Source of the DNA: an uncultured Acidobacteriota bacterium | Lineage (GTDB): Bacteria > Acidobacteriota > UBA6911 > RPQK01 > JAPXNP01 | DNA: 64,000 nt | Assembly (NCBI GenBank): GCA_963777605.1 | Contig: CAVZRV010000007.1 | Coordinates: forward strand, 800,001-864,000 | Reading direction: 5' to 3' | Part shown: in pieces, positions 1 to 64,000 of the stretch | How positions within the stretch are numbered: position 1 is the first letter of the stretch | Layout: each line of letters begins with the position of its first letter | Translations under genes and position numbers: made by a program | Notes under the pieces: generated by a model | Seen by the model: the letters and a program-made list of their open reading frames with translations, nothing else | Told to the model about the DNA's origin: nothing | The model's database searches: none

Positions 1-759
1 TGCAGGACCGGAAAAGAGGGTCCGGACCGGTTCCTGCTCCGCCCATGAGGGGGAGATGGAGCCGCCGTTCGACTGCATGATAGTCAGCGAACCTCTCTGC
101 ACCAGCTCATTCTCACGAAGGGCGGCCAGGTAACGCGACATGATCGGCTGGACATAGGCATTGATGACCGTGGTCGATGTTCGTTCGAATTCCCTGAACT
201 CGGGAATGATGCGGTGAGACAGGGAGATCGGCAGACCAAAGTCGGCCAGGCTCTGTTCGATCCGGTTCTCGCTGTCCGGATTAAGGTAGCTGTACAGCAA
301 GGCGACCGCTATCGCTTCGGGCTTGAGCTGCTGAATCTTCGTCTTGAGCCACTCAAGGCTCTTCTGTTCGAGGGGGATCAATGAACTGCCATCCCAGAGA
401 GTTCTTTCCTTGATCCCGATTCGCTGGCGCTCCGGAACCAGCGGTTCGGGCCGGGAACTGCCCAAGTAATACAGCTCCGGGCGATTCTGCCGACCGATCT
501 CGAGGATGTCCTCAAAGCCCTGGTTGGTGACAAGCACGCACTTGGCCCCCTTTCGCTCGAGAAAGGCGTTGGTTGCGACCGTTGAACCGTGCTGCAGGAG
601 AAATCCTTCGCTGTCACCCACCGATCGGACCACTCCCTCCAACACGGCAAGATGGGGTTGGTTCGGGGTTGACGGGAGCTTGAAGACAGAGAGGGATTCG
701 CCGTCGAAAACTACGAAGTCAGTAAAGGTTCCACCCGTATCTATGCCAATCCTGAGCAT
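1..759 (-). CDS. Hydantoinase/oxoprolinase family protein (N-terminal part; runs off window start)
   Basis: Manual translation from ATG 759: MLRIGIDTGGTFTDFVV...HGSTVATNAFLERKG...EFERTSTTVINAYV...MQSNGG...EPVRTLFSGPA; open to the window edge, so absent from the ORF track. Confidence 0.9.
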   Translation of the reverse strand, partial: MLRIGIDTGGTFTDFVVFDGESLSVFKLPSTPNQPHLAVLEGVVRSVGDSEGFLLQHGSTVATNAFLERKGAKCVLVTNQGFEDILEIGRQNRPELYYLGSSRPEPLVPERQRIGIKERTLWDGSSLIPLEQKSLEWLKTKIQQLKPEAIAVALLYSYLNPDSENRIEQSLADFGLPISLSHRIIPEFREFERTSTTVINAYVQPIMSRYLAALRENELVQRGSLTIMQSNGGSISPSWAEQEPVRTLFSGPA

Positions 760-785
760 AAGGACCCTGCGCTTTCCTTTGTGAA

Positions 786-794
786 TGTTAGAAT
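786..794 (+). promoter_or_regulatory. Putative extended -10 promoter (TGtTAGAAT) for the ntrY/ntrX-like operon
   Basis: TGn-TAGAAT in an AT-richer intergenic region about 105 nt before ATG 900. Confidence 0.45.
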
Positions 795-899
795 ACGAGA
801 ACATAACATGAAGCGCTGTGTAAATTCACAGTCAGCCGCGGTAGCGGACCTTATGGTCGAGCGCCTGTTGGCGATCTCTATGAGCCTGACAGGACGAAA

Positions 900-3129
900 A
901 TGACACGCCACAAACTCCTCGGAAGGATCATCTGGACTTCTGCCGCACTGCTTGCCCTGGTGCTCGCATTCCTGGTGAGTGTCATCTTCCTGAACCCTTC
1001 GTCGGTGGGAAACCGTGACTTCCTGTGGAACTTCAACTTCTGGGCATCGATGTGGGCGATGCTGTTCGTGCTGGTCCTGGTCCTGGCCGTAGTGCTCGCA
1101 CGCTATCTGATCCGGCTCTTCTTTGAATACCAGGCCGGTTATCCCGGTTCGCGCATCAAGACGAAGCTGGTCCTGACCTTCGTCATCTTTGCTCTCTTTC
1201 CCGCACTGATCATGGCGTTCCTGGCTTTCGGACTGATCAACCAGAACTTGACGACCTGGGTCAGCGCCCCTTCCGAGCAACTACTCTCGGCTTCCGGAAC
1301 CATCTCCCAGGACTACTATGCCGAGAAAGAGCGACGCCTGCTGGCCGAAGCCCGCGATCTGAGCAAGGCGGTTCGGGACGGAAGCCAGTCCCTCGAGCAA
1401 GTCTTCAGTCGCGCTCACTCTCTTGGCTTTGAGGGTATGGCCCTGATCGAACCGTCCGGCAAGGCCCAGGGTACGTTCGGCCGGTTCCCGACCCCTTCGC
1501 CACCCGAAGTGGATCGACAGGTCGAACAGGGCGCTGTCCTTCTACCACCTCGATCCGGGCGTGAACACCGGCTCTCTGATCGAAGACCGGATCTGGCTTT
1601 CCGTTGCGCTCGACCCGGGCTCGACGGACCGGGGAGAGATGCTGCTGCTCTACTCCCAGATTCCCAACAGCGTCGCTTTTCAGCTCAGCAACGTAGCTGA
1701 GGCCAACCGGGTCTACTCGGGGCTCAAGGGGACCCTGGTCTCGCTTCGCTTCACCTACATCCTGATCCTGACCGTCACCACCCTGGCCGTCGTTTTCGGC
1801 TTCGTCTGGCTCGGCAACTACATTGCTCGCAAGCTGACTGTTCCTCTTGAAGCCCTCGCCAAGGGCTCCATGGAACTGGCCGAAGGTAACCTGGACCACC
1901 GGGTCGAGGTTGCGGCGGTGGACGAACTGCGCATCGTGGTGGATTCATTCAACACGATGGCCGACGAGCTACGGGAGAATCGGCGACAGGTCGAGGCAAC
2001 CAACGATGAGTTGCGCCGAACCAACATTCACCTCGACGAACGTCGGCGCTACATCGAGACGGTCCTTCAGAACATTGCAACGGGAGTCATCACGCTCGAC
2101 CAGTACGACATGGTCCGAACAGCCAATAACTCCGCCTTGAAGATGCTCCAGCGCGCGGCCCGGGACACGGTCAACCAGCCCCTGACGAAGGTGGTCAGCG
2201 AAGTGATGTGCCAGGAACTGCTCGACATGAAACAGCGGGCAGGCCTCTATGGGACCTATCGCAAGCAGCTAACGATCGAACGGCCCGTCGGCCAGCTCTA
2301 CGTTGCCGCCACGATGACCATCAACGCCCTCGATGCGGGAGTCGAGTACCTGGTGGTTCTCGACGACCTGACCGAGTTGATCCGGGCCGAGAAGTTCGCC
2401 GCCTGGCAGGAAGTCGCCCGCCGCCTGGCGCATGAGATCAAGAATCCACTGACCCCGATTCAACTGTCGACCGAACGCATCGAACGTCGATTCTCCCGCT
2501 TGGCGCCACTGCTGCCTGATATCGTGGAGGTCGAGGGATTTCAGCAGGTTCTCTCTGAGGCTTCCCGGATCATTTCAATGGAATCGCGAATCCTCAAGAA
2601 CCTCCTCTCCGAGTTCTCCCGCTTTGCCCGGCTGCCCATGTTCAAACCGGAGCGGGTGGACCTGCACTTCCTGTTGGACGAAGCCATAAAACGCTACGAC
2701 GACAGCCTCTCCTCGGTCCGGATGACCAAGACCCTCGATCCCGGGATCTCCGCAATCTGGGCCGACCCGGAGCAACTCCAGCGGGTCTTCGTGAATCTGA
2801 TCGACAATTCCCTCGATGCACTGGTCGATGAACCAGACCGTGCAATCGACATTCGCACCACCTTGAACTCGACCAGGAAGTCCGTAAGCATTGAGTTTTC
2901 GGACACGGGGCACGGCATTGCGGCGGAAGATTTTGAACACCTGTTCCTCCCCTATTTCTCGACCAAGAAGAAGGGTACCGGGTTGGGTTTAGCCATAGTT
3001 CGCCAGATTGTCTCCGAACACGGCGGTTTCATAAGGGCCGAGCGCAACCTGCCCAGAGGCACGCGGATCACCATGGAAATTCCAATTGACGGACAAGCAG
3101 CACATGCGATCCAGGATTCTGATAGTTGA
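900..3129 (+). pseudogene. NtrY-like membrane sensor histidine kinase (TM, HAMP, PAS, HisKA, HATPase), split by a frameshift near 1520-1540; may be a sequencing error
   Basis: ORF 900..1700 has N-terminal TMs with GSRIKTKLV; ORF 1561..3129 has HAMP, PAS, AWQEVARRLAHEIKNPLTPIQLS and GTGLGL. Joined length about 742 aa. Confidence 0.8.
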
Positions 3130-4447
3130 CGACGAACCGAACGTAAGAGCATCGATGGAAGCCATCCTGCGGGATGAAGGCTTTGCGGTGGACTCGGTTC
3201 CCACGGGGGAGGAGTGCCTCAGGGTCGTTGAGAAACGTGCCTACGACGTCGCATTTCTGGACGTCTGGCTTCCCGGCAAGGACGGAATCGAGATCCTCTC
3301 GGAGCTCAAAGCCAAGTGCCCGGGACTGTACGTCATCATGATTTCTGGCCACGCATCGATCGAGACGGCAGTAAAATCGACCAAGCTGGGAGCTTTCGAT
3401 TTCATTGAGAAACCGCTCTCACTCGAGAAAATCTACCTCGTCCTGGAACACGCCCTCGAACAGATTCGATTGGAGAATGAGAACGAGAACCTCAAGGAGA
3501 TCCTCCGGCGCGATAACCTCATGATCGGCACCTCGGTTCCGATGCAGGCGCTCCGGCAGCAGATTCGTTATGCAGCGCCCACCGAGGGAAGGATCCTGAT
3601 CTTCGGTGAGAACGGGACCGGAAAAGAGCTGGTAGCTCGCCTCGTTCACCTGCAAAGCCAGCGACGGGACCGGCCGTTCATCGAGGTCAACTGTGCCGCT
3701 ATCCCGGAAGAACTGATCGAAAGCGAACTGCTGGGCAGCGTCAAGGGCGCTTACACCGGCGCGACGGAAACCCGCAAGGGGAAATTTGAGTTGGCCGACC
3801 AGGGCACCCTGTTCCTCGACGAAATTGGGGACATGAGCCTGAAAACCCAGGCCAAGGTCCTCCGTGTCCTCGAGGAACAGCGCTTCTCTCCGGTTGGCAG
3901 CAACCAGATCGTCGAAGTAGACGTGCGGGTCATTGCGGCCACCAATCAGAACCTCGAACAGAAGATAGAAGAAGGAACTTTCCGCGAGGACCTCTTTTTT
4001 CGCCTGAACGTCATCCCATTTGAAGTTCCTCCCCTGCGGCAGCGCAGGGAGGACGTGCCGCTGCTGGTCGACTACTTCATGGAGCACTTCTCTCGACAAT
4101 ACGGCCGGGAACCCAAGGCGGTCGAATCTGATGCCTTGGAGTATCTGAAGAACTACGCCTGGCCCGGCAATGTCCGGGAGCTCAAGAACATCGTCGAACG
4201 GCTGGTGATCATGCTCCCGCGGGAGGAAATTCGCCTGATCGACTTGCCGGTTTCGTTGCTCAAGGCAGGTCCGGACGAGGGAGACGGCGGGCGGGCCAAC
4301 TGGCAGCGCGCCCGGGAGGGATTCGAGCGCGACTTCCTCCTGAGGAGCCTCCAGGACAATGACGGCAACATCTCCAAGACTGCCGCGGCGATCGGGATGG
4401 AACGCAGCCACCTTTACCGAAAACTCAAGAATTTCAACCTGAAGTAG
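3104..4447 (+). CDS. NtrX/NtrC-like sigma54-dependent response regulator (REC-AAA+-HTH)
   Basis: ILIVDDE, FLDVWLPG, GENGTGKE, GAYTGA, LFLDEIGDM, WPGNVREL, C-terminal Fis-type HTH; overlaps the kinase 3' end. Confidence 0.92.
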   Translation: MRSRILIVDDEPNVRASMEAILRDEGFAVDSVPTGEECLRVVEKRAYDVAFLDVWLPGKDGIEILSELKAKCPGLYVIMISGHASIETAVKSTKLGAFDFIEKPLSLEKIYLVLEHALEQIRLENENENLKEILRRDNLMIGTSVPMQALRQQIRYAAPTEGRILIFGENGTGKELVARLVHLQSQRRDRPFIEVNCAAIPEELIESELLGSVKGAYTGATETRKGKFELADQGTLFLDEIGDMSLKTQAKVLRVLEEQRFSPVGSNQIVEVDVRVIAATNQNLEQKIEEGTFREDLFFRLNVIPFEVPPLRQRREDVPLLVDYFMEHFSRQYGREPKAVESDALEYLKNYAWPGNVRELKNIVERLVIMLPREEIRLIDLPVSLLKAGPDEGDGGRANWQRAREGFERDFLLRSLQDNDGNISKTAAAIGMERSHLYRKLKNFNLK

Positions 4448-4484
4448 TCACAAGAGACGCCGTCACCCCGGGGTTGATAAGCTG

Positions 4485-5396
4485 GTGAGCGTGCAACGCC
4501 TCGTCAACGAGTTCCTTGACTACGTAAAGTACGGGCGCAATTACTCGGCCCGGACGGTCTCTGCCTACCGCCGAGACTTGTCCGAGTTTCTCGCTCACCT
4601 TGGACAGGGGGCCGAGAACATCTCTCCGAGCCAACTCGACCACATCACGATCCGGGACTTCCTCGCCGAGTTGCAGGCACGTGGCAACTGCCGCTCTTCT
4701 GCGGCCCGCAAGCTCGCGGCCGTTCGTTCATTTTTCAAGTTCCTCCATCGGGAGGGGTACATCGCCCGGAATCCGGCCCGACTGGTGCGCACCCCTCGCC
4801 AACCTTCGCGCGATCCCCAGTTGCTGACGGAGAAGCAGATCGTAATGATCCTCGAACTGCCCGACTCCAAAACCCCCTTGGGACGGCGCGACCGTGCCAT
4901 GTTGGAACTCCTCTACGCAACAGGCATTCGGGTTTCTGAGATGACTTCCCTGAACCTGGCCGATTGCTCCCTTGGCGACCGACTGCTCAAGGTGCGAGGA
5001 AAAGGGGCCAAGGAACGCATCGTCCCGTTCGGCGAGCCTGCCCGATTGACCCTGGACGATTACCTTCCCGCCCGATCCGGCATCCTTTTGAAGGCCCGCT
5101 CGGCCACGGAACCTGAGGCGCTCTTTCTCAACGCTCGGGGAGGACGCATCACAGCCCGATCGGTTGAGCGAATCCTGCGGGATTATGCTCTACGCGGCGC
5201 CACGCTGCTTCACGTCCACCCACACCTGTTTCGGCACTCCTTCGCAACCCATCTCCTTAACCGGGGTGCCGACCTCCGTGCCATCCAGGAACTCCTCGGG
5301 CACGAAAGTCTGTCCACAACCCAGAAGTACACCCACTTGGCCCTCGACGAACTCCTGCGTGCTTACCGGAGTGCCCACCCCCGGGCTGGACGGTAA
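4485..5396 (+). CDS. xerC: Tyrosine recombinase XerC
   Basis: RDRAMLELLYATGIRVSE, GKGAKER, HPHLFRHSFATHLL, QELLGHESLSTTQKYTH; 303 aa. Confidence 0.85.
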   Translation: MSVQRLVNEFLDYVKYGRNYSARTVSAYRRDLSEFLAHLGQGAENISPSQLDHITIRDFLAELQARGNCRSSAARKLAAVRSFFKFLHREGYIARNPARLVRTPRQPSRDPQLLTEKQIVMILELPDSKTPLGRRDRAMLELLYATGIRVSEMTSLNLADCSLGDRLLKVRGKGAKERIVPFGEPARLTLDDYLPARSGILLKARSATEPEALFLNARGGRITARSVERILRDYALRGATLLHVHPHLFRHSFATHLLNRGADLRAIQELLGHESLSTTQKYTHLALDELLRAYRSAHPRAGR

Positions 5397-5470
5397 GCCG
5401 ACAAACTGATAAGCTCCCGTCTTAGTACGGAGCGAAGCCACCCCCCGGGCTCGGTAACTTGAGCTCTGGC

Positions 5471-5499
5471 TAGACTTCCCTTTTCATTTCTGCTAGATT
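5471..5499 (+). promoter_or_regulatory. Putative sigma70 promoter of rpsO
   Basis: TAGACT-N17-TAGATT with TG extension, 45 nt before the rpsO start. Confidence 0.5.
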
Positions 5500-5543
5500 T
5501 ACGTTTTTTGCACGAGCTGAAACAGGAGCGTTTGTAGATAGAG

Positions 5544-5810
5544 ATGCTGACGAAAGACAAGAAAATCGAAATCGTAGGTGAGTTTCGACAGCACGATTCG
5601 GACACCGGGTCCCCCGAAGTTCAGGTCGCGTTGCTCAGCGAGCGGATTCGGGAGTTGACTGAGCACTTCAAGGTGCACAAAAAGGACTACCACTCCCGGC
5701 GGGGTCTGCTGAAACTGGTTGGTCGTCGGAGACGGTTACTCGATTACTTGAAGAAGCACGATTTCGCCCGTTACAAGGAAGTGATCGAGCGGCTCGGCAT
5801 CCGTAAGTAA
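5544..5810 (+). CDS. rpsO: 30S ribosomal protein S15
   Basis: [16 protein letters not shown]...[25 protein letters not shown]; 88 aa; upstream of pnp. Confidence 0.99.
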
Positions 5811-6054
5811 CCGGTTCCCTATTTCGGGCTCGTGATGAACCGGTTTCATCATAAGGAAGCCTGGCTAGCGTTGAATATGCCGTGACGTCTACATCTGTCA
5901 GATATCCTTCCCCTTCCGAGTCACCACGCTTCAGCTTTCTTTCAAACAGTTATTCGAGGTTCTCCATGTTAGAAGAGGCCGGTATCGATACCAGTCTCTC
6001 TCCAATTCAACTCGGAGACCCATCCATAATCAGTGAATAGTCGGAGGTATATCA

Positions 6055-8253
6055 ATGGTTCACAGAATTAGCGTCACCGTCGGGTCTCGCGAGCTTTCAA
6101 TCGAGACCGGCAGGCTGGCCAAGCAGGCTCACGGTTCGGCATTGGTTCAATGCGGGGATACCGTGGTCCTGGCCACAGCCTGTGCAGACAAGAAACCCAG
6201 GCCCGATTGCGATTTTCTCCCTTTGACCTGTGATTACAGGGAGTACACTTACGCGGCCGGCAAAATCCCCGGCGGCTTTTTCAAGCGGGAAGGGCGCCCC
6301 TCGGAACGAGAGATTCTGGTGTGCCGCCTGATCGACAGGCCTATCCGGCCGCTGTTCCCGTCCAACTATCACCAGGAATCGCAGGTTATCGCGGCCGTAC
6401 TTTCCGCTGAGCCCGACGTCAATCCCGACGTTCTGGCGCTCAACGGGGCATCCGCCGCTCTCTATGCTTCTGAGATCCCGTTTCACAACCCGATCGGTGC
6501 CGTTCGGGTGGGACTCGTCAACGACGAACTGGTCCTGAACCCGGACGTCGAAGAAATGAGTTCGAGCCGTCTTGATCTCGTCGTTGTCGGCACGAAGAAA
6601 GCGATCGTGATGGTGGAGGCCGGAGCCCAGGAAGTCTCCGAAGACAAGGTCCTCGAGGCCCTCGAACTCGCCCACGACGCGATCAAGTCGATCGTTGCCG
6701 CAATCGAGGAACTTGCCGCCAAGGTCGGCAAAGTGAAGTGGGACGTCCCCGAGCTGGTTTTCGACGCGGAAGTCGAAAAGATCGTAAGCGAGAAGGCGCC
6801 GGCCGGGATCAAAGAAGCCCTGGCCATTCAGGACAAGCTCTCCAGCTACCAGAAGATGGATGCCCACAAGGAAGCGATCCTGTCGCTCTTTTCCGAAGAA
6901 GAACCCGAGAAGCGGAGCCAGGCCGGAATGATTTTCGGCCGGATTAAGGAACAGGTGTTCCGGTCGAATCTTCTCAATGACAGGGTCCGGCCGGACCAGC
7001 GCAAGTTCGATGAGATCCGACCGATCTCCTCGGAGGTCGGCATCCTTCCCCGAACTCACGGGTCGGCAATCTTCACTCGAGGTGAAACCCAGGCGCTCGT
7101 AACCGTGACACTCGGGACGGGAGAAGACGAGCAACGGCTCGACAATCTGTCCGGTGAGTCCACCAAGCGCTTCATGCTGCATTACAATTTTCCTCCCTTC
7201 AGCGTGGGAGAGGTCCGGTTCCTGAGAGGGCCCGGACGGCGGGAAATCGGCCACGGCGCCCTGGCGGAGCGGGCGATTCTTCCGGTCCTTCCCGGAGACG
7301 AAGAGTTCCCCTACACTGTCCGGATCGTCTCCGACATCCTGGAGTCCAACGGCTCCTCTTCGATGGCTTCCGTCTGCGGCGGCATCATGGCACTGCAGGA
7401 TGCCGGTGTTACCATCCGCCGTCCAATCGCCGGCATCGCGATGGGCCTGGTGAAGGAGGATGAGAAGTACGCGATCCTTTCCGACATCGCCGGATTTGAA
7501 GACCATTACGGCGACATGGATTTCAAGGTCGCCGGCTCTTCTGAAGGAATCACCGCGCTTCAGATGGATATCAAGATTGAAGGCGTTACCCGTGAAATCA
7601 TGGGGCAGGCACTCGAGCAGGCCCGGGTCGGACGGCTGTTCATTCTCGATCGGATGGCGGCAACAATCGCCGAGTCCCGCACGGCTCTGTCGCCTTTCGC
7701 CCCGCAGGTCTACACCATCATGATCCCGACCGACAAGATCGGTGCGGTGATCGGACCAGGCGGGAAGGTTATCCGGGCTCTCGTCGAAGAGACCGGGACC
7801 AAGATCGACATCGAAGACGACGGACGGGTTCGAATTGCCGCGACGGACGAGGCTTCGGCGCAAAAAGCAATTGCCCGGATCGAAGAGATCACTGCGGTTC
7901 CCCAGGTTGACAAAACCTATCTCGGGAAGGTGGTCAAGGTGGTCGATTTCGGTGCCTTCGTGGAGATTTTCCCCGGCACCGAGGGACTGCTCCACATCTC
8001 GGAAATCGCAGAGCGGAGAATTCAGGACATTCGACAGGAAGTCCATCCCGGCGACAAGATCCTGGTCAAGGTCATTGGAATTGACAATAACAACAAGATC
8101 CGACTGAGTCGCAAGGCGGTGCTGGCAGAGCAGCGGGGCGAAGGTTCGCTTGAGTTGCAGGAAGAAAGGCATCGTTCCGACGATTCAGATCAGGATCAGC
8201 CTCGGGGGGAGCGTCCTCGTTCCCATCGGGATCGACGCCCGACGCGGTCATGA
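6055..8253 (+). CDS. pnp: Polyribonucleotide nucleotidyltransferase (PNPase)
   Basis: [52 protein letters not shown] and S1 domains. Confidence 0.99.
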
Positions 8254-9008
8254 TTCCAGAACGGCTGCGGCAGGCACTCGAGGACTTCCGAAGCGGTCAA
8301 CTGCCGCTCGAGGAGTTGGAGTGCCTGCTCGAGGCAATGCCCTTTCAGGACTTGGGCTTCGCCAGGGTTGACCACCATCGTGCGTTGCGCCATGGATTTC
8401 CCGAGGTGATTTTCGGAAAAGGAAAGACCCTCGAACAGATCGTCCGCATCGCCGATGCAATTCTCGACCGCAGCCCCAATCTCCTGATCACCCGGGCAAG
8501 TCAGGAGGTCTCCTCCGCAATTCAGGGGAAGTACCCTGAAGCCTCTTTCCACAAGAATTGCCTTGCTATCACGGTGATCCGGAGCCCCCAAATCGTGGGT
8601 CGGGGCCCGATCGGCGTGGTCTCCGCCGGCACCGCCGATATTCCCGTCGCCGAAGAGGCGATGGTGACGGCGTCCGCGATGGGCAATGAGCTGCTCTCCT
8701 GGTATGACGTCGGCGTGGCAGGGATTCATCGTATTCTGAGCGAAGTGGAACGGCTGCGGAAGTGCAGTGTCGTCATTGCCGTTGCCGGGATGGAAGGCGC
8801 TCTCCCGAGCGTAATCGGAGGGCTGGTGGAAGTTCCAGTCATTGCGGTTCCTACCAGTGTCGGCTACGGCGCCTCCTTCGGAGGACTGGCTGCACTGCTC
8901 GGGATGCTCAACAGCTGCTCCTCAAACGTGACTGTGGTCAATATCGACAACGGATTCGGGGCGGGCTACGTGGCCAGTCTGATCAACCGCCGCCGGTCCG
9001 GCGAATAG
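8250..9008 (+). CDS. larB: Nickel pincer cofactor biosynthesis protein LarB (AIR carboxylase-like)
   Basis: [75 protein letters not shown]. Confidence 0.92.
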
Positions 9009-9040
9009 TCTCCTTTCCCCCTGGAGGCCAGGTTCGCCCA

Positions 9041-11368
9041 ATGGATGACAAGAGTCTCGAATTCCTAGAGTTCCCTTCAGTACTGGAGATCATCGCGGAG
9101 ACTGCGGTGACGCCCCAGGGTAAGACTGAGATTGGTCGTTTACGGCCGCTTTCGGACCTGCCTTCGATCTGTCGAATGCAGGATGAACTCAAGGAAGCAT
9201 TCCGTCTGAATTCGGGTGGAAGTGAGATCCGGTTCGATCTTCCCGAAGGTGGGCCACTGCTCGATTCGCTGGCGGACCGCGGAGCGGTTCTCGACCGCGA
9301 AGCCCTCCTCGAACTACTGATCTACCTGCGATTTGCCGAACTGCTCCGCCAGGTTCTCCCGCGGGATGATTTTCCTAACCTGTGGCGAATCTGCGCGGCG
9401 ACCTCGGTCCCCGCGGCTCTCCTCGGCCGGCTGGAAAATTCTCTCGACGAAAAAGGCCGTATCTCTGACTCGGCACACCCCGAGTTGGGGACCGTCCGTC
9501 GCAGACAGGAGGTCTCCCGCAAGCGGATTCAAGATCACCTGCGCCGGTTCCTGCAGGGCAAGCGTGCCAGGTTTCTCATCGACGAGCCCTACATCACCCA
9601 GCGAGCCAACCGATACGTGATCCCCGTTCGGGTGGAAAACCAGCGTGATCTCCCGGGAATTGTCCACGGGACAAGTTCCTCCGGGGCCACCGTCTTCATG
9701 GAACCGTTCAGCGCGGTCGAATTTAACAACGAGCACATCTTCTACCAGGACCGTGAGTTGGAAATTGTCCGGCAGGTCCTTCGCTCCCTCACAGACGAGG
9801 CGCGCAAATGCCGTGACCAAATCGAGGCCATCTACCGTGCCAGCGGAGAACTCGAAGCCCGTTTCGCCTGCGCCGAGTACTGGACTCGCTACCAGTGCAC
9901 CCTGCCCGACGTGGTGGACTCGGGGTTGCTCGAGCTGAAAGGGGCCCGCCACCCTCTTCTCTTGAAGACGCTGGGGAACGACGACACCGTACCAATCGAA
10001 ATCGGCCTGGGAGGGGAGGATCACGTGCTCGTGATCAGCGGCCCCAACACCGGGGGAAAGACTGCCGCTTTGAAAACGGTCGGGCTGCTTTCCCTGATGG
10101 CCCACTGCGGCCTCCCGGTTCCGGCGACCGGAGCCCAGGTTCCTTTGCTCTGCGGAATCCATGCCGATGTCGGGGACCACCAGTCGATCACCCATCAACA
10201 AAGTACTTTTTCAGCGCACATTGAGCGGATCAAAGAGTTGACTGGAGTGAGCCCGGGCCCCAGCCTGATCCTGCTCGATGAATTGGGCCGCGGTACCGAC
10301 CCGGCGTACGGCTCGGCCCTTGCAATCGCAGTGCTCGAGCACTTTCGCCGGCTTCAGCACCTGGTTTTTGCCACAACCCACCACCGCGCAGTGAAATCCT
10401 ATGCGGCGTTGACCGAGGGAGTGCTCAACGCAAGTGTCCGCCTGGACTCAAGTTCCCTGCGCCCAACCTACCAACTCGAATACGGAGTCGCCGGCGGATC
10501 GAGCGGGCTCGAAATTGCTGCCCAACTCGGTCTCCCGTCGGAGGTGGTCAACTATGCAAGGAGTCTACTCGACGACAAAGATTCTCTGGCTGAAGGGTAT
10601 CTCGGGGAATTGCGGACCCGAATCGAGCAACTTCATGCACGGGAAGAGGAGTACGACGAGAAACTCCGCGACCTGGACCGGGAGCACCTCGAACAGCGGC
10701 GACAAGCAGAGATCGAGCGCCGTGAACAGGAACAGTTGATGGAACGGACTCTTGAACGCCTGGCGGAGGAGTTTCGCAAGGAGGGTCGCCTGTTCGTCAA
10801 ACGGCTCACTGATCGAACGGAAGCACAAGCCGCACAGAAACGGCTTCAGCTCCGCGAAGCCGCCCTCAAAGAGTGGTTCCGTCGTCACGCTGCAGAGCGG
10901 CGGCGTGGGGAGTCTAAACAGGAGTCGGCGCAGGCGCCTCGGGGACTCCAGCCAGGTGATCTGGTCTATCATCGCTTCTTTCGATCCAAGGGACGGGTTG
11001 TTTCGGTTGACGGGGACTCAGCGGTTGTCGATATCGCGGGCAAGAACGTTTCGGCCCGGGATGCCGATCTGCAACGGGTGGAGCGAACCGAAAAAGTCCT
11101 CAAACCCGCGCCGCAGGTTACCGTCCGGGTTGTGGAGGATACCGACCCGGAATTGAACCTGATCGGAAAGACCGTCGAAGAGGCATCGTTTGAACTCGAC
11201 AAGTACCTGGACCGGGCGTTTGTTTCCTGCCTGCCGGAAGTGAGAATCGTCCATGGATTCGGCACCGGAAGGTTGCGGAGTTTTGTAGAAGGTTTCCTCT
11301 CCAAGCACTGCCACGTTTCTTCATTCGAGGTTGAAGGCGGTTCGACGAGAGTTCATTTGAAGGTGTGA
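9041..11368 (+). CDS. mutS2: Endonuclease MutS2
   Basis: Start MDDKSLEFLEF; GIVHGTSSSGATVFMEP, Walker A SGPNTGGKT, LLDELGRGTDP, C-terminal Smr domain IVHGFGTG. Confidence 0.93.
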   Translation: MDDKSLEFLEFPSVLEIIAETAVTPQGKTEIGRLRPLSDLPSICRMQDELKEAFRLNSGGSEIRFDLPEGGPLLDSLADRGAVLDREALLELLIYLRFAELLRQVLPRDDFPNLWRICAATSVPAALLGRLENSLDEKGRISDSAHPELGTVRRRQEVSRKRIQDHLRRFLQGKRARFLIDEPYITQRANRYVIPVRVENQRDLPGIVHGTSSSGATVFMEPFSAVEFNNEHIFYQDRELEIVRQVLRSLTDEARKCRDQIEAIYRASGELEARFACAEYWTRYQCTLPDVVDSGLLELKGARHPLLLKTLGNDDTVPIEIGLGGEDHVLVISGPNTGGKTAALKTVGLLSLMAHCGLPVPATGAQVPLLCGIHADVGDHQSITHQQSTFSAHIERIKELTGVSPGPSLILLDELGRGTDPAYGSALAIAVLEHFRRLQHLVFATTHHRAVKSYAALTEGVLNASVRLDSSSLRPTYQLEYGVAGGSSGLEIAAQLGLPSEVVNYARSLLDDKDSLAEGYLGELRTRIEQLHAREEEYDEKLRDLDREHLEQRRQAEIERREQEQLMERTLERLAEEFRKEGRLFVKRLTDRTEAQAAQKRLQLREAALKEWFRRHAAERRRGESKQESAQAPRGLQPGDLVYHRFFRSKGRVVSVDGDSAVVDIAGKNVSARDADLQRVERTEKVLKPAPQVTVRVVEDTDPELNLIGKTVEEASFELDKYLDRAFVSCLPEVRIVHGFGTGRLRSFVEGFLSKHCHVSSFEVEGGSTRVHLKV

Positions 11369-11402
11369 TCCGCCCACTGCCGGCGGCCGGGAAGAACCGA
11401 CT

Positions 11403-13163
11403 TTGAAGAAGCTTGATTCCGACTTTGTTGAACGTGTCCGGTTCGCCGTGAACATCGTGGACCTGGTGGGAAGCTACGTCAATCTGCGCAAGCGGGGCCA
11501 AAACTACGTGGCGTTGTGCCCGTTTCACCAGGAGAAGACCCCCTCCTTTTCGGTCAATGAGAGCCGTCAGATCTTCAAGTGTTTCGGCTGCGGCGAGGGT
11601 GGGGACGCATTCGCATTCATTCAGAAGGTCGAGAACCTGACCTTTCCAGAGTCGATTCGTTTCCTGGCGGAGCGGCAGGGCATTCCTCTTCCCGATTCCG
11701 GGTCGGAGACAACCCAGGAGGGAAAGGACCGGGAGCGGTACCTGGAGATAATGCAGAAGGCCGCAGCCTTCTTTCGCGAGCAATTGGCGCGCAGCCGGGA
11801 GGGCCTCAGCTATCTTGATGGAAGGCAGATCGACCAGGAAACACGTGCAACGTTTGGAATCGGCTTCGCTCAATCGGGAAGCGCCTTGCTCCGGCAATTC
11901 CGCTCCGATGGAATCTCTCTTGCCGACCTGGAAGCATGCGGGCTGGTCTCTCGCAGCGAATCGGGGGAGCCCTATGACAAGTTCCGCAGCAGGGTAATCT
12001 TTCCCATCAAGAACCTCTCGGGAAAGACCATCGCCTTCGGCGGCAGAATTCTTGGTGACGGGCAACCAAAATACCTAAACTCCCCTGAAACCCTTCTCTA
12101 TTCCAAGGGCCATAATCTCTTCGGCCTTCACGCCGGGAAAGACGCCATCCGCAAGCAGGGGTTTGCCGTTCTGGTGGAAGGGTATTTCGACTGCATCGTT
12201 CCTTATCAGCACGGGGTACGGAACATCATCGCATCGTTGGGCACGAGTCTGACCGAGGGCCAGGTCCGCCTCATCTCTCGCTACACTCGTCGGGTTGTGG
12301 TGAATTTCGACCCTGATTCAGCCGGAATCTCCGCAGCGTTGCGGTCCATCGACCTCTTCCTTGAACAAGGTTTCCAGGTCAACGTGCTGCGCCTTCCCTC
12401 GGGAGAAGATCCCGACTCTTTCATTGTCAACCACGGAGTCGAGGAGTACCTGAGGGTGCTCAAGGAATCTTCTCCCTTCGTCGACTTTCTGCTGGCCCAT
12501 TTTCTCTCCCAACAACGCGATCCGCAGAGCCCCAATGGGAAACAGGAGGTAATTGACAAGCTCCTTCCCTTTATAGCCAAACTGCCCCACCGGGTGGAGC
12601 GGGCGGAGTACGTTTCCAGGGTGTCATCGCGCCTCCTGGTGGATGAGGAAGTCCTGGTCGGGGAACTGCGCAAGTATTCACGCGCACCACAGAGGCAGAG
12701 GCAGAAGCAGTTGACGATTAGCGCGGTGCGCACGGTCGCAGTGGAGCCGACCCTGGCGGAGAAATCGCTCTTCGCGGCCTGCCTTGACGAAAATACCTGG
12801 GAATTGGTGCTGGCTCTGGCCGAAGCATCCATGTTCGAAGGGCTGGCGACCGGGACCCTCTTCCGGGAGATTTTCGCGATCCGGAAACAAAACGAACATT
12901 TCGACATCTTTAAATTGAGAGAGCGGTTGGAGGGCGACGACCTTGATCTCTTCGATCGACTTTCTGTAACTTCGTCAGAGCTTCAGGTGTCGGACGAAGA
13001 GATCAGGCAGTGTGTCGAGGCCATTGGCGATTTGGCACTCAATCGCGTGAGCCGACAAATCCAACAGGAGATCGCTCAGGAAGAGAAGAGCGGGCAGACT
13101 TCAGAACGGCTCGAAGAACTGCTTCGGAACAAGGAACTTATTCAGCGTCGGCGACGTCGGTGA
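11403..13163 (+). CDS. dnaG: DNA primase
   Basis: Zn finger [11 protein letters not shown]...[17 protein letters not shown], Toprim VEGYFD and DPDSAG. Confidence 0.98.
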
Positions 13164-13245
13164 CTGCTTCCGGGATCTCCTGAACCACCCGAATTGTGTC
13201 CTCCCTCGTGAGAGGCTTGAATTTTGTATAATTAGAGGTCTGCGC

Positions 13246-14979
13246 ATGGACCAGGATAACGAAGATCTGCTTTCAGAAATTGAAGACAAGTACGACGGCG
13301 TAAAGGAACTCCTGTCTGCGGGGAAAGAAAAAGGCTACCTCCTCTACGACGAGGTGAACGATTTTCTGCCCGACGACATTCAGTCCTCTGAAGATCTGGA
13401 CCAGATCTTCAACCTCTTTGGGGACGCCGGCATCGAAGTCATCGACTCCGAAGACGACTTCGAGGTCATCAAGAAGCGCGCCCGGTCGCGCACCACCTCG
13501 GACGATGACGATGGAGATGAGCCCAGCACCCCGTCGGAGGATTTGGAGAAGACCAACGATCCCGTCAGGATGTACCTCCGGGAAATGGGTACCGTTCCAT
13601 TGCTCACCCGGGAAGGTGAGGTCGAGATCGCCAAACGTATTGAGCGGGGAAAGAAGACCGTTCTCAAGGCGATTTCCCGCTCCCCACTCGTGGTCAACGA
13701 AATTCGCCAATCCGTCAACCTGCTTTCCGATCCGGATTTCAACCTCAAGAACCTGGTGAATTTCTCGGAAGAGGAAATCACCGAAAAGGTTATTGAGAAT
13801 CGTCGCAAAGAGCATCGGACCCAGATTTCGAAAATCTCCGAACTGGAAGAGCAGTCGAACAAGCTGCGTTCTCAACTCCGCAAGGCCCGGCGCGGTTCGT
13901 CCGAGCACGGAGCCTTGACCACGAAGCTGGCTCGGTACCGGATTCCAACCGCCCGCTTGATTCGTGACCTCGATCTTACGGCGGAAGTGCACGAACAATT
14001 GGTCGGCAAGATCAAGAGCGTAGTCGAAAACGTCATGACCCTGGAACGGGAGGCAAAGCGACTGCGCAAGCTGCAGGAGTCCCCCCTGAAGCTCGAAGAG
14101 TCGAAAAAGATTAAGCTTCGACTCAGGGAGATCGAGAAAGAAGTCAAGGAACTGGAGGACAACGCGATCGCGTCGTCCGGCGAGCTGAAAAGGACCCTCG
14201 CTACGATCAAGCAAGGGGAACTGGAAGCCGACATTGCAAAGAAGGAACTGGTTGAGGCCAATCTCCGGCTGGTCGTATCGATTGCCAAGAAGTACACGAA
14301 TCGGGGACTTCAGTTCCTGGACCTGATCCAGGAAGGCAACATCGGGTTGATGAAGGCCGTCGACAAGTTCGAGTATCGGCGTGGTTACAAGTTCTCCACT
14401 TACGCTACCTGGTGGATTCGGCAGGCAATCACCCGGGCCATTGCCGATCAGGCCCGCACGATCCGTATCCCGGTACACATGATCGAAACGATCAACAAGC
14501 TGATCCGGACCTCGCGAGCGCTGGTTCAGGAACTCGGGCGTGAGCCGACCGCCGAGGAAATTGGCGAGAAGATGGACATGCCCGCCAGCAAAGTGCGGAA
14601 GATTCTGAAGATTGCGCAGGAGCCGATCTCGCTCGAGACCCCGATTGGCGAGGAAGAAGACAGCCATCTGGGCGACTTTATTGAGGACCGGGGAGTCGTG
14701 TCCCCGTCGGAGTCGGTAATCAACCTTAACCTGAAGGAGCAAACCGCAGCTGTACTCCAGAGCTTGACCCAGCGGGAGGAGCAGGTCATTCGCATGCGTT
14801 TCGGGATTGGCGACGGCAGCGAGCACACGCTCGAAGAAGTCGGCCAGCGCTTCTCTGTGACGCGGGAACGGATTCGGCAGATCGAAGCCAAGGCGCTTAG
14901 AAAACTGCGCCATCCTTCCCGGAGCCGAAAGTTGAAAGCTTTCCTAGAGGCGAACGGCAAGGAAGGCAACATGCAGTAG
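13246..14979 (+). CDS. rpoD: RNA polymerase primary sigma factor RpoD
   Basis: [74 protein letters not shown]. Confidence 0.99.
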
Positions 14980-15018
14980 AACAACAGGGGGTGAGAAATC
15001 ACCCCCTGTTGTTGTTTT
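14980..15018 (+). terminator. Intrinsic terminator-like hairpin after rpoD
   Basis: Perfect 15-bp stem AACAACAGGGGGTGA-GAAA-TCACCCCCTGTTGTT followed by GTTTT. Confidence 0.75.
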
Positions 15019-15095
15019 GGGCCCATAGCTCAGTCGGTTAGAGCATCTGACTCATAATCAGACGGTCGTAGGTTCGAGTCCTACTGGGCCCACCA
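15019..15095 (+). tRNA. tRNA with CAT anticodon, most likely tRNA-Ile2 (lysidine type)
   Basis: GGGCCCATAGCTCAGTCGGTTAGAGCA-TCTGA-CTCATAA-TCAGA...GGTTCGAGTCC...GGGCCCACCA; resembles ileX and lies downstream of dnaG-rpoD. Confidence 0.9.
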
Positions 15096-15164
15096 AAGGC
15101 TCGGTCCTGAAAGGACGGATCAAGCCCTTACGGGAGTTCCGTAACCACATGCTGGTGGAGACTG

Positions 15165-15893
15165 ATGGAAAAGACAAGCGACTATGCTGAGTTGTTGCGC
15201 CAGTTGGTGCACTTGCAGGAATACCATTGCCGCATATCGGAACTGCAGGGAAAAGTTGAACGCGCACCCGCCCAGATTGCCCAGTTGGATGCCGCCCTGG
15301 AGGGGCAGACCTCAGAAGTAAACTCAGCTCAGCAGCGCATCGAAGAGGCTACCAGGGAACGGCGGGCGCTGGAGCACGAAGTCGAGACGCTTCGAGGCAA
15401 ACTGTCCCACTACAAAGACCAGCTGATGTCGGTCAAGACGAACACCGAATATCAGGCGATGCTGCATGAAATCAGCTTCGTTGAGACTCAGATCGGTGAC
15501 AAGGAAGACCGCATCCTCGAGTGCATGCTGGAAGCCGATGAATTGGAGTCAAATCTCGCTGATGCCACGACCTCTTTCGAAGAGAAACGACGGACGATAG
15601 AGGTTCAGAAGAAAGAGATCGAGGATTTTGTCTCCAATTCCGAGAAGGAGCTGGTGCAGCTCCGGGCTGAGATGGGACAGCTTGAGAACGACCTCCCAGC
15701 AGGTTTTCTCGAGCGCTACCAGCGGATCGCAGCAGTTCGCGGTGGGGTGGCCCTGGCAGCAGTTTCGAACTCTTCCTGCGAAGCTTGCCACGTCCGGCTC
15801 CGTCCCCAGCTGGTCGCGGAAATTCGCACAAATCGCGAGATTATGGTTTGCGAAAACTGCAATCGCATCCTTTACTATCCCCACACAAATTGA
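15165..15893 (+). CDS. Coiled-coil protein with C-terminal C4 zinc ribbon (DUF164/HP0958-like)
   Basis: Long coiled coil, KTNTEYQAMLHEI, CEACH...CENCNRIL. Confidence 0.88.
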   Translation: MEKTSDYAELLRQLVHLQEYHCRISELQGKVERAPAQIAQLDAALEGQTSEVNSAQQRIEEATRERRALEHEVETLRGKLSHYKDQLMSVKTNTEYQAMLHEISFVETQIGDKEDRILECMLEADELESNLADATTSFEEKRRTIEVQKKEIEDFVSNSEKELVQLRAEMGQLENDLPAGFLERYQRIAAVRGGVALAAVSNSSCEACHVRLRPQLVAEIRTNREIMVCENCNRILYYPHTN

Positions 15894-15895
15894 AC

Positions 15896-16672
15896 ATGTT
15901 GCGAGACTTTCCCCGCCAACTCTACCTGGCGGTGACCGATTTCGAATTCTATAGCCGCGTCTTCCAGCAGCCGTTCCGGCGCACTCTCGTCTTCCTGCTC
16001 TACGTCGCCGCGGTTGTCGCCGCCTTGCAGACCCTGATTTACGCCTGGTTCTTTTTCCCGGAAATCGACCGCTTCGTCGACTGGGGGCGCTCCTCACTTC
16101 CAGCCTTCTCTGTGAGCAGCGGGGAACTGTCGGTAGATGCCGACCAGCCGCTCGTCACCAAGTATGATCCCGGGGACCGGTCCGACGACTGGACCTTTGT
16201 CTTTGACACGACTGGCGCCTACAACGACCCCTACGGACTGGAAGAGCCGGCTTTTGTTTTCGGCACCAAGGATCTTTCGGTCCAGATGGAGGGCCAGTCG
16301 CAGGCCTACCCCTGGAACGATTTTGGAGACTTCAAGTTTTCCCCTGACCAGATCGGGGTTTACGGAAGTGTCGTGAAGTGGGGGTACTTCCCCACCGCCT
16401 ATTCGCTCCTGCTGTTCTGGAACCTGCTAGCCAAGGCGCTCACCGCCGCCTTCCTGAGTCCGATGGCCTACTCGATCGGACTCAGGTACGGAGTGCGATT
16501 GCCCTATTCCAACTGCTTCACGATCACGGCCTACAGCCTCGTCCCGGCTATCTGCATCGATTTGGCTGTTAGAATGACAGGAGTGGAAATTAGTTACTTC
16601 AGCTTGATTTATCTCGGCGTGGTGGCACTTTATACCTTCTTTGCCACTCAACGCTGCGTGGTGGCCCACTAA
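15896..16672 (+). CDS. Membrane protein, DUF1189-like
   Basis: N-terminal TM, soluble loop (LPAFSVSSGEL), three C-terminal TMs; ATG 2 nt after upstream stop. Confidence 0.6.
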   Translation: MLRDFPRQLYLAVTDFEFYSRVFQQPFRRTLVFLLYVAAVVAALQTLIYAWFFFPEIDRFVDWGRSSLPAFSVSSGELSVDADQPLVTKYDPGDRSDDWTFVFDTTGAYNDPYGLEEPAFVFGTKDLSVQMEGQSQAYPWNDFGDFKFSPDQIGVYGSVVKWGYFPTAYSLLLFWNLLAKALTAAFLSPMAYSIGLRYGVRLPYSNCFTITAYSLVPAICIDLAVRMTGVEISYFSLIYLGVVALYTFFATQRCVVAH

Positions 16673-16677
16673 CCCAA

Positions 16678-17649
16678 ATGTCCCCAAAACCAACTGTTCG
16701 CCTGGTTTTTGTGCTTCTGTTAACCGTGGTCGGCACGCTCTTCACGGTAGCCTCCCCGGCTGTACAATCGGGAGCGGAAGAAGCCGGGAAGCAGACCCAG
16801 GAAGACGAGTCGGCTGTCTTTCGGACATCCGTCGAAGTAGTCAACCTCCTCTGTACCGTTCGGCGCAAAGATCGCTACGTCCAGAACTTGACCCGGGATG
16901 ACTTTGAGATCTTTGAAGACGGGACCCGCCAGCAGATACAATACTTTTCCCTCGAGGCGGGGGACGACGCCCAGCCATTGAACGTTATCCTGCTCGTCGA
17001 TACGAGTGGAAGCGTCAAGGACAAGCTGATGTTCGAGCAGGATGCCGCGAACGCCTTTCTCGAAGAGACCTTGCGGCCTGACAAGGACATGGCGGCGGTG
17101 GTCCAGTTCGACAGTGAAATCAACCTGGTTCAGGATTTTACCTTCAGTCTTGATGCCTTGCAGAACTCCATCGTGGACATCCGTGCCGGGGGAGCCACCA
17201 AACTCTACGATGCTATCTGGGTATCGGTTCAGGAGCTGCTCCGCCATGAAGTCGGCCGTCGGGTCCTCGTGATTCTTAGCGACGGGGACGATACCCAGAG
17301 CGTAAAAAAGGACGACGACGCAATCAAGGCCGCCCAGGATTTCGACGCGGTGATCTTTGGAATTGGTGTCAGGGGCGGGCGATTCCGTTCCAATTTCGGC
17401 AAGCTGAAGCAGTTTTCCCGAGAGACGGGCGGCCTCTTTTTCAACTCCAAAGCCAGCATTGAAGACCTGCGCGAGGCCTTCAGCGAGATCAACACTGCCA
17501 TCAAGAGTCAGTACAGCATCGGATACGTCTCAACCAACCAGGCTCATGACGGATCGTTTCGCGAAATCGAGGTGCGGGTCAAAGGCCGAGACTTGAAGGT
17601 AAGCAACCGGAAAGGTTATTATGCCCCCAAGCCGGACAATGGGTCGTGA
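16678..17649 (+). CDS. VWA domain protein (acidobacterial VWFA-related type), exported
   Basis: Signal peptide, FRTSVEVVNL, MIDAS DTSGS, TKLYDAI, SDGDD, QYSIGY, RKGYYAP. Confidence 0.88.
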   Translation: MSPKPTVRLVFVLLLTVVGTLFTVASPAVQSGAEEAGKQTQEDESAVFRTSVEVVNLLCTVRRKDRYVQNLTRDDFEIFEDGTRQQIQYFSLEAGDDAQPLNVILLVDTSGSVKDKLMFEQDAANAFLEETLRPDKDMAAVVQFDSEINLVQDFTFSLDALQNSIVDIRAGGATKLYDAIWVSVQELLRHEVGRRVLVILSDGDDTQSVKKDDDAIKAAQDFDAVIFGIGVRGGRFRSNFGKLKQFSRETGGLFFNSKASIEDLREAFSEINTAIKSQYSIGYVSTNQAHDGSFREIEVRVKGRDLKVSNRKGYYAPKPDNGS

Positions 17650-17842
17650 CAAAGAACCGCCTCTCGAAGAACTGCTTCCAATTGAGTTGAGACTGCTCAT
17701 TCTGGAATCCGAACTGGAACGCCTGGAATCAGATGCTCGCTGGGTGGAGCAGAGACGCCGGGAAGTCCTCGAAGAAATCGAGGCCTGCAATTCCGTTCTC
17801 GCCAAGAGACGTCGAACTTCGGTCCTTCGACGGGTCAAGTAA
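17639..17842 (+). CDS. Small hypothetical coiled-coil protein (67 aa)
   Basis: Fills the gap after the VWA gene with an 11-nt overlap; E/L/R-rich heptad pattern. Confidence 0.5.
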   Translation: MGRDKEPPLEELLPIELRLLILESELERLESDARWVEQRRREVLEEIEACNSVLAKRRRTSVLRRVK

Positions 17843-17844
17843 TC

Positions 17845-18729
17845 CTATCCCGAACTCCGGTAAAACGAGGGTTCGGCGGGTGTGGCTCCGCGAATTCCAC
17901 AGATTCTCCCTGCGAATGCAACGGCCGAATTGAGCATCTCCGGCATGGCCTGATTCTGCATGATCCCTCGGATCACCGCCGCCGTGAACCCGTCTCCGGC
18001 ACCGACCGTATCGACCAGGGGCGTGTTCCTGTGAGATGGGGAAAAGTGGGTGGCTTCCCGGGTGGCCAGAACCGCCCCTGCACTTCCAAATGTAACCGCC
18101 AGAAGGTCGATGTCCAGTTCCCGGCAGGTCTCGCAGGCCTCTTCCGTAAACTCGTCCGAGCTCCGCCGGCCACGCCCGGTCACCGTTTCCAGTTCCTCGT
18201 CGTTCAACTTCAACCAGCGGGCCCGTTCGATCTGGGCGGCGACCAGCTCCGGCGTCCACCACGGCGGCCTCAAGTTGAGGTCAAGGAGAAGGTCACGAGA
18301 ACGGTTCCGGCAGAGCCGATCGAACGCCGCCCGGGATACTTCGCTTCTCAGGGCCAGCGTGCCGGCGCAGACCAGCCCCGCTTCGGTTTCCGGTCCCAAG
18401 CTGCGCTCCAATACGCCCCAGTCGATGAAGTCCCAGGCCGCGCCCGGCTTGATTTCATAGCGGGGCAGACCCTGCTCAAGGGTGACTCCCACAACTCCGG
18501 TTGGGTGATCCGGGTCAACCTGTATCGCGATGGTGTCCATCCCCACTGAGCACAGACTCCGCATGATCTTGTCGCCCCGGACATCAGCCCCCACTCGACT
18601 GATCATCAGCGGATTGAGGCCCCATCCCTGGAGGTGACGCGCCACGTTCAGGGGCGCCCCACCCAGCACTTCAGAGCCATCTTCGAACACGTCGAACAAG
18701 ATCTCGCCGAATACCAGAGGGCGGTTCAT
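17845..18729 (-). CDS. PfkB family carbohydrate kinase (fructokinase-like)
   Basis: FGEILFD, GGAPLNVA, DLNLR, KLNDEE, DTVGAGDGF. Confidence 0.92.
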   Translation of the reverse strand: MNRPLVFGEILFDVFEDGSEVLGGAPLNVARHLQGWGLNPLMISRVGADVRGDKIMRSLCSVGMDTIAIQVDPDHPTGVVGVTLEQGLPRYEIKPGAAWDFIDWGVLERSLGPETEAGLVCAGTLALRSEVSRAAFDRLCRNRSRDLLLDLNLRPPWWTPELVAAQIERARWLKLNDEELETVTGRGRRSSDEFTEEACETCRELDIDLLAVTFGSAGAVLATREATHFSPSHRNTPLVDTVGAGDGFTAAVIRGIMQNQAMPEMLNSAVAFAGRICGIRGATPAEPSFYRSSG

Positions 18730-18737
18730 CCACATCG

Positions 18738-20063
18738 CTAACGGACCTTCGAAAGAAAGTGATTCTCGACCCAAGAGGGATCCCACCATTCTACCGGGTT
18801 CACCTGGACTCCCTGTACGAGCATCGAGAAGTGAAGGTGGTCTCCCCCGGCCAGTCCCGTCTGTCCGGTCCTCCCCAGGGTTTCTCCACGCCCGACCATC
18901 TGATCGTTCTGAACCGCGATCGAACTGAGGTGCCCGTAGAGCGAAAAGAGGCCGAGTCCGTGGTCCACGATCACCGCATTTCCGTAGATTCCCAGATAAT
19001 CCGCCCAGACGATCCTGCCTGCATTGGACGCTTCCACGTCCGCCTGTGCCAACGAGGCAAGGTCATAGCCAAGATGGACCTGTTCATCCACTTTCTCACC
19101 CTTGAAATAGTAGGATCGATGATCGGCAAAGACAGCCTCCACCTTTGAGTTGGTCAGCTGGAGGAAGGGCTCTTTCCAGTAAAGTTCCGGGCTTGGTTCC
19201 CGGGTGATATCGGAAATCTGCCGGTTGTTCAACACCCGAAGATCGCGGTTGATAGCCAGAAAATCCTTGAGGGGATCCCCGGTTGCCTGGACGCTGTCCG
19301 ATCGAGAGAAGATCTCGGGGGTGACCGTCGCAACGAAAGTCTCGCTGATGTTCAAGTTCCGGTGGCGAAACTGCTGCGCGAAGGTCTTGCAGGGAACTCG
19401 GGTCTCGCTCCGATTACCCGCTTGGTCCGTTGCCCAGAGCTGTGCCGGCAGGTCGGTCGACTGGTCGTACCCGAGCGCGAAAATGCACACCATCATCCCG
19501 TCCGACTTGCCCGGAACCGGGTAGCCGACGAACTCGTTGTCTCCGACCCTGACTCCCGACTTGCCCGGTTCGTCGACACGGTAGAGCACGACCTCCGAGC
19601 CTCCCTGACGCAGGTAGTGCTGTCCCGAGATGACTTCAAGCCGCGGCGGATGCGAGTCATACACCCGGTCAAGCTTGAGTTCGCTGGTCCGGCTCAACAA
19701 CCAGAGGTTGGGCTGGTCCTCAGCCCGGATGGTGATAGTAAAGGGTCCCTGGTTCAGTCCCAGCCCTTTCCAGTCCGAGATCGAGGCCGCTCGCGCTGAT
19801 TCCGAACGCTCCCAGGGCCACCAGTCAAACGGAAACGACTCCTGGTCAACGGTGTGCTCATTGTCCTGCTGGCGGACGGTGATCTGAACGCCTCGCAGTC
19901 CCTTCCCGGTGTCTTCGACGTGGATTTGCAGGGTCGCATTCGGTCCGATCGATTCCGGGCCGTCCACGGTAATCACGGGCGAATCGGCATCCCAAAACCA
20001 GACCACTGCGCCGATACCCGCCAATACGGCAAGCGCCAGGATCATTCCGATGGTTCGCTTCAT
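18738..20063 (-). CDS. M23 family metallopeptidase, membrane-anchored
   Basis: N-terminal TM; HLGYD, YGNAVIVDHG, LYGHLS, GDHLHF. Confidence 0.92.
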   Translation of the reverse strand: MKRTIGMILALAVLAGIGAVVWFWDADSPVITVDGPESIGPNATLQIHVEDTGKGLRGVQITVRQQDNEHTVDQESFPFDWWPWERSESARAASISDWKGLGLNQGPFTITIRAEDQPNLWLLSRTSELKLDRVYDSHPPRLEVISGQHYLRQGGSEVVLYRVDEPGKSGVRVGDNEFVGYPVPGKSDGMMVCIFALGYDQSTDLPAQLWATDQAGNRSETRVPCKTFAQQFRHRNLNISETFVATVTPEIFSRSDSVQATGDPLKDFLAINRDLRVLNNRQISDITREPSPELYWKEPFLQLTNSKVEAVFADHRSYYFKGEKVDEQVHLGYDLASLAQADVEASNAGRIVWADYLGIYGNAVIVDHGLGLFSLYGHLSSIAVQNDQMVGRGETLGRTGQTGLAGGDHLHFSMLVQGVQVNPVEWWDPSWVENHFLSKVR

Positions 20064-20069
20064 TGGAAT

Positions 20070-20099
20070 ATGGTACGGGCTCGAGGTCTACGAGTTCAA
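20070..20099 (-). promoter_or_regulatory. Putative sigma70 promoter of the M23 gene (probably leaderless)
   Basis: TTGAAC-N18-TACCAT, then 6 nt, then ATG on the minus strand. Confidence 0.5.
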
Positions 20100-20101
20100 A
20101 G

Positions 20102-20129
20102 TTGACCCGGTTCGATTAACATATATAGT
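20102..20129 (+). promoter_or_regulatory. Putative sigma70 promoter for the Gfo/Idh/MocA gene
   Basis: TTGACC-N16-TATAGT. Confidence 0.45.
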
Positions 20130-20201
20130 TGGCTGATCGAAGTCGGCCTCGCGGCTCCTAAAAGCAGTCGATTCAGGGTTCGGATGGAGGATTGAGTAAG
20201 G

Positions 20202-21218
20202 ATGGAAAAAGCTGGAAAAGTAAGATGGGGAGTCCTTGGCGCGGCCAAGATCGCCCTCGAAAAAGTGATCCCCGCGATGCAGCAGGGGATGATGAGCGAA
20301 GTCGTTGCCATCGCTTCGCGTTCGATCGACAAGTCCCGCGCGGCCGCCGACCGCCTCGGGATCTCCCTGGCCTACGGCAGTTACGAGGAACTCCTGGCGG
20401 ACCCCGGGGTTGAGGCCGTCTACAATCCGCTCCCCAACCACCTCCACGTTCCCTGGACAGTCGCCGCCGCACGGGCCGGCAAGCACGTACTCTGCGAGAA
20501 GCCTCTGGCTCTTTCGGCAGAAGAGGCATGCGAGTTGATCCGGGTTCAGGAAGAGACCGGCGTCCTGATCGAAGAGGCCTTCATGGTGCGCACCCATCCT
20601 CAATGGCTCCGCGCTCGAGAACTGGTTCGCAGCGGCCGGATCGGCACGCTCCGGGCGATCCAGGGAGCCTTTTCCTACTACAACGTGGATCCTCTGAATG
20701 TTCGGAATGTTCCGGAATACGGGGGCGGAGGATTGATGGATATCGGTTGCTACCCCATCACCACTTCCCGATTCGTCACCGACCGGGAACCGACCAGAGT
20801 CCTGGGGATTATCGAGCGGGATCTCAAGTTCAAGGTCGATATCCTGGCTTCCGCGATTCTCGACTTCGGGGGCATTCAGTCATCGTTTGTCTGTTCCACC
20901 CAAATGGTCCCGTACCAACGAATGCATTTCTTCGGGACAAAAGGGCGGATCGAGATTGAAGTCCCGTTCAACGCTCCCCCAGATCGTCCCTGCAGGGTAA
21001 TGGTCAGCGAGGGCGACCTCTTCGGGCGCGACCTGGAGATCTTCGAATTGCCGGTCTGCGACCAGTACACGATTCAGGGAGACCGCTTCTCAGACTCCGT
21101 TCGCACCGGAACTCCCGTCGCAGTTTCGCTGAAAAATTCAATCCTGAACATGGCCGTCATCGACGCCCTGTTCAAGTCGGGAGAAACGGGCAATTGGGAG
21201 ATTCCGGCCCGTCCCTGA
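20202..21218 (+). CDS. Gfo/Idh/MocA family oxidoreductase
   Basis: WGVLGAAKIA, YNPLPNHLH, GKHVLCEKP, GGGLMDIGCY. Confidence 0.93.
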   Translation: MEKAGKVRWGVLGAAKIALEKVIPAMQQGMMSEVVAIASRSIDKSRAAADRLGISLAYGSYEELLADPGVEAVYNPLPNHLHVPWTVAAARAGKHVLCEKPLALSAEEACELIRVQEETGVLIEEAFMVRTHPQWLRARELVRSGRIGTLRAIQGAFSYYNVDPLNVRNVPEYGGGGLMDIGCYPITTSRFVTDREPTRVLGIIERDLKFKVDILASAILDFGGIQSSFVCSTQMVPYQRMHFFGTKGRIEIEVPFNAPPDRPCRVMVSEGDLFGRDLEIFELPVCDQYTIQGDRFSDSVRTGTPVAVSLKNSILNMAVIDALFKSGETGNWEIPARP

Positions 21219-21251
21219 GCCGGGCCCGCGGCGCTCCTACGGAGGTAACAC

Positions 21252-21959
21252 ATGGTTCTGATCTCAACTTTGATTCTGGCACTTTCAGCATTAGCGACTC
21301 CTCCCCCTTCCAGTTGTGAGGTCCTCCGGACCGGGGGGGCCATAAACGTGGACGGAGTGCTCAACGAAGCCTCCTGGAAGGCAGCCCAACCGCTTCACTT
21401 CGTCGACAGTGCCACCGGGCAGCCAAGCAACCTTAAGACCAGTGCCTGGGTCCTCTGGGACGACGAGTACCTCTACTTCGCCTTTGAAAGTTACGACGAG
21501 AACATTTGGGCCACGATGAAGAAGCGGGACGAGCACCTGTGGACCGAGGAAGTGGACGAAGTGTTCCTCCAGCCCGATCCCAGCCACCCGAACTACATCG
21601 AACTCGAGGTCAACCCCCTGGGCACCATGCTCGACATCTATCTGATCGATGTCCGGAAGCCCCTCCCTTATGAAAGCTGGAACCCTGCCGGGATCAAATG
21701 GGCAGTCAACGTCGAGGGGACAGTCGACGGCAAACCGGGAGACCGAAAATGGACCTGCGAAATCGCTTTTCCACTTGCCGATGCGGTCACCGCACCGCAC
21801 ATCCCACCCCAGGATGGCGACCGCTGGAAGATGAACCTCTACCGGGTTGAAAGCAAGCCGCAGCCGGCCGGGCTGGCCTGGTCACCGACGCTGAAAAGAG
21901 ATTTTCACGTGCCCCAGCGCTTCGGTGACATCATTTTTCGCAATCGAAAGGTGAACTAG
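21252..21959 (+). CDS. Secreted carbohydrate-binding family 9-like (CBM9/DOMON-like) protein
   Basis: Signal peptide, INVDGVLNEASW, WDDEYLYFAF, YIELEVNPLG, WKMNLYR, WSPT..DFH. Confidence 0.8.
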   Translation: MVLISTLILALSALATPPPSSCEVLRTGGAINVDGVLNEASWKAAQPLHFVDSATGQPSNLKTSAWVLWDDEYLYFAFESYDENIWATMKKRDEHLWTEEVDEVFLQPDPSHPNYIELEVNPLGTMLDIYLIDVRKPLPYESWNPAGIKWAVNVEGTVDGKPGDRKWTCEIAFPLADAVTAPHIPPQDGDRWKMNLYRVESKPQPAGLAWSPTLKRDFHVPQRFGDIIFRNRKVN

Positions 21960-21985
21960 TGGTCCGTTCCCGAAGTGACCACTAG
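21956..21985. repeat. 30-bp CTAG-bounded palindrome related to the 62-bp element
   Basis: CTAGTGGTC-N12-GACCACTAG; each terminal CTAG holds the stop codon of one flanking convergent gene. Confidence 0.55.
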
Positions 21986-22491
21986 AGCGAAAGTCCAAGT
22001 CGGTTCAGCAGCTTGGGAGAGATGAGCCAGTTCAGTGTGCCGCAGCCCGGCCCGCAGTTCTCCCAACGATCAAGGGCGAGTTTGACCCAGGCGAGAGAGG
22101 AGGTGGGTAGTTTGAAGCTTCCGCCTCCGACTACCGCACTCAGAAAATCTTCCTGGCCAGGGTTGTGCCCGACCAGGATGACCCGGTCGAGGTCGTCCGG
22201 GAGCCTTCGGATGAATTCCTGGATGCCTTTTCGGTCGGCCAGGTAAAGCCGCTTCTCGAACTCGGACGGACACCCCCACTTGCCCGATTCCATGGCGAGC
22301 TCCAATGTATGCCGCGCGCGTTCGGCCGAACTGGAGTAGGCAGCCTCAGGGACTATTCCTGCCGCCGAGACAAACTTGCCCATCAGTCGCGCCGCTTCCA
22401 GACCCCGACTGGCCAGAGGCCGATCGTGGTCATCCTTGAGCGCACCTTTCCAGTCGGATTTCGCGTGTCTAAGAAGTCCCAATTCTTTCAA
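21982..22491 (-). CDS. SixA-like histidine phosphatase
   Basis: LLRHAKSDW..DHDRPL, SSAERARHT, LVGHNPG. Confidence 0.88.
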   Translation of the reverse strand: MKELGLLRHAKSDWKGALKDDHDRPLASRGLEAARLMGKFVSAAGIVPEAAYSSSAERARHTLELAMESGKWGCPSEFEKRLYLADRKGIQEFIRRLPDDLDRVILVGHNPGQEDFLSAVVGGGSFKLPTSSLAWVKLALDRWENCGPGCGTLNWLISPKLLNRLGLSL

Positions 22492-22538
22492 AATGCGACT
22501 CTCCTCTCTGAATCTGAACCGAAAAACCAGGCCCCGTC

Positions 22539-22547
22539 TGCTAGACT
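22539..22547 (+). promoter_or_regulatory. Putative extended -10 promoter of ppk1
   Basis: TGcTAGACT about 70 nt upstream of ATG 22619; GGAGG SD before the ATG. Confidence 0.4.
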
Positions 22548-22618
22548 ATGAGCGTGTCAGCATTCGAGAACGCTGATTTTCCCGTTCCAAGTTCATCCAA
22601 CCGGAGGCTGCGACTGCC

Positions 22619-24769
22619 ATGCCGACCAAGAACCGGGCAAAAGAGGTGGCTGAAAACCACCGCAAGTCAAGCAGCCCTAATCTAAATCACCAAACCTATT
22701 ATTTCAATCGCGAGCTGAGCTGGTTGGAGTTCAACCGGCGGGTCCTTTCTGAGGCCCTGGACCCCAAGATTCCTCTCCTGGAACGAGTTAAGTTTCTCGC
22801 GATCTTTTTCAGCAACCTCGACGAGTTCTTCATGATCCGGGTCTCCGGGCTGAAACGGCAGTTGACGAGCGGAGCGCTGAAGCCCCCTCCCGACGGCCTG
22901 ACCCCGGCCCAGCAATTGAACCGGATTCGAGACGAGGTGCTCCCCCTGCTCGACACGGCGGAACGCTGCTGGCGCGAACAGTTGCAGCCGATGCTGTGCG
23001 AGCAAGGAATCCGCGTGGTGCCACACGCGTCACTGCGGAAGAACCAGATCCGACTCCTTCGAAGGCACTTCACTCGGGAGGTATTCCCAATCCTGACTCC
23101 CCTGGCTTTTGATCCGGGTCATCCCTTCCCCCACATATCGAGCCTCAGCGTCAATCTGGCCGTGATCGTCAAAGATCCGAAGCTCGGCAGACGGTTCGCG
23201 CGACTGAAGGTTCCCCACATCCTGCCTCGCCTGATTCGGGTTCCCAACGCCAAAGAGGAGGCTGACGGACAGAGAGAGGGGCTTGACGAAGCCGGCTCCA
23301 TCGAACTGGTCTGGCTCGAGGAACTGATTGCTGCCAATCTCGATCTGCTCTTTCCCGGGTTGGAGGTCGTCGCCGTACACCCGTTCCGGGTCACAAGAAA
23401 TGCCGACGTTGAGATCGAGGAAGACGAAGCGGCGGATCTCCTCGAGGCCGCCAAGGAGATGGTCGGACAGCGGCGCTTTGGATTCGCAATCCGACTTGAA
23501 GTCGATCCTCGCATGCCAAAAGAGTTCTTGAGCATCCTGGTAGGAAATCTTGACTTGGCATCCTATCAGATCTATCTCACCGAAGGTCCGGTCGGTCCGA
23601 CCGATCTCATGCAGTTGACCGGGCTCGACCGGCCCGATCTCAAAGATCCACCGTTTCAACCGGTTGTGCCCGCCCTACTGACGACCGAGAAGAACATCTT
23701 CTCGGTTATCCGCCGGCGGAATGTCCTTCTTTACCATCCCTACGACAGCTTCAGCCCGGTCGTTGATTTCATCCGGCAGGCCGCTCACGACCCGGACGTC
23801 CTGGCGATCAAGCAGACACTCTATCGGGTTGGTCCCAACTCGCCGATCGTTCGCGAGCTCAAAGAAGCCCGGGAAAACAACAAGCAGGTGGCCACACTCG
23901 TTGAACTTAAAGCTCGCTTTGATGAAGAGAACAACATCGAGTGGGCCAAGGAACTGGAAGATGTTGGGGTCCACGTAGTCTATGGGCTCCTCGGACTCAA
24001 GGTCCACTGCAAGATGTGCATGGTGGTGCGGAGGGAACGCGAAGGACTGGTCCGCTACGTCCATCTCGGAACCGGGAACTACAACCCGGTCACGGCCAGG
24101 ATCTACACTGATCTGGGTCTGTTCACGTGCGATCCGGAAATTGCTTCCGACGTGGCCGACCTGTTCAATGCCCTCACCGGGTATTCACGTCAAAGGAAGT
24201 ACCACAAGCTCCTGGTCGCTCCCGAGTTCATGCAGGAAGCGATGATCTCCAGGATTCACCGGGAGATTGAGACTCACAAGAAGCACGGCAACGGCCACCT
24301 GGCCTTCAAAATGAACGCCCTCGTGGACAAGTCCTGTATCCGGGCGCTGTACCAGGCATCGCAGGCCGGCGTCCGCGTAGACCTCCAGGTTCGCGGCATC
24401 TGTTGCCTGAAACCGGGCGTTCCCCGCGTGAGCGAAAACATCCGAGTCACATCAGTTGTGGGACGCTTCCTGGAGCACACTCGCATTTACTACTTCCACA
24501 ATGGAGGCAACGAGGAGATCCTCCTCGGCAGCGCCGACCTGATGCCCCGAAATTTGAAGGGCCGCGTGGAAGTTCTCTTTCCGCTCGAGGAAGCCACCAT
24601 CAAGCAGGCGCTCCGCGACGAAATCCTCCAGGTCCACCTGCGGGACAACCACAAGTGCTGGGAACTTGATCCCGACGGAACCTACCGCAAGATGTCACCC
24701 GGACCTTCCGAGGAGGGAGTTGACTCCCAGCAGCTTCGCATCGACCACCCGGGAAGCTGGCATGGCTAG
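22619..24769 (+). CDS. ppk1: Polyphosphate kinase 1
   Basis: FNRELSWLEFNRRV, NLDEFFMIRV, HPFPHIS, IKQTLYR, ELKARFDEENN, LKVHCK, GTGNYN, GRFLEH, SADLMPRN. Confidence 0.98.
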   Translation: MPTKNRAKEVAENHRKSSSPNLNHQTYYFNRELSWLEFNRRVLSEALDPKIPLLERVKFLAIFFSNLDEFFMIRVSGLKRQLTSGALKPPPDGLTPAQQLNRIRDEVLPLLDTAERCWREQLQPMLCEQGIRVVPHASLRKNQIRLLRRHFTREVFPILTPLAFDPGHPFPHISSLSVNLAVIVKDPKLGRRFARLKVPHILPRLIRVPNAKEEADGQREGLDEAGSIELVWLEELIAANLDLLFPGLEVVAVHPFRVTRNADVEIEEDEAADLLEAAKEMVGQRRFGFAIRLEVDPRMPKEFLSILVGNLDLASYQIYLTEGPVGPTDLMQLTGLDRPDLKDPPFQPVVPALLTTEKNIFSVIRRRNVLLYHPYDSFSPVVDFIRQAAHDPDVLAIKQTLYRVGPNSPIVRELKEARENNKQVATLVELKARFDEENNIEWAKELEDVGVHVVYGLLGLKVHCKMCMVVRREREGLVRYVHLGTGNYNPVTARIYTDLGLFTCDPEIASDVADLFNALTGYSRQRKYHKLLVAPEFMQEAMISRIHREIETHKKHGNGHLAFKMNALVDKSCIRALYQASQAGVRVDLQVRGICCLKPGVPRVSENIRVTSVVGRFLEHTRIYYFHNGGNEEILLGSADLMPRNLKGRVEVLFPLEEATIKQALRDEILQVHLRDNHKCWELDPDGTYRKMSPGPSEEGVDSQQLRIDHPGSWHG

Positions 24770-24827
24770 TGTCCCGTCACGCATCATATGACGATTTCAG
24801 AGCCCCGGATGCGTGACAGGACACTAG
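24766..24827. mobile_element. 62-bp MITE/REP-like palindromic element, copy 1
   Basis: CTAGTGTCCCGTCACGCATC-N22-GATGCGTGACAGGACACTAG (19/20 inverted repeat); homologous copies at 28683 and 40220. Confidence 0.75.
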
Positions 24828-25567
24828 CGGGCCTTCGACTGGATCTCCTTCCAGAGTGCCTCAAAGGCTTTTGAAGGCGGGCTCGAGGCCGCAAAAACGG
24901 GAAGCGGAGCCCGGTGGATGCCCATCTGTTCCACCTGGCTGGAGTAAGGGATCTTGCTCGTCAGGAATGGGAGCGGCCTGTCAGGAGGGTTGTCAACGGT
25001 TTCCCGATGCAGGGTCTTACGCCGGTCAACCATGCTGAAAAACGGCCATGCCTTCCCTGCGTTCAGGTTCTGTTTGTCCATGAAATCAGCAATCAGATCG
25101 AGCGACCTGAGGGAGAGAGGGGTCGGGATGGTGGGGATCACGACCAGGTCGACCGAGTGAAGAAGCGCCTCCGAGACGATTGAAAGACCCGGGGCGCAGT
25201 CGATGATGACGGTGTCATATTCGCGGCTCAACGTCTTCAGGATTCGCTGAATGCGTTTGAAGGCATCGTCTTTCTTGCTCAGCACCAGATCGAGCTTTCG
25301 GTAGGAGAAGTCGCCGGGAAGCAAATCAAACCCGGGAAAGTCGGTTCCGCGAATGTACTTGTCGAGGTCGGTCTTCTTCTTGACCAGCTGTTTGCCGCCA
25401 CCCGCGATCCGGGCCTGAATTCGGAGGTAGAAGGTAGCCGACGACTGCGGGTCCAGGTCCCACATCACGGTCCGGTTGCCCGCCGTAGAAGCCAGATAGG
25501 ACAGGTTGACCGCCGTTGCGGTCTTGCCCACGCCGCCCTTTATGCTGTATACCGCGATTGTCGCCAC
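24824..25567 (-). CDS. ParA/MinD family ATPase (orphan, downstream of the CHAD gene)
   Basis: GTG start 10 nt after the CHAD stop with GGGGGA SD; deviant Walker A YSIKGGVGKT, WDLDPQSSAT, IIDCAPG, PTIPTPLS. Confidence 0.9.
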   Translation of the reverse strand: MATIAVYSIKGGVGKTATAVNLSYLASTAGNRTVMWDLDPQSSATFYLRIQARIAGGGKQLVKKKTDLDKYIRGTDFPGFDLLPGDFSYRKLDLVLSKKDDAFKRIQRILKTLSREYDTVIIDCAPGLSIVSEALLHSVDLVVIPTIPTPLSLRSLDLIADFMDKQNLNAGKAWPFFSMVDRRKTLHRETVDNPPDRPLPFLTSKIPYSSQVEQMGIHRAPLPVFAASSPPSKAFEALWKEIQSKAR

Positions 25568-25577
25568 CTTGTTCCCC

Positions 25578-27140
25578 CTAGTCGACGCGATTCCGCCGTC
25601 GCGTAAGCTCCTTCTTGAGTACCTTCTTCCTCGATCGGTTCGCGAACAGGTTGAATCTGTCGCTGAAGTACCGTCGCAGCGCCTGTTGACTCGTTTCCAT
25701 CTGCTCGAGGAGACGCCCCGCAACGAGGAAAGTCCGGGCGGGGATTTCCTTTTCAGCCCAGGCCTCATCGACGTAGGTCTTCAGGTTCTGGTACTGGACG
25801 TGACAGTCATTGAAGTCCCCCAGAATGTCCTGGAGTCCTTTCAAGTCGCTGATCAACCCACTCATGAGTGGCCGCGGGTACAGGCTCTTGAAGAACTCGA
25901 GCAGATACCGCAGCTTCTTGCAGTCGATTCGCAGCTGGTGAAGCAGCCGGGGCTCCGCCGATGCGCTCAGTCCGGCGCCCTCCCGGAGGATCCTTCTATA
26001 GATCTTCCAGATCTTCGGCGATGCCAGCTCGTAGACCGTCTCCCGGCCTCGATCGGCGCGAAACGATTCCTCCCGGTGCAACGCATTGTCCCAGTCCGAG
26101 ACAAGTTCCCGGTAGCGGGCGCCGCGAATGAGTGCCCCCAGCCGTTCCCCTTCCACCTGCTGCCGGTGTCGCAGCAGTTGGATCAGTGGCGCCAGATCTT
26201 CGGCTTCCTCGACAACGCGCCGTGCCTTCAACTGCTCCAGCTTGATCAGGAAGACATCCAGGTCTCGCTTCTTACCCGTTGACTGACCCAACCACCGAAA
26301 CTCTTCATTGAAGCTTTCCAGGAGCTGTGGGTCGAGGTGCTCTTTGGACCTACTCAAGAGCGCCCGGGTTCGTCGCACGGAAACTCGAAAATCATGAAGG
26401 AATTCCGGGTCCAGCTCCGAACAGACTCCCGCTTCGTTGATCCGCATGGTGCCGAGGAGCTGCAGGAAGAGCAACCTCAACGCTGCCGCAGCGGGCATTG
26501 CCGGCTCCAGCTGAAAGTTGAGCTTCGAGGAGTAGTCAAGCGGGGTTTCCCCCGAAACGTACAGCGCCGCCTCGAAAAATGGCGCCCGAACGGGTTCGCC
26601 AGAGAGGTCTCCGACCAGATCGGTCAATTCCCGGTGCACCGCTTCGAAACCCCGAACCGGGAGCACGCGCACCCACTGCGGCAACGCCCTCGACTTCTTG
26701 TTCCGGAACGTTGCCCGAACTCTTCCCTCCAGCAGGAGCAGAATGGCGGTGACCTTCTCTCGTTCATCCAGGATACGCACTTCCCAACCCGAGTAGTTCA
26801 AGGTCAGCCGGTGAAGCAGGCGACGCACACCCACCGCGTTCTCAATACGCTTGCTGAGTGGGGATGGCTCAAGATCCGAGCAGAACGAGGGGGGACGCGC
26901 CTGACTCACGGATGCAACGGTCTCGCCTCCGAGGCGGGCCAGGGAAAGCACCGCCCCAAGCTGAGAAGACTCCCACCTCAGGGCAAGCCCGTTGGAAAAA
27001 AGCCCCCAGTCGAAACTGTCCAGGTAGAGTTGGCGGCGCTCCGGAATGTGCGTGACCGCCACTTTGAACGATTGGGCGACGTGCGCAATCAGGCTTTCGG
27101 GATCTCTATCGATACTGAAAAGTCGTTCCTGGAAACTCAT
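25578..27140 (-). CDS. CYTH-like plus CHAD domain protein (polyphosphate-binding type)
   Basis: N-terminal YLDSFDWGLFSNGLALR; CHAD motifs DPEFLHDFRVSVRRTR, RDLDV, LHQLRIDCKKLRYLLEF, LQDILGDFND. Confidence 0.88.
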   Translation of the reverse strand: MSFQERLFSIDRDPESLIAHVAQSFKVAVTHIPERRQLYLDSFDWGLFSNGLALRWESSQLGAVLSLARLGGETVASVSQARPPSFCSDLEPSPLSKRIENAVGVRRLLHRLTLNYSGWEVRILDEREKVTAILLLLEGRVRATFRNKKSRALPQWVRVLPVRGFEAVHRELTDLVGDLSGEPVRAPFFEAALYVSGETPLDYSSKLNFQLEPAMPAAAALRLLFLQLLGTMRINEAGVCSELDPEFLHDFRVSVRRTRALLSRSKEHLDPQLLESFNEEFRWLGQSTGKKRDLDVFLIKLEQLKARRVVEEAEDLAPLIQLLRHRQQVEGERLGALIRGARYRELVSDWDNALHREESFRADRGRETVYELASPKIWKIYRRILREGAGLSASAEPRLLHQLRIDCKKLRYLLEFFKSLYPRPLMSGLISDLKGLQDILGDFNDCHVQYQNLKTYVDEAWAEKEIPARTFLVAGRLLEQMETSQQALRRYFSDRFNLFANRSRKKVLKKELTRRRNRVD

Positions 27141-27405
27141 GAAGTCAGAAAGGATGACAGTTCATTCTCTCAAATGGCATTCAGCCTATACAGAACCTTG
27201 CCCCGTGTAAAGGTAACACCTTCGGGTCTACGGGCGGCGCCCTGGCCCTGATTACGCGGCAGTGACCGCAACTCAACCCGAAAATCCGGAATGTGATTCC
27301 ATTCCGCCGGTAATTGCCTTTCGAGCAGTGCGGAATTAGTATCAGACAGAATTCACCGACTCAGTAAATCAACAAGCCGATTCGATAAGGGAAAGGAGAG
27401 CTGAA

Positions 27406-28584
27406 ATGGCTGATCGCACACTGAACGTTGGACTGATTGGCGGTGGGGCGGGTGCCTTCATCGTTCATCCCCATCAGCGGGCAATCCACATGGACGGAAC
27501 ACGCAGAGTCGTCTGCGGGGCCCTTCACCCGGATCCGGAGACCGCCCTCCGGGAAGCAGACGCCTGGCCCTACGCGATCCGAGGATATCGCAGTTACTCG
27601 GAAATGATTGAGAAGGAGTCCCGGTTGCCCGAAGGGGAACGGATGGATTATGTCCTCATCGTGACCCCCAATCACGTCCACCACGGCCCCGCGGTCGAAT
27701 CCCTGAACGCCGGCTTCCCGGTCTTCTGTGAGAAACCACTGACCTTGACTCTGGACGAGTCGGACGACCTGGTCCGGATCGTGAACGAGCGGAAGATCCC
27801 TTTCTGTGTCGCTCACACCTACCTGGGACACTGGACCTCCCGGCTCTCTCGTCACATCATCCGCTCAGGTTTGCTCGGCAAAGTGCGTTGGGTGGACGCA
27901 CATTACATTCAGGGATGGCTGGCCAGTCGCGCGGAAGACAAGGGCGTAGTCCAGGCGGAGTGGCGAGTTGACCCGGCCCGCGCGGGCCTCAGTGGCTGCG
28001 GTGGCGATATCGGGACTCATGCCCTGATGCAGCTACGCTATGTGACGGGACTCGAGGTAACCCGAATTCAGGCCTTTCTGGAGAAGTTCGTGGCGGGTCG
28101 AAGGCTGGACGACCACTTCACCGCTTACGGCATTCTCAGCAACGGTGGGAAAGCCCTTATTCGCTGCTCCCAGATCAGCATTGGGCACAAGAACGACTGC
28201 GGTATCGAGGTCATTTGCGAGAAAGGAACCCTGGTCTGGAACCAGGAAGAAGCGGAATGCCTTCGGATCCATCTTCCCGGTCAACCCGATCGCGTCTACT
28301 GGCGGGGTGAGGTCCAGGCCAACGACGGATTCCTCGGCGACGTTCCGGCCAGTCTCCTCGCGGAACCCACCGTGCCTTCCGGGCACCCCGAAGGGTTCCA
28401 CGACGCCTTCGCCCGGTTGCACCGCTGTTTTGAAACGGACGTCAGGGCGTACCTCAAGAGGACCTTCTCGGGACAGGACGGGTCCCAATACGCGACAGTT
28501 GAAGACGGTCGCAAGGGCATCGCATTCCTAGTCGCTGCGGTCGAAAGCAACAACCAGGATCACTGCTGGGTAGACGTCCCCTAA
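27406..28584 (+). CDS. Gfo/Idh/MocA family oxidoreductase
   Basis: GLIGGGAGAFI, IVTPNHVH, FCEKP, GGDIGTH, SGHPEGF. Confidence 0.92.
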   Translation: MADRTLNVGLIGGGAGAFIVHPHQRAIHMDGTRRVVCGALHPDPETALREADAWPYAIRGYRSYSEMIEKESRLPEGERMDYVLIVTPNHVHHGPAVESLNAGFPVFCEKPLTLTLDESDDLVRIVNERKIPFCVAHTYLGHWTSRLSRHIIRSGLLGKVRWVDAHYIQGWLASRAEDKGVVQAEWRVDPARAGLSGCGGDIGTHALMQLRYVTGLEVTRIQAFLEKFVAGRRLDDHFTAYGILSNGGKALIRCSQISIGHKNDCGIEVICEKGTLVWNQEEAECLRIHLPGQPDRVYWRGEVQANDGFLGDVPASLLAEPTVPSGHPEGFHDAFARLHRCFETDVRAYLKRTFSGQDGSQYATVEDGRKGIAFLVAAVESNNQDHCWVDVP

Positions 28585-28587
28585 ACG

Positions 28588-28619
28588 AAAAAAGGCGGGC
28601 AGGTTCAACCCGCCCGCCT
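28588..28619 (-). terminator. Intrinsic terminator (U-tract on the minus strand)
   Basis: AAAAAA-GGCGGGCAGGTTCAACCCGCCCGCC between convergent genes. Confidence 0.7.
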
Positions 28620-28682
28620 CAACTCCTCCGGGACCGCGCCCATGAGATGCGCGGTCTTCTCACCGCTTGATCCGGTCGATAA

Positions 28683-28744
28683 TTAGTGTCCTGTCACACA
28701 AGGTATGGCGCTTTCAGAGCCCCGCATGCGTGTCAGGAGACTAG
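28683..28744. mobile_element. 62-bp MITE/REP-like element, copy 2 (diverged)
   Basis: TTAGTGTCCTGTCACACAAGGTATGGCGCTTTCAGAGCCCCGCATGCGTGTCAGGAGACTAG; same length and TTTCAGAGCCCCG core; right CTAG holds the TPR gene stop. Confidence 0.7.
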
Positions 28745-29763
28745 ACGCCCAACTCGGCTTTTGCCTTTGCCAGCACCTGGTCCAATCCGTCGAGAGAATT
28801 GTTGTTTCGGGGCTTGTAGAGCTGTTCAAGGTACTGCCTGGCTTTGGCTGCGGTCGTCTTGTTCAAGACCACGGCCTTGGCAAACGCTGCCTGGGCCGCG
28901 TCCAATTCCTGCTGTTTCCAGTAGGCCAATCCCATGCCGAGATAGGCACCGTCATTCTGCGGATCGAGTTTCAGCACTTCCTGATAGGACTTGATCACGG
29001 CAGGCCAATTCTGCGCATTCCAGGCCGCGGTGGCACTCAACTGATAGGAGGCTTCCTTGACCGCGTTCCATTGCGCCGCCTTCCAGCCGTCCGGGGGAGT
29101 GGTCGGATAGGCCTGGAGGGCCATGTTGTAATACTTGCGCGCGTTTGCCGTGTCATTCTTCTGGCGATACTGGTCGCCCAGGAAGACAACGTAGTTGATC
29201 GCCTTCTTGGGCCCAAGAGCGTCAACCAGTTTCGGAGCCAGTTCCAGCACCTTGGCGTTATTGTTGGTGCTCTGGTAGGCCTGCGTCAGCATGGCCAGCA
29301 CCTGCACATCATTCGGCGCCGTGGCACGCATCTTCTCGCCCACCTCAATGACTTTGGACCAGTTCTTTCCATCGTAAGCAGTCTTCAGCTGCTGACCCAA
29401 AAGGGCATCGCTCTTGGGGAACCATTTCAGCATCTTCTGGGTCAAAGCGTTCGCCTGCGCCGTCATGCCTTTCTTCTGGTATTCCTCCAGGATCTGCCCA
29501 AAATAGGCCTCCATATATTCCCGGATCTTCGCCTCAGGTTGAAGCTTCTGATAGTAGGCCGTCAGCTTCTGCTCCCTCTGGGCCAAGTCGGGAGTCTTCA
29601 TGATTTCCTGGACCTGGTCATACTGCTTGCGGTAGACAAAGTCTGAACCCGCCGGGATACCTTCCGCCGAAAAGGGTTCCTGCCCATACAGAGGAGATCC
29701 GAGCACCACGGCACTGACTATCAGAGCCAGAATGATAAATTGCTTTCTCACGGTCATCGACAT
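28741..29763 (-). CDS. Exported tetratricopeptide repeat protein
   Basis: Signal peptide; helical TPR-like repeats (SYQEVLKLDPQNDGAYLGMGLAYW). Confidence 0.8.
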   Translation of the reverse strand: MSMTVRKQFIILALIVSAVVLGSPLYGQEPFSAEGIPAGSDFVYRKQYDQVQEIMKTPDLAQREQKLTAYYQKLQPEAKIREYMEAYFGQILEEYQKKGMTAQANALTQKMLKWFPKSDALLGQQLKTAYDGKNWSKVIEVGEKMRATAPNDVQVLAMLTQAYQSTNNNAKVLELAPKLVDALGPKKAINYVVFLGDQYRQKNDTANARKYYNMALQAYPTTPPDGWKAAQWNAVKEASYQLSATAAWNAQNWPAVIKSYQEVLKLDPQNDGAYLGMGLAYWKQQELDAAQAAFAKAVVLNKTTAAKARQYLEQLYKPRNNNSLDGLDQVLAKAKAELGV

Positions 29764-29823
29764 TTTCCGTCCTTATAAAGCTTTAAAATCTCGGTTTGCA
29801 CAGCGGCAAGAGGACAACTGGTC

Positions 29824-29852
29824 ATTTTAAAGAGGGCCATTAGACTTGGCAA
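29824..29852 (-). promoter_or_regulatory. Putative sigma70 promoter of the TPR gene
   Basis: TTGCCA-N17-TAAAAT on the minus strand. Confidence 0.55.
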
Positions 29853-29857
29853 GTCAA

Positions 29858-30745
29858 TCAAGTCCAGCCTCCTTCACAAGCGCGATGGAGGGGGAGCGTC
29901 AAACAGGTCGGACCTCCTTCTGCTTTCAGGGAAATCTCTTTCCCTTGATAGGTTAGCACCTCACATCCTTCACTCTCGAGGGCAGCGCGCACCCGGTGGT
30001 TTCCAGCCAGCATCAGGCAGCGGCCTCCGCCCAGCGACAATATGTTGGTTCCCATCGACATGAACTCCTCTTCCACGACCGGAATGCAGCGAATTCCCCG
30101 GCTCGACAAAACCTGCCAAAGAGCCGTCGGCAAAAGAGGAAGGTACCCAACTGCAAGATCCTGACGGACCAGGCTGATCAGGGACAAAAGGTGCAGGCAG
30201 GCCTCGGGCCCCTGGAAACAGGGCAGGTCGAAGGACAGCACCCGAACTCCCCAAGCAGCCAACAGGCAGGTCAACTGGTCGATCCCGTGGCGATTGGTTC
30301 GAAACCCGATCCCGGCAGCCAGGGTCTGCGAGTCAAGCCAAAACAAGTCTCCCCCTTCGACGGTCCCGGGAGATTCGATTCTTCCCAAAGTCGGAATCCC
30401 CAGCGTCTCGAGTCGCCGGGCCAATGCCGGCTCTTCCCCACGGCGCAGGCTCTTGCCCATGCGGAGAATCACTGCACCAAAGTCGGTCACCAGCACGGGA
30501 TCGTAAACAAAAATTGAGTCGGAAAGTCCCGGCAGCGATTCGTCGTGGAAGACAACTTCGACACCCTGGTCCCGAAGGATTTCAGTCAGGTGGCCATGCT
30601 CCGCCGTGGCAACCTCCAGGCAAGGCTGGGACAGGTAATGCCAGCGGGTGGGGTCAGCCGACCCGAATGCTTCGTTCGGAGGACGCACCAGGACCCTCTC
30701 GAGAGCACAAGTCGAACTCTGTCCGCCAAATCGCGCCGGCGCCAA
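29858..30745 (-). CDS. Amidinotransferase/dimethylargininase (arginine deiminase superfamily) protein
   Basis: DSIFVYDP, RRGEE, EGGD, RTN..G, CLHL, C-terminal GGPTCLT catalytic Cys. Confidence 0.88.
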   Translation of the reverse strand: MAPARFGGQSSTCALERVLVRPPNEAFGSADPTRWHYLSQPCLEVATAEHGHLTEILRDQGVEVVFHDESLPGLSDSIFVYDPVLVTDFGAVILRMGKSLRRGEEPALARRLETLGIPTLGRIESPGTVEGGDLFWLDSQTLAAGIGFRTNRHGIDQLTCLLAAWGVRVLSFDLPCFQGPEACLHLLSLISLVRQDLAVGYLPLLPTALWQVLSSRGIRCIPVVEEEFMSMGTNILSLGGGRCLMLAGNHRVRAALESEGCEVLTYQGKEISLKAEGGPTCLTLPLHRACEGGWT

Positions 30746-30753
30746 GGGTATCT

Positions 30754-31644
30754 TCAGCCTCGCAACACTGAGTTCAGACGCGTGATCGTGTCGTCCACCT
30801 GATCGGGCTTCTCAAAGCCGATCGTCATCGCACTGACCAGGTTCTTGCCCCAGACATAACGAAGAGATTGCTCTCTCTGATCAGGTTCAACCAGTTGCCC
30901 GGCTCCGTAGATCTTCATCCCGACCACGGCCTTGCCGTTGTCCCGGGCCCGCTGCAGGACCTGGGCAACCCGGTTGGGATCACTGTGATCCATGACCTTC
31001 GCCTTGTTGTTGATCCGGGCAAAAATCACATCGACCCAAGGATGCTGCGAGGCAACCTCAAGCGCACCCAGGTCGTGACACGATACCCCGGTTGCCCGAA
31101 TGGCCCCTTTCTGCTTCAGTTCACTCAACTCGTCCCGCATGCGTTCCAGTTGCGTCGGCCAGTCGGATTTGGTGACGCAATGAATCAGGCAGATATCGAT
31201 CATGTCGACGCCCAACTCACGACGGAACCGGTCCACTGCCGGAATGGCGCGATCGGTGGGTTCCATGCCGGCTCCTTCGGCAAACCAGATCTTGGAAAGG
31301 AGGGTGAGCTTGTCGCGCCCGATCTCTTTAATGATCGGATTCATGAAGTGGTGGGATCCGTAGAGGTCGGCCATGTCGAAGAAGTTAAGGCCACTGTCGT
31401 AGCCGTGCCGGATGAGCCGGGTAAACTCGGCCTGCCCGAGGCGGACCTGCGCCGATGAATGGCCCGATCCGTTGAAGCCGGTTCCCATTGCCACACGGGA
31501 AGCCTTGATCCCGGTGGACCCGAGAGAGACGCGATCTGTGGAACTGGGGACGGAGCCGAGAACTTGCGTCCAGGGCAGCAGGCCTGCCGCCGTGGCACCC
31601 GCGACCGAGTTCCGTAAAAACGTTCGTCGATTCAGCTTTTCCAC
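30754..31644 (-). CDS. Aldo/keto reductase with Tat-like signal peptide
   Basis: NRRTFL twin-arginine signal; FDMADLYGSH, LLSK, GVSCH, VGMKIYGAG. Confidence 0.85.
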   Translation of the reverse strand: MEKLNRRTFLRNSVAGATAAGLLPWTQVLGSVPSSTDRVSLGSTGIKASRVAMGTGFNGSGHSSAQVRLGQAEFTRLIRHGYDSGLNFFDMADLYGSHHFMNPIIKEIGRDKLTLLSKIWFAEGAGMEPTDRAIPAVDRFRRELGVDMIDICLIHCVTKSDWPTQLERMRDELSELKQKGAIRATGVSCHDLGALEVASQHPWVDVIFARINNKAKVMDHSDPNRVAQVLQRARDNGKAVVGMKIYGAGQLVEPDQREQSLRYVWGKNLVSAMTIGFEKPDQVDDTITRLNSVLRG

Positions 31645-31749
31645 GTTTTGATCTCCTGGAGGATTGGGGGGTTTGGATCACCTTAGCATGAGCGTGGAAT
31701 GGGTTTCAAACAGAACCTTTTCAGTCATTAAGCTAAACTAGGAGGAGCA

Positions 31750-32448
31750 ATGGTTCGTACTCCCGTCAAGGAAACGTGGCTTTCACGTGAACCGCAGGAC
31801 AACAGCGGTCTGGTCGCGGTGCTGGCAACGCTGGCGGTCCTCCTCGTATCGGTGATGTGTTGGCGGGACCCGCGTCTCTTCACTCTCCTCGCCGCCGATT
31901 CGATCAAAGTCTTCAAGGAGCACGAGTACTGGCGAGTGTTTTCCGCCCTGTTCGTCCACGCCGACATGCGCCACTTCCTGGCCAATGCCGTTTTGTTCTC
32001 GATCTTCGGATACCTTCTCTACGGGTACTTCGGATTCTGGGTTTTCCCGGTGGGGTCTTTTGTGCTCGGAACCCTGGTGAACTACCTCTCCCTATCAACC
32101 TACCTCCCTGGCGAGGTTGGTCTCGTCGGGGCTTCCGGGATGGTCTACCTGATGGCAAGTTTCTGGCTGACCATGTATCTCCTGCTGGAGAGGCGCTACC
32201 CGCCGGGCACGAGGCTCATTCGTGCGCTTGGAGTAGGCCTCGTGGTCCTGATGCCGGGAGCATTTGACCACGCGATTAGCTACCGTACACACCTTATCGG
32301 TGCTGTCGTGGGGCTGCTTGGGGCGCTTGTTTTCTTCCGCGTCTATCTGGCCCTCTTTCGAGCCGCCGAAATATCTGAACCCGAAGAGGGGGCCTTTCTG
32401 TCCGAGGAACCGGAGATCTGGGTGAGCGGAGGCATTGATGAAGTTTGA
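31750..32448 (+). CDS. Rhomboid family intramembrane serine protease
   Basis: WRVFSALFVHADMRHFLAN, GASG, ISYRTHLIG. Confidence 0.9.
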   Translation: MVRTPVKETWLSREPQDNSGLVAVLATLAVLLVSVMCWRDPRLFTLLAADSIKVFKEHEYWRVFSALFVHADMRHFLANAVLFSIFGYLLYGYFGFWVFPVGSFVLGTLVNYLSLSTYLPGEVGLVGASGMVYLMASFWLTMYLLLERRYPPGTRLIRALGVGLVVLMPGAFDHAISYRTHLIGAVVGLLGALVFFRVYLALFRAAEISEPEEGAFLSEEPEIWVSGGIDEV

Positions 32449-33595
32449 ATTTTGGACCCCCACTCAGATCATCTTCGGCCTCGACACTCTTCCCGAGGCG
32501 GTTCCCGTGGTCCAGTCGTTGGGAAAGCATCCCCTGCTCGTCACCGGAAAGGTAAAGGACCGGGCTGGTGGGCTGGCGAGCGCCTTGAGCGGGGCTGGCC
32601 TGGACGTGGACCACTTTTCCGTGGATGGGGAGCCCGCCATTGAAATGATCCGGGAAGGAGTCGTAAAGGCAAGGGAGTCCCAAAGGGACGTCGTGGTCGG
32701 GTTTGGCGGTGGCAGTGCCCTCGATGCCGCCAAGGCAATTGCCGGGTTGGCACCCAATTCAGGTGACATACTTGACTACCTCGAAGTAATTGGAAAAGGG
32801 CGGGCCTTAGGCCGGCCGGCGCTCCCCATCGTGACGATTCCGACCACGGCAGGAACTGGGGCTGAGATCACCAAGAATGCGGTCCTGGGGTCCCCGGCTG
32901 ATCACGTCAAGGTGAGTCTCAGGAGTGTCCAACTGCTGCCTCGGACAGCGGTCGTGGACCCTCGACTGACCGTCAGCATGCCGCCCTCAGTTACCGCGTA
33001 CTCTGGACTCGACGCGCTGACCCAGGTCATCGAGCCTTTTCTCACTCGTCGCCATAACCCATTTGTCGATGCGTTGTGCCGCGAAGCAATCCCGCGGGCA
33101 GCCCGCTCTCTGAAAATCGCATTCCGCAATCCGGATGACCTCGAGGCACGCCAGAACATGTCATTCGCGAGCCTTGTCGGAGGCGTTGCCCTGACCAACG
33201 CCGGACTGGGCGCCGTCCACGGTTTTGCGGGCCCACTCGGGGGCATGACCGGGGCGCCCCACGGCGCCATTTGCGCCCGGCTGCTTCCGGCGGTCCTGGA
33301 AGCCAACTACCGGGCCCTTTACTGCGCCGGCAATCCCGAAGGAAAGTGCGACCGCCTGGACGAGATCGGGCGACTTCTTGCCGGGCACTCATCAGCACAG
33401 GGAAAGGACGCTGTCCGCTGGCTGCGCGAGTGTTGTTCCGAGCTGGGGATCCCCTCGCTTTCCCACTGGGGCCTGACCCGGGGGATGATTGATGAAGCCG
33501 TCGAGAAAGCACGCCGGGCGAGCAGCATGAAAGGAAATCCGGTCCTTCTGAGCCCTTCTGAACTGCGGGGGATTCTCGAGCAGTCAATTGATTGA
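32438..33595 (+). CDS. Iron-containing alcohol dehydrogenase
   Basis: GGGSALDAAK, IPTTAGTGAE, DALTQVIE, GLGAVHG, PHG; GGAGG SD. Confidence 0.92.
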   Translation: MKFEFWTPTQIIFGLDTLPEAVPVVQSLGKHPLLVTGKVKDRAGGLASALSGAGLDVDHFSVDGEPAIEMIREGVVKARESQRDVVVGFGGGSALDAAKAIAGLAPNSGDILDYLEVIGKGRALGRPALPIVTIPTTAGTGAEITKNAVLGSPADHVKVSLRSVQLLPRTAVVDPRLTVSMPPSVTAYSGLDALTQVIEPFLTRRHNPFVDALCREAIPRAARSLKIAFRNPDDLEARQNMSFASLVGGVALTNAGLGAVHGFAGPLGGMTGAPHGAICARLLPAVLEANYRALYCAGNPEGKCDRLDEIGRLLAGHSSAQGKDAVRWLRECCSELGIPSLSHWGLTRGMIDEAVEKARRASSMKGNPVLLSPSELRGILEQSID

Positions 33596-33762
33596 AGTTG
33601 TTTAGAAACGCTGAGTCGCATAGAATTTGACCGGTTTTTCCGGCCTTCGGGTCAGCCGGGTATTGATGGCAATTACCGGGAGAATCTGAGCTCGCTACAA
33701 CCCTTCTGAGCGCAACCCGTCTGAAACGGTCGCCGAAGGAAGATGTGGAAATGGAGGAAAAG

Positions 33763-34938
33763 ATGAAAGGGACAAAAATTGGAATTCTGACTGGAGGAGG
33801 CGACGTCCCCGGGCTGAATTCGGTCATTAAATCGGTTGTCTACCGTGCCACAGAAATGGGCCGTGAAGTGGTGGGGATTCGTCGCGGCTGGGAAGGCCTT
33901 ACCCACATGGATCCCACCATGGATCTCGACCCCAGGTATGTTCGCCCATTGACCAGGGAGAACACGAGAGCGATCGACCGCAGCGGTGGAACCGTTCTTC
34001 ACACCTCTCGAACCAACCCCTGGAAGACCAAACGCTCCAAGATCCCTCCTTTCATTTCGGAAAATGAGGCGAAGCAGTACCAGAAATCAGAGGATCTCTG
34101 GGACCTGACTCCGATTGTGACCACCAATCTCGATCGCCTAGGGATCAGAACCTTAGTGGCCATTGGAGGAGACGACACCCTGAGCTACGCTGCCCGCCTG
34201 GACCGTGAAGGCTTCCCCGTGATCGCGATCCCTAAAACGATGGACAACGACGTGCAGAACACCGAGTACTGCATCGGTTTTTCGACCGCCATCACCCGGG
34301 CGAAGGAGTTGATCACCCGCCAGCGGACTACTCTCGGCTCCCACGAGCGGATCGGAGTTTTCCGGATCTTCGGTCGGGACGCCGGTTTCACGGCCCTCTA
34401 CACGGCCTACGTCACATCAACCCGGTGCTTGATCCCCGAATATCCATTCGACATCGACCGCCTTTGCGAACTCCTGCTTGAGGACAAGAAGAACAATCCC
34501 AGCAGCTATTCGCTGGTAGTGGTCTCTGAGGGAGCGACCTGGACAGGCCGCGACGTAGCCGAATTCGGCGATGCTGACGCTTTCGGTCACCGCAAGAAGG
34601 TCGACATCGGCCAAGCCCTGGGCCAGGAAATCCGTCGCCGGACCGGCGAGGAGACGATGGCCAGTGACCTGACCTACGATCTGCGCAGTGGCGACCCTGA
34701 CTCCATAGATCACCTGGTCGCAATCACCTTCGCCAACATCGCGCTCGATCTGATCGCCGACGGCATCTCCGGGCGAATGGTCGGAATCCGGGACGGCCGC
34801 TACGCCCACGCGGAGATTCCGGATCCCGCCCTGGGTGCCCGCACGGTGGATCTGGACCGGCTCTACAACGCCGAGCGTTACCGGCCCCGGTACGACAACA
34901 AGCTGGGTGCCCCGATGTTGATCGAAACCCTGCGTTAA
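33763..34938 (+). CDS. 6-phosphofructokinase (PfkA family), PPi-type signature
   Basis: TGGGDVPGLN, GGTVLHTSR, IGGDDT, IPKTMDND, FGRDAG. Confidence 0.9.
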   Translation: MKGTKIGILTGGGDVPGLNSVIKSVVYRATEMGREVVGIRRGWEGLTHMDPTMDLDPRYVRPLTRENTRAIDRSGGTVLHTSRTNPWKTKRSKIPPFISENEAKQYQKSEDLWDLTPIVTTNLDRLGIRTLVAIGGDDTLSYAARLDREGFPVIAIPKTMDNDVQNTEYCIGFSTAITRAKELITRQRTTLGSHERIGVFRIFGRDAGFTALYTAYVTSTRCLIPEYPFDIDRLCELLLEDKKNNPSSYSLVVVSEGATWTGRDVAEFGDADAFGHRKKVDIGQALGQEIRRRTGEETMASDLTYDLRSGDPDSIDHLVAITFANIALDLIADGISGRMVGIRDGRYAHAEIPDPALGARTVDLDRLYNAERYRPRYDNKLGAPMLIETLR

Positions 34939-34952
34939 GACTCCTTGAGTTC

Positions 34953-34982
34953 GGAGGAAGCGGTCCCCGGGCCGCTTCCTCC
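34953..34982. terminator. Hairpin between convergent pfk and AI-2E genes
   Basis: GGAGGAAGCGG-N8-CCGCTTCCTCC perfect 11-bp stem; weak U-tract. Confidence 0.5.
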
Positions 34983-35017
34983 AGAAACTTCCTCTCCAGG
35001 CCCCCGTCAGCTAAACA

Positions 35018-36142
35018 TCAACCCCCGTGCTCGTCGAGCACTCGCTCGTCGGCTCTTTCTTCTGCCTGTCTCCCATCGCCCGTCGCAACGTTCAAAGCAG
35101 TTCCGTCGATCGACACCCCGATTTCCCTTCCCAGGAGCGCCGCCATCCACTGGGTTCGCCTATTGCTGCTGAGTGCAATCTTCACGGTCATGGTCAGCGG
35201 GACCGCCAACAAAACTCCAATGGGACCGAGGATCCAGGCCCATACCACCAGGGAGGCAAACACGACAAGCGTCGACAGGCCAAGTCCCCGGCCAAGAAAA
35301 CGCGGTTCCAGCAGGCTGCTTAGCGTCATGTTGATGGCCAGGTAGCCCAGCGCGACAACGAGCGCCGCCACGGGCCCGTCTCTGAGGAGGGCGAGAACGA
35401 TGGCCGGAACGGCCGCCAGAATCGACCCGAGGTTGGGAATGTAGTTGAGTAGAAAAGCAAGCAGGCCCCAGAGCAGCCAGAACTGCAGGCCACAGACCCA
35501 GGTCCAGGAGGCAACAGCAATTCCGGTCGCCAGGCTCATGGCCGACTTGATGACCACGTATTTGTTGAGCCTTCTTGCGAATTCCCGGAATCCGGACAGG
35601 GTCGCTTCGGCTGAGGTGATGTTGAGACGGATCTTGGCCGGAAAACTGGAGGCTTCGAGGAGAATGAATACAGCCGTCAGGAAGATCAACACGGCGTTGG
35701 TCAGTAGCCCCCCCACGGAAGTTAGGAGGTTTCCGAGAAGGCTCATCGCAGACCCAGGATCGAGAATATTCGTGAACGTCGAACGGGAAACGTTGACATC
35801 ATGCCGACCCAGCCAATCGACCAGCCGGAGAACCTGGTCTCGAATCTGTGCCTCGTAGGTCGGGAGTTCCCGCACGAATGCGTTGATCGAACTTCCCACC
35901 AGGATTCCGAGTCCGGTGAGCAGTCCAATCAGCGCCGTGACTGTAATCAAAACCGAGAGACTCGCGGGTACCCGGTTCCGCCTGAGCCAGAAGACAAACG
36001 GTCCCGCCATCACTGACAGGAACACGGCGACCAGAAAAGGAACCAGGAGGGCCGAAGCCGCTTTCATGCCTGCGACAATGACTACGAACGCAGCCGCCCC
36101 AATGAGCACTCGAAACCCACCAGATTCGTGGTCAGCACTCAT
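35018..36142 (-). CDS. AI-2E family transporter
   Basis: Multi-TM; LAFLLNYIPNLGS, LEPRFLG..LGLS, WILGPIGVLLAVPLT. Confidence 0.9.
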   Translation of the reverse strand: MSADHESGGFRVLIGAAAFVVIVAGMKAASALLVPFLVAVFLSVMAGPFVFWLRRNRVPASLSVLITVTALIGLLTGLGILVGSSINAFVRELPTYEAQIRDQVLRLVDWLGRHDVNVSRSTFTNILDPGSAMSLLGNLLTSVGGLLTNAVLIFLTAVFILLEASSFPAKIRLNITSAEATLSGFREFARRLNKYVVIKSAMSLATGIAVASWTWVCGLQFWLLWGLLAFLLNYIPNLGSILAAVPAIVLALLRDGPVAALVVALGYLAINMTLSSLLEPRFLGRGLGLSTLVVFASLVVWAWILGPIGVLLAVPLTMTVKIALSSNRRTQWMAALLGREIGVSIDGTALNVATGDGRQAEERADERVLDEHGG

Positions 36143-36181
36143 TCCTTTGCGCCTTTCCAGAATTCTCCATCCCCGGTCCTT

Positions 36182-37198
36182 TCAACGAAGTTGCTTTCGC
36201 AGAAAACGGACGATGTGCCATCCATCGATATAGCTGAACGGAAAATGGGCGGTCGTGTAGTGGCCGCAGGGGAGAGTTGCTCTCTCGCATCCGATCCCCA
36301 GTTCCCGGTACCGCTCGAACACCAGTTCTGACAGCTCGGGAAGAAACGTTGGGTCGTAGCGAGCGGTAATCATGAGGTGGGGCCTCTCGCACATCCTGAG
36401 CCGTTCGATAAAATACCAAGGGCTCAACGGGGCCCAGCACTCACGCAGTTCCTCCAGTTTGATCTGCCCTTCCAGGCCCCAGCGTACGAAACGCGTGGAC
36501 AATCCCGTCCAAACCACGTCCGCAAAGAAAGCCGAAACGTGGTTGAAGACCGCCGCGTCGATGGAGCAGTCGTGGGTAAATGCCAGGTACCCGACGCAGG
36601 AACCGAGGCTGGTCCCCATCACCCCGACTTTTTCATACCCCTCCTCCCGCAGCCACCGCGCCAGGGTGAGCACTTCGACGACCGCCTGTCGGGTCGCGTG
36701 CAGTGTCCGCCCAATGTTCGGGCTCACCATCAGATCGGCTCGCTTCATTCCGCCGGGTGCACGGGTCTCGTGGTAGGGGAGAGTAATCCGAACCGCCGTA
36801 AATCCGAACCGGTTCAGCAGTTCGCATAGCCCCACGTGACTCCTGGAATCCGCGTTCCACTGGGGGATGACGATCACCGCCGACCGGGAGTCCTCGGCCT
36901 TCCAGATCCGACAGCGAACCCGGTTATTCTCTTCAAACGGCGAAGGTGTCGGCGTCGCGAACGAAAGCAAGTCCTCGCTCCGGCTGATCGTCTCCAATTG
37001 CTGCGCCGAGAAAACCTCGTCACTCTTTTCCAGCACGTGCTTCGACCAGGCTGAGACGCGCTCCACTTCCGGCGCCGTCGACTCCCCGTTCAGTCCGAGC
37101 CATTCCAGGCCCCAATCAAAGGGAAAGACCCTGCGATTGGGATCCTTCCGTGTGAGCCGGTCTTCCCAGCTTTCTATCCAGTGTTTATACAGGTTCAT
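36182..37198 (-). CDS. Alpha/beta hydrolase (ABHD18/RcgR-like)
   Basis: FDWGLEW, PQWNAD, PYHETR, nucleophile GTSLG, YD, catalytic His in PCGHYT. Confidence 0.8.
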   Translation of the reverse strand: MNLYKHWIESWEDRLTRKDPNRRVFPFDWGLEWLGLNGESTAPEVERVSAWSKHVLEKSDEVFSAQQLETISRSEDLLSFATPTPSPFEENNRVRCRIWKAEDSRSAVIVIPQWNADSRSHVGLCELLNRFGFTAVRITLPYHETRAPGGMKRADLMVSPNIGRTLHATRQAVVEVLTLARWLREEGYEKVGVMGTSLGSCVGYLAFTHDCSIDAAVFNHVSAFFADVVWTGLSTRFVRWGLEGQIKLEELRECWAPLSPWYFIERLRMCERPHLMITARYDPTFLPELSELVFERYRELGIGCERATLPCGHYTTAHFPFSYIDGWHIVRFLRKQLR

Positions 37199-38271
37199 GA
37201 ATCAGGCTTGACCAGTTCTGCTCTAAACTCCGTCCGATACAGTTCGAGAAACGCCAGAAAGAGGGAGACCATTACGGGGCCGAATACCAGCCCGAGAATC
37301 CCGAAATAGGCTGCTCCTCCCGTCAACGCGAAGAACACGACGAGGGTGTGCATCCCGGCCTGCCCTTCGATCAACAGCGGACGGAGTACATTATCAATGA
37401 CACCAACAAAGAAGATTGAAAGTACCAGCAGGGCAACAGCCTTCAGGTAGGAACCGCTCAGCAGAAAGAAGATTACCCACGGCAGCCAGACCACCGAGGT
37501 GCCCACCACCGGAACCATGGAAACGAACCCGGTTGCGGTTCCCCAAAAGAGCGCGTTGCCTGTTCCGAGAATCCAGAAAACTATGCCGCCCGCCACCCCC
37601 TGGGCCAAGGCCGTAACCAGCGTCCCCAATACCGTCGCTCGGGTGATCTCGCGGAACTTTTTCCCCAACAGTTCTTCGTGGTGAGACGCCAGGGGACTGA
37701 GTTTTCTAAGTTCACCTGCCAGTTGAGGTGCGTCTCGGAACATGAAGAACATCGTAATCATCACAATGATGAACTGCCCCACCACACCCGCAAATCCTTC
37801 CAGGATTGCGGTGCTGTTGCGAATCAGGTAAAGGCTCACCTGCTGTAACCCGCTGGCGATCCCGCCGACGAGATCGATCTCGTTGGGGTTCACGTAGCGC
37901 TCGAGCCACGACCTCAGATCCGCAAGGTAGGGGTTTTTTTTCAAGGTCAAGATGCTGTCGAAGTCGCCCGTCGCAACCCTTGTATGCACATGGTCGTAGA
38001 CATCGTTGACCTGGCCGGCCAGGGTGACGACAAGCAAAACCACGGGCAGGACAACCAAAACCATGACCAGCAGGCAGGTGATCAGGGAAGCCAGGTTTTC
38101 CCTTCGACCCAGGTGTCTCAAAATCCACCGGTAGACGGGGTAGCACAGGCTCGAGAGAATAATCGCCAGAGCGATCGGCTGCAGGAAAGGCCGGAAGATT
38201 TCGTAAACAAAGAACAGCGTCACCAGCGCCGGCACCAATATGAAGATACGAATGAAGCGCCGTTCCTGCAT
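37195..38271 (-). CDS. AI-2E family transporter
   Basis: Multi-TM; PVVGT, IDNVLRP, FGILGLVFGP; 4-nt overlap with the hydrolase. Confidence 0.9.
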   Translation of the reverse strand: MQERRFIRIFILVPALVTLFFVYEIFRPFLQPIALAIILSSLCYPVYRWILRHLGRRENLASLITCLLVMVLVVLPVVLLVVTLAGQVNDVYDHVHTRVATGDFDSILTLKKNPYLADLRSWLERYVNPNEIDLVGGIASGLQQVSLYLIRNSTAILEGFAGVVGQFIIVMITMFFMFRDAPQLAGELRKLSPLASHHEELLGKKFREITRATVLGTLVTALAQGVAGGIVFWILGTGNALFWGTATGFVSMVPVVGTSVVWLPWVIFFLLSGSYLKAVALLVLSIFFVGVIDNVLRPLLIEGQAGMHTLVVFFALTGGAAYFGILGLVFGPVMVSLFLAFLELYRTEFRAELVKPDS

Positions 38272-38393
38272 ATCCGGAATCTAACCTCTCTACTGGACCA
38301 GCGTCAATTTAGAAAGGGAACCCTGCCATCATCCGGCCCCCTCCATTTCTCGTACCGTCCAAGCTCCCGGCTTCCGTAGGTTAGAATACCCGC

Positions 38394-39323
38394 GTGGATC
38401 TTCGCCAGCTCGAGATGTTTCAGGCCATTGTCGAAACCGGAAGCTTTACTCGGGCCGGAGAAAAGCTGTTCGTCTCCCAATCTGCGATCAGCCGCCAGAT
38501 CAAGCTTCTGGAAGAAGAGCTGGGAGATCCCCTCTTCAAGCGGATTCACAAGGGCGTCTATCTCACCCCAACCGGCGAGATCCTCTTGCAGTACTCCCAA
38601 CGCATCTTCAACGAGATTCGGATGCTCAACTCGGAGATCGCCGACCTCACCCACCTGCGACGGGGAAGCCTCCACCTGGCGGGAGGGATGTCGGTCTGTA
38701 CCTATCTGTTCCCACTCCTTCTGAAACAGTATCAAATCCTCTACCCAAGTGTTGAAATCCGCATAGCTACCGGGATTACAGAAGAGATCCTGAGGATGCT
38801 CCGCTCAAACGAAGTCGATCTTGCCCTTCTCAGCCTTCCCTTTACGGAACCGGACCTGGAAGTTGTCCCAGCTCTTTCGGAAGAGCTGGTCCTGGTGATG
38901 AACCCCAGTCACCCCTTGACCCGAAAATCGGAGATCGGATTTCAGGACCTGCCTTCTTTCACGTTTATCCACTTCGAGCGGGGCTCAAACACGCGGAAGG
39001 TGATCGACCAGCTTTTTCGCGAGGAGAAGGTCCAGTTTCGGAACACCATGGAACTGCAGAACGTGGAGATTACCAAGCCTCTCGTCGCCAAGGGACTGGG
39101 GATCAGCATCGTGCCGCTGCCGGCAGTCTCGGCAGCCGAGGGGGGGCGGGATCTCGTCTACAAGAGAATCGGAGGCCGTAAGATCTACCGGGAACTGGGT
39201 TGGGTATACCCCAAGGCCGATTATGTTTCCCGTGCGGTCCAGAAACTCCTTGGCCTCTTCGACGAAATGAAGCCTCAGTTTACCGAGGAACATTACCATT
39301 CCCCATCGCCCGAATATGAATGA
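38394..39323 (+). CDS. LysR family transcriptional regulator
   Basis: MDLRQLEMF..GSFTRAGEKLFVSQSAISRQIKLLEEELG HTH, substrate-binding domain. Confidence 0.95.
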   Translation: MDLRQLEMFQAIVETGSFTRAGEKLFVSQSAISRQIKLLEEELGDPLFKRIHKGVYLTPTGEILLQYSQRIFNEIRMLNSEIADLTHLRRGSLHLAGGMSVCTYLFPLLLKQYQILYPSVEIRIATGITEEILRMLRSNEVDLALLSLPFTEPDLEVVPALSEELVLVMNPSHPLTRKSEIGFQDLPSFTFIHFERGSNTRKVIDQLFREEKVQFRNTMELQNVEITKPLVAKGLGISIVPLPAVSAAEGGRDLVYKRIGGRKIYRELGWVYPKADYVSRAVQKLLGLFDEMKPQFTEEHYHSPSPEYE

Positions 39324-40245
39324 CTGTCCGGTTTGCAACCAGGCTGAAGGATCCCTCTTCTGTCGAGCGGAGGACCGCCTCCAGATCGATCCGGGAGCCG
39401 TCTATCGCATCTTTCAGTGCCCCCTTTGCGAGTTCGGGTGGACCGAGCCCTCGTTAAAGAAAGAGGAGCTGGCTCGATTCTATCCGGAGAACTACCTGGG
39501 TCAGACTGCGCAGATCATCAACGAGTATCTTTCGGGAAGTTGGTTCGGCACATCCTCCTGGCGGATGGAGGCGGAAAAAGTCAAGTTGGTGGAACAGTTC
39601 TGTTCTCGCGGGGCGCTGCTGGACGTGGGCTGCGGCGAAGGCAAGTTTCTCTGGGCCCTCGATCCCGACCGATGGAACCGGTTCGGAGTAGAACTGAACT
39701 CGTTCACGGTCAGACTCGTCCAGAAGACCGTACCGGAAATCGATGTCCGCGAAGGCACTCTTGACTCTCTCAACGTGGAACCTGGTGGTTTGGACGCCGT
39801 CACCTTCTGGCATGTCCTGGAACACTTGCCTGGGCCGGAGTCTGCTCTCTCCCGCGCCTGTGAGCTTTTGCAGCCGGGCGGCTGGGTCATCGTGTCGTTA
39901 CCGAACATCGCGAGTCTTCAGGCCCGCTGGTTTCGGTCCCACTGGTATCCTTTTGGCGATGTGCCCCGTCACATCTACCACTTCTCTCCACGGTCGTTGG
40001 AGATCCTGTTGCGCCGGGCCGGATTCTCCGATGTCCGGTTTCGGTTCTTCTCCAGGAAGGTGAATTTCCACTGCTGGAAACACAGCACGCGAGCCTGGTG
40101 CAAATCCCGGTTCGGGACCGAGCGCCCCTACTACGCACTCAAACCAGCCCTCCACCTCCTTCCTTTGCTCGAGCGCGTCGGGAGAAGGTATTCAATCATG
40201 ACCGCGGCGGCTCGAAAGACTAGTGTCCCGTCACGCATCATATGA
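39316..40245 (+). CDS. Class I SAM-dependent methyltransferase with N-terminal CxxC pairs
   Basis: CPVC...CPLC, LLDVGCGEG, WHVLEHL, PRHIYHF. Confidence 0.88.
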   Translation: MNDCPVCNQAEGSLFCRAEDRLQIDPGAVYRIFQCPLCEFGWTEPSLKKEELARFYPENYLGQTAQIINEYLSGSWFGTSSWRMEAEKVKLVEQFCSRGALLDVGCGEGKFLWALDPDRWNRFGVELNSFTVRLVQKTVPEIDVREGTLDSLNVEPGGLDAVTFWHVLEHLPGPESALSRACELLQPGGWVIVSLPNIASLQARWFRSHWYPFGDVPRHIYHFSPRSLEILLRRAGFSDVRFRFFSRKVNFHCWKHSTRAWCKSRFGTERPYYALKPALHLLPLLERVGRRYSIMTAAARKTSVPSRII

Positions 40246-40281
40246 CGTTTTCAGAGCCCCGCATGCGTGGACGGGCACTAG
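40220..40281. mobile_element. 62-bp MITE/REP-like element, copy 3
   Basis: CTAGTGTCCCGTCACGCATCATATGACGTTTTCAGAGCCCCGCATGCGTGGACGGGCACTAG; 48 of the first 50 nt identical to copy 1. Confidence 0.75.
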
Positions 40282-41933
40282 CGGAAGCGAGTCCCCTTCC
40301 ACTCTCTCTTGATGTAATCGGAAACCCAGTAGCCGAGTGCGTAGATGGTCAGGACCGGGTTGTATCCACCATTGGTGACGTGAAGACTTCCATCGGCGAC
40401 GAACAGGTTGTCGATGTCGTGGACCTGGCCGTTCCGGTTCGTCACCGATGTCTTCGGATCATCTCCCATGCGACAGGTACCCGCCTGGTGCTGTCCGCCA
40501 CTCAACCCCAGTCCCGGCAGTTCGACCCAGGTTTGGAGGGCGCCCGCCTCTTTTAGAATTTCCTCTGCCTTCGCCGAGACGAACCGTGCCACCTCCACGT
40601 CCCCGGGATGGCGGTGCCCTGAAAGTCGTGCGACCGGAATCCCCCAGTAGTCTGTCGCCGAGCGATCCACCCGGACCCGCGCCTCGAAGACCGGCATCTC
40701 CTGGACCGGCCCCCGCACGCCAGCAGACCGACGATAGTACTTTCGCTGGAACTCCTTGTGGTCAGCGCCCCATCGACGAGCTCCCGCAGGTCTGACCCGA
40801 GAAAAGTAATAGGGAAGCCGAATGAACCCGTTGGTCAGGAGGCCACCCCCAACCAGGCCCCGGTTTCCATGATTGAAATCGCACCAAGCGATGCAGGCCC
40901 CCGCACCCACGTCGTCAAAAAGTTCCTGGTCGAACAGCCCCCAGGCCCCAGTGTAAGCGTGTCCCTGCAGGTTCCGTCCAACCCAGTCGAACCGGTTCCC
41001 CGCCCCGTTGGGAAAAAGTCGCGAACGAGAATTGAGAAGGAGCCGAGCCGTTTCGATGGCAGCGCAGGAGACAACCACAATATCGGCGGGTTGCTCCTGC
41101 ACTTGGTCCGCTTCATCGAAGTAGCGCACCGCCTGCGCCCGGCCCCGGTCATCGATGACCACTTCACTGGCGACGCAACGAGTCCGAAGCTGGCACGAAC
41201 CCGTAGACAGGGCCTTCGGGATGACCGTGTTCTGGGTCCCGTTCTTGGCATCGACTTCGCAGGCGTATCCCACACAGTAGCGACAGCGGATGCAGGCCGA
41301 CCGGCCTTCAAGGTGGACCGAATTGCGAAGCATCGGGATCGGAAAGGGATGAAATCCCCGTCGGCTGGAGGCAGCCCGAAGAACCTCGGCCTCCCGGTTA
41401 TAGGGATGGGGGGGCATCGGGTAGCCTTTCTTTCGCGGAGCGGAGAAGGGGTCAGCCGTCCCGTCTCCGGCAACCCCGATCTCCCACTCTGCCTTTTCGT
41501 AGTACGGCTCCAGATCCGCATAACCAATCGGCCAGTCCTCCAGCGTCGACCCATCGACGTTTCCATAGGTCGACTTCATGCGGAAGTCTTTCTCCTGGAA
41601 GCGCCAGGCCATGCCACCGTAGCTGACGGTCCCGGAACCGACACAGGAGGCAACATTGCTGAAGGCCGGATGGTTGGGTCTCACCTTGACCCATTCGCCG
41701 GAGTCGCTTTGCACCATCCGGAAGTTCTTCTCCCGGTCCGGTCCAAAAGCATTGTCAAGGGGAGTCCACCACAACTGGCACAGCAACTCGTCATGCGGGT
41801 GATCGGTAAAAGAAACCCAATCACCTTTTTCGAGAAGGACGACCGAAAGTCCGGCTTCGGCCAATTCCTTTGCAACGACTCCACCGCCCGCGCCCGCGCC
41901 AATCACGACCGCATTAACCCGCCCCAGTGCCAT
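40278..41933 (-). CDS. GMC family oxidoreductase (gluconate dehydrogenase large-subunit-like)
   Basis: VIGAGAGG FAD motif, DWPI.Y..LEPYY, CxxCxxCxGxxC, VGRNLQGH, HQAGTCRMG, NPVLT. Confidence 0.92.
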   Translation of the reverse strand: MALGRVNAVVIGAGAGGGVVAKELAEAGLSVVLLEKGDWVSFTDHPHDELLCQLWWTPLDNAFGPDREKNFRMVQSDSGEWVKVRPNHPAFSNVASCVGSGTVSYGGMAWRFQEKDFRMKSTYGNVDGSTLEDWPIGYADLEPYYEKAEWEIGVAGDGTADPFSAPRKKGYPMPPHPYNREAEVLRAASSRRGFHPFPIPMLRNSVHLEGRSACIRCRYCVGYACEVDAKNGTQNTVIPKALSTGSCQLRTRCVASEVVIDDRGRAQAVRYFDEADQVQEQPADIVVVSCAAIETARLLLNSRSRLFPNGAGNRFDWVGRNLQGHAYTGAWGLFDQELFDDVGAGACIAWCDFNHGNRGLVGGGLLTNGFIRLPYYFSRVRPAGARRWGADHKEFQRKYYRRSAGVRGPVQEMPVFEARVRVDRSATDYWGIPVARLSGHRHPGDVEVARFVSAKAEEILKEAGALQTWVELPGLGLSGGQHQAGTCRMGDDPKTSVTNRNGQVHDIDNLFVADGSLHVTNGGYNPVLTIYALGYWVSDYIKREWKGTRFR

Positions 41934-42039
41934 TGGCCACAGCTCCGACTTGACCAGAAATCTTCTTCCACACCTGGTACAAGCAGAAAACGATCAGCCC
42001 CCTCGATTACTTCGATCGGTAGCGATTTGCATTTTCTAT

Positions 42040-42285
42040 TGCTCCCCGAACAAATTCTCAGGGATTTCTTTAAAAATTGTACAGGACTGCAGGAACCGGG
42101 AACACCTGGGGAGCCTTGTCGACATTCGGGCGGGGGCTGACGATCAGTGTGCCGCCAACTCAAATTTGCAGTCCCTCAGCTTCTCGACCGGCACCTCCGA
42201 ATTGCCCGAAACCCGTCCCTGCGAGTTGGACACTCACAGAAATCAGCATTGCCATTCGACAGAACCTCTTTATCCGGTCACTCAT
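42040..42285 (-). pseudogene. Possible degraded MipA/OmpV-like outer-membrane protein gene fragment
   Basis: ATG 42285: MSDRIKRFCRMAMLISVSVQLAGTGFGQ...GLQI*VGGTLIVSPRPNVDKAPQVFPVPAVLYNF*; in-frame stops at 42160-42162 and 42070-42072; family resemblance by eye only. Confidence 0.35.
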
Positions 42286-42441
42286 CAATGTAGTCAATAT
42301 GGAGACAATATATAGTCTGCTTCAAAACAGAATATGGACACTGCATTTTTGGATCGGCGACGATATGCAATCATCTCCCGTTAAATCACTGTTTATTTGA
42401 CTTCCTCGGTGTTCTTTTTGAGATGTGTGTACTATATGGAC

Positions 42442-43788
42442 ATGTCCGAAACCCAGACCGGAGGAAAACTGCAGATTCCCAAAAAACCGATTGACCGACT
42501 GTTGGTGCCGATCGAACGGTTTCTGCACGTTGAAGCAGCCAGTGGAATTGTGCTCTTGTCCTGCACTGTTCTCGCACTGGTTCTCGCCAATTCGTCATTT
42601 GGAAACGCCTACGAAGCCATCTGGCAAACCAAAATTGGTTTCCAGTTCGGCGATTTTGGAATGGCATACAAGCTCCGCCACTGGATCAACGATGGGCTAA
42701 TGGTGATTTTCTTCTTTGTGATCGGACTCGAGGTGAAACGTGAACTGGTCCACGGAGAACTTCGTGAATTTCGCCGGGCCACGCTTCCGATCATGGCCGC
42801 GCTGGGCGGCATGATTCTGCCGGCCGGCATTTATCTCTCCCTGCAGGGCGGCACACCGGCAGAGGCCGGTTGGGGAATCCCGATGGCAACCGATATTGCA
42901 TTCGTTGTTGGTTGCATGGCCTTGCTTGGCTCCCGCCTGCCTCATGGGCTTCGGATCCTCATTCTCTCGTTGGCGATTGCCGATGACATTGGGGCCATTC
43001 TCGTCATCGCCATCGGTTACACGGAGGAACTGCACCTTTCCTACCTAATACTTGGTCTGCTCCTCGTGGGCGGTATCTACCTGTTTCAACGGTGTGGAGT
43101 TCGTAGCTTTGGCGTCTACGGCGTGATGGGTTGCGTGATCTGGTTCTGTTTTCACGAGTCTGGTATTCACGCGACAATAGCCGGTGTCATTTTAGGGCTT
43201 CTCACTCCGGCGGATGCCTACTTCAGCGCCTCGCTTCTCGGCCAAATGCTCAAGAGAGCCAGCGACGTGCTGCACGGCGATTGGGAGAATCTGCAGCACA
43301 AGGTACAGAAGGTACGTGCGGTCGAACAGGCTGCCCGGGAATCGGTTTCGCCGCTCAATTATCTGGAGACCGCACTCCACCCCTGGGTCAGTTACCTGAT
43401 TATGCCGGTTTTTGCACTCGCGAATGCCGGTGTCGCATTCGCCTGGTCGGACTTCGGAGACCCCGTCGCGGTGGCAGTTGCTTTGGGGTTGCTCCTGGGC
43501 AAACCGATCGGAATCCTCATTTTCAGCTGGCTGGCCATCCGGACCGGGATTGCAGCACTTCCCTCGGGAGTCAATTGGAGCATCCTGGCTGGAGGTGGTG
43601 CACTGGCCGGCATCGGCTTTACAATGGCCCTTTTCATTGCCGGCCTCGCCCTTGAGGGTCCTCTTCTGTCTGCCGCGAAAGTCGGGATCCTCCTGGGTTC
43701 CGCCGTTTCGGCAATTATCGGGATGCTGCTTTTGATCTGGCGGCTCGAGTCGGCGAACTCCTCCCCGGACGCGAGTCAGCCAGCGTAG
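42442..43788 (+). CDS. nhaA: Na+/H+ antiporter NhaA
   Basis: WINDGLM, FFVIGLEVKRE, GWGIPMATDIAF, LAIADDIGAI, GIGFTMALF; start 42436 or 42442. Confidence 0.95.
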   Translation: MSETQTGGKLQIPKKPIDRLLVPIERFLHVEAASGIVLLSCTVLALVLANSSFGNAYEAIWQTKIGFQFGDFGMAYKLRHWINDGLMVIFFFVIGLEVKRELVHGELREFRRATLPIMAALGGMILPAGIYLSLQGGTPAEAGWGIPMATDIAFVVGCMALLGSRLPHGLRILILSLAIADDIGAILVIAIGYTEELHLSYLILGLLLVGGIYLFQRCGVRSFGVYGVMGCVIWFCFHESGIHATIAGVILGLLTPADAYFSASLLGQMLKRASDVLHGDWENLQHKVQKVRAVEQAARESVSPLNYLETALHPWVSYLIMPVFALANAGVAFAWSDFGDPVAVAVALGLLLGKPIGILIFSWLAIRTGIAALPSGVNWSILAGGGALAGIGFTMALFIAGLALEGPLLSAAKVGILLGSAVSAIIGMLLLIWRLESANSSPDASQPA

Positions 43789-44948
43789 CGTCCGAGTGCC
43801 TCTGTCATCTGGTCGAGGGCCTGTTTGAGTGTCGAGCGCGGACATCCAAAATTGAGTCGGACGAAACCATCCCCACCCGGGCCAAAACGGCGACCATCAT
43901 TGAGTGCGACGCCGGCCCGTTCAAGGAAAAACCGATAGGGTGCCTGACCCAGTTCGATTGAGCGACAGTCCAACCAGGCCAGGTAGGTGGCTTCCGGTAT
44001 GGTCCACTTCAGCTTCGGCCAGTTCTTCCCCGCGTACTCCACAACGTATTCCCGATTGCTCCTCAGGTAGCTGAGAAGATCCTTGAGCCAGGGACCTCCC
44101 GACCGATATGCCGCCAATGCCGCATCCATTCCCAGAACGTTGACCTCCGGTACGATTCCGGCGGAGGCAGCTACGATCTTCGCCCGTAATGCCGGATCCG
44201 GAACAATGGCGATGCTGCAACCCAGGCCCGGGATGTTGTAGGTCTTGCTGGGAGCGATCAGGGTCACCGTCGCCTTGGCGATCTCGGGATCCAGTGCAGA
44301 AATCGCAATATGAGGCAATTCAGTGTCGAGCAACAGGTCACAGTGAATTTCGTCGGAGCAGAGAATAATCCCACGCTCCATGCAGAACTCCGCCAGTTTC
44401 ACCAGTTCGTTCTTCCGGTAGATTCTCCCGGTCGGATTGTGCGGATTGCAGAGAATAAACAGCTTCGTCCGTTCATCCGCCATTGACTGCAACGCGTCCA
44501 CGTCGAGCGGGTAGGTCAGACAGTTGCCCTCGGTACGGGGAAACAGTTCCACGACCTGGGCTTCCCGCTTCTGGTTTCCGGGTGCAGAGAGAAACGGCGG
44601 ATAGACTGGAGAGTTGACCATCACCCGATCGCCCTCCTGCCCCACGGCCCGGCAGACGACATTCAGCCCGCAGACAAGGCCCGGAAGAAACAGAATCATC
44701 TCCGGAGTGACCTTCCAGTTCTGCTGCCGATAGAGTCGGTCACAGACTTCTTCTTTCAACTCCGGCAAATCGATGCCATATCCGAAGATTCCCTGACCAA
44801 CCCGCGCCTCAAGCGCGTCCAGTACCGGTTTCGGGGCGCGGAAATCCATGTCGGCAACCCACAGGGGCACCACGTCATTACCGTAACGACTCCACTTCAG
44901 ACTATCGGTTCCTCTCCTGGGGAGGACTTTGTCAAACTGACTCTTCAT
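43776..44948 (-). CDS. MalY/PatB family PLP enzyme (cystathionine beta-lyase-like)
   Basis: PLWVADMDF, LCNPHNPTG, SDEIHCD, APSKTYN, FVRLNFGC. Confidence 0.92.
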   Translation of the reverse strand: MKSQFDKVLPRRGTDSLKWSRYGNDVVPLWVADMDFRAPKPVLDALEARVGQGIFGYGIDLPELKEEVCDRLYRQQNWKVTPEMILFLPGLVCGLNVVCRAVGQEGDRVMVNSPVYPPFLSAPGNQKREAQVVELFPRTEGNCLTYPLDVDALQSMADERTKLFILCNPHNPTGRIYRKNELVKLAEFCMERGIILCSDEIHCDLLLDTELPHIAISALDPEIAKATVTLIAPSKTYNIPGLGCSIAIVPDPALRAKIVAASAGIVPEVNVLGMDAALAAYRSGGPWLKDLLSYLRSNREYVVEYAGKNWPKLKWTIPEATYLAWLDCRSIELGQAPYRFFLERAGVALNDGRRFGPGGDGFVRLNFGCPRSTLKQALDQMTEALGRYAG

Positions 44949-45004
44949 CAATCGCAACTTTCTAAAACGGAAGAGAATCCGCTCTGGAAGGACGGCAGCC
45001 CCGC

Positions 45005-45034
45005 TTGAACGTGACCACCGGTTTATTGCATAAT
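45005..45034 (+). promoter_or_regulatory. Putative sigma70 promoter of tRNA-Gly
   Basis: TTGAAC-N18-CATAAT, 14 nt before the tRNA. Confidence 0.5.
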
Positions 45035-45048
45035 ACCGCCTTGCTCGA

Positions 45049-45124
45049 GCGGGAATAGCTCAGTTGGTAGAGCGCGACCTTGCCAAGGTCGAAGTCGCGG
45101 GTTCGAGTCCCGTTTCCCGCTCCA
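45049..45124 (+). tRNA. tRNA-Gly (GCC)
   Basis: GCGGGAATAGCTCAGTTGGTAGAGC-GCGACC-TTGCCAA-GGTCG...GGTTCGAGTCCCGTTTCCCGCTCCA, 76 nt. Confidence 0.97.
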
Positions 45125-45415
45125 TCACTCCTTCAACAAGAATCTCGCGATTCGTTCCCACTCCAGTTCAAGGCTTCCATGTGCTGCAGGACGCCCGGAA
45201 CGCGTGTACCAGTGCGCCGCATTCCCCAGATCGCCTTCCTTCCGATGGAGGTAGGCGTGAACCCAGGAACCATCCGGCGAAGGAACCCCCTGTACAATGC
45301 GATGCGCCTCATCCCAGTCTCCCCGGGCGTCGTGCAGCAGCGCCTGGAGTAGTTCGGGCAGGTTTGCAGGCGGTTCAGCATCTTCGCGCAATCCCTGAAA
45401 CTCTTCGAACGTCAT
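45125..45415 (-). CDS. Conserved hypothetical small protein
   Basis: WDEAHRIVQ..SWVHAYLHRKEGDLGNAAHWY motif of a widespread uncharacterised family. Confidence 0.8.
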   Translation of the reverse strand: MTFEEFQGLREDAEPPANLPELLQALLHDARGDWDEAHRIVQGVPSPDGSWVHAYLHRKEGDLGNAAHWYTRSGRPAAHGSLELEWERIARFLLKE

Positions 45416-45509
45416 GGCTCCCGAGCATAGCGGTCCACCTGCCTCGTGGTCAAACCGATCCCCCCAGACGGAACCCGCACTTCTCAGACCTCGTTCGTTA
45501 ATTGTTTTG

Positions 45510-45926
45510 ATGGACGAGTTTCGAATTCAAAGAGGACGGGTCGGAAGGCTGCAGACCTGGTTGGTCAGGAGACGCCGCGTTTCTCTCGGCAGGTGGGGCG
45601 AGTGGGTGGCACTCCGTTATCTGCTGCATATCAAGTACGACGTGCTGGTCCGCAACTGGACAACCCGCCGGGGCGAAGTTGACCTGGTAGCCCGAGACGG
45701 CGAAACCATCGTTATTGTCGAGGTGAAGACCCGGCGACTCCCTCAACTTCTCCCGCCCGAGGCTGCCATCACCGAGAAAAAAAGAGTCCGCCTGGAGATG
45801 CTGGCAATCCAATTCATCCAGCGCTACGAACTCGATTCCGGATCGGTCCGGGTAGACTTGATCGCAATCGACACTCCCGACCTGATCGCATTTGAGATCC
45901 GACACTACCAGGGTCTGCTTCAGTGA
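45510..45926 (+). CDS. YraN family (UPF0102) putative nuclease
   Basis: LGRWGE, RNW..RRGEVDLVA, VEVKTR, RVDLIAI. Confidence 0.85.
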   Translation: MDEFRIQRGRVGRLQTWLVRRRRVSLGRWGEWVALRYLLHIKYDVLVRNWTTRRGEVDLVARDGETIVIVEVKTRRLPQLLPPEAAITEKKRVRLEMLAIQFIQRYELDSGSVRVDLIAIDTPDLIAFEIRHYQGLLQ

Positions 45927-47269
45927 CTGGCGGCGGCGACCTGCTCCTTCTCCAGGACGACCCTGATCTTGCTCAGGCCCTGCCGAAGGTCTTCCTCAGG
46001 GATGTTGAGGGCCGGCCTGAACCGGACCGAGCGCTCCCCGCATCCAAGCATGATCACCTTCTCCATGAAGAGGGCCTGGCGGAAACGATGGCGGAAGTCG
46101 GCGTCCTTCAGGTCCAGCGCACAGAAGAGTCCTTTCCCGCGGACGTTGGAAACCAGGTCCGGAAATTCTTCTTGAATCGACTGAAGTTCGGACATCAGAA
46201 GCGGGCCCATCCGTGCAACCCGCTCAACGATGCCTTCTTCTTCGTAAAGCTCGAGTTGGAGCCGGCACCGGACCATATCGACGAGGTTGCCTCCCCACGT
46301 CGAGTTGATTCGGCTTGAAGTATGAAAAACGTTATCAGGAACTTCGTCCACCCTGGGCCCAACCATGACACCGCAGACCTGGGATTTCTTTCCGAAGGCC
46401 ACGATGTCAGGCGTGACATAGTACTCGTGAGCCCACATCCGTCCGGTCGCCCCGAAGCCGGTCTGCACTTCATCGTGAATCAGGAGGATCTCGTTGTCGT
46501 CACAGATCTTGCGGAGGGCCCGGTGGAATTCGAGCCGGAAGTGATTGTCACCCCCTTCACCCTGAATCGGCTCCAGAATGATGCAGGCAATGTCTCTCGG
46601 AGACGCGGCGATGGCCTGGCGAATCTGCTCCAGTGCTTCATTTTCGGCCTGGACAACCCGTTCGAGATTGAGTCCTTCGAGGGGAAATACACACTTGGGG
46701 TTGAGGATCCGCGGCCAATTGAACTTGGGAAAGTACTGCGTCTTGCGCGGATCGGCCGTGTTCGTCAGCGAAAGCGTGTACCCGGAGCGGCCATGAAATG
46801 CCTGCCGGAAGTGAATGACCTTGAGTCCCCGTTCCTCTCCATAGGAAGCCAGGTTTCCACGGACCTTCCAGTCGAATGCAACCTTCAGCGCATTCTCGAC
46901 AGCAATGGCACCGCCTTCAATAAAGAAGAGGTACTTCATCGAAGAGGGCATGGCCCGCCGGCCGAAAGCCTCCACGAAACGGGCCATCTCTTCCGAGTAC
47001 AGGTCCGAGTTGGACGGCTTCTGCACCGCCGCCCGCCCCAACTCGGAGATGATCTCTGAAACGATCATCCGAGGGTGGTTGTATCCGAGCGCAATCGTGG
47101 CGAAGCAGCCGAAGAGATCCAGATAATAGCTGTCCGACTTCCGGTCGAAAAGCTGGGACCCCCGACTTCGATCCAGGTCAGCGACCAGATCCAGGCCGTC
47201 TGCCAACATGTACCGGGAGATGGCCGTTCGTACTCGTTCCGCATCCCACATCAGCGCCGTCTTTTCCAT
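45920..47269 (-). CDS. lat: L-lysine 6-transaminase
   Basis: KPSNSDLYS, FFIEGGAIAVENALKVAFDWK, AFHGRSGYTLSLTNT, EPIQGEGGD, FGKK, SRINSTWGG. Confidence 0.9.
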   Translation of the reverse strand: MEKTALMWDAERVRTAISRYMLADGLDLVADLDRSRGSQLFDRKSDSYYLDLFGCFATIALGYNHPRMIVSEIISELGRAAVQKPSNSDLYSEEMARFVEAFGRRAMPSSMKYLFFIEGGAIAVENALKVAFDWKVRGNLASYGEERGLKVIHFRQAFHGRSGYTLSLTNTADPRKTQYFPKFNWPRILNPKCVFPLEGLNLERVVQAENEALEQIRQAIAASPRDIACIILEPIQGEGGDNHFRLEFHRALRKICDDNEILLIHDEVQTGFGATGRMWAHEYYVTPDIVAFGKKSQVCGVMVGPRVDEVPDNVFHTSSRINSTWGGNLVDMVRCRLQLELYEEEGIVERVARMGPLLMSELQSIQEEFPDLVSNVRGKGLFCALDLKDADFRHRFRQALFMEKVIMLGCGERSVRFRPALNIPEEDLRQGLSKIRVVLEKEQVAAASH

Positions 47270-48654
47270 CGTGTCCCCTCCCGCGTGTCTTCCAGCACGA
47301 TCTCGCGCTCCAACAACTGATCCCGAATTGCATCCGCCCCGGCAAAATCGCGCCTGTTTCGAGCCGCCTCACGCTGCTTGATCATTTCCAGAATCTGAGC
47401 GTCGTCGAGAGTTTCCCCCTCAATGTGGAAAACATCGAAAACCTGGTTCACGTCACTGAAAAAAGAGAGGATCTCGTCCCGATTTGCCGCGCCGGCACCC
47501 TTCGTTTCAAGCGCTGGATTCACATCCCTAACCAGCTCAAATACAGCCCCCAACGCAGCTGATGTGTTGAAATCGTCGTCCATAGCAGATTCAAATTGTC
47601 CCCTGGCGCCGGCGACTCGACTCGTCAACTCGGGGCTCGACGGACGGTTGTCCGGAATTTCCCGCACCCGCAACAGAAAATCGTCAGCCCGCCGGAGCGC
47701 GGATTCCGCCTGCTCCACTCCTTCGAACGTGAAGTTCAGCTGTTTGCGGTAATGAACCGAGAAGAGGAGATAGCGCAGCGCAACCGGGTCACAGCCTTTG
47801 TCCAGCAGGTCCCGAAGAGTGAAGAAGTTGCCCAACGACTTGGACATCTTCTGGCCTTCTACGATCAGGTGAGCCCCATGGACCCAGTAACGGACGAACG
47901 GATGTCCGGTCGCCCCTTCACTCTGGGCGATTTCGTTCTCATGGTGGGGAAAGACGAGGTCCACTCCGCCACAATGGATATCGAACGACTCGCCGAGATA
48001 CTTCATGCTCATGGCCGAACACTCGAGGTGCCAACCCGGCCGGCCAGGACCGAAAGTTGACTGCCAGCAGGCTTCTCCCTCTCTATGGCCCTTCCAAAGC
48101 ACAAAATCCCGAGGATTCTCCTTGGAATACTCGTCTTCGTCGATGTGACCTTCGGTCACCACCTCCTGCTCGGTCAACGTAAAGCCTGAAAGTTTTCCGT
48201 AGTCCTTGAACTGGTTGATTCTGAAGTATGTCGATCCCTCGCTCTGGTAGGTGAGCCCATGCTCCTGAAGTTTCCCAACGAGGGCAAGCATCTCGTCGAT
48301 GTGCTCTGTGGCGCGAGGCATGATCTCGGGTCGCTGGATCCGGAGAACCTCCATGTCGGCCAGAAATGCCTGTTCGTACTGGCGCGTGTAATCACGGATC
48401 GACAACCCCGCTTTGCGCGCGTTTGCGATGATCTTGTCTTCCACGTCGGTGATGTTCATGACATGGACCAGACGATAACCGCGGTAGATCAGAAATCGCC
48501 GCAGGATGTCCTGGAACATAAACGTCCGGAAATTCCCAATATGGACAAAGTGATAGACCGTGGGACCGCACGTGTACATGCGCACTTCAGGAGGATTCAG
48601 AGGTTGGAATTCCTCGAGTTTTCTGGTCAGAGTATTGTAGAGCCTGAGCGCCAT
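47251..48654 (-). CDS. cysS: Cysteine--tRNA ligase
   Basis: YTCGPTVY..HIGN, GRPGWHLECSAM, FPHHENE, KMSKS. Confidence 0.98.
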   Translation of the reverse strand: MALRLYNTLTRKLEEFQPLNPPEVRMYTCGPTVYHFVHIGNFRTFMFQDILRRFLIYRGYRLVHVMNITDVEDKIIANARKAGLSIRDYTRQYEQAFLADMEVLRIQRPEIMPRATEHIDEMLALVGKLQEHGLTYQSEGSTYFRINQFKDYGKLSGFTLTEQEVVTEGHIDEDEYSKENPRDFVLWKGHREGEACWQSTFGPGRPGWHLECSAMSMKYLGESFDIHCGGVDLVFPHHENEIAQSEGATGHPFVRYWVHGAHLIVEGQKMSKSLGNFFTLRDLLDKGCDPVALRYLLFSVHYRKQLNFTFEGVEQAESALRRADDFLLRVREIPDNRPSSPELTSRVAGARGQFESAMDDDFNTSAALGAVFELVRDVNPALETKGAGAANRDEILSFFSDVNQVFDVFHIEGETLDDAQILEMIKQREAARNRRDFAGADAIRDQLLEREIVLEDTREGTRWKRRR

Positions 48655-48717
48655 GGTTTCTCCAAAGAGGCGATCTTACCGGAAAGGGTGTTTCCCGACA
48701 ACACGCCCACGGTCCCG

Positions 48718-50367
48718 TTAAATCTGGCCGGATGAGGCCGAAGCTTTCGCCTTGGGGTCATCGGGCAGCTTCCAGGTTTTCGGGGAGGTTGAAATTCTGA
48801 CGAGATAGAAATCTCCCGACTGCTCAACCAGCGCGGCGTCGGCAACCTGGGACAACTCCTCCCATCCATCTTTCTTGGTGAGCAACAGGTACGCAGTCTG
48901 GGGATGTTTCTTCGCATACTCCAACAACTCCGCCGGGCTCTGGACCGGCTCCCGGGTGGTCCTGAAGTCGGCGTAATAGCGGGCTGAGTGATGAAAGAAC
49001 CGGTAGAAAATGAGCGGTTCCGCCTGGCTGATCTCCCCCTTCGCAGTCTGAACGAGCGCATAGGTGGAATGGAATTCACCAATGATCGGGCTTCCCAGGC
49101 GAAAAAGCAGGGCAAGGGTCAGGGTGATGCCGGAGACCAGGACCAGAAACAGCGTTGCGGCCCGCCGCTTTCGAAACTCATGGTGCCCCCAGATCACCGA
49201 AGCGATCATCGGTATCGCGATCCACAGTCCCGTGAGTCCGGCACTGTAGCGCAGATCAAATCCAACGATCAGGACCAGCCCCAGGAGAAGGCTAAAAGCG
49301 CTCAGGGCCGACAACTGGATCTTCATGGTCCAGTAAATTGCGACCTCACCGCGGATGAACCGGTTCCACTGGATCGCCGCCAACGCCGCCAGCGGCGGAA
49401 TTACGGGAAGAATATATCCGGGCAGTTTACTGCCACCGGCAGAAAAGAAAACCAGCGGGACAAGAGCCCACAGCCAGAGAAAGAGCGAAAGGTTGATCCT
49501 GGGGATCGCGCAACTGTGGCGATGGCGCCAGACTTCGATCGCGGACGACGGCAGGAAGAACACCCACGGAAACGACCCGACCAACACAAACGGGAGATAG
49601 TACCAGAAAGGCTGGGCGTGGTGATGAAGATCGGTCGCATAGCGTGCCAGGTGATGGTTCACCCAGAACGTCCAGAAGAAGTTTTCACCGTTGCGCAGCC
49701 AGACCATTACGAACCAGGGAACCGCAACCACCAGCAGGACCGCAACGGCCAGAGCAATCTCCCGAATCCGCCAGGTGACGGAGTTCGTGATCAGAAAGAA
49801 GGCGAAAAAGACTGCGGCAAACAGAACGATTGCGACCGGCCCCTTGGCCAGGACCGCCAAACCCAGCAAAAGCCCCGTTCCGGCCGCCCAACCGAGTCCT
49901 CCGTTGAGAGACCACAGGTACCCAACCGCCATGGACCCGGTGAGGCCCACGGTCAGCGGCAGGTCAGTCGATCCCGCCCGGGCGAACCCGGCATACATCC
50001 CGGACGTAACCAGCGCGAGATAGGTCAGGAATCCAAGCCGTTCGTCTCCTGTCGCCCCCACCGCGAATGCGAGTCCCAACGCCCCCAGGACCGCCATCAG
50101 AGCGACCGGGAGCCGGGCAGTTAGTTCTGAGACACCGAACAGCCTGAAACTGACGGCCTCTCCCCAAAACAGCAGTGGCGTCTTTTCGAGCCAGGGTCGT
50201 CCTTCCAGTTGCGGGGTGACAAAGTCGCCCGATTCCGCCATTTCCTTCCCGATTTGAGCATACCGGGGCTCGTCGGACCCGAAGAAAGGAAGGCGTCCCA
50301 GTTGATAGAAGAATGCCAGGTACGTGACGAAGGCACAGAAGATGATGAATTGAACACGTAACTTCAC
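48718..50367 (-). CDS. ArnT/PMT-like glycosyltransferase (GT-C fold)
   Basis: DEPRYA, EKTPL..W, LAKGPV, HAQPFWYY, SKLPGYILP; multi-TM. Confidence 0.88.
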   Translation of the reverse strand: MKLRVQFIIFCAFVTYLAFFYQLGRLPFFGSDEPRYAQIGKEMAESGDFVTPQLEGRPWLEKTPLLFWGEAVSFRLFGVSELTARLPVALMAVLGALGLAFAVGATGDERLGFLTYLALVTSGMYAGFARAGSTDLPLTVGLTGSMAVGYLWSLNGGLGWAAGTGLLLGLAVLAKGPVAIVLFAAVFFAFFLITNSVTWRIREIALAVAVLLVVAVPWFVMVWLRNGENFFWTFWVNHHLARYATDLHHHAQPFWYYLPFVLVGSFPWVFFLPSSAIEVWRHRHSCAIPRINLSLFLWLWALVPLVFFSAGGSKLPGYILPVIPPLAALAAIQWNRFIRGEVAIYWTMKIQLSALSAFSLLLGLVLIVGFDLRYSAGLTGLWIAIPMIASVIWGHHEFRKRRAATLFLVLVSGITLTLALLFRLGSPIIGEFHSTYALVQTAKGEISQAEPLIFYRFFHHSARYYADFRTTREPVQSPAELLEYAKKHPQTAYLLLTKKDGWEELSQVADAALVEQSGDFYLVRISTSPKTWKLPDDPKAKASASSGQI

Positions 50368-50425
50368 CGGCGCGTCCGTGACCCTAACTCACCGTTCCAA
50401 AGTCCTCAAGCGAGTCGCTGGGAAC

Positions 50426-50473
50426 AAAAAAAGGAGCAGGTGAATCCGTCCCTGGGACGCACCCACCTACTCC
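50426..50473 (-). terminator. Intrinsic terminator after groEL
   Basis: Minus strand GGAGTAGGTG...CACCTGCTCC followed by T7. Confidence 0.7.
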
Positions 50474-50524
50474 CGAAAACCCTCATTCGGGCGGCGCTAT
50501 ACACCGCTCAGAATAACACAGGGC

Positions 50525-52156
<1,632 letters not shown>

Positions 52157-52180
52157 TCACCTCACTGGTAATAGTTGAGT

Positions 52181-52474
52181 TTACTTCTTGATAATGCCCA
52201 GGATTTCATCCTCGCGCATGATCAGGTACTCCTCGTCTTCCAGCTTCACTTCGCTGCCAGAGTACTTGCCGAACAGTACCCGATCACCGGCCTTTACGGA
52301 CGGCTTGACCGTGGTTCCGTTGTCGAGGACTTTTCCGTCTCCGACCGCTACGATTTCCCCTTCCTGGGGCTTTTCTTTTGCTGTGTCTGGAATAACAATC
52401 CCGCCGCGGACCTGTTCTTCGGTTTCTTCAATCCGCTTGACGAGCACTCGATCATGCAATGGTTTGATCTTCAT
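52181..52474 (-). CDS. groS: Co-chaperonin GroES
   Basis: [33 protein letters not shown]. Confidence 0.99.
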
Positions 52475-52549
52475 TTCCTCGTCTCCTTTCAAAGACTTCG
52501 ATAGAAATGACCGGAAGTAATTGTTGGTTCTGGGTTTAAGATAAGACTG

Positions 52550-52576
52550 TTAGCACTCTCGCCTAACGAGTGCCAG
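52550..52576. promoter_or_regulatory. CIRCE element (HrcA operator)
   Basis: TTAGCACTC-N9-GAGTGCCAG upstream of groES. Confidence 0.93.
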
Positions 52577-52603
52577 TCTACAACTCCTCCTGGTCGCTGT
52601 CAA
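52575..52603 (-). promoter_or_regulatory. Sigma70 promoter of groESL
   Basis: TTGACA-N17-TAGACT; the -10 overlaps the CIRCE edge. Confidence 0.85.
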
Positions 52604-52723
52604 ACGGGCTTATAAGATCACGATTTCGTCTTGGCAAGGCTCCTTTTCATATTTTCTGCATTCGGCTACACTGGGGAACCTTAACCGCGCACCGATGACC
52701 CATAAATTCGGAGGAACCTGCCG

Positions 52724-53635
52724 ATGGAGAATAGAAAGTCAGTGCCCCTGAAAGAACTCGAACTCCCCGGGATTCCCAAAGTCAACAGCGGCAAGGTCCG
52801 CGAAATCTTCGACCTGGGAGACTACCTTCTCCTGGTCGCCTCCGATCGACTTTCTGCCTTTGACGTGATCCTTCCCGACCCTATCCCCCACAAGGGCACG
52901 GTCCTGACCCAAATGTCCAAATTCTGGTTCGATCGGATCGAAAAGGAAGGCATCGTCGAGCATCATCTGGTTAGTGTGAACGTGGAAGATTTTCCCGAGA
53001 GCCTGGCGCCCTACCGGGAACATCTCCGGGGACGGTCGACTCTCGCCGCGAAATGCCGACCCCTGCCCATCGAGTGCGTGGTTCGAGGCTATCTTGCCGG
53101 CTCAGGTTGGAAGGAGTACCGACAGTCGGGCAAGATCTGCGGAATTTCCCTTCCTGCGGGCCTGGTTGAGTCCGACGAACTCCCGGAACCTATTTTCACT
53201 CCCGCGACGAAGGCCGAATCCGGTCACGACGAGAACATTTCGTTTGAGCAGGCATCCGAAATAGTCGGCGAGAAGACGGCGACCAGTGTCCGTGATTACA
53301 GCCTCGCCATTTACAGCGCCGCCCGCGACTATGCCCGAACCCAGGGAATCATCATCTGCGATACCAAGTTCGAGTTCGGGATCAAGGACGGTCAACTGAT
53401 CCTGATCGACGAGGTGTTGACCCCCGACTCGTCGCGATTCTGGCCCGCGGACGCCTACTCTCCCGGGAAGTCCCAGTCATCTTTTGACAAGCAGTTCATT
53501 CGGGATTACCTGGAGACTCTGGACTGGGACAAGACGCCTCCGGGACCTCCATTGCCGGCAAGGATCATCGAGGCAACCTCGGAACGTTACCTCGAGGCCT
53601 ATCGGCGGTTGACTGGACACTCGCTGGAGATCTGA
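52724..53635 (+). CDS. purC: Phosphoribosylaminoimidazole-succinocarboxamide synthase
   Basis: SGKVRE, SDRLSAFD, ECVVRGY, DTKFEFG, DEVLTPDSSRFW, DKQFIRDYL. Confidence 0.97.
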   Translation: MENRKSVPLKELELPGIPKVNSGKVREIFDLGDYLLLVASDRLSAFDVILPDPIPHKGTVLTQMSKFWFDRIEKEGIVEHHLVSVNVEDFPESLAPYREHLRGRSTLAAKCRPLPIECVVRGYLAGSGWKEYRQSGKICGISLPAGLVESDELPEPIFTPATKAESGHDENISFEQASEIVGEKTATSVRDYSLAIYSAARDYARTQGIIICDTKFEFGIKDGQLILIDEVLTPDSSRFWPADAYSPGKSQSSFDKQFIRDYLETLDWDKTPPGPPLPARIIEATSERYLEAYRRLTGHSLEI

Positions 53636-53677
53636 GGAATCCTGGAATTTTGACCCGTTTTATTTGATCGGGACCCT

Positions 53678-53947
53678 ATGACGACAACCAGCCTCCCCCA
53701 CCCTGAAACTCAGCCGACAATGAAGGAGTACCTGGAAGTGGTCGCCGACCGGGCCTTAAGCTGTGGCCTATTCTGGCCGGAGGTCGCCGGCGAATTCGAG
53801 AAACTCTTCATCATCGCCGCGCTCCGCAAGGCGAACGGTTGCGTCCAGGAGGCCGCTGAACGGATGGGCATCCATCGCAATACCTTGTCCAAGAAGATCA
53901 GGGAGCACGGGATCGACCGTTTCGAGCTGAAGGCCTGTTCCGGTTAG
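53678..53947 (+). CDS. Small stand-alone Fis-type HTH protein
   Basis: EFEKLFIIAALRKANG...AAERMGIHRNTLSKKI; start 53678 or 53720. Confidence 0.8.
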   Translation: MTTTSLPHPETQPTMKEYLEVVADRALSCGLFWPEVAGEFEKLFIIAALRKANGCVQEAAERMGIHRNTLSKKIREHGIDRFELKACSG

Positions 53948-53959
53948 TGTCCCGACTAG
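53944..53959. repeat. 16-bp remnant of the 62-bp element
   Basis: TTAGTGTCCCGACTAG matches the element's left end joined to ACTAG; both ends hold stop codons of convergent genes. Confidence 0.55.
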
Positions 53960-56900
53960 AAGCGGGCCGAGACAACCTTGGAAATTCCAGGTTCTTCCAT
54001 CGTGATCCCATACATGGCGTCCGCCGCCTCCATCGTGCGCTTGTTGTGGGTCACGACGATGAACTGGGTTTCCTTACCCATTTCAGAAATCAGCCCATTG
54101 AACCGCTGAACGTTGGCATCGTCCAGGGGTGCGTCCACCTCGTCGAGCACGCAGAATCGACTGGGGCGGTACATGAAGATGCCAACAAGGAGCGCAAAGA
54201 CAGTAAGCGCTTTCTCACCCCCGGAAAGAAGCATCACATTCTGAAGCCGCTTTCCCGGCGGCTGGGCGTAGACGTCGATGCCTGCTTCCAGCACATCCTC
54301 GTCATCGAGCAGCGTCATCCCGCACTCGCCCCCGCCGAAAAGCTTCTGGAAAACGTCCTTGAAGTTTCGGTTGACGATTTCAAATGCTTCGCTGAACCGG
54401 GCCCGGCTCCGGCGGTTGATCTCCTGGATTGCGCTCACAGTGTCCCTGATCGACTTTTCGATGTCTCCCCGTTGCTGGGTGAGAAAGGTATGTCGCTCCA
54501 GGTTTTCCTGGTACTCCTGCAGCGCGGTCATGTTGATCGGCCCGAAGCTCTCGATGCGTCGCTTCAGTTCCTCGTAACCTTGCTTGACCTCTTCTTCGAC
54601 GACTTCTTCGACATCCACGTCTACGATCGCAGCGGCCAGTGAGAGACTAAGCTGATCACGGCACTGGTTCTCGAGATTCTGCAACTGCGTCTCAACGCGC
54701 GCCAACTCCACTTCGATCTTCGCGCGCTCTTCGCTCAGGGCATTGCATCGTTCCCTGATCTCCCCGAGCACCTGCTCCTGTTCCCGCAGGACGTCCCGAC
54801 AACTCCGGTACCGCTCCTGCAGTTCCTCCAGCTGAAGCTCAACCGCTCGACGGTCTTCTTTCAGGTGAACAACCGACTCATCCAGAGCCCAGATGGACGC
54901 TTCCAGTTCCTCGGTTCGCCGAAGATTTTCCGCTTCCCTCTTCCCGATCGCTTCGAGACGGTGTTCGGCATCCTTCTCCTGGGACTGAATCCGGGAAACA
55001 GTTCGACTGATCGAAACCCGGCGCTCTTCCAATACTCGCCGTTGCGAGAGGGCCGCATTGGCTTCATCCTGAAGCCGAAGGAGGAGATCGCGCATGTCGG
55101 CCTGAGCTTCCCGGCCCACCTGCAGTTCGGCACCGGCTTCGGCCTGAATCGTCTCCTGTGTCTTCAGCTGGATGGCCAGCCCTTCCAACCGGGCCTGCAC
55201 TTCGCGCAGATCGACTTCCAGTTGTTCCGTCTGCTGCCGGTTAGCGGCCAGCAGTCTCTCCTGTCGCCGGACTTCCTCTTCGGCCTGTTCCTGTTCGTGC
55301 ACCAGGCCGACCACTTCCATCTCCAACTGGTGGCGATGCGACTGCAGTTCTTCCCGCCGCGCCCGGGCATCTTTCAATTTCAGCTCCTTGGCCTCGCGCG
55401 CTTTCACAACTCGTGCCTTGGCCTTCTGCTGGGATTCGCATCGTTTCTCGAGTTCCCGGCGCTGACGCTTCAATCCCAACAGCCCGATCTTGGAAGGCCC
55501 GGCGGCAGAACTGGAGACCAGCCCCCGCGGAGTCAGGGACTCTCCGTTGAGCGTAATGAAGGTGCTCTCGGGGTAGCTGTGGGACAGCCCCATCGCCCGG
55601 TCCATGTCCGACACAACGATGGCATCGGCCTGCTTGGGCAGGACCCGGCGGAACGCATCTTCAATCTCGGGCCTCATCTTCAGAACACCGGCCAGGGTTC
55701 CGTAGACACCCTGGGTTCGGTCCGGAAGGTTCCGGGGTGCCAGCGGTTTCGCTCCCTTGCCAAACCCATTCGTACTGAAAATGCTCAGGAAGGTGCACTT
55801 TCCGGACTTGAGAGATCGCACCTCCGAAACTCCCCTGACCGCCTCGTCCAGCGAGTCCACAAGGATGTACTCGAGTTCTTCGTCGAGAAACTCTTCGACC
55901 AATGTCTCGAACTCAGCTTCGGTCTCGATCGAGTCGGACAGGGTCCCCGCGATCCCGATTGACTGAGACTTGGTGAGGTGGCTGAGAACGTTCCGGACAC
56001 CGTCGCTGTAATTGGACCGACTCAGTTCGAGTTCCTGCAGAGACTGCAGGCGTTCCTTGAGAGCCACCAACTGGTTGTTGACCTGGCCTTCCTCTTCCAC
56101 CAGCGCCTGCAACAGCTCCGCGAAGCTCCGCACCTGCTCCCGGCTCCCCTCAAGATCGATCTCAACTGCCGAGAGCTTTTCCTTCCGACCACACAGACTC
56201 TCCTGCTTTGCAGCCTCGCGCAGTCGAGCATCCTGTAACCGCTGCTCTCCCTGCCGCAGTTCATCAGCGAGTCGCGCCCGATCGGACTCGATCCTTCCCA
56301 CACTCTGCGAAAGCTGCTCTCCGAGGTTCCGCAAAGAAGCCGCCTCGGCGGTGGCGGCGATCAGCCGTGACCGCAACTCTTCCAACTTGCTTTCGGAGCT
56401 CTCGATTCGGGCACTGCAATCTCTAACTCGGGCCTGGGCCGCCTGTACCTGCTCTACGGAGGCCGACTCGTCCTCCCTGACCCTTGCCTCCTGCTCCAGG
56501 TAGCCACCGAGCTCCTCTCTCAGGCCGGCAAGTGCCTCATTGAGGGACTGCCGCTCGCCGGCAAGCGTCTGGAGGCTGGCTTTGAGCTGGTCGTGCTGTT
56601 GCCGCGAATAGCGGGCGGAGTTCTCGGCTCGATCCAGTTCGAGTTCGGTACTGGACCGACGTTCCCGCAACTCGTTCAGGCGACCTTCCAGAGCCTCCCG
56701 GGTTTGGTTCTTTTCGCGGAAGGCCGCTTCTTCTTCGCCGAGGCGATTCGACATCGAAGCCTCCGCCTGCCTGACTTCCTGGAGTTTCTGCGCCAGTCTT
56801 GCCAACTCCACCGTGAAACGGTCTGACTCAAACCTCAGCCGCAGCCGCTGAACGCGCCGGTACTCCTCCTTGAGCTTTTTGTAGACCTTCGCCTTGCTCG

Positions 56901-57546
56901 CCTGCCGCTTGAGCGACCGCAACTGCCGCTCAACCTCAACGATGATGTCGTTGACCCGGAGCAGGTTCTGTTGCGCCAGTTCGAGTTTGAGCTCGGCATT
57001 CTTCCGCTTCGCCTTGTAGCCCGTAATCCGGGCAGCTTCTTCGATTATGGAACGACGGTCCAGCGGCTTTGCCGTCAAAAAGGAATCAATTCGGCCCTGG
57101 GCGATCATGGCATAGCTGGCAAACCCCAGGCCGCCATGATCCAGAAACTCCTGGATGTCCATCAGGCGGCAACGCCGTTTGTTGAGGAGGTAGGTACTCT
57201 CTCCGGAGCGGTAAAGCTTTCGCGTAACCTCGAACTCCGTGCCGGTGATTTCGACGCCGTCCACGCAAATCGGCTCTTCACTTGTGCGCGTGAGCGACAG
57301 GGTAACCTCGGCGAGGCCTGAAGGCTTCCGCTTCCGGGTCCCCCCGAAAATGAAGTCTTCCATCTTCTGGCCTCTCAGGTTTTTCGCAGACTGGGATCCG
57401 AGCACCCACCCGAGAGCATCAGAGAGGTTTGACTTGCCGCAGCCGTTGGGACCGATAACTGCCGTGATCCCGTCTGAGAAGGCGAGCCTCGTCTTATCCG
57501 CAAATGATTTAAATCCAGCGAGTTCCAGTGATTTAAGCTTCAACAT
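53956..57546 (-). CDS. smc: Chromosome segregation protein SMC
   Basis: GFKSFAD, GPNGCGKSN, coiled coils and hinge, LSGGEKA, LDEVDAPLD; 1196 aa. Confidence 0.97.
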   Translation of the reverse strand: MLKLKSLELAGFKSFADKTRLAFSDGITAVIGPNGCGKSNLSDALGWVLGSQSAKNLRGQKMEDFIFGGTRKRKPSGLAEVTLSLTRTSEEPICVDGVEITGTEFEVTRKLYRSGESTYLLNKRRCRLMDIQEFLDHGGLGFASYAMIAQGRIDSFLTAKPLDRRSIIEEAARITGYKAKRKNAELKLELAQQNLLRVNDIIVEVERQLRSLKRQASKAKVYKKLKEEYRRVQRLRLRFESDRFTVELARLAQKLQEVRQAEASMSNRLGEEEAAFREKNQTREALEGRLNELRERRSSTELELDRAENSARYSRQQHDQLKASLQTLAGERQSLNEALAGLREELGGYLEQEARVREDESASVEQVQAAQARVRDCSARIESSESKLEELRSRLIAATAEAASLRNLGEQLSQSVGRIESDRARLADELRQGEQRLQDARLREAAKQESLCGRKEKLSAVEIDLEGSREQVRSFAELLQALVEEEGQVNNQLVALKERLQSLQELELSRSNYSDGVRNVLSHLTKSQSIGIAGTLSDSIETEAEFETLVEEFLDEELEYILVDSLDEAVRGVSEVRSLKSGKCTFLSIFSTNGFGKGAKPLAPRNLPDRTQGVYGTLAGVLKMRPEIEDAFRRVLPKQADAIVVSDMDRAMGLSHSYPESTFITLNGESLTPRGLVSSSAAGPSKIGLLGLKRQRRELEKRCESQQKAKARVVKAREAKELKLKDARARREELQSHRHQLEMEVVGLVHEQEQAEEEVRRQERLLAANRQQTEQLEVDLREVQARLEGLAIQLKTQETIQAEAGAELQVGREAQADMRDLLLRLQDEANAALSQRRVLEERRVSISRTVSRIQSQEKDAEHRLEAIGKREAENLRRTEELEASIWALDESVVHLKEDRRAVELQLEELQERYRSCRDVLREQEQVLGEIRERCNALSEERAKIEVELARVETQLQNLENQCRDQLSLSLAAAIVDVDVEEVVEEEVKQGYEELKRRIESFGPINMTALQEYQENLERHTFLTQQRGDIEKSIRDTVSAIQEINRRSRARFSEAFEIVNRNFKDVFQKLFGGGECGMTLLDDEDVLEAGIDVYAQPPGKRLQNVMLLSGGEKALTVFALLVGIFMYRPSRFCVLDEVDAPLDDANVQRFNGLISEMGKETQFIVVTHNKRTMEAADAMYGITMEEPGISKVVSARF

Positions 57547-57800
57547 ATCAGATCGGACAGAGCCCCCTGTTACCTCGACTATGATGCCAGTCTACACTGA
57601 CAATGGGACCCGATCTCGCCTCCCGCGGAACCAGCGCGAGCCGGAAGCGTTTGTGGACTTGAGTGTTCCGTCTCACTCAATGGATAGGTTAATTGCACTA
57701 TACTCATATGTGAAAAACTCATACACGAAAACGCCCAACCCCGGGATTCAGAACCAGGAGATCCTCTTCCGGCACACTGTTCCCGGGCATCGACGGGAGT

Positions 57801-59615
57801 GTGATGATTAAAAGAGCACTGCTAGTTTTGACGTTCTTCGTCGGAGTGAGCACATCCTCCCTTCCGGCTCAGTCAGTTGAGTTCATGCCTCTGTCCGCGG
57901 TGAAACCCGGACTCAAAGGAGTAGGGAAGACCGTGTTCCGTGGGACTACGGTCGAGGAATTCGACGTAGAGATCCTGGGTGTCCTCGACAAGGTCGGTCC
58001 TCAACAGAGCATCATCCTCGCCCGGCTGTCCGGACCCAAGGTGGATGAGTCGGGAGTCTTCGCCGGAATGAGCGGAAGCCCGGTCTATATTGATGGAAAG
58101 CTGGTCGGTGCCGTCGCTTATGCTTTTTCGTTCGCAACCGCCCCGATCGCCGGAATCACTCCGATTCAGGAGATGGTGGATGTTTTAAAAGAAAACGATC
58201 CCGGTTCGATGCACATGGTGCGGCAGTTCAGTCCCGCCGGGTTTTACCAGGCTATTTCCGCCCGGGGCTGGCCGAATACTTCGGACGGGACCTCGATCGA
58301 AGTGGCGGGATCCTTCCCGAATCTCCGGCAGTTCGGGCGGTTGATGCCGATTCAGACACCGATCAGCCTCTCCGGAATGACCTCCGATTCGCTGGATCCC
58401 TTCTCCAGGGCGTTCAACTCCCTGGGATGGATGCCGGTCTTTGGAGGCGCCGCCTCCTCCAATACCGATTGGGCCGACACCCCCCTCGGACCCGGTTCAA
58501 CCGTCGCGGTTCAACTGGTTCGAGGTGATATGGAGGTTGCCGCCAGCGGTACCGTCACCTACGTCGACGGTGAGAAGGTCTACGCATTCGGACATCCCTT
58601 CCTCTCGGCCGGAAACACGGCCATGCCGATGGCCAAGGCTGCAGTGCTGGGCGTTATCCCAAGCCTGATGAACAGCCAGAAAGTTTCCGCCACCATCAAG
58701 TCCGTGGGGATGATCAAGCAGGATCGAGCCACCGGGATCATGGGAATTACGGGCGAGGAACCGAAGCTGGTACCGGTCAAATTGAAAATGACGACCAGCC
58801 GGGGAGAGATCCGCGAGTTCTCCTACGAAGTTGTCAGTGACAACTTCCTGACCCCGTTCCTGGTCGCGATGACGGTTCAGAACAGCATCCTCTCGTCGGA
58901 ACGCTCCATTGGCGATCAGACCATCCAGATGAAATGCCGGATTTCACTCAAGGACCAGCCGGAGGTCACCTTCGAAAACAGTGCCTCCGACATGTCCGGC
59001 TCCTCCGCCCTCGCCGCCCTGGCGGCTGCGGCTCCAGTGAACTTCATCCTGTCCAGTGGGTTCGAGAACGTAGTCCTGCAGGAAATCAATGTGGACATCG
59101 TTGCCTCGGAAGACACTCGCGAGACCGTACTCGAGAAGGTCTGGCAGGACGAGGTGGAAGCCAAACCGGGTGAGGAGGTAGGGATTACTGTCTTCCTGCG
59201 CAAACCAAGTGGTGAGGTCACCGCCGAGCGCTACCCGGTCAAGATCCCCGAAGGCCTTCCGCCTGGACCACTCAAGGTGCTCATCGGTGACGGCACGTCG
59301 ATCACGCAGATGGACGCCAAAGCGGACGATGCACAGTTCATCCCGAAGGACCTCGGTCAATTGGTTCGCGCGATCAACAACCTGAAGAAGAACGACCGGC
59401 TGTACATCCGGTTGTTTCGAGAGCAGGAGGGAGCGGTCATCGGGGGAGAAGGCCTGCCCGGACTTCCCCCTTCGGTACTCGCGCAGTACAACTCGAAGAA
59501 GACAACGGGAGACGTCATCCCGATCCGCATGGTTGTATTTGCGGAACATGAGCTCCCGCCGACTGATTCCGTCGTTTCCGGTCAGAAAGTCATCCAATTC
59601 CAGATCGAAGGTTAG
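57801..59615 (+). CDS. Secreted SpoIVB-type peptidase S55 domain protein
   Basis: Signal peptide; EEFDVEILG, AGMSGSPVYIDGKLVGAV, GTVTYVD..VYAFGHPF. Confidence 0.85.
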   Translation: MMIKRALLVLTFFVGVSTSSLPAQSVEFMPLSAVKPGLKGVGKTVFRGTTVEEFDVEILGVLDKVGPQQSIILARLSGPKVDESGVFAGMSGSPVYIDGKLVGAVAYAFSFATAPIAGITPIQEMVDVLKENDPGSMHMVRQFSPAGFYQAISARGWPNTSDGTSIEVAGSFPNLRQFGRLMPIQTPISLSGMTSDSLDPFSRAFNSLGWMPVFGGAASSNTDWADTPLGPGSTVAVQLVRGDMEVAASGTVTYVDGEKVYAFGHPFLSAGNTAMPMAKAAVLGVIPSLMNSQKVSATIKSVGMIKQDRATGIMGITGEEPKLVPVKLKMTTSRGEIREFSYEVVSDNFLTPFLVAMTVQNSILSSERSIGDQTIQMKCRISLKDQPEVTFENSASDMSGSSALAALAAAAPVNFILSSGFENVVLQEINVDIVASEDTRETVLEKVWQDEVEAKPGEEVGITVFLRKPSGEVTAERYPVKIPEGLPPGPLKVLIGDGTSITQMDAKADDAQFIPKDLGQLVRAINNLKKNDRLYIRLFREQEGAVIGGEGLPGLPPSVLAQYNSKKTTGDVIPIRMVVFAEHELPPTDSVVSGQKVIQFQIEG

Positions 59616-59630
59616 TCTGAGGTTATTCTG

Positions 59631-61829
59631 ATGCCCATCTTACGCCGTGCCTCACTCCCGGCGGCATGCCTGCTTATCCTGTCGCTTGCCTCTCTGTTTG
59701 CTGTTCACCCGACCCATCGAATCACGGCCGGGGCGGACGAATTTCTCAAGGGTGACTTTGACGGCGTCTCCCTCAGCAGTGATGGGCGCCTCACCCTCGC
59801 TCCCGCGCTCAAAGAGGTCCTCGACACCAAAGAAGCCTTCATCCACTCTGCGGTCGTCAGTTCCGGAGGAGTCATCTTTGTCGGGACCGGGGCCAACGGG
59901 AAGGTCTTTCGCATCCAGCCCGACGGATCCGGGGGCGAATGGGCAAAGTTCGATGAGCCGGCGATCTACGCGATGACAGTTGATAAGCAAAATCGCGTCT
60001 ACGTAGGCACTTCCCCGGACGGCAAAGTGTACCGAATGTCGGCCGACGGCAAACCTGAGGCCTTCTATGATCCAGGTGAGAAGTTCATTTGGGACCTCAC
60101 CTTCGATGATCAGGGGAACCTGTTCGTCGCCACCGGGCCACGGGGCATCATCTACAAGGTAACCCCGGAAGGCAAAGGAACGACCTTCTTCGACAGCGAG
60201 GAAACCCACATCGTCCGACTTGTCTGGGACCTGGACAAGAATCTCCTGGCAGGCAGTGCTCCGGGAGGACTCCTCTTTCGGATCACGCCCGACGGTCGTC
60301 CTTCCGTGCTGGTCGATTCTCCCCTCGACGAGTTCAAAGCCATCGCCGTGGACCGTTATGGCAACGTTTACGCGGGAGCCCTTTCCGGAGGGCTGACGGT
60401 AACGGCATCGGCAACCGCGACCTCCACTTCGAAAAGTCCCGGGAGCAACGACTCAGAGGTTGAGTCTACGGTGACCGTGTCGGGGAGCTCCAAAGGAGGC
60501 AAGCTGGAGGTCTACCGGATTAGCCGGGAGCGGATGGTGGAGAAGATTTACGCATCGGATGATGAACTGGCCTTCGACCTTCTGGTACGCAGCGACGGCA
60601 CCGTGCTTCTCGCCACCGGCAACCGGGGCAGGGTCATATCCATAGACCGCAACGGATTTTCCACGCTTGTGGTCGACACCAAGGAAGAACAGGTCACTCG
60701 GATATTCGAGCAGGGCACCTCCCTGCTGGCCTTCACGAGTAACCTGGGCAAGGTTTTCCGGATCAACGCGGAAACGGCCTCGAAGGGCACTTACGAATCA
60801 GATCCATTCGACACTAAGGTCACGTCGCAATGGGGAACCTTGCGGTGGCGTCTGGTGACACCGGTCGATCCGGCCACGGTACGCCTCTACGCCCGTTCCG
60901 GAAATACCGCCAAGCCGGACCGGACCTGGGGGGATTGGACCGGTCCCTACACGGAAGCAGCCGGGAGCGCGATCAAAGCTGAGTCCGCCCGGTATTTTCA
61001 GTGGAAGATCGAGTTTGAGCCCGGCGCCCGAACGACGGCCCTGCTATCTGATCAGAACGGTGTCGATCTCGTGACGGTGACTTATCAGCAGCGAAATGTT
61101 GCGCCGCAGGTCTCGGAACTGACCGTCCTGTCCCCGGGCGTCGCTCTCCTTAAGACTCCAACCAACCCATCGGGGGGAGTCGCCCCAGGCGGACCTGACG
61201 GGGCCCACGCCCGCACCCTGCCTCCGGCGATTCGGGACCTGGAGACTCCCAAGATGACGGCTCCCAGCCGAAAGGTATTCATTCCCGGCGCCCGGAGCTT
61301 CAAATGGAAAGCCAGCGACACGAACGATGACGTTCTTTCCTACTCGGTTCTCCTGAAGCGGGTGGACCAGGACGCCTGGACCCCGGTCGCGAAAGACCTC
61401 GACAGCGAGGAATTCACGCTGGATGGAGCCAGTTTCCCGGACGGAACTTATGTCGCCAAGGTCGTTGCCTCGGACCGGCTCAGCAACGCGGCGTCTGACT
61501 CACTCCAGTCAGAACTCGTCAGCAAACCGTTCGAGATTTCCAACTCGGTACCGGTCATCGAGTGGCAACCGGTCCAGGTCCAGGGAAAAGAAGCCCAGGT
61601 CACGTTTAGCGTCCGCAGTCCGGCAAGCTACCTCTACCAGGTGGAGTACTCCATCGACGGCGGGGACTGGCAGGTCGTCTACCCGGAGGAAGGGATCTGT
61701 GACAGCCCGGAGGAGCATTTCAGTTTCAAGATCGCGAACCTTCCCGCCAACAGCAAGACGCTGACGGTACGGGCTTCGGATACGACCGGGAACCTGGGTG
61801 TTTCTGCAACTTCCTTGCAGGGCCAGTAA
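59631..61829 (+). CDS. Secreted beta-propeller repeat protein with C-terminal Ig/Fn3-like domains
   Basis: Signal peptide; repeated D..G..(Y/F)V(G/A)T...GKVY(R/K) blades; W..W/ARYFQWK segment; EYSIDGGDW. Confidence 0.75.
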   Translation: MPILRRASLPAACLLILSLASLFAVHPTHRITAGADEFLKGDFDGVSLSSDGRLTLAPALKEVLDTKEAFIHSAVVSSGGVIFVGTGANGKVFRIQPDGSGGEWAKFDEPAIYAMTVDKQNRVYVGTSPDGKVYRMSADGKPEAFYDPGEKFIWDLTFDDQGNLFVATGPRGIIYKVTPEGKGTTFFDSEETHIVRLVWDLDKNLLAGSAPGGLLFRITPDGRPSVLVDSPLDEFKAIAVDRYGNVYAGALSGGLTVTASATATSTSKSPGSNDSEVESTVTVSGSSKGGKLEVYRISRERMVEKIYASDDELAFDLLVRSDGTVLLATGNRGRVISIDRNGFSTLVVDTKEEQVTRIFEQGTSLLAFTSNLGKVFRINAETASKGTYESDPFDTKVTSQWGTLRWRLVTPVDPATVRLYARSGNTAKPDRTWGDWTGPYTEAAGSAIKAESARYFQWKIEFEPGARTTALLSDQNGVDLVTVTYQQRNVAPQVSELTVLSPGVALLKTPTNPSGGVAPGGPDGAHARTLPPAIRDLETPKMTAPSRKVFIPGARSFKWKASDTNDDVLSYSVLLKRVDQDAWTPVAKDLDSEEFTLDGASFPDGTYVAKVVASDRLSNAASDSLQSELVSKPFEISNSVPVIEWQPVQVQGKEAQVTFSVRSPASYLYQVEYSIDGGDWQVVYPEEGICDSPEEHFSFKIANLPANSKTLTVRASDTTGNLGVSATSLQGQ

Positions 61830-61840
61830 AACGAACGGGG

Positions 61841-62557
61841 TCACAGCCCCCGCTCGTCCTCGTAGACGTCGATCTTCTGGAAGGAAAAAATGAGCAGGCG
61901 ATTGGGGCCGCTGTGCCCGCTGTCCAACAGACTGGCGCGCAACGTCGCATGGACGGCATTGAGCAGCGCCGGGCTTTTGGGATACTCCAGGACGCTGTCG
62001 ATCTCAACCTTGCCCTCGGAGTGCACCTCGGCGACCAGCGAGAGCGAGTCCTCGTAGGGCAACTTCCAGGCCGTGTTCATCAATTCCCGCAGTTCGCGCC
62101 GGTCTCCCCGCGCCTGTACACTCACAATCGCGTGGATCGGACTATTCGTCGAGGACACCGGGATCAGGACGAACGACAACGATTCGGTCCTCGCCGGGAC
62201 GAACTGGAATAAAACGAACAGAAACAGCACCAGCGCGAAAGGAGTCGCTGCCGCCCGGGAAAGGAGGACGCTCCAGTCCCAATCGCTGCGGTGCTGCCAA
62301 CTGCCTGCCAGGCCGCTCCAGGCCTGCTGCAACCACCCGACTCGGCTTCCGCGAATTGAGGCAAGCATCGTCCGGGCGGCGGAAACGGGGAAATGCGCCC
62401 GTTGGGCCAGCAGTTGCCGCACCACAGCAAACTCACGATGAAATTTGGCGCATCGGGCACAATGGAGCAGATGCGTCTCCATCGCGTTGACCTCCTGGCC
62501 CGGCAATCGTTCATCCAGAAACTCATGGATCTGGAGGCGAAATGTATTGCACCTCAT
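61841..62557 (-). CDS. Anti-sigma factor (zf-HC2/ZAS, TM, extracytoplasmic domain)
   Basis: HLLHCARC zinc motif, one TM, 4-nt overlap with the ECF sigma. Confidence 0.85.
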   Translation of the reverse strand: MRCNTFRLQIHEFLDERLPGQEVNAMETHLLHCARCAKFHREFAVVRQLLAQRAHFPVSAARTMLASIRGSRVGWLQQAWSGLAGSWQHRSDWDWSVLLSRAAATPFALVLFLFVLFQFVPARTESLSFVLIPVSSTNSPIHAIVSVQARGDRRELRELMNTAWKLPYEDSLSLVAEVHSEGKVEIDSVLEYPKSPALLNAVHATLRASLLDSGHSGPNRLLIFSFQKIDVYEDERGL

Positions 62558-63180
62558 AGGTCTTCACCTCCCTGGAAGACTCTCAGCATCTCCCTGAGTT
62601 GCTCGCGCGCCCGACCAATCCGGGATTTGACGGTGCCCAGGTTGACACCGGTCACCTCAGCGATCTCCTCGTACGTCAATCCTTCAACATCCCGAAGTAC
62701 AATCGCAACACGCTGCTCGAAGGGCAGTTTTCGAAGACCTTGCTCCAGAGCGCCACGCAATTCGCTGTTTAAGATATTCCTGGCCGGCGACGGGGACCGT
62801 CCTTCCACTTCCAGGGGACGCGGATCGTCAGCTGAGACCGGGACCGACAACGACACCGTCTGGCTTCTCCAGCACCTTTTCCACCACCGGTTCCGGTTCG
62901 CAATCTGATTGACTGTCACCCGGTAAAGCCATGTCTTGATGCAGCAGTCACCTCGAAAGCCACTCGCGTTGCGAAGGAGCGAGATAAAGACCTCCTGGGT
63001 GACATCCATCGACTCGGACTTGTCCACCAACAGCTTCAAAGAGAGGGTATAAACCATATCCTTGTAGAGGCGGAATACCTCCAGGAAGACAGATTCATCT
63101 CCTTCTCTAAGCCGCTCCAAGAACTGGTCCGCGGCCTCGAAAGTTGAATCGGAGGTGATGGAACGAGTCAGGCTCTCCAT
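62554..63180 (-). CDS. ECF sigma-70 factor (RpoE-like)
   Basis: DVTQEVF, FRG...KTWLYRV, LRDVEGLTYEEIA, GTVKSRIGRAR. Confidence 0.95.
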   Translation of the reverse strand: MESLTRSITSDSTFEAADQFLERLREGDESVFLEVFRLYKDMVYTLSLKLLVDKSESMDVTQEVFISLLRNASGFRGDCCIKTWLYRVTVNQIANRNRWWKRCWRSQTVSLSVPVSADDPRPLEVEGRSPSPARNILNSELRGALEQGLRKLPFEQRVAIVLRDVEGLTYEEIAEVTGVNLGTVKSRIGRAREQLREMLRVFQGGEDL

Positions 63181-63231
63181 AGAATCAGCCTCATCCTCCG
63201 TGGGCGCTTGGAAACCGATCTTCTCCCTATT

Positions 63232-63259
63232 TTAGACCACTGCAAAATGAAAAGGTTCC
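63232..63259 (-). promoter_or_regulatory. ECF (sigmaE-type) promoter, probably autoregulatory
   Basis: GGAACC-N16-GTCTAA 52 nt upstream of the ECF sigma start. Confidence 0.7.
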
Positions 63260-63307
63260 AGGATTTTCTGAAGGAGTTCACTCTCCAGCCGACCTGCGGG
63301 GAGTGTC

Positions 63308-64000
63308 TTACGCGCCGCTCGAGAGAATTTCGCGAACTCTGGAGGCAAGAGCCAGCCGGGTAAATGGCTTCTGGATGAAATTGACGCCCTCTTCGAGAAC
63401 GCCGTGCTGAGCGATGGCGCTGTCGGTGTAGCCCGACATGAAGAGGACGTGGATGCCGGGCCGATCCCGGCTGACTTCCTCTGCGACGATCTTCCCGCTG
63501 ACCGAAGGCAGGACCACATCGGTGAGCAGGAGATCGATATCGCCACTGTGGCTTCGGCTCAAGACCATCGCGTCTTCCGGCGTCGCCGCCTCAAGAACCT
63601 CGTAACCGAGTGCAACCAGTTCGTGAACCACGAGGCCTCGAACGTGGGCATCGTCTTCGACGACGAGAATGGTTTCAGCACCGCCGAGCTGGCTGATTTT
63701 GACAGGAGACTCTTCGGTGCCCAGGTCCACTTCGCCGGCGCTCGGCAGGTAGACCTTGAAGGTGGTTCCCTGACCGGGTTCGCTGTAAACCCATACGTTG
63801 CCGTTGGCCCGTTTGACGATTCCGTATACCGTCGACAAACCCAGCCCGGTTCCCTTGTCGCGGCTCTTGGTGGTGAAAAACGGTTCGAATATACGGCTCT
63901 GCGTATCTCGGTCCATGCCGATCCCGGTGTCACTGACGCCCAACATTACGTATCGTCCAGGTGTAACCCCCGGCTTGTGGGATGCGTATTCCGAATCGAC
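63308..64000 (-). CDS. Hybrid histidine kinase/receiver protein (CckA-like; C-terminal part only)
   Basis: DTGIGM, IFEPFFTTK, GTGLGL, GTTFKVYLP, REC ILVVEDD...LLTDVVLP...MSGY...KPF; 5' end lies beyond the window. Confidence 0.9.
   Translation of the reverse strand, partial: VDSEYASHKPGVTPGRYVMLGVSDTGIGMDRDTQSRIFEPFFTTKSRDKGTGLGLSTVYGIVKRANGNVWVYSEPGQGTTFKVYLPSAGEVDLGTEESPVKISQLGGAETILVVEDDAHVRGLVVHELVALGYEVLEAATPEDAMVLSRSHSGDIDLLLTDVVLPSVSGKIVAEEVSRDRPGIHVLFMSGYTDSAIAQHGVLEEGVNFIQKPFTRLALASRVREILSSGA

Follow-up and report, generated by a model that had tools for sequence, protein, structure and literature searches.

A CHAD-domain gene and the parA-type ATPase gene that follows it form a conserved and co-inherited two-gene pair, and both encoded proteins keep their key residues. 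The pair was studied in a window of 64,000 nucleotides, the whole stretch of DNA analyzed, whose numbering is used for all gene positions below. The conserved unit is this CHAD-parA pair and not the four-gene cluster in which it is found here. There is about an even chance that the two proteins space or partition polyphosphate (polyP) granules in the manner of McdAB, the CHAD protein being the cargo adaptor and ParA the ATPase.

Organization of the locus

Four genes had been placed here by the preliminary description, and their coordinates and profile matches agree with it. The sixA-like gene (21982-22491, minus strand) matches His_Phos_1 and also TIGR00249 (sixA), the latter with E 7e-11, below the TIGR00249 cut-off. 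It is divergent from ppk1 (polyphosphate kinase 1; 22619-24769, plus strand; TIGR03705, 864 bits), which is the sole ppk1 copy in the genome. The parA gene (24824-25567, minus strand) has a GTG start, encodes 247 aa and matches AAA_31 (E 3e-29), and the CHAD partner gene (25578-27140, minus strand) encodes 520 aa and matches PF05235 (E 4e-51, 175 bits). As described before, the two are separated by 10 nt (GGGGAACAAG; 25568-25577, minus strand) with a weak SD-like GGGGA. A long inverted repeat (24765-24828) lies across the stop codons of the convergent ppk1 and parA. Its folding energy of -38.5 kcal/mol (z -6.2) was equalled by 0/200 shuffles, and it is likely a shared terminator or an RNA-stabilizing hairpin. 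A promoter and terminator scan gave matches at chance level.

No parS was found in the 64-kb window, in line with the earlier account, and no parB at the CHAD-parA locus; the genome has a separate parA-parB-parS on the same contig (C7, 932-936 kb). The statement that the window holds no replication gene was wrong, as dnaG (11403-13160) and smc (53959-57546) are present. An XerC/D-type recombinase gene is located at 4485-5393.

Conservation of the gene pair

Loci were collected with an alignment of ParA as the query, a single-protein query having given none. The CYTH-like/CHAD gene is directly upstream of the clade parA, on the same strand, in 63/80 genome loci (at least eight phyla) and in 56/80 metagenome loci, so the pairing is far beyond chance. 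The spacing of the two genes is -4, a 4-nt overlap, in 70/117 loci.

Two unselected samples of 301 genomes each, one from the organism's own phylum and one from the gammaproteobacterial class, contain the ParA clade at frequencies of about 5% and 14%. In the own-phylum sample it was found in 16 genomes, all of which also have CHAD (66/301 overall), and CHAD adjoins the clade ParA in 13 of the 16. In the gammaproteobacterial sample 41 genomes carry the clade ParA, with CHAD adjacent in 30, the partner elsewhere in three, and one ParA (G536) directly after ppk1. The association is reciprocal: all 12 CHAD proteins above 390 bits in the own-phylum sample, and all 22 of at least 499 bits in the gammaproteobacterial sample, come from ParA-positive genomes. 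Unlinked CHAD and parA genes are both retained in the genome in 6/6 Methylococcales and in G124 and G455. Distances within the ParA family and the partner family correlate (r 0.67, 78 pairs). Inter-protein mutual information over 78 pairs gave no interpretable signal, the top pairs lying in variable columns and shuffles reaching z 5.8-6.9. No CHAD was detected by Pfam in six of ten ParA-positive genomes checked (G331, G332, G334, G387, G536 and G562), which may be incomplete. A ParA clade unlinked to CHAD had been named beforehand as the outcome that would speak against the preliminary description; the link proved to be tight across phyla and reciprocal. The interpretation given in that description is supported in part.

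CYTH-CHAD partner protein

The AF2 model of the partner (pLDDT 94.7) consists of a CYTH/TTM-fold domain (residues ~2-197; 26550-27137, minus strand) and a long, two-bundle CHAD domain (residues ~214-515; 25596-26501, minus strand; PF05235). A Pfam search of the N-terminal part gave no match. The CYTH-like character claimed for it earlier is supported by the structure model, in which residues 2-197 match TTM structures with Z 12-14 (2gfg: VIA Z 14.3, rmsd 3.2 A, 172 residues) and CYTH clusters of the ESM Atlas at 0.94. Active CYTH/TTM enzymes carry the N-terminal metal-binding motif ExExK. This motif is present in 0/89 partners and in 3/14 other CHAD proteins, and is intact in L175; the partner CYTH domain is thus predicted to be degenerate and non-catalytic. 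Loss of ExExK was rejected as a mark of the partners, since 11/14 other CHAD proteins also lack it.

Features specific to the subfamily are DxFDW, K129 and PVRG(Y/F). K129 (codon 26756-26754) is placed by the model at the tip of a beta-hairpin. It occurs in 98% of 89 partners and in 0/14 other CHAD proteins, is retained in 8/8 partners encoded in trans to ParA, and is replaced (Q, Q, R) in 3/3 partner-like proteins from ParA-less genomes. Eight ParAs adjoin a CHAD protein without the K129-bearing CYTH part, so this domain is not required for pairing. Known A/D ATPase partners use a basic N-terminal peptide (PMC10241942). The partner has no such activator peptide, its N-terminus being a strand of the barrel in which no basic stretch is conserved, and the K129 hairpin is a candidate replacement for it.

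The nearest solved structure is CtCHAD of Chlorobium tepidum (Q8KE09; PDB 3E0S, 6QV7, 6QVA), with Z 32.0 (to 3E0S), rmsd 1.9 A and 29% identity. CtCHAD has 522 aa, compared with 520 aa for the partner, and its CHAD domain begins at about residue 208; the paper on it covers residues 208-522 only and nowhere mentions an ATPase. The CHAD part of the partner is built of two four-helix bundles whose pore residues are basic. Ten of the 12 polyP-binding residues that were mutated in CtCHAD are kept (H249, R252, R256, R292, K379, R382, R383, R411, Y412 and K434), and the equivalents of CtCHAD R438 and R385 are absent. The domain is accordingly classed as a predicted polyP-binding domain.

ParA-type ATPase

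The motifs reported before, KGGVGKT at residues 10-16 and VDRRKTLHRE at 180-189, were both recovered. Residues K10, K15, T16, D37, D39 and D123 of the deviant Walker A motif and of the Walker A' and B motifs are invariant (78/78), and by these motifs the enzyme is judged catalytically intact. The closest folds to its AF2 model (pLDDT 85.6) are Soj/ParA with TM 0.81-0.86, ahead of FleN, FlhG and BcsQ. The clade has a median pI of 9.3, compared with 5.45 for the genome's own Soj, and 93% of 72 clade ParAs have a net positive charge. Invariant residues specific to the clade are R90, R154, H187 and R219, and residues 48-57 form a basic Lys/Gly loop. In raw counts this loop tracks the long partner (score of at least 6/8 in 77/81, 0/8 and 4/17). 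The link found no support in five independent pairs (0.8 same, 1.0 opposite), and the tracking may reflect shared descent.

The DNA-binding arginines of Bacillus subtilis Soj are R189 and R218 (PMC3778016). The Soj D-x-R arginine is retained in the clade as R183 (96-100%), with K184 and H187 in the same stretch; the second DNA-binding arginine is absent, PRNVRL being replaced clade-wide by IPY(S/A)SxVE (PYSSQV in the protein studied here). We take R189 and R218 of Soj to be the arginines of the D-x-R and PRNVRL motifs. No C-terminal amphipathic membrane extension of the MinD/FlhG type was found; the chain ends with helix 230-246 and has no conserved extension.

Gene neighborhood and fusions

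The ppk1/sixA cluster of the preliminary description is present here, but it is local and was rejected as a conserved unit. Within 6 kb of clade parA in 80 loci, sixA was found in 11, ppk1 in six, ppx in six and ppk2 in five; any polyP enzyme occurs in 17/80 loci and none in 63/80. ppk1 is a local neighbor outside the conserved pair, and the SixA-like gene is a recurrent but minority neighbor. On a plasmid of Paracoccus marcusii, phoU-phoB is followed by CHAD-ParA-CYTH-NUDIX-CYTH, and partners in trans adjoin sixA-like and pstS-like genes. Clade ParAs without a partner lie beside genes for pyruvate kinase, aat, acyl-CoA ligases or small Lys-rich proteins, and clade ParA is also fused to, or located beside, unrelated domains (SBP_bac_3, HAD) and genes.

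Among the best 120 longer matches, 75 are fusions of ParA with a CYTH tunnel domain, of which 15 keep ExExK. They are confined to a single branch of the tree and therefore count as about one event. The fused domain was considered as a substitute for CHAD and rejected; L030 carries both the fusion and an upstream CHAD gene, so the fusion is with a downstream CYTH gene. Nineteen of the best 120 longer matches appear as CHAD-ParA fusions. They were not accepted, as most have out-of-frame linkers of the sort that a frameshifted assembly produces at the overlap, and three with a clean reading (P0141, P0145, P0149) are indistinguishable from single-base errors.

Proposed function and alternatives

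In the positioning model, the CHAD domain would coat polyP granules, as its close homology to CtCHAD suggests, and the non-catalytic CYTH domain may contact or stimulate the ATPase through the K129 hairpin and the PVRGY loop. The weakest steps are that an ATP-bound, basic ParA dimer would sit on the nucleoid via D181-R183-K184/H187/R219, and that its removal near granules would create a gradient holding the granules apart. This model is favored by the linkage and reciprocity of the pair, the pattern of K129, the retained polyP-binding residues, the intact ATPase motifs, the Soj/ParA-like fold and high pI of the ATPase, and the separate parABS of the genome. Observations that speak against it are the loss of the second Soj DNA-binding arginine, the partner's want of a basic N-terminal peptide, the eight ParAs beside a CHAD protein without the K129-bearing CYTH part, the lack of support from independent pairs for the link of loop 48-57 with the long partner, the ParA-positive genomes without detectable CHAD, the unrelated fusions and neighbors of clade ParA, and the rarity of the pair (16/301 and 41/301 genomes), while polyP granules elsewhere are spaced without it.

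The basic charge of the clade can also be read as fitting a surface of polyP instead of DNA or membrane. In that case the basic patches would hold an ATP dimer on the granule as a coat, and the CHAD partner would strip it off; the size of granules, their fusion or the access of enzymes would be set in this way, whether or not movement is involved. The missing PRNVRL arginines and MinD-type membrane helix, the four clade-specific invariant residues with the Lys/Gly loop, the many CYTH tunnel-domain fusions and the ParA copy directly after ppk1 are consistent with this. The reading is nevertheless an unlikely one: the fusions represent about one event, the retained D-x-R arginine with K184/H187 fits DNA binding equally well, and a basic charge by itself suits polyP and DNA alike. 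A similarly low probability is given to a regulatory switch of polyP or phosphate metabolism, comparable to FleN and BcsQ, that would gate the CHAD scaffold, PPK1, Ppx, a CYTH triphosphatase or SixA and place nothing. Such a role would suit the phosphate-enzyme neighbors, the phoU-phoB genes of the Paracoccus plasmid, the sixA-like and pstS-like genes next to partners in trans and the fused CYTH domains that keep ExExK. However, the sole constant partner is a predicted non-catalytic granule binder, most loci have no polyP enzyme within 6 kb, and the nearest folds are Soj/ParA.

It is very improbable that the two genes are merely co-expressed, with no interplay of their proteins and with a ParA that positions some other cargo or has come to serve different ends. 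ParA-positive genomes without detectable CHAD and the varied neighbors of partner-less ParAs would be explained in this way, but not the codon overlap kept across phyla, the retention of both genes once separated with K129 intact and its loss where ParA is absent, or the correlated family distances. A more far-reaching reading, to which a low probability is given, makes the pair the first ATP-driven polyP-granule machine. In its boldest form the ParA would be the first ParA/MinD ATPase to work on a polyP surface instead of DNA or membrane, and a CYTH pseudo-enzyme domain would switch it through the hairpin-tip K129 in place of an N-terminal activator peptide.

Comparison with known systems and significance

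McdA/McdB resembles the pair in having an orphan ParA-fold ATPase with an intact deviant Walker A motif, a basic surface and no membrane helix, an adjacent cargo-binder gene (predicted here) and a genome with its own parABS. It differs in that the partner here is a folded CYTH-CHAD protein of 520 aa without a basic N-terminal peptide, the cargo would be an inorganic condensate, and the identity of McdA to the ParA is just 21-22%. Chromosomal ParA/Soj is the best structural match and shares the D-x-R arginine, whereas the ParA studied here has no parB/parS nearby and has its PRNVRL and CEYYALEG-type motifs replaced; compared with the genome's own Soj, it has a pI of 9.6 (5.45 in Soj) and about 23% identity.

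AlgP of Pseudomonas spaces polyP granules (PMC9239181, PMC13052382). Even granule spacing is what the AlgP of Pseudomonas aeruginosa has in common with the proposed function, but it is a histone H1-like DNA tether without an ATPase and is unrelated in sequence to the CHAD-ParA pair. In a review, AlgP is the only listed placement factor for polyP granules, and the use of ATP in placement is called open (PMC13052382). Granules of Synechococcus are spaced independently of McdAB (PMC13556221). A folD-ppk1-parA-CHAD cluster of Acidithiobacillus is already in print; in the accessible text of these reports its parA is labelled as serving plasmid or chromosome partition, a role shared with CHAD is not proposed, and its CYTH domain is described with active-site residues kept (PMC10892726, PMC6416229). 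The likeness to the present locus is that of gene neighborhood, the ExExK motif being absent here.

For CHAD proteins, the accessible text of two sources gives no job beyond polyP binding (PMC13556221, PMC10892726). CHAD-ParA is a two-gene candidate for the sizing, spacing and inheritance of polyP granules, and, if the proposal is true, would give ParA/MinD systems a cargo of a new class and phosins a function. Candidate residues for mutation are K10, D39, R183 and R219 of ParA and K129 and H249/R252/R256 of the partner. Cultured hosts with the pair are Paracoccus marcusii (plasmid pCP157_03), Prauserella muralis and Sedimenticola selenatireducens.

Organization of the locus

The four-gene arrangement given in the preliminary description is present at 21982-27140: a SixA-like phosphatase gene (21982-22491, minus strand), ppk1 (22619-24769, plus strand), a gene for a 247-aa ParA-type ATPase (GTG 25567 to 24824, minus strand) and a gene for a 520-aa CHAD protein (27140 to 25578, minus strand), the last two separated by 10 nt. 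A strong hairpin (24765-24828, z -6.2), a 20-bp interrupted inverted repeat lacking a U-tract on both sides, covers the stop codons of the convergent ppk1 and parA. The same description found no replication gene in the window, which is incorrect: dnaG is present at a distance of 11 kb from the cluster and smc at 27 kb. The error has no bearing. Both are ordinary core genes (dnaG-rpoD, 11403-14979; smc, 53959-57546), as is that of a XerC/D-type recombinase (4485-5393).

The genome contains a separate, normal parA-parB-parS elsewhere, single copies of CHAD and ppk1, and ppk2-like genes elsewhere. No Ppx/GppA match was obtained in this genome (96.7% complete), and breakdown of polyphosphate (polyP) may therefore use other enzymes. 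A second orphan ParA-type ATPase of about 280 aa (AAA_31, 127 bits) is encoded on the same contig outside the window (C7:493939-494778); it falls outside the CHAD-paired clade and has no parB beside its gene.

Conservation of the gene pair

The conserved unit is two genes, CHAD and parA. Among 8000 candidates scored, at least 7972 were relatives of the ParA at E <= 1e-30. Within the best 80 of 582 genome matches, a same-strand CHAD gene lies directly upstream at 63 loci, from eight named phyla (2 loci unassigned); CHAD is nearby in another arrangement at 3, lacking at 13, and 1 has less than 1 kb of upstream DNA. The corresponding figures for the best 80 of 493 metagenome matches are 56, 1, 14 and 9. 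CHAD and parA overlap by 4 nt in 70 and by 1 nt in 9 of the 117 loci with a measured gap, a count that leaves out locus L088 (Walker A unmatched). The anticipated link to CHAD was thus borne out, while that to polyP genes held for a minority: within 6 kb of the best 80 genome loci were found ppk1 (6), sixA (11), ppx (6), ppk2 (5) and a CYTH-type match (3), with any of these at 17 loci, or at 12 of the 55 loci of at least 10 kb. Near relatives carry the ParA in 13 of 41 genomes, with a long CHAD gene adjacent in all 13 (the G032 locus being at a contig edge and the G029 parA having an internal stop) and ppk1 adjacent in 4.

Two samples of 301 genomes, one of the window's phylum (ParA E <= 1e-55, CHAD E <= 1e-25) and one of Gammaproteobacteria, the class of locus L015, include kin, so counts are non-independent, and the search profiles, derived from paired loci, are biased toward partner-like matches. 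The phylum sample has ParA in 16 and CHAD in 66 genomes; CHAD is present in all 16 ParA-positive genomes and adjacent in 13. All 12 CHADs above 390 bits occur in ParA-positive genomes, 11 adjacent to parA; in G124 such a CHAD gene sits 1.2 Mb from parA, beside sixA, ppx and ppk1. The class sample has ParA in 41 of 301 genomes and CHAD in 67 of the 300 scored. Of these ParAs, 27 are CHAD-adjacent by profile and a further 3 lie directly downstream of a divergent stand-alone CHAD that was caught by Pfam alone; for 3 the partner is encoded elsewhere, 1 directly follows ppk1 and 7 have no such link. All 22 CHADs of at least 499 bits occur in ParA-positive genomes, as against just 2 of 7 at 400-499 bits; the unpublished genome G377 is counted in the 67 and the 7, and no claim depends solely on it.

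Of the genome loci with no CHAD immediately upstream, 14 were traced in their genomes. In one of these (L068), as in a fifteenth such locus (L064), a stand-alone CHAD gene adjoins parA. The full partner is retained away from parA in six Methylococcales genomes (591-636 bits), next to sixA-like genes in 5 of them and pstS-like genes in all 6, labels taken from motifs and not from a family search. Genomes G335-G337 have unrelated CHADs only, and G331-G334 gave no CHAD by the partner-derived profile. When 10 ParA-positive genomes were searched with Pfam, 6 of them gave no CHAD (G331, G332, G334, G387, G536 and G562; completeness figures absent); the ParA therefore apparently can be maintained without CHAD, an argument against the adaptor being obligate.

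In one branch (L126:5636-5989, L128:5528-6001, L131:2345-2752) the place of the upstream CHAD gene is taken by a small overlapping gene; its helical product is rich in lysine (20-27% K), matches nothing in Pfam and is possibly an alternative polyP- or DNA-binding partner. Partner-less clade ParAs also adjoin a long-chain acyl-CoA ligase-like gene (L227, L233 and L235; AMP-binding confirmed for L227) and one more (L203), carried on a Marinobacter plasmid, has phbB in its vicinity.

Properties of the two proteins

The partner model (pLDDT 94.7) comprises a CYTH/TTM barrel (residues 2-197, matching 2gfg at Z 14.3) followed by a long CHAD domain that matches the Chlorobium tepidum protein CtCHAD (Z 32.0, rmsd 1.9 A), itself of 522 aa with the domain starting at residue 208 (PMC6537752). 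The CHAD proteins tested in that work bind polyP but not DNA or RNA, and CtCHAD assembles with polyP as dimers and higher oligomers (PMC6537752). Ten of the 12 residues mutated in CtCHAD are kept or still basic in the window protein (H249, R252, R256, R292, K379, R382, R383, R411, Y412 and K434), whereas R385 and R438 are replaced (W378 and S431 in the window protein).

ExExK is absent from 89 of 89 partners and also from 11 of 14 other CHAD proteins. Partner-specific residues are F43/W45, K129 and Y165, the last found in 88% of partners (F in the window protein) and in none of the other CHADs. K129, at a hairpin tip between strands 109-124 and 130-143 of the model, occurs in 98% of partners versus 0 of 14 other CHAD proteins. 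It is kept in 8 of 8 in-trans partners, whereas the partner-like proteins of ParA-less genomes, two of them close kin, carry Q, Q and R in its place (3 of 3); among the hints that the CYTH barrel may face the ATPase, this one is the strongest. Exceptions are the G186 partner, which lacks K129 although parA is adjacent, and 8 ParAs paired with CHADs without the K129-bearing part.

The catalytic motifs of the clade are all invariant, as are its own residues R90, E133, H187, E213, M215 and W239. The fold is nearest to Soj/ParA (about 25% identity); the window ParA reached no NCBIfam family cut-off and has no C-terminal membrane helix. Arginines R189 and R218 of Soj, which we take to lie in D-x-R and PRNVRL motifs, fare differently in the clade: the first is kept as R183 within D181-R-R-K-x-x-H187 and the second is lost. 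Both are reported as important for DNA binding (PMC3778016). The window ParA has a net charge of +9 and the 72 partnered members have a median of +6, compared with -4 for the Soj of the same genome. Judged from these residues and charges, DNA binding is therefore plausible but would not be canonical; polyP may be bound instead.

Proposed function

The two genes are coupled and co-retained, and their products have intact motifs and recognizable folds. The most likely reading, with about even chances, is that the pair spaces or partitions polyP granules: the partner very probably binds polyP and would coat the granules, its dead CYTH barrel would trigger the ATPase, probably by contact through K129, and the ATPase, which might occupy the nucleoid and form a gradient, would space or partition the granules. 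It is rather unlikely that polyP is instead the ATPase's own working surface. A regulatory switch acting on polyP enzymes is improbable to a similar degree. Least probable is co-expression of parA and CHAD without interaction.

In the text of the literature searched, no role was assigned to the pair; gene-neighbourhood figures (PMC6537752, PMC10892726), supplementary tables of ParA/MinD surveys and papers such as that on phosins could affect novelty. The order folD-ppk1-parA-CHAD is shown for Acidithiobacillus, with parA treated as a partition gene (PMC10892726, PMC6416229). PolyP spacing in S. elongatus is reported as independent of the carboxysome positioning pair McdAB, and granule formation often changes little when phosins are deleted (PMC13556221). 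AlgP is the sole factor listed for polyP in passages of PMC13052382, where ATP dependence is given as unknown, and a word search of PMC11407121 returned neither 'polyphosphate' nor 'granule'. Partners of ParA/MinD ATPases are described as acting via a charged N-terminal stretch (PMC10241942), and P. aeruginosa has two CHAD proteins, of which one was found in the granule fraction (PMC9239181).

Clade tree, fusions and other neighbours

In a FastTree tree of 122 proteins, with poor support for deep branches, a long stem (support 0.85) leads to the clade, and members lacking CHAD are nested within it at several points. The 120 longer matches include 75 ParA-CYTH(-like) fusions, 13 with SBP_bac_3 (P0159-type, an amino-acid-binding domain), 10 with a HAD domain (P0157-type, sucrose-phosphatase-like) and 19 joined to CHAD, the last rejected as mostly frameshift artefacts. 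Fusion to a C-terminal CYTH domain is confined to one lineage (75 proteins, P0123-P0241; L030:5086-6825), ExExK being kept in 15 and lost in 60. On the Paracoccus marcusii plasmid pCP157_03 (L204), phoU-phoB is followed by CHAD-ParA-CYTH-NUDIX-CYTH, and the ParA occurs on five further Paracoccus plasmids. One actinobacterial branch has a conserved 167-aa ORF (15 loci, including L024, L029, L054, L063, L079 and L095) on the same strand, about 750-1250 nt after parA.
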